From the IMG/VR virus record IMGVR_UViG_2634166457_000008: DNA of 6,591 bases; one strand, 5' to 3'. The notes under the pieces were generated by a model. The model was not told where the DNA came from. It worked only from the letters and a program-made list of their open reading frames with translations, and did not search any database. Position 1 is the first letter of the stretch. Each line of letters begins with the position of its first letter. Both the position numbers and the translations under genes were made by a program. This document shows positions 1 through 6,591 of this stretch, one piece after another. The DNA comes from a virus (lineage: Duplodnaviria > Heunggongvirae > Uroviricota > Caudoviricetes).

Positions 1-62
1 GTTACCGGTGCAGACGAAATCATAATTTTCGTCAGTTGCGAACGCTCAAAATTAGAGGACAT
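1..62 (-). CDS. Start of an unidentified downstream ORF (first ~20 codons only), possibly the first tail gene
   Basis: ATG at 62-60 with AGGAG 6-7 nt upstream, immediately after the terminator U-tract; frame is open to the window edge (MSSNFERSQLTKIMISSAPV...). Too short to classify. Confidence 0.25.
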   Translation of the reverse strand, partial: MSSNFERSQLTKIMISSAPV

Positions 63-74
63 ACTCGTCTCCTG

Positions 75-100
75 AAAATAAAAAACCCGCCAGCGGCGGG
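75..100 (-). terminator. Rho-independent terminator on the minus strand downstream of the neck genes
   Basis: GC-rich hairpin CCCGCC-agc-GGCGGG at 86-100, followed on the minus-strand transcript by UUUUUUAUUUU (plus-strand A-tract 75-85). It is strand-specific: on the plus strand no T-tract follows the stem. Confidence 0.6.
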
Positions 101-121
101 TGGGTAAAATCATTAACGACC

Positions 122-466
122 TCAGGCTATTACCTGAAATTCAAGCGTGGCTCTGCTCAGACGGGAATCAGGATCATAACCCTGCGTTTTAGAAATAACG
201 GAGGGTACAAGTTGCCTTACCGCATCAAGCGCCTGTTCTCGGATATCATCTGCGTCATCAGGCACCGTTGCCCAGACATCGATCTGCACGGTAATTCTGG
301 ATTCAGCCTGACCATCAAGCACATCAGACGCCGTGTCAGACACCACAGAAAACACCAGCCACGGCGGAGATACCGCAGGCTTTCCCTCCGTCAGCGGGAC
401 CACATAAGGATAAACCTGTCCTCCGGCCAGTTGAGACAGCAGGGAATACAGTGTGGCTTCCCTCAT
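122..466 (-). CDS. DUF3168-like neck protein (tail completion / tail-to-head joining, SPP1 gp17-like)
   Basis: 114-aa ORF whose ATG at 466-464 overlaps the upstream TGA in an ATGA arrangement. Pattern (LYSLLSQ...VYPYVVP...PWLVFSVVSD...RITVQIDVWA) resembles DUF3168 proteins, and position after the gp10-family gene matches the conserved neck-module order. Confidence 0.7.
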   Translation of the reverse strand: MREATLYSLLSQLAGGQVYPYVVPLTEGKPAVSPPWLVFSVVSDTASDVLDGQAESRITVQIDVWATVPDDADDIREQALDAVRQLVPSVISKTQGYDPDSRLSRATLEFQVIA

Positions 467-912
467 TTACTTAAGACCTCATCAATAGCCTGATTCATTC
501 GCTGTATGGCAACCTGCGCCGCCAGCTCCTCTGTCGTATCGAAAGCCGGGCGAATGAATGGATGCGCGGGCATGTTTATCGTTCCCAGCTCCACAAAGCG
601 CCAGTAAAACGCATTTCGGGGATCGCTGGCTTTCATGCTGTTATCACTATTTCCGGTTCGCAGGTTCCGTCCACGAATGTGGACACCCGAGATAATTTCC
701 CCCCGACGCTTTGAACGCTGAGTGAGAACAACCACATTTTTCTTCAGTTTCCCGGTTCGCTCCGGCGCACGTTCAACAACTGCATCCCGCATAACTTCAG
801 CACCGGCACGGGTGGCATCGCGCAGTACCTTATTGTTTTCTGCCCTGCTGAGCGTCTCCAGATCCCGTGCAATATCCGCCAGACCTGAAAAATCAAGACT
901 GAAATCCATCAC
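463..912 (-). CDS. HK97 gp10-family neck/tail-attachment protein
   Basis: Contains the family-typical FYWRFVELGT...MPAHPFIRPA segment. The track start at 912 is a GTG; the more likely start is ATG 909-907, which overlaps the upstream TGA by 1 nt (TGATG), with AAGGGG upstream. TGA stop at 463-465. Confidence 0.8.
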   Translation of the reverse strand: MMDFSLDFSGLADIARDLETLSRAENNKVLRDATRAGAEVMRDAVVERAPERTGKLKKNVVVLTQRSKRRGEIISGVHIRGRNLRTGNSDNSMKASDPRNAFYWRFVELGTINMPAHPFIRPAFDTTEELAAQVAIQRMNQAIDEVLSK

Positions 913-1247
913 ACATTCCCCTTCTGAGAACAGAGTATCTCAAGCCGTGTGGCACGGGCATCCGGTATCGGCGGACCGTCTATACTCAGAATCGCGCCTT
1001 TGAATGCACCAGTCAGCACTTTCAGACATGAAGTTGCTGTTACATCTCGCCGGAATCTCATCCAGACCCTCACTGTAGCCTGAGCAGTTTCTGCACCTCC
1101 GGATATTCTCTCCCTGCCACTGATCCCCTTAACTTCTGCCCATATGGTTGCCCCCTCCGTCATTGTTTCCACAGGGTGCCCTGACGGAGACCGAACGGTG
1201 GTGGCATTCAGAATAACCACACGATCACGTAATCTTCCTGCCTGCAT
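909..1247 (-). CDS. Head-tail adaptor / head-closure protein (Phage_H_T_join, SPP1 gp16-like)
   Basis: 112-aa ORF with ATG at 1247 and AGGAGG 4 nt upstream, overlapping the connector stop. Start (MQAGRLRDRVVI) and internal IWAEV...GRE and VRVWMRFR segments fit the head closure family pattern; TGA stop at 909-911. Confidence 0.8.
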   Translation of the reverse strand: MQAGRLRDRVVILNATTVRSPSGHPVETMTEGATIWAEVKGISGRERISGGAETAQATVRVWMRFRRDVTATSCLKVLTGAFKGAILSIDGPPIPDARATRLEILCSQKGNV

Positions 1248-1255
1248 GAATCCTC

Positions 1256-1561
1256 CTATGTTCCGGGATGAAACCGATACATCCGCAGTCCGGTATAGAA
1301 AAAATCAGGCACTGCATCCTGCATTTCCCTGTTCTCGTACCAGTAGCCAACCAGTTGCATAAGACGCAGTTTTATCAGAGGTGTTATTACAAGCCCGGTC
1401 GTATCCTGCTCAGAAACAGTTTCATCGTAAAGCGTCCGGTTTAAAAACTTTTCAGCCTCTTCCCTGGCAGCAGCCAGATACATCATAAGAAGAGAATTCT
1501 CCTGTTCATTGTCATCATCAATACGGCACTGAACACGAAGCTCTTCCAGAGTGGGCATCAT
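1256..1561 (-). CDS. Head-tail connector protein (phage gp6-like, Phage_connect_1 family)
   Basis: 101-aa ORF whose N-terminus (TLEELRVQCRIDDDNEQENSLLMMYLAAAREEAEKFLNRTL) matches the usual gp6-like connector signature. ATG at 1561 with GAGG upstream; TAG stop at 1256-1258. Confidence 0.8.
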   Translation of the reverse strand: MMPTLEELRVQCRIDDDNEQENSLLMMYLAAAREEAEKFLNRTLYDETVSEQDTTGLVITPLIKLRLMQLVGYWYENREMQDAVPDFFYTGLRMYRFHPGT

Positions 1562-1572
1562 TTGGGCAACCT

Positions 1573-1761
1573 CTATGAATGCTGTTTTTTAGACTTATCA
1601 GCCCCCCGCGCAACAGGTGTTCTCTTATCAGAGACAATCCCAGCTGCAGTGGCAATTTCGCGTACCCGTTCGGGTAATTCTTTATCTTCATACTCACCGG
1701 CTCGAATAATCTCAACACGCATACCGTCCGGTGACCATTTCAGATCTTGTTTCAGGATCAT
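1573..1761 (-). CDS. Hypothetical small protein (62 aa) between major capsid and head-tail connector
   Basis: ATG at 1761-1759 preceded by AGGTGA 7 nt upstream, directly after the hairpin. Its TAG stop at 1573-1575 is embedded in the GAGG ribosome-binding site of the connector gene. Hydrophilic, charged sequence with no motif I recognise; supported by gene context only. Confidence 0.45.
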   Translation of the reverse strand: MILKQDLKWSPDGMRVEIIRAGEYEDKELPERVREIATAAGIVSDKRTPVARGADKSKKQHS

Positions 1762-1781
1762 GATTCTTTCACCTGTCAGAA

Positions 1782-1805
1782 CAGGGGCGCACTTCTGCGC
1801 CCCCT
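1782..1805 (-). terminator. Stem-loop just after the major capsid gene: putative partial terminator or mRNA-stabilising hairpin
   Basis: Perfect 9-bp GC-rich inverted repeat CAGGGGCGC / GCGCCCCTG with a 6-nt loop, 6 nt after the capsid stop. On the minus-strand transcript it is followed by only a short U-rich stretch (UUCUG), so read-through is probably partial. The ribosome-binding site of the next ORF starts right after it. Confidence 0.4.
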
Positions 1806-1811
1806 GAATGA

Positions 1812-3017
1812 TTACGCTGCTGCAATCTTCAGCAGTTTGATGGCCTGCGAATCGACCAGCATGCCGCCGGTGCGCTTGGTGGTATAAAAACCGACAAACG
1901 GTTTATTGGTGTACGGGTCACGCAGAATGCGGGTACCGATACGGTCAACGATGGTGTAACCCCGTTTGAAGTTACCGAATGCAATGGCTTTCGCATCAGC
2001 GGCAATATCCGGCATCTGTTCGTTTTCAGCGATACCGTAACCCGCCAGAGAGGACGGCTGCCCCAGCTCCAGCCCCGGACGCCACAGATAGTTACCCTCG
2101 GTGTCTTTCAGCAGACGAATGGCAAACAGGCTGTTGTTGTTCATCATGAACTTCGCGCCGGTGCGGTGTGCCTTACGCAGCGTGTAAATCAGTTTGATAA
2201 TGGCATCTGCGGTCACTGCCGTCGCTTCGCCGGATACAATATGCTGAAGTTTGCCGAACGCCCGGACCTTGTCGGTTTCATCAGTGGACTCATACGCCAG
2301 GAACCCTTTCGGCTTCTTGGTACCATCGCCGGTGGTAAAGGCAATTTCTTCCTGTTCGGCAAATTCGGTTGCCAGCTCGCTGTTGATCCAGGCCTCCACG
2401 TTGAAAAAGGCATCATCCAGCATTTTCTGGGTGGCCTGCGGGTTACCGTAGATTTCCCCCATGAAAGGTTCAATCAGGCCCAGTTTTGAGGTGGCAGTCT
2501 GGGAGCGCGCGTCAGTCTCGCCCACCCATCCGGAAGCCGTGCCGCCCAGATTCACCAGTTTTTTGTAGTCGGAACCACCAACGGTGATCACCGTGGCTTC
2601 CTGACGCATCACCACTTCATCTTTCAGCAGGTTGAGAATGTTACGATCCAGTTCTTCCGGCACGGCGTAGCCACCGTCTTCATCAGTGCCCACCTGCAAT
2701 GCCTTACGCTCCAGATCGCGCAGACCGTCTTCACGGCCTTTACGCAGGAAGCCCACAAACGCCTCTTTATGCTCGGTGGCCAGTTTATTTTGCGCACCAC
2801 CTGCCGGACGTTTCAGCTCAAGCAGCTCTTTTTCAAGGTCGCTTTTGAGATTTTCCAGCTCGCTGAGTTTTCCGTTCAGGGTTTCCACCTGCCCGGCAAG
2901 TTTGCCTTTTTCCTGCTCAATCGCCTCCACGCGCTTGTCGTTCTTTGCTTTGAAGTCGTCAAACTTCTGCTGCAGCTCCTGCGCGACCTGTTCGACATCT
3001 TTAATATCAACCGCCAT
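1812..3017 (-). CDS. Major capsid protein, HK97 fold (Phage_capsid family) with N-terminal coiled-coil delta (scaffolding) domain
   Basis: 401-aa ORF with ATG at 3017-3015 and AGGAG 7 nt upstream, following the protease TAA; TAA stop at 1812-1814. The first ~70 residues are E/K/L-rich heptad-like sequence (KLAGQVETLNGKLSELENLKSDLEKELLELK), followed by the characteristic GGYAVPEE segment and a capsid-sized body. Gene order protease then capsid is canonical. Confidence 0.9.
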   Translation of the reverse strand: MAVDIKDVEQVAQELQQKFDDFKAKNDKRVEAIEQEKGKLAGQVETLNGKLSELENLKSDLEKELLELKRPAGGAQNKLATEHKEAFVGFLRKGREDGLRDLERKALQVGTDEDGGYAVPEELDRNILNLLKDEVVMRQEATVITVGGSDYKKLVNLGGTASGWVGETDARSQTATSKLGLIEPFMGEIYGNPQATQKMLDDAFFNVEAWINSELATEFAEQEEIAFTTGDGTKKPKGFLAYESTDETDKVRAFGKLQHIVSGEATAVTADAIIKLIYTLRKAHRTGAKFMMNNNSLFAIRLLKDTEGNYLWRPGLELGQPSSLAGYGIAENEQMPDIAADAKAIAFGNFKRGYTIVDRIGTRILRDPYTNKPFVGFYTTKRTGGMLVDSQAIKLLKIAAA

Positions 3018-3031
3018 CGTATTTCTCCTGA

Positions 3032-3682
3032 TTAGAAGTTCAGATTTTTCAGTGCATTCAGTGCAGAGCCCACATCCTCAGCGTCGCGCAGGGACAGTGC
3101 GCCATAACCCCCGGCCATGAATGCTTTGGCCTGGGTACGGGAGAGTCCGACATCACGCAGGACTCTTTCGATTTTTTTCTGTTCGGGGATTTCCCCGCGG
3201 ACCAGCGCGTTCTTGACGTCGCTGATCCGCGCCTCGTCGTTAGACGGAAACGTCACCAGACTGACTTCCCAGAGGTCGATTTCTTTCAGCAGAAAGGCTT
3301 CTTTCGTCCGGTCGTATTCCCAGTCCTTCAGGACGTACCCAATAGAAAGGCCGGTTAACGAACCGGCCTTCATGTGTGCATGTGCGCGTTTTGCCAGGGG
3401 ATCATCATCAATGAGCAACCGCCCCCTGACGTAAAGCCCGATATCGTCTTCCTTCATTTCGGTGTAAACACCGATGGGCTCATCCATGCGGTGCTGCCAG
3501 AGCAGCGCAGGCAACGCTTTTCTGTCACTCTACGCCCGCAGGGAAGCAGCAAATGCCCCGGACATCACCACATCATCGTGACTGTCCTTTACACCAAAGA
3601 CGGAGCCATATCCTTCAAACTCACCGGAGTCACTGACAGATTTCAGACTCAGCGGTACATCAAGACGTTGTTTCGTCTGCAT
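3032..3682 (-). pseudogene. Prohead protease (HK97 gp4 / peptidase S78-like) interrupted by an in-frame TAG at 3530-3532
   Basis: Track ORFs 3530..3718 and 3032..3514 are in the same minus-strand frame and separated only by one TAG. The N-terminal piece carries the S78-like start (GEFEGYGSVFGVKDSHDDVVMSGAF); the downstream piece carries the conserved ALLWQHR...PIGV and GLSIGY segments that I take to contain the catalytic His and Ser by analogy to HK97 gp4. Likely start is ATG 3682-3680 (AAGGA 8 nt upstream), overlapping the portal 3' end by 23 nt; ATG 3718 has no Shine-Dalgarno. The track's start for the downstream piece is a TTG with no convincing ribosome-binding site. Confidence 0.75.
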
Positions 3683-4901
3683 TGGCGTTATCCTTCTGCT
3701 TACCGGCTTTACTGCCATCGGAGGGTTTCGTGGTCATGTTCATCGGTGTGAGATAGACATCCCCACCGGGACGCGGATTCATATCTTCCAGGTCGCGGCA
3801 GTCATTGGGAGAGTAAATTCCCCAGTTAATCCCGGTGGCGTAGGCTTCAAAACGGGACTTCATATCCCCGCGCAGTAACGCCCCGGCGTTAAATTTGGCG
3901 TAATAAACGCCCTGCTTACTTTTTCGTACCAGTCCGGTGTTGATCCGCTGTTCGATGCGGGTCAGATACGGCACCAGTGAATAGTTGATAAATCCGAGCC
4001 CCAGTTCTTCGATATTGTTGAAGGTGGCGCGATCGGTGTTCTGCACCATGTGCAACGGTACCCGGAACAGACGACAGATTTCTTCAAGCTGAAACTTGCG
4101 GGTTTCCAGGAACTGGCTGTCCTCGGCGTTCAACGCCATCGACTTCCAGTCCAGCCCCATCTCAAGGATCATCGGGCGGTGAGCATTGCCAAGCCCGGTG
4201 TGACGCTCCTCAAAATCTTTCTTCAGGCGCTCATAAGCCTGATCTGACAGCGTCTGCTCTGTACGCAACACACCCGACGTCACCGCGCCATTGCTGAACA
4301 GTCTGGCCCCGTGCTCTTCGGTCGCTGCCGCCAGCGATATTGCCTCGCGGGCATAGGCGATGGGATTCAGCCCCACCAGTCCGTCCAGCGTCAGCGTGCG
4401 CACATGCCAGATATCCTCCTGGCTCAGTACATCCGTGGAGCCATCCGGGAATGTGACCTGATAGACCGGCTCCCAGCTACTGTTAAGCTTCGGTACCACA
4501 CAGCCGGGATCGACGGGCAGCAGTTCAGCCACTTCGCCAAATGCTTTCACTTTGTAGGCGTAAAAGTTTCCCCTCAGGCACAGACAGGTGACCACCAGCT
4601 CCCAGAACTCCTGCGGCGTCATATAGCCATTAGGATGCGTGGAGATCAGCTTATGCAGACGTTCGCCGGTGGCTCTCTGTTTCAGGCTGCCGTTCATGTG
4701 ATACAGATTGCAGGGCAACATCCCGACCGACTCTGCCAGCACCCTGACGCAGGAAAAAACCGCCGTCAGTCGCATGGCCCGCTGACTGCTGATCTGCTTT
4801 CCGGTATAGGTGTCGTAAGACAACCCGATGGCATCCGCCAGCTCTGCTGGCGTGGTCACCGGCGCGTCACTTTTTCGTTGAAATAATCCCGAAAAGAACA
4901 C
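3660..4901 (-). CDS. Phage portal protein (HK97 family)
   Basis: 413-aa ORF with GTG start at 4901-4899 and GGAGG 7 nt upstream; TGA stop at 3660-3662. Size, composition and acidic C-terminal tail are typical of HK97-type portals, and it sits between terminase and prohead protease. Confidence 0.9.
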   Translation of the reverse strand: MFFSGLFQRKSDAPVTTPAELADAIGLSYDTYTGKQISSQRAMRLTAVFSCVRVLAESVGMLPCNLYHMNGSLKQRATGERLHKLISTHPNGYMTPQEFWELVVTCLCLRGNFYAYKVKAFGEVAELLPVDPGCVVPKLNSSWEPVYQVTFPDGSTDVLSQEDIWHVRTLTLDGLVGLNPIAYAREAISLAAATEEHGARLFSNGAVTSGVLRTEQTLSDQAYERLKKDFEERHTGLGNAHRPMILEMGLDWKSMALNAEDSQFLETRKFQLEEICRLFRVPLHMVQNTDRATFNNIEELGLGFINYSLVPYLTRIEQRINTGLVRKSKQGVYYAKFNAGALLRGDMKSRFEAYATGINWGIYSPNDCRDLEDMNPRPGGDVYLTPMNMTTKPSDGSKAGKQKDNANADETTS

Positions 4902-5083
4902 TATTTACCTCCGCCGACAGACGGCTGTGTACGGTCGAGATATCGCGCCACCAGCCACGACCAGAACAGGCACAGCACCCCGGCAACAACAAAACCCGCC
5001 GGGGGATAAATCAGCCAGGCACCATACGCCAGCAAAAGCGCACCCAGCACGCCCACCAGTGGCGCGAGAATTATCAGAAACAT
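4901..5083 (-). CDS. Small predicted membrane protein (60 aa, two hydrophobic helices), function unknown
   Basis: ATG at 5083-5081 preceded by GAGGT 4 nt upstream, directly after the terminase TAA. Translation [48 protein letters not shown] plus a short charged tail gives two hydrophobic segments. Its last codons GGA GGT AAA TAG supply the GGAGG Shine-Dalgarno for the portal, and its TAG overlaps the portal GTG start by 1 nt (TAGTG). Confidence 0.5.
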
Positions 5084-5094
5084 AATGACCTCGG

Positions 5095-6591
5095 TTAAAG
5101 CGAGCGGATGCCCACGCTGACCAGATGTTCAGACAGATCCGGCTCCGGTTCACCGCCATTGACCAGCATCCGGCTCATTGCTGTAAACATCGCAACAGGG
5201 CCGTCGATTTTGGCTTCAGGCGTGGATTTATTCGGGAAGATATTGTCGTTTTTGTCCGGTTTTACCGTAACGTTAGACATCATCCAGTTCATAACCGGGT
5301 GATTGCTGTGATGGAAACGCCCGGCATAGACCAGTGATTCCGTTTCCTTCATGGCCTCTGACAGATTGCGGACCGTCTGCGGAACCTCCACCAGCGGTAT
5401 CCCTTCTTCAGCCAGTGCCAGGCTGAACTGCATCGCGCTCCACGGGTCAAATCCCAGTTCCCTGAGGTTTTCACCACCAATCCATTCCAGTAAGTCACTT
5501 TTTATCTGAGCATGATCGATAACATCACCATCCGTCAGAATCAGCTTATCCATCTCCGCCCACTTCCGGTAAAGTTCTGCCTGCTGCCGCGAGCATCGTT
5601 CCAGCCGTCCTTCCGGGAGCCAGAATTTAAAATCGGCATGAACATGCCCGTTATCCGTTCGCCAGAGTTTTGCCGCCGCACAGATATCAATCTTATGAGC
5701 AAGGTCAACGCCGACCCACATGGGATACGTTTTCAGCTCATGTCGTGGGGCAATGTATTCGCACTTCTCCCACTTAATCATGTCCATCCAGGCAGACTCT
5801 GCTGTTACCCACACATTCATGTGTTTGGTAAAAAAATTCACCCGCGCAGAGACCTGCTCCTTCGCTTTTTTTGCCAGGCGACGCAGATCATCCCAGCGTT
5901 TACAGATGCCCAGGCCCGGATTCGCTTTCTGCCAGACCGTTTCATCAAACGGATCATCTCCCTCATCGAGGGTGTAAATAATCGCAAAGTAGGAGTCGTC
6001 TTTTACCGCGCCCCCCACGTCGCTGTTATAGCCTCGCAATACCTTGATGGCGTAATCGCGTTGCTCGTAACAAATCCCTTCCTTGTTAAAGCCAGCCGTG
6101 GTGATGCCAAATAACAGGGACTGCAGACGGGCACCGGTTGCCGTTTCCAGAACGTCCCACACGTCACGGGTTTTATGTGCATGCAGCTCATCAATAATGG
6201 CGCAGTGGATGTTCAGACCATCCAGGTTGTTTGCATCCGAGGAAAGCGGTTCAAATTTTGATGCGCTCTGCTCCTGGTAAATCGCCAGCTTGTTGAAATC
6301 AAACAACCGCCCGAGTGTCGACCGGGCTTTTCTGACCATATTTTTGGCGTCTTCAAACACGATTCTGGCCTGGTCACGCGTGGTTGCGGCTGAATACACC
6401 TCAGCACCGCCTTCACCATCTGCCCCCGTCATATACAGGCCGATACCCGATGACAGGGTTGATTTTGCGTTTTTACGGGCGACTTCGTTGTACGCCGTCC
6501 GGAACCGGCGCACCATCACCGGGCGTCCGCTGCCATCGCTGCGCATGACAACTTCCCCGGTCTCTTCATTCACCAGCGGAATGACAAAACC
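5095..6591 (-). CDS. Phage terminase large subunit (HK97/Terminase_1-like), partial: N-terminal part including Walker A lies beyond the window edge
   Basis: Minus-strand reading frame is open from the window edge (6591) to a TAA stop at 5095-5097; the track's start at 6573 is a GTG inside this open frame. Translation contains a Walker B-like motif ([11 protein letters not shown]) and a C-terminal RNase H-like nuclease region ([16 protein letters not shown], further acidic residues). No Walker A is visible, so about 100 or more residues are probably missing upstream. Position immediately upstream of portal fits the canonical order. Confidence 0.9.

Follow-up and report, generated by a model that had tools for sequence, protein, structure and literature searches.

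The late operon analysed here carries a predicted intrinsic terminator directly before the major tail gene of an HK97-like prophage, where it probably acts as an insulator that Q-modified RNA polymerase would read through; the mechanistic part of this reading we infer. The window (the whole stretch of DNA analysed, 6,591 nt) spans the head-neck part of that operon, and comparison with related elements, on which this assignment rests, identifies its source as an ordinary HK97-like lambdoid siphophage prophage of E. coli.

Scaffold KQ241493.1 (9,802 bp, assembly GCA_001186315.2) is 100% identical to the window, which corresponds to the stretch running from a 590-N gap inside TerS/TerL (scaffold positions 2622-3211) to the scaffold end. 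Window position 1 is thus the end of the scaffold, and it falls inside the major tail gene. Both bounds, the scaffold end and the N gap, are typical of assembly breaks in repeated lambdoid prophage genes. The minus strand is the coding strand of every gene in the window (Table 1). The first-pass annotation had described a head and neck gene set from the translations, and Pfam matches were obtained for all eight of its members, from TerL through Tail_completion_gp17. The 5' part of the TerL gene lies outside the window, past the N gap; the TerL of relatives is 585 aa long. The tail completion gene, which ends in a TGA stop codon at 124..122, is the final neck gene before the terminator, and its product shares 52% amino acid identity with HK97 gp11. 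A further ORF of 60 aa, hydrophobic and YmfR-like, is found between the TerL and portal genes (4901-5083, minus strand). It gave no match in the Pfam search and is kept in all relatives, myovirus-type ones included. An Rfam search of the whole window returned zero matches at the gathering threshold.

Table 1. Coordinates of the genes and of the elements of the neck-tail junction in the window.
Feature	Position	Strand	Description
Large terminase gene (TerL)	5095..6591	-	PF03354 + PF20441
Portal protein gene	3660..4901	-	PF04860
Prohead protease gene (S78), interrupted by amber codon 3532..3530	3032..3682	-	PF04586
Major capsid protein gene	1812..3017	-	PF05065
gp6-like head-tail connector gene	1256..1561	-	PF05135
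Head completion / head closure protein gene	909..1247	-	PF05521
HK97 gp10-like neck protein gene	463..912	-	PF04883
Tail completion protein gene, HK97 gp11 / SPP1 gp17 type, 114 aa	122..466	-	Pfam PF11367 Tail_completion_gp17, E = 4e-10
Spacer, stop codon to hairpin	102..121	-	Not conserved between lineages
Predicted terminator hairpin ACCCGCC-GCT-GGCGGGT	85..101	-	Perfect 7-bp stem, six G-C pairs, 3-nt loop
T tract TTTTTTATTTT, also written TTTTTTATTT(T)	75..84	-	Directly 3' of stem, 9 T in next 10 nt
Shine-Dalgarno AGGAG	69..73	-	6-nt spacer to ATG 62..60
Major tail protein gene, 5' end (20 codons + 2 nt)	1..62	-	Start ATG 62..60; cut by scaffold end

The intergenic region between the tail completion and major tail genes is 59 nt long (121..63). 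It contains the hairpin and T tract, the latter separated from the AGGAG motif by a single C at 74. An intrinsic terminator had been reported straight after the last neck gene at 75-100, and it is indeed present there, its limits needing correction by one base. In a pattern scan, the hairpin and T tract at 101..75 ranked as the best terminator-like site in the window. Sites of equal strength, defined by a perfect 7-bp stem with at least six G-C pairs and at least eight T in the next 10 nt, number one in the window and none in 300 dinucleotide-preserving shuffles. The element occupies one of the few non-coding stretches, lies on the sense strand and is downstream of a stop codon. By its sequence signature, together with the structural conservation described below, 101..75 fits a predicted intrinsic (Rho-independent) terminator.

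The ORF opened by ATG 62..60 runs off the window (MSSNFERSQLTKIMISSAPV...). In relatives, the full gene encodes a 234-aa Ig-domain major tail protein whose start is identical or nearly identical to that in the window, and whose remaining sequence from codon 21 reads ...TAETLDSASYLGLSC.... Compared with gp12, the major tail subunit of HK97, the full-length protein of a relative shows 71% identity. Several public annotations use a 251-aa version of this ORF, starting at the in-frame ATG 113..111 (with GAGG before it, at 120-123), which adds 17 codons and runs through the hairpin, making it coding. This candidate was rejected, as its frame is broken in relatives by 1-nt indels, either seven T rather than six in the T tract or an extra base in the spacer, that leave the downstream ORF unchanged. 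The hairpin is therefore non-coding and the real start is 62..60. The major tail gene should accordingly be annotated from the ATG that follows the terminator (234 aa), the 251-aa call being a mis-annotation.

Two matches cover the full length of the window: a prophage of E. coli CAU16175 (98.7% identity) and phage vB_EcoM-606R7 (98.1%). Together with phages phi467 and Evi, these are 97-98.7% identical at the nucleotide level over the window or the junction and carry the same terminator; the window copy differs from them in its protease amber codon and in being split by assembly gaps. After the terminator, both the CAU16175 prophage and 606R7 encode the major tail protein, the G and T chaperones, the tape measure protein, M, L, K, I, J, Lom and a tail fibre. 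Their upstream part comprises HNH and TerS, the lysis and tRNA genes, a gene for a Q-type antiterminator, the lambdoid early region and an integrase gene. A slippery sequence, A AAA AAG, closes the chaperone gene, with the T frame continuing at -1. The elements of the relatives measure ~38-41 kb. Their gene content includes regulators of cI/cro type, replication genes, Q and RusA, and an integrase gene sits at the far end. Four further contigs that are 99.3-99.4% identical to the window (L020, L021, L024 and L025) continue into major tail, G, T, tape measure and M/L genes, and all 10 of the 10 long contigs encoding the exact tail completion protein continue into major tail, G, T, tape measure and tip genes. 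When the neck gene-terminator-tail gene segment was used as a query against 5426 complete E. coli genomes, 900 gave matches, and the junction was intact (at least 80% query coverage) in 895 of them. With the head and neck genes taken from the window and the downstream genes from the 98-99.4% identical relatives, the late operon reads TerS-TerL-portal-protease-capsid-gp6-gp7-gp10-gp11-major tail-G/GT-tape measure-M-L-K-I-J, an order collinear with that of HK97.

These comparisons bear on a second proposal of the first-pass annotation, that the packaging module of a capsid-forming satellite without tails (cf-PICI), one that borrows those of a helper phage, might end at the terminator. On its own, the window holds only HNH-type packaging, head and connector genes, and cf-PICIs do carry terS, terL, portal, protease, capsid, adaptor and connector genes (PMC10085698). 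In the cf-PICIs EcCIEDL933, EcCIGN02175 and KpCIDSM30104, genes for an HK97-fold capsid, portal, protease, TerS/TerL, HNH and head-tail connectors/adaptors are arranged as in this element, but these islands are small, have no genes for tails or holins, and carry int, alpA and primase genes in their left arm. The SatelliteFinder definition of a cf-PICI likewise requires an integrase/regulator/primase arm beside the packaging genes and treats tails and holins as "forbidden" components (PMC10085698). The element studied here has both forbidden kinds of gene. The ORF that follows the terminator is the major tail gene (window 62..1), the window also includes gp10-like and gp17-type tail completion genes, and the source scaffold itself encodes a holin (477-683), a lysozyme (683-1180) and an Rz-type lysis protein (1239-1733) just upstream of HNH-TerS. 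Every near-identical relative examined carries a full tail cluster, with major tail, G/GT and tape measure genes immediately downstream of the junction, and the junction is not intact in just five of the 900 E. coli genomes. Judged on the relatives (the source scaffold being 9.8 kb), the element has a lambdoid early region and a phage-like size in place of an int-AlpA-primase module and a length of ~10-18 kb. Given the start of a tail gene, the lysis genes and the full-size lambdoid relatives, we reject the satellite reading, whose probability we consider negligible. The alternative of a complete siphophage, which the first-pass annotation had placed beside it, stands, and the checks that it had recommended, for major tail, tape measure and tail fibre genes past position 1 and for element size, came out in its favour when run on the relatives. 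The element is best filed as a lambdoid siphophage prophage rather than a satellite, with the reservation that this copy is possibly defective through the amber codon in its protease gene.

The GenBank record of HK97 (AF069529) contains a regulatory feature at 6692-6719, labelled "terminator, putative", between gene 11 and gene 12 (the major tail subunit). Other putative terminators in that record lie downstream of the portal gene, of the capsid gene and of gene 12, and ahead of the tape measure gene. The premise that a terminator at this point is atypical of HK97-like phages was thus mistaken, since HK97 has one annotated at the homologous junction. As in the window, the HK97 element follows the gp11-type gene, precedes the major tail start by ~14-20 nt, and combines a CCCGCC/GGCGGG stem, a T tract and AGGAG. 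The flanking genes are homologous (at the 52% and 71% amino acid identities given above), and similarity at the DNA level starts at the hairpin. The two differ in the loop, which is 4 nt long in HK97 (AGAT) and 3 nt long here (GCT), and in details of the T tract, and their upstream spacers are unrelated. The head module of the window (P27-type TerS, portal, S78 protease and capsid) is unlike that of HK97 at the DNA level. The comparison identifies the predicted terminator as a conserved, already annotated and hence already known element of HK97 type that precedes the major tail gene. Beyond correct annotation, the finding matters little.

DNA similarity to HK97, to Stx-converting phages and to Klebsiella prophages begins at query positions 366-368, equivalent to window 101-99, the first bases of the stem. 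Between lineages the preceding spacer is unrelated, so the hairpin travels with the tail gene. To gauge its conservation, 320 loci encoding homologues of the major tail protein in four lineages were surveyed, 313 of which were usable. A hairpin with a perfect stem and a T tract was present no more than 80 nt upstream of the major tail start codon in 295 of these 313 loci (94%), and most of the other 18 have a version of the hairpin with one mismatch. The tail proteins of the surveyed lineages are only 65-75% identical. In an alignment built from 63 different upstream sequences, standard pairs are formed by 93.3% of stem cells; sliding the 3' arm lowers this to 34-69%. At one position of the stem the pair is C-G (29 sequences), A-U (17) or G-C (9), and loops vary freely (GCT, ACT, CGCGT, TCCG, TACG, AGAT and others). 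The tract that follows the stem is T-rich in all four lineages, and the Shine-Dalgarno sequence is kept as AGGAG or CGGAG in three of them. The structural support amounts to few independent events, since there are approximately four lineages and one covarying pair, and much of the stem is simply conserved sequence.

The Klebsiella lineage (L015 1480-1527; L109-L188) keeps the hairpin and T tract and has no Shine-Dalgarno sequence between the T tract and the annotated ATG. Its upstream spacer contains a variable short repeat of CCAAT type.

The coincidence of the first stem base with the start of inter-lineage similarity suggests that the hairpin belongs to the tail module and that a recombination boundary lies at its edge. 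It could then be a relic without present function at a mosaic junction, passed on together with the major tail gene. That it should be such a neutral passenger is very improbable, given that pairing is held at 93% despite changes in the loop, in the spacer and even in one stem pair, and that the element recurs at 94% of the 313 loci, in lineages with tail proteins diverged to the extent described above.

Relatives of the window encode the expected regulatory machinery upstream of their lysis and structural genes, namely a Q-type antiterminator followed by a promoter-proximal terminator. In one (L002) an antitermination protein gene at 31270-32091 is followed ~80 nt downstream by a strong terminator (31188..31169), and another (L005) has a PF06323 match. 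Q-loaded RNA polymerase has a narrowed and extended RNA exit channel in which terminator hairpins cannot form (PMC9388147; PMC6606751). Because polymerase in this state resists hairpins, late transcripts are expected to continue past the site, and polymerase without Q should stop there. We therefore propose that a single Q-dependent late promoter drives the late operon, and that Q-loaded polymerase would read through the terminator into the genes for the major tail protein, the chaperones, the tape measure and the tip. Polymerase lacking Q, including any that started spuriously inside the head genes, in a lysogen or early in infection, would be stopped at the terminator. Expression of the tail genes would thereby stay dependent on Q. 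A promoter scan found one weak promoter-like site on the coding strand, a count below that in shuffles, so internal spurious starts are neither supported nor excluded by it.

Comparable elements are known from other phages with lambdoid or P22-like late operons. A Rho-independent terminator predicted within the late operon of phage L (PMC8022706) likewise lies downstream of a single antitermination-dependent late promoter and at the boundary of a morphogenetic module, which in phage L is the end of the procapsid module and here is the neck/tail boundary. The roles of such terminators are described as not known, with partial termination and the stopping of spurious transcripts named as possibilities (PMC8022706).

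The first of these possibilities corresponds to the "head/tail attenuation" that had also been raised for this site: Q-modified polymerase would sometimes terminate, lowering the dose of tail mRNA below that of head mRNA. The conserved signature of a canonical strong terminator is what such a partial attenuator would also show, and partial termination has been named as a possible role for intra-operon terminators in the study just cited. We nevertheless consider this reading unlikely. A site immediately before the gene of the most-needed tail protein, and after neck genes whose products are required in few copies, is the wrong place for a reduction in dose, and Q-loaded polymerase is resistant to termination (PMC9388147).

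In this element a U-rich tract and a strong Shine-Dalgarno sequence stand directly before the gene of the most abundant tail protein, which raises the question of whether the element works at the level of RNA. Once the long late mRNA had been processed, the hairpin might shield either the segment upstream of it at its 3' end or the tail segment at its 5' end, and the U-rich tract might boost translation of the tail protein. The abutment of the U tract on the Shine-Dalgarno sequence would suit such a role, as would a second strong hairpin that follows the capsid gene and has no T tract, and in HK97 the putative terminators flank the two most abundant structural genes, 5 and 12. Against this, processing sites are without evidence, and a T-rich tract directly follows the stem in every lineage, including the Klebsiella lineage without AGGAG, which fits competence for termination better than a hairpin serving purely for RNA stability. 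An RNA-level role consequently seems improbable, somewhat more so than attenuation. Insulation by Q-dependent read-through is the role that we infer and favour over both, on the strength of sequence comparisons and of what is known of Q-loaded polymerases.

A more speculative extension of the insulator proposal, to which we give little credence, is that the hairpin, T tract and Shine-Dalgarno sequence together form a selected, portable "front end" of the HK97-type tail module, combining insulation against unmodified polymerase, for strict Q-dependence, with a conserved ~40-nt patch of homology at which tail modules are exchanged among differing neck and head modules. Such a patch would explain why the first stem base is exactly where DNA similarity between lineages sets in. 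For the study of conserved terminators in Q-antiterminated late operons, the junction offers a convenient test case, being present in ~900 complete E. coli genomes and in HK97.

A second canonical terminator was observed further downstream in one relative (L002 18646-18661), between the tail gene T and the tape measure gene. In two others (L006 11856-12197 and L007 11855-12196) the slot between these genes is occupied by a 113-aa zinc-ribbon gene resembling a moron insertion. HK97 has both a moron, gene 15, and a terminator in this slot.

Several features of the head module merit separate mention. Codon 51 of the protease gene is TAG in the window (minus strand 3530-3532) and TGG (Trp) in six close relatives. 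The prophage copy in the window may thus be defective; alternatively, the base may reflect a sequencing error. An identical 401-aa capsid protein, together with the portal and protease, is also encoded in myovirus-type prophages (L019, L022 and L023; window 1688-5114) that have a sheath, a tube and a Mu-like baseplate and belong to the SfI/SfII/SfIV/ST64B group. The head module is common to phages with contractile and with lambda-like tails, with the mosaic break just past the capsid gene. Directly 3' of the capsid stop codon lies the G+C-rich hairpin referred to above, with a 9-bp stem (GGGGGCGCA-GAAG-TGCGCCCCT, 1804..1783, minus strand); no T tract follows this stem, and a putative terminator is annotated at the equivalent place in HK97.

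Follow-up and report, generated by a model that had tools for sequence, protein, structure and literature searches.

An in-frame amber codon in the prohead protease gene of an HK97-like head module from Escherichia coli M114

The head module and its interrupted protease gene

The window, by which we mean the whole stretch of 6,591 nucleotides that was analysed and to whose first letter all positions refer, carries all of its long genes on the minus strand. They are given here from the 6591 end downwards:

5095–6591, minus strand: large terminase gene (terL), its 5' end lost in a 590-N gap of the scaffold
4901–5083, minus strand: YmfR-like membrane ORF of 60 aa
3660–4901, minus strand: portal gene (Pfam), 413 aa, intact
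3032–3682, minus strand: whole prohead protease gene of the HK97 family (Peptidase_S78), between the portal and major capsid genes
1812–3017, minus strand: major capsid protein (MCP) gene, 401 aa, intact, with the Phage_capsid domain (Pfam) at residues 115–398
after the MCP gene, in order: a 62-aa ORF, a head-tail connector, a head closure gene, a gp10-like gene and a gp17-like tail completion gene
122–466, minus strand: the gp17-like tail completion gene

Besides the protease gene, the other nine genes were intact, and with the TAG base described below repaired, 10 of 10 genes in the window were open. An Rfam scan of the window returned no match. The 3' end of the portal gene overlaps the start of the protease gene by 23 nt (3660–3682), which is consistent with translational coupling; the overlapping portal stop and protease start lie in different frames, and the arrangement is the same in all relatives. 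In the MCP, an N-terminal stretch of ~114 residues with a weak coiled-coil-type match precedes the Phage_capsid domain and is presumed to be the substrate of the protease. The gene therefore sits where an S78-type protease is expected, between the portal gene and an MCP gene carrying such an N-terminal stretch, and HK97 gp4 holds the same position between the portal and major capsid genes. At the far end of the module, a strong terminator-like hairpin (85–101, minus strand; ACCCGCC-GCT-GGCGGGT, then a run of T) separates the gp17-like gene from the major tail gene, which starts at about 62, and HK97 has putative terminators at comparable positions.

The protease gene itself is made up as follows, with codons counted from the ATG at 3682:

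3533–3682, minus strand: N-terminal protease fragment of 50 codons (MQTKQRL...AASLRA), starting at ATG 3682
3530–3532, minus strand: in-frame amber codon TAG, codon 51
3032–3529, minus strand: rest of the protease frame, codons 52–216 plus the stop at 3032–3034, holding the His64 and Ser113 codons
3512–3514, minus strand: TTG of Leu57, a possible restart 15 nt downstream of the TAG
3491–3493, minus strand: codon of the conserved His64, downstream of the TAG
3485–3487, minus strand: ATG of Met66, a possible restart past the His64 codon
3344–3346, minus strand: codon of the conserved Ser113, downstream of the TAG

A first-pass annotation of this DNA had described two protease fragments in the same frame, separated by a single TAG at 3530–3532, and minus-strand translation confirmed this. 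Indeed, 3032–3718 was read as a single frame with one internal stop, across which the translation ran from GAFAASLRA through the stop into SDRKALPALLWQHRMDEPIGV and on to GLSIGY. The plus strand reads CTA at 3530–3532 and, compared with relatives, the codon has changed from TGG (Trp) to TAG by a G>A substitution on the coding strand at window base 3531.

Against the Peptidase_S78 profile (PF04586), the N-terminal fragment matched positions 5–47 with 18.8 bits and the C-terminal fragment positions 54–156 with 82.3 bits, the cut-off being 21, while an intact homologue with 99.4% identity covered positions 6–158 of 165 unbroken (110.4 bits, E 1.3e-31). As both fragments are collinear on one profile, they represent one gene split by one codon and not two genes, in keeping with the one S78 gene originally proposed. 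The converse possibility, a small conserved gene of its own at the N-terminal side, was discarded, since this piece aligns with the beginning of the S78 profile and all relatives have it joined to the remainder. An uninterrupted frame for the full enzyme, including the C-terminal capsid-targeting tail, was not found, with TAG standing at codon 51, and the locus is thus a disrupted protease copy (a pseudogene or an error) rather than a functional member of the family.

The ATG at 3682 is the start annotated by PGAP in relatives, and with this start the 50-aa N-terminal product without the His and Ser holds as first described, both residues lying downstream of the stop. Starting instead at an in-frame ATG further upstream, at 3718, would lengthen the N-terminal product by 12 codons to 62 aa. 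Past the stop, the only in-frame start candidates are the TTG at 3514 and the ATG at 3487. The earlier view that the downstream piece could count on little more than a weak TTG was borne out, as no good Shine-Dalgarno sequence precedes TTG 3514 (the closest is a GAG 13 nt upstream). This codon is TTA in many relatives and is therefore no conserved internal start. A product restarted at ATG 3487 would also be without His64.

Conserved residues, predicted fold and the codon in relatives

The first-pass annotation had asked which sense codon homologues carry at this position, and the answer was TGG, the ancestral codon, in every relative examined: E. coli RM10740, phage SfI, phage ST64B, some 950 records of complete E. 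coli genomes and the seven prophages, described below, whose portal protein is identical to that of the window. Over the whole protease gene, DNA identity to SfI/SfII/SfIV, ST64B (Sb5) and the gene of the E. coli prophage protein WP_001193633.1 was 96.7–99.4%. These relatives share the neighbouring TerL, YmfR-like 60-aa protein, portal and MCP, but differ from the M114 copy in carrying TGG at codon 51 and encoding 216–228 aa. They also illustrate the mosaic nature of the head module: near-identical portal, protease and MCP (protease 96–98%) are combined with contractile tails in SfI/SfII/SfIV/ST64B, whereas in M114 and many E. coli prophages the same head module comes with a lambda/HK97-like siphovirus tail (gp17, Ig-domain major tail, tail assembly chaperones and tape measure).

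In a BLASTP comparison, the intact homologue shared 36% identity with HK97 gp4, and His64 and Ser113 aligned with gp4 His65 and Ser114. The latter two are reportedly the catalytic residues of gp4, in a numbering said to be that of Duda et al. 2013. Both His64 and Ser113 were invariant in 26 members of the subfamily and also in a divergent eight-phage alignment that included phages of Pseudomonas, Burkholderia, Bacillus, Arthrobacter, Mycobacterium and Vibrio. Trp51, the residue replaced by the stop, was invariant in the 26 subfamily members, down to 77% identity, and was also found in actinophage sequences; its segment falls in a gap of HK97 gp4. Unlike gp4, the M114 frame is interrupted at codon 51 and yields no full-length enzyme.

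A search of the PDB by sequence found no true relative of the protease. An AlphaFold (AF2) model of the intact homologue (mean pLDDT 74.6) had the T4 gp21 protease as its best structural match, followed by herpesvirus proteases, so that the predicted fold appears to be that of T4 gp21 and the herpesvirus assemblins. Residues 1–50 formed three core beta strands and the start of a helix (45–53) in this model. The 50-aa product is thus without the conserved His and Ser and, as far as the predicted fold can tell, comprises only three of the core strands.

These comparisons bear on the idea that the amber codon is real but tolerated, be it that the host has a suppressor tRNA, that UAG-A is read through by near-cognate tRNAs, or that translation restarts at TTG 3514 and the fragments complement each other. 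TAG followed by A, as found here, is a comparatively weak termination context in E. coli; the in-frame TTG 15 nt downstream would keep both His64 and Ser113; and all other genes of the module are intact. Yet the stop is conserved in no relative, and neither the window nor the 9.8-kb scaffold contains a tRNA gene. The TTG, in whose place many relatives have TTA, lacks a usable Shine-Dalgarno sequence, and a product started there would, according to the model, lack the three core strands. Moreover, supE-type suppression inserts Gln, which may not be neutral at a Trp that is invariant in the subfamily. We therefore regard a tolerated amber as highly improbable. Sequence comparison excludes conserved or programmed readthrough, as none of the relatives examined carries the stop. 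Of the three readings initially offered for the stop (a defective prophage, an amber or suppressor-dependent element, or a base-call error), a recent mutation or a sequencing error consequently stands, and conserved or programmed readthrough falls away.

Rarity of the TAG allele and the assembly it comes from

The protease gene was present in about 1,100 of 5,426 complete E. coli genomes (at least 95% identity), and a single E. coli genome can hold up to five copies of the module. Among 951 records of complete E. coli genomes (945 genomes) and 14 plasmid records, none matched a 71-mer centred on the TAG exactly, the best hit in either set being 98.6% with one mismatch, and exact 20- and 36-mers containing the TAG gave no hit in collections of genome, viral and metagenome contigs. 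When the 50-aa N-terminal product was looked up exactly, 10 places came back, among which a true stop was found in one contig, KQ241493.1; the other nine were contigs ending within 0–2 nt of codon 50. A polymorphic or assembly hotspot at codon 50 was considered and judged less likely, the nine contig ends being probably a by-product of querying very many E. coli assemblies with an exact-length sequence. For the 62-aa N-terminal ORF the look-up found nothing on record.

The closest relatives were intact. A portal protein identical to that of the window was encoded on seven other contigs, from unrelated genome and metagenome assemblies, and an intact 216-aa protease gene was present in 7/7. The sibling prophages in GCA_902842135.1 and GCA_051592065.1 showed two base differences from the window in 6240 and 5356 bases, respectively, namely a synonymous CCT>CCG in terL (window 5917) and the TGG>TAG change. 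Given that these siblings are intact and only two bases away, the stop is derived, private and very recent. Against five complete E. coli genomes, 35 positions were private to the window, comprising 30 synonymous and 4 missense differences and 1 amber; with 30 of 35 synonymous, the module was under purifying selection until recently. Judged by its composition, this set of differences is real variation under purifying selection and not poor-quality sequence.

The window is the reverse complement of 3212–9802 of scaffold KQ241493.1 (9,802 bp) in the E. coli M114 draft assembly GCA_001186315.2. At position 6591 it is bounded by the 590-N gap (scaffold 2622–3211), to which the small terminase gene (terS) has lost its 3' half and terL about 80 codons; at its opposite end the window stops together with the scaffold, within the major tail gene. 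Both terS and terL hence look truncated because of a gap in the assembly and not through deletion. The 151-aa C-terminal protease product corresponds to GenBank KNA38907.1, which is on record on one contig only, from E. coli M114.

Such a fragmented short-read draft raises the question of whether the TAG could be a base-call, consensus or assembly artefact, the true M114 base giving TGG, or a collapsed mixture of related prophage copies. The allele is known from this single assembly, the scaffold covers a repeat-prone prophage region and is short, gapped and ends in tail genes, as is typical of repeat-limited assembly, and the module can occur up to five times per genome; at the site itself, the difference from near-identical siblings is one base. 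On the other hand, the change is a substitution rather than a homopolymer indel, its context GCGT[G/A]GAGT contains neither a Dam nor a Dcm site and is not of low complexity, and the rest of the window is free of frameshifts and stops, its differences being mostly synonymous, like real variation. Substitution errors in a high-coverage consensus are also far rarer than real divergence between siblings. We consider an artefact unlikely, though it is the chief rival of the reading favoured below.

Origin and likely consequences of the amber codon

The reading that we favour, with a probability of about 0.72, is that of a real, very recent and strain-private nonsense mutation, Trp51 to amber, in a lambdoid prophage of E. 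coli M114, which would block capsid maturation. It would have arisen while the prophage lay dormant in the lysogen, a state in which selection does not act on head genes. The coding-strand change is G>A, and among spontaneous mutations of E. coli the G:C>A:T transition is the most frequent. Under neutrality, about 3.6% of the possible single-base changes in the genes of the window would create a stop, which makes one nonsense change among two differences a roughly 7% event, mildly unlikely and unremarkable for a dormant prophage.

Translation of the mutated gene would end after 50 residues, ahead of His64 and Ser113, leaving the procapsid without a packaged active protease. If the prophage behaves like HK97, the delta domain of the MCP (its N-terminal scaffold) would then stay uncleaved and particles would stall as Prohead I, with neither maturation nor DNA packaging. 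No infectious virions would be expected. The remainder of the module appears to be in full working order. HK97 Prohead I is held by the scaffold domain and does not expand until the scaffold has been digested, and this digestion triggers maturation (PMC10275583); it is by this analogy that we infer a loss of capsid maturation in the M114 prophage. Nonsense codons in a phage head protease are not without precedent. In Salmonella phage SPN3US, the am59 and am66 mutations of gp245 truncate the protease and affect head maturation, and a truncation that loses a catalytic residue is expected to be inactive (PMC7411985). The SPN3US ambers are laboratory-selected, conditional mutations propagated on suppressor hosts, whereas the M114 allele appears to be a spontaneous one in the draft genome of a lysogen with no known suppressor.

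This comparison also brings up the possibility that the M114 allele was itself isolated on purpose, as a conditional-lethal amber head mutant of a laboratory phage or strain. Amber mutants are classically obtained by TGG>TAG, among other changes, and the TAG is the sole damaging change in the module. However, the record is the whole-genome draft of an E. coli isolate, M114, and not a phage stock, our literature search found no paper on this strain, and prophages almost identical to this one are present in unrelated genome and metagenome assemblies, which together make this the least probable of the explanations weighed here. Only slightly more credible, and a shade less so than the tolerated amber considered above, would be a real amber that is being maintained, either as a possible early step of domestication, with lysis and immunity kept and no release of virions, or because natural UAG readthrough, or the protease of a second, related prophage in the same cell, keeps the prophage viable.

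Returning to the favoured nonsense mutation, it would be an ordinary event of a known kind, the first inactivating change in an HK97-like head module that is intact in all other respects, unless the base call is in error. Beyond annotation it matters little and raises no new question. For annotation, the entry KNA38907.1 calls for a label as pseudogene or possible sequencing error and not as a 151-aa 'prohead protease', and the M114 prophage can be predicted to be non-infectious unless complemented. As a clean case of a first inactivating hit, two bases away from intact siblings, it could also aid studies of the rate of prophage decay.

Some other homologues seem to be damaged or wrongly called. 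A Salmonella enterica homologue carries a stretch of ~25 residues inside the protease that looks like the product of a double frameshift, and two E. coli entries, 283 and 346 aa long, resemble fusions of portal and protease.

Follow-up and report, generated by a model that had tools for sequence, protein, structure and literature searches.

A ymfR-family gene for a predicted inner-membrane hairpin at the terminase–portal junction of tailed phages, and its possible part in portal assembly

In this study, we asked why a small ORF for a putative membrane protein lies between the large terminase and portal genes of a tailed phage (Caudoviricetes; IMG/VR virus record IMGVR_UViG_2634166457_000008), and what its product might do. 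The window, by which we mean the whole analysed stretch of 6591 nt, carries these genes on the minus strand. The 3' 498 codons of the large terminase gene TerL occupy 5095..6591, with the 5' end beyond the window and the TAA stop at 5097..5095 (Pfam TerL_ATPase 1.7e-27, TerL_nuclease 3e-52), and its E. coli homologues are annotated as terminase large subunit. The small ORF of 60 codons plus TAG follows at 4901..5083, and then a portal gene of 413 codons (3660..4901; Pfam Phage_portal 4e-108; homologues annotated as portal), a gene for an HK97-family prohead protease (3032..3682; Peptidase_S78 5.8e-23), in which, by comparison with an intact 217-aa homologue, an in-frame TAG at 3532..3530 interrupts the frame, and a major capsid protein gene of the HK97 fold family (1812..3017; Pfam Phage_capsid 8.2e-80).

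Identity and coding status of the small ORF

The small ORF is a ymfR-family gene, catalogued earlier as PHROG 502, and is not new. Its product matches the phrog_502 profile of 58 positions over residues 1–55 (E 1.6e-27) and is 92 % identical (55 of 60 residues) to YmfR of the e14 element of E. coli K-12 (b1150); all 60 residues align, the two proteins are equal in length and the junction is coupled in the same way, so that we find no material difference between them. In K-12, ymfR sits between the terminase remnant ymfN/aaaE and the portal remnant beeE, and its annotation names InterPro entry IPR020297. The same gene is known as Sb3 in Salmonella phage ST64B and as a 'putative integral membrane protein' in phiP27, SfI, SfII and 118970_sal3; the window differs from the ST64B locus in having a TerL of another type, only 37 % identical to that of ST64B. 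Head modules of the P27/ST64B/Sf/e14 lineage, and of phages far outside it, include this ORF as a standard component, and it has been annotated there for a long time. A match to the region was found in 1717 of 5426 complete E. coli genomes, or about a third, and an evenly sampled set of 400 Pseudomonadota species genomes gave five matches including the centre genome itself, three of them marginal (E > 1e-4); this sporadic occurrence across species is what is expected of a prophage gene. Searches of Pfam, NCBIfam, PADLOC and PDB sequences with the small protein returned no significant match, and a match to DUF1206 in 27 of 33 family members stayed below threshold and is typical noise from transmembrane sequences.

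A second group of small ORFs, phrog_7105, represented by gp25 of Ralstonia phage Dina and gene 0002 of Vibrio phage K263, resembles YmfR in size (52–67 aa), in its two hydrophobic helices and in its slot overlapping the portal start, and gives weak cross-matches to phrog_502. However, its members do not have the CLxWSW signature, and their similarity to the family HMM is marginal at about 10 bits.

Several automatic annotations (H16, H18, H24 and H28 in our set) label YmfR homologues 'head-tail joining protein W'. The lambda gpW gene is likewise small and lies between the large terminase and portal genes; however, gpW is a soluble small alpha/beta protein, found in the DNA-filled head, whereas YmfR is predicted to be an all-helical membrane hairpin (AF2), and none of the gpW families in Pfam matches it. 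This label is a positional mis-annotation.

The original prediction took the ORF to be translated, and it is indeed a genuine coding gene. The median pairwise dN/dS of the family is 0.27, the ymfR frame is the only one open in all of 30 distinct homologous loci, and codon-position entropy is 0.88, 0.63 and 1.46 bits at positions 1, 2 and 3; we show here that the gene is selected as a coding sequence and is under purifying selection. An overlapping gene that imposes the hydrophobicity, a case raised together with the prediction, was rejected, as the five other frames carry stops in most loci and the best of them is open in 12 of the 30.

Translation signals interlocked with TerL and portal

The ATG of the ORF (5083..5081) lies 11 nt past the TerL stop and is preceded by what reads as its own Shine–Dalgarno sequence, GAGG at 5089..5092 on the minus strand, 2 nt past that stop and with a 5-nt spacer to the ATG, as had been proposed. 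The same GAGG/GAGGC context is seen in the Enterobacterales loci, most of which start the ORF 9–13 nt past the TerL stop (22 nt at the start chosen for L017), while in Halomonadaceae and PY54 the start overlaps the TerL end. At the other end, a GGAGG at 4908..4912 within codons 58–59 serves as the portal Shine–Dalgarno sequence 6 nt ahead of the portal GTG (4901..4899), and G4901 is common to this GTG and to the TAG of the ORF (4903..4901). Both features had been predicted from the window and both hold across the family: the 1-nt stop/start overlap is kept in 32 of 32 intact loci, the 33rd (L019) being a frameshifted copy, and nearly all of the intact loci have a purine-rich, Shine–Dalgarno-like run in the last codons of the ORF. 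The translation signals of the gene are therefore interlocked with TerL upstream and with the portal gene downstream. From the sequence of this junction, it is probable that the small protein and the portal are made in a fixed ratio through termination–reinitiation at UAGUG.

Two further kinds of control were considered and rejected. RNA structure does not appear to mask the portal or the ymfR start, since the folding energies are no better than those of shuffled sequences (MFE z-scores +0.80 and +0.55, respectively). EF-P-dependent stalling at YPPAG is not a likely form of regulation either, since the PP pair is unconserved (APAAG in Halomonadaceae, TPAAG in PY54, YEPAG in Azospirillum) and only xPAG is kept across the family.

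Linkage to the portal gene

The prediction called for a search of related elements, and conservation of the junction was borne out: TerL lies upstream and the portal gene downstream in 32 of 33 loci. The same arrangement surrounds gp30 of Azospirillum phage Cd, and in all six distant representatives that were checked the next gene downstream is a portal gene, with S78, ClpP or S49 protease modules alongside; the portal was confirmed as PF04860 in five of the six, and in L125 the contig ends 31 codons into the downstream gene, so that only its TerL was confirmed. In the loci examined, the gene thus stands ahead of PF04860 portals in Enterobacterales, Halomonadaceae, an Azospirillum phage and distant metagenomic members, with the slot retained across portals that are only 32–40 % identical, which shows that it keeps this position across very distant phages. 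No relative with this portal type lacked a ymfR-family gene.

It had also been claimed that a small ORF between TerL and portal is unexpected. This is true for HK97 proper, as in the HK97-like phage HK106 TerL is coupled directly to a related portal gene and such an ORF is missing, but not for the P27/ST64B/Sf/e14 lineage and well beyond. Pseudomonas phage pAN likewise has a related portal gene coupled directly to TerL and no such ORF; in these two phages the related portals stand at 31–34 % identity. Presence and absence were taken from phage records, because a scan of viral contigs with the portal alignment returned only loci 89–100 % identical.

In the window, nucleotide identity of 97 % to ST64B and e14 starts about 29 nt ahead of the ymfR ATG, while TerL is only 37 % identical, and the recombination boundary falls in the last TerL codons. 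Across loci, identity of the small protein correlates with that of the portal (Spearman 0.77, partial 0.71) more closely than with that of TerL (0.51, partial 0.30). These data show that the gene travels with the portal gene and not with TerL, though tight linkage alone could account for the joint divergence of the two proteins. Between Enterobacterales and Halomonadaceae the hairpin is 47–57 % identical, as against about 39–41 % for TerL and portal.

Predicted membrane hairpin and its possible roles

The topology predictions agree with the two-helix membrane protein that had been proposed. Hydropathy gives hydrophobic segments at about residues 2–24 and 30–46, and an AF2 model (pLDDT 67) gives helices at 2–24 and 27–52; the marks of the family, a length of about 50–70 aa and two hydrophobic helices with an xPAG turn between them, are thus present here by hydropathy, AF2 and alignment. 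Together with the alignment, these place a predicted transmembrane helix 1 at codons 2–24 (5012..5080; G11, G14, L17 and W23 invariant) and helix 2 at codons 31–46 (4946..4993; G35, C38, L39, W41 and S42 invariant), separated by a tight IYPPAG turn at codons 25–30 (4994..5011), which is uncharged, predicted to be periplasmic and the best-conserved stretch of the protein. Codons 47–60 (4904..4945) form a basic, predicted cytoplasmic tail that is poorly conserved apart from the final GG(K/E/D), whose codons also carry the ribosome-binding site of the portal gene; the portal Shine–Dalgarno sequence explains the conservation of the GG. Among 33 sequences the commonest-residue frequency is 0.81 in the turn, which has no charged residue at all, and 0.33 in the tail, as compared with 0.71–0.81 for the hairpin. 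Lys and Arg residues, at 2.45 per sequence in the tail, are confined to the tail or to N-terminal extensions, and 11 residues are invariant in these sequences, which come from two bacterial orders. We infer from these sequence features that the product is an inner-membrane helical hairpin with both termini in the cytoplasm and a short, uncharged periplasmic turn. It probably also self-associates through the small-residue faces of its helices, because natural tandem fusions of two hairpins exist: two of them, P0153 and P0161, lie in the same slot ahead of the portal gene, and two more, P0193 and P0221, are known as sequence only. An AF2 model of the tandem fusion L121 (111 aa) has four helices (pLDDT 74.8), with a pTM of 0.41 that does not establish their packing, and a Foldseek search of BFVD with the single-hairpin model returned nothing below E 0.8, a two-helix hairpin of pLDDT 67 being an uninformative query.

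Our best guess is that YmfR forms oligomers in the inner membrane late in infection, is synthesised along with the portal and helps portals to form or proheads to be initiated; we put the probability of this reading at roughly 40 %. We thereby prefer, among the roles suggested with the original prediction, a tether between assembly and the membrane, and what speaks for it is gene linkage. Judging from the sequence of the locus, the gene would be transcribed only within the late operon, and the membrane oligomer would then act on the portal step; it could provide an inner-membrane site where portal rings form or proheads are initiated, with contact possibly made through the hydrophobic portal N terminus MFFSGLF. 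YmfR would be an accessory factor without a universal requirement, since there are HK97-type phages without it. It counts against this reading that no membrane factor is known to be needed for the assembly of HK97 proheads. In contrast to what one would expect of a protein that binds a soluble portal, its conserved residues are all predicted to lie in the membrane or at the periplasmic turn and its only cytoplasmic part, the tail, is variable, so that a conserved cytosolic interface for the portal is missing. In T4, the inner membrane is the place where the portal is assembled, with the participation of gp40 and YidC (PMC4493910). This may serve as a functional analogy only, in which a phage membrane protein aids a soluble portal at the inner membrane; no sequence relation between gp40 and YmfR is expected. 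T4 gene 40 is not known to adjoin the portal gene, gene 20. We found nothing relevant on terminase–portal membrane proteins in the literature, and no functional experiment or study on ymfR in the literature searched, where mentions of the gene are limited to lists of deletions, its use as a neutral integration site, a table of SOS/e14 induction and one ASKA screen. Under an SOS-inducing drug ymfR RNA rises by 4.5 log2 along with the rest of e14 (PMC10012262).

The same distribution of conserved residues would be expected if the partner of the hairpin were in the membrane or periplasm, and it has to be considered that the oligomer has the membrane, or a host protein within it, as its late target and has nothing to do with head assembly. 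It could keep out the DNA of superinfecting phages or adjust the timing of lysis, both suggested with the original prediction, or it could affect the membrane potential or counteract a host function located in the membrane, and the slot before the portal gene would then serve only for low, late and coupled expression. In its small size, two transmembrane helices, predicted N-in/C-in topology and charged C-terminal tail, YmfR formally resembles class II holins such as the S21 pinholin, with which it also shares a Gly/Ala-rich first helix, and likewise the small proteins T4 Imm and HK97 gp15 of superinfection exclusion. The tandem fusions suggest an oligomer, and the related head modules of HK106 and pAN dispense with the gene. 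However, membership of a holin family is not supported by sequence: no holin family reached the Pfam threshold (the best, Phage_holin_3_6, at E 0.083 in 4 of 33 members), the fold search gave nothing below E 0.8 and the gene is not beside an endolysin gene. A near-identical E. coli prophage already has a complete lysis cassette including a class II holin, with holin, lysozyme and lysis-protein genes about 3–4 kb upstream of TerS/TerL, and cells with the ASKA clone of ymfR were able to grow with 0.1 mM IPTG in one screen (PMC10299036), a weak argument against a lethal holin. In addition, PADLOC gave no matches and no promoter for expression in the prophage state was found at the locus. A late membrane effector leaves unexplained the fixed slot and the 1-nt overlap ahead of such divergent portals, and also why the gene is retained beside three different types of protease and where TerL has been exchanged, and we consider it somewhat unlikely.

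Could the ORF instead be mainly a translational coupling device that sets portal output relative to TerL, its peptide a tolerated by-product? The overlap, universal in the intact loci, with its embedded Shine–Dalgarno sequence, the weak GTG start of the window portal and the C-terminal GG, which that Shine–Dalgarno sequence accounts for, are all consistent with this; however, a pure spacer would drift, whereas the hairpin is strongly conserved with its 11 invariant residues and low dN/dS, HK106 and pAN couple TerL to portal without any small ORF, and the portal start is not hidden by RNA structure, which makes the idea improbable. The suggestion that came with the original prediction, that the ORF is a moron, an independently acquired and expressed gene of lysogenic conversion, is in line with the PHROG category of phrog_502 ('moron, auxiliary metabolic gene and host takeover') and with the many small membrane proteins among morons, but it is largely refuted and we regard it as very improbable. 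The coding strand has no terminator at the locus, the one promoter-like site overlaps the ATG and is at chance level (1 found against 0.6 expected), and with 11 nt to TerL and −1 nt to the portal gene there is no room for a promoter or terminator of its own. The GC content of 0.56–0.58 is like that of the flanks (0.55–0.58), the position inside the late operon is fixed in all lineages, and in e14 the level of ymfR RNA goes up only as part of prophage induction (PMC10012262).

Returning to a role with the portal, a much broader version can be put forward, though we think it unlikely: the YmfR/PHROG 502 hairpins and the sister group phrog_7105 may be unrecognised, widespread portal partners, low-copy inner-membrane oligomers made with the portal by termination–reinitiation that seed the portal ring or keep it in place, perhaps by way of the hydrophobic N-terminal portal motif MF(F/L/W)xG(L/M)F. 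Among the HK97-like phages that infect Proteobacteria, a large clade would then have membrane-bound prohead initiation. We know of no phage other than T4 for which membrane-bound prohead initiation has been documented so far.

As a sequence feature, this ORF is ordinary, being a named gene of E. coli K-12 and a member of a PHROG family. Between Enterobacterales and Halomonadaceae, conservation of its hairpin equals or exceeds that of TerL and the portal, and across very distant phages it is locked to the portal start. If YmfR acts as a late membrane effector, it would be a compact means, widespread among phages, of acting on the envelope of the host, and if it is true that YmfR ties the portal or the initiation of proheads to the inner membrane, the textbook picture of HK97-type heads assembling free in the cytoplasm would have to be revised.

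Organization of the head module and the small ORF junctions

All genes in the window are encoded on the minus strand and together form an HK97-like head module, comprising TerL (5095..>6591; Pfam TerL_ATPase and TerL_nuclease), the 60-codon small ORF read from the sequence (5083..4901), portal (4901..3660; Phage_portal, 4e-108), prohead protease (3682..3032; Peptidase_S78) and major capsid protein (3017..1812), with head-tail connector, head-closure and gp10-like genes further downstream. The original prediction had placed a translationally coupled two-helix membrane mini-protein between terminase and portal, and on re-reading the window sequence its coordinates proved exact. As had been claimed, the ORF has its own Shine–Dalgarno (SD) sequence after the TerL stop (TAA, 5097..5095, followed by cc-GAGG-tcatt-ATG), and its 3' end, GGC GGA GGT AAA TAG, both contains the portal GGAGG and shares the G of its stop codon with the portal GTG start. 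Small-ORF stop and portal start overlap by 1 base (TAGTG, TGATG or TAATG) in every intact locus, nearly all of which carry a purine-rich, SD-like stretch in the final codons of the small ORF. In most Enterobacterales loci the small ORF starts 9–13 nt past the TerL stop codon; in the Halomonadaceae and phage PY54 its start overlaps the TerL end. RNA folding at both small-ORF junctions was not better than that of shuffled sequence, so the case for coupling to the portal rests on the stop/start overlap and on the SD embedded in the small ORF.

The small ORF is a real gene. Homologous loci were drawn from phage records and from the genomes of species representatives. All 30 distinct sequences keep the annotated frame open, against 12 for the best alternative frame; column entropy by codon position is 0.88/0.63/1.46 bits, and pairwise dN/dS has a median of 0.27, pS being near saturation. 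The concern that the hydrophobicity might be a by-product of an overlapping gene was rejected on these grounds.

Two side observations were made further along the module. The protease is truncated in the window by an in-frame amber codon (gcg TAG agt, 3530-3532, minus strand), at the site of Trp51 (ASLRAWSDRK) in an intact 217-aa homologue; head maturation is therefore probably impaired in this prophage copy, unless the amber base is a sequencing error. The surrounding 181-bp stretch has matches in 1100 E. coli records, the top identity among the matches listed being 98.9%. A 62-codon ORF (1573..1761, minus strand), located between the genes for the major capsid protein and the head-tail connector, has the length and position of a 'hypothetical protein' in an E. 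coli homologous locus (L001, 8874..9062), corresponds by position to Sb7 of ST64B, and may be another conserved small head-module gene of unassigned role.

The ymfR family and the TerL–portal slot

The small ORF belongs to an already known, functionally uncharacterized gene family. Its product matches the PHROG family phrog_502 ('membrane protein'; E 1.6e-27), searches of Pfam, NCBIfam and PADLOC returning no family, and is identical at 55 of 60 residues to YmfR of E. coli K-12. The K-12 gene (b1150, 'IPR020297 domain-containing protein'; NC_000913.3 1205549-1205731) is flanked in prophage e14 by the terminase remnant ymfN/aaaE and the portal remnant beeE. Matches by tblastn include Sb3 of ST64B, the 'putative integral membrane protein' of phiP27, SfI, SfII and 118970_sal3, and ORFs left without annotation in SfIV and PY54. 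The PY54 homologue (L003, NC_005069.1 2295..2492; 63-65 aa; phrog_502 at 1.7e-17) fills an apparent 190-nt gap from gene 2 (TerL) to gene 3 (portal), overlapping both. Of 5426 complete E. coli genomes, 1717 match a 601-bp region around the small ORF (289 over at least 80% of the region), the ORF carrying the annotation 'hypothetical protein' in them.

Four phage records (ON470580.1, ON470603.1, ON470584.1 and PQ793804.1; H16, H18, H24 and H28) auto-label the homologue 'head-tail joining protein W', which is a positional mislabel: lambda gpW is a soluble protein whose gene occupies the same slot, but the two proteins are unrelated. The second copy in Shigella flexneri CP182557.1 (L019) is frameshifted, a 1-nt length difference putting its N-terminal half out of frame; its portal is 99% identical to that of the window, and its TerL is ST64B-type (38% identical to the TerL of the window). 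A 5.6-kb contig labelled 'MAG: Bacillota bacterium' (L007, JAEWTL010000102.1) carries an E. coli-type TerL-ymfR-portal block, again with a portal 99% identical to that of the window, and probably comes from an enterobacterial prophage and was mis-binned.

A word-indexed search yielded 163 clusters of the family, and an exhaustive profile search 289 (50% identity, E<=1e-3), nearly all of 50–70 aa. Scanning species genomes gave 29 loci in Enterobacterales (Escherichia, Shigella, Edwardsiella, Mangrovibacter, Scandinavium, Erwinia, Serratia, Citrobacter, Lonsdalea) and Halomonadaceae (Halomonas, Salinicola, Vreelandella, Chromohalobacter, Modicisalibacter). Between these groups the small protein is 47–57% identical, TerL and portal about 39–41%. 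TerL lies directly upstream and portal directly downstream in 32/33 loci. Azospirillum phage Cd gp30 ('membrane protein', 59 aa), in the order TerL-gp30-portal, is a clear homologue (39.7 bits against the family HMM built here; phrog_502 1.5e-12). Each of the six distant representatives examined (profile E 1e-8 to 1e-5) immediately precedes the next head gene. Five of those genes are confirmed PF04860 portals; the sixth (in L125) is cut by the contig end, and the confirmed neighbour there is the upstream TerL only. Protease modules near them are of S78, ClpP or S49 type. Weaker relatives (phrog_7105) occupy the same slot in Ralstonia phage Dina (gp25) and Vibrio phage K263 (K263_0002). The expectation that HK97-like modules run straight from TerL to portal holds for HK106 and Pseudomonas phage pAN, whereas in Streptococcus phage Javan102 a MerR gene fills the slot. 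Some HK97-like lineages therefore carry the small ORF as a standard component, and others lack it.

A predicted membrane hairpin

Sliding hydropathy gave two hydrophobic stretches, at about residues 2–24 and 30–46 with IYPPAG between, and AF2 (33-sequence alignment) gave helices at 2–24 and 27–52 (pLDDT 67), in keeping with the two helices originally proposed. Across the 33 sequences M1, G11, G14, L17, W23, G30, G35, C38, L39, W41 and S42 are invariant. The commonest-residue frequency is 0.71 in helix 1, 0.81 in the turn, 0.75 in helix 2, 0.33 in the tail (47–57) and 0.61 in the last three residues, the terminal GG(K/E/D) being conserved because its codons (GGA GGT and similar) double as the portal SD. 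None of the aligned sequences has a charged turn, the tail averages 2.45 K/R and the N-terminal extensions of distant members are basic, which by the positive-inside rule predicts an N-in/C-in topology, the turn facing the periplasm. Four distinct natural proteins (P0153, P0161, P0193 and P0221; 102–122 aa) are head-to-tail fusions of two hairpins, which argues for parallel self-association of YmfR-like hairpins. AF2 of one fusion gave four helices (pTM 0.41), leaving the packing open. The two placeable fusions, on metagenomic contigs (L121:64-399 and L122:127-495), lie directly before a PF04860 portal.

Module membership and possible function

Compared with ST64B and e14, 97% nucleotide identity begins ~29 nt before the ATG, within the last TerL codons, and TerL protein identity is only 37%. 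Over 28 loci, small-protein identity correlates more strongly with portal identity (Spearman 0.77, partial 0.71) than with TerL identity (0.51, partial 0.30), values that are descriptive only since pairs are non-independent. Sequence comparison thus places the small ORF in the portal module. The moron suggested in the original prediction has on its side the PHROG category 'moron...', which seems to follow only from the 'membrane protein' label; no terminator-like site was seen on the coding strand, the lone promoter-like site (9/12 match; 1 found versus 0.6 expected) overlaps the ATG and GC equals that of the flanks, making this reading very improbable. Overall, the observation was confirmed and its interpretation supported in part only.

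The ymfR gene serves as a neutral integration site (PMC9145139), and its loss together with e14 is passed over without comment in the literature. Its RNA rises 4.5 log2, alongside the rest of e14, with an SOS-inducing drug (PMC10012262), and the ASKA ymfR clone grows at 0.1 mM IPTG (PMC10299036). We tentatively prefer (probability about 0.4) a role for YmfR in the portal step, because slot and overlap persist through TerL and protease swaps and portal divergence to 32% identity. What chiefly weakens this reading is the lack of a conserved cytoplasmic surface to meet the portal. It is rather unlikely that YmfR is instead a late membrane effector outside assembly, acting in exclusion, lysis timing or on a host membrane target, and a pure coupling device is still more doubtful.

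The sole visible candidate contact would be the hydrophobic portal N-terminus. Portals that follow the small ORF (codons 1–7, 4881-4901 in the window; L004-L033) start MF(F/L/W)(P/S)G(L/M)F, a heptapeptide kept even in portals whose following 30 residues are unrelated and absent from the HK106 and pAN portals. It is only a lead, since Javan102, which lacks the small ORF, has a similar motif (MGILSSLF); the heptapeptide may serve in a contact or in the membrane, or may reflect a reinitiation constraint (ATGTTY). Under the preferred portal-step reading, YmfR would assemble late as an oligomer in the inner membrane, its production joined to that of the portal, and would aid, for example, membrane-sited ring formation or prohead initiation; T4, which uses gp40 and YidC at the membrane for its portal step (PMC4493910), may provide a model for such a role.
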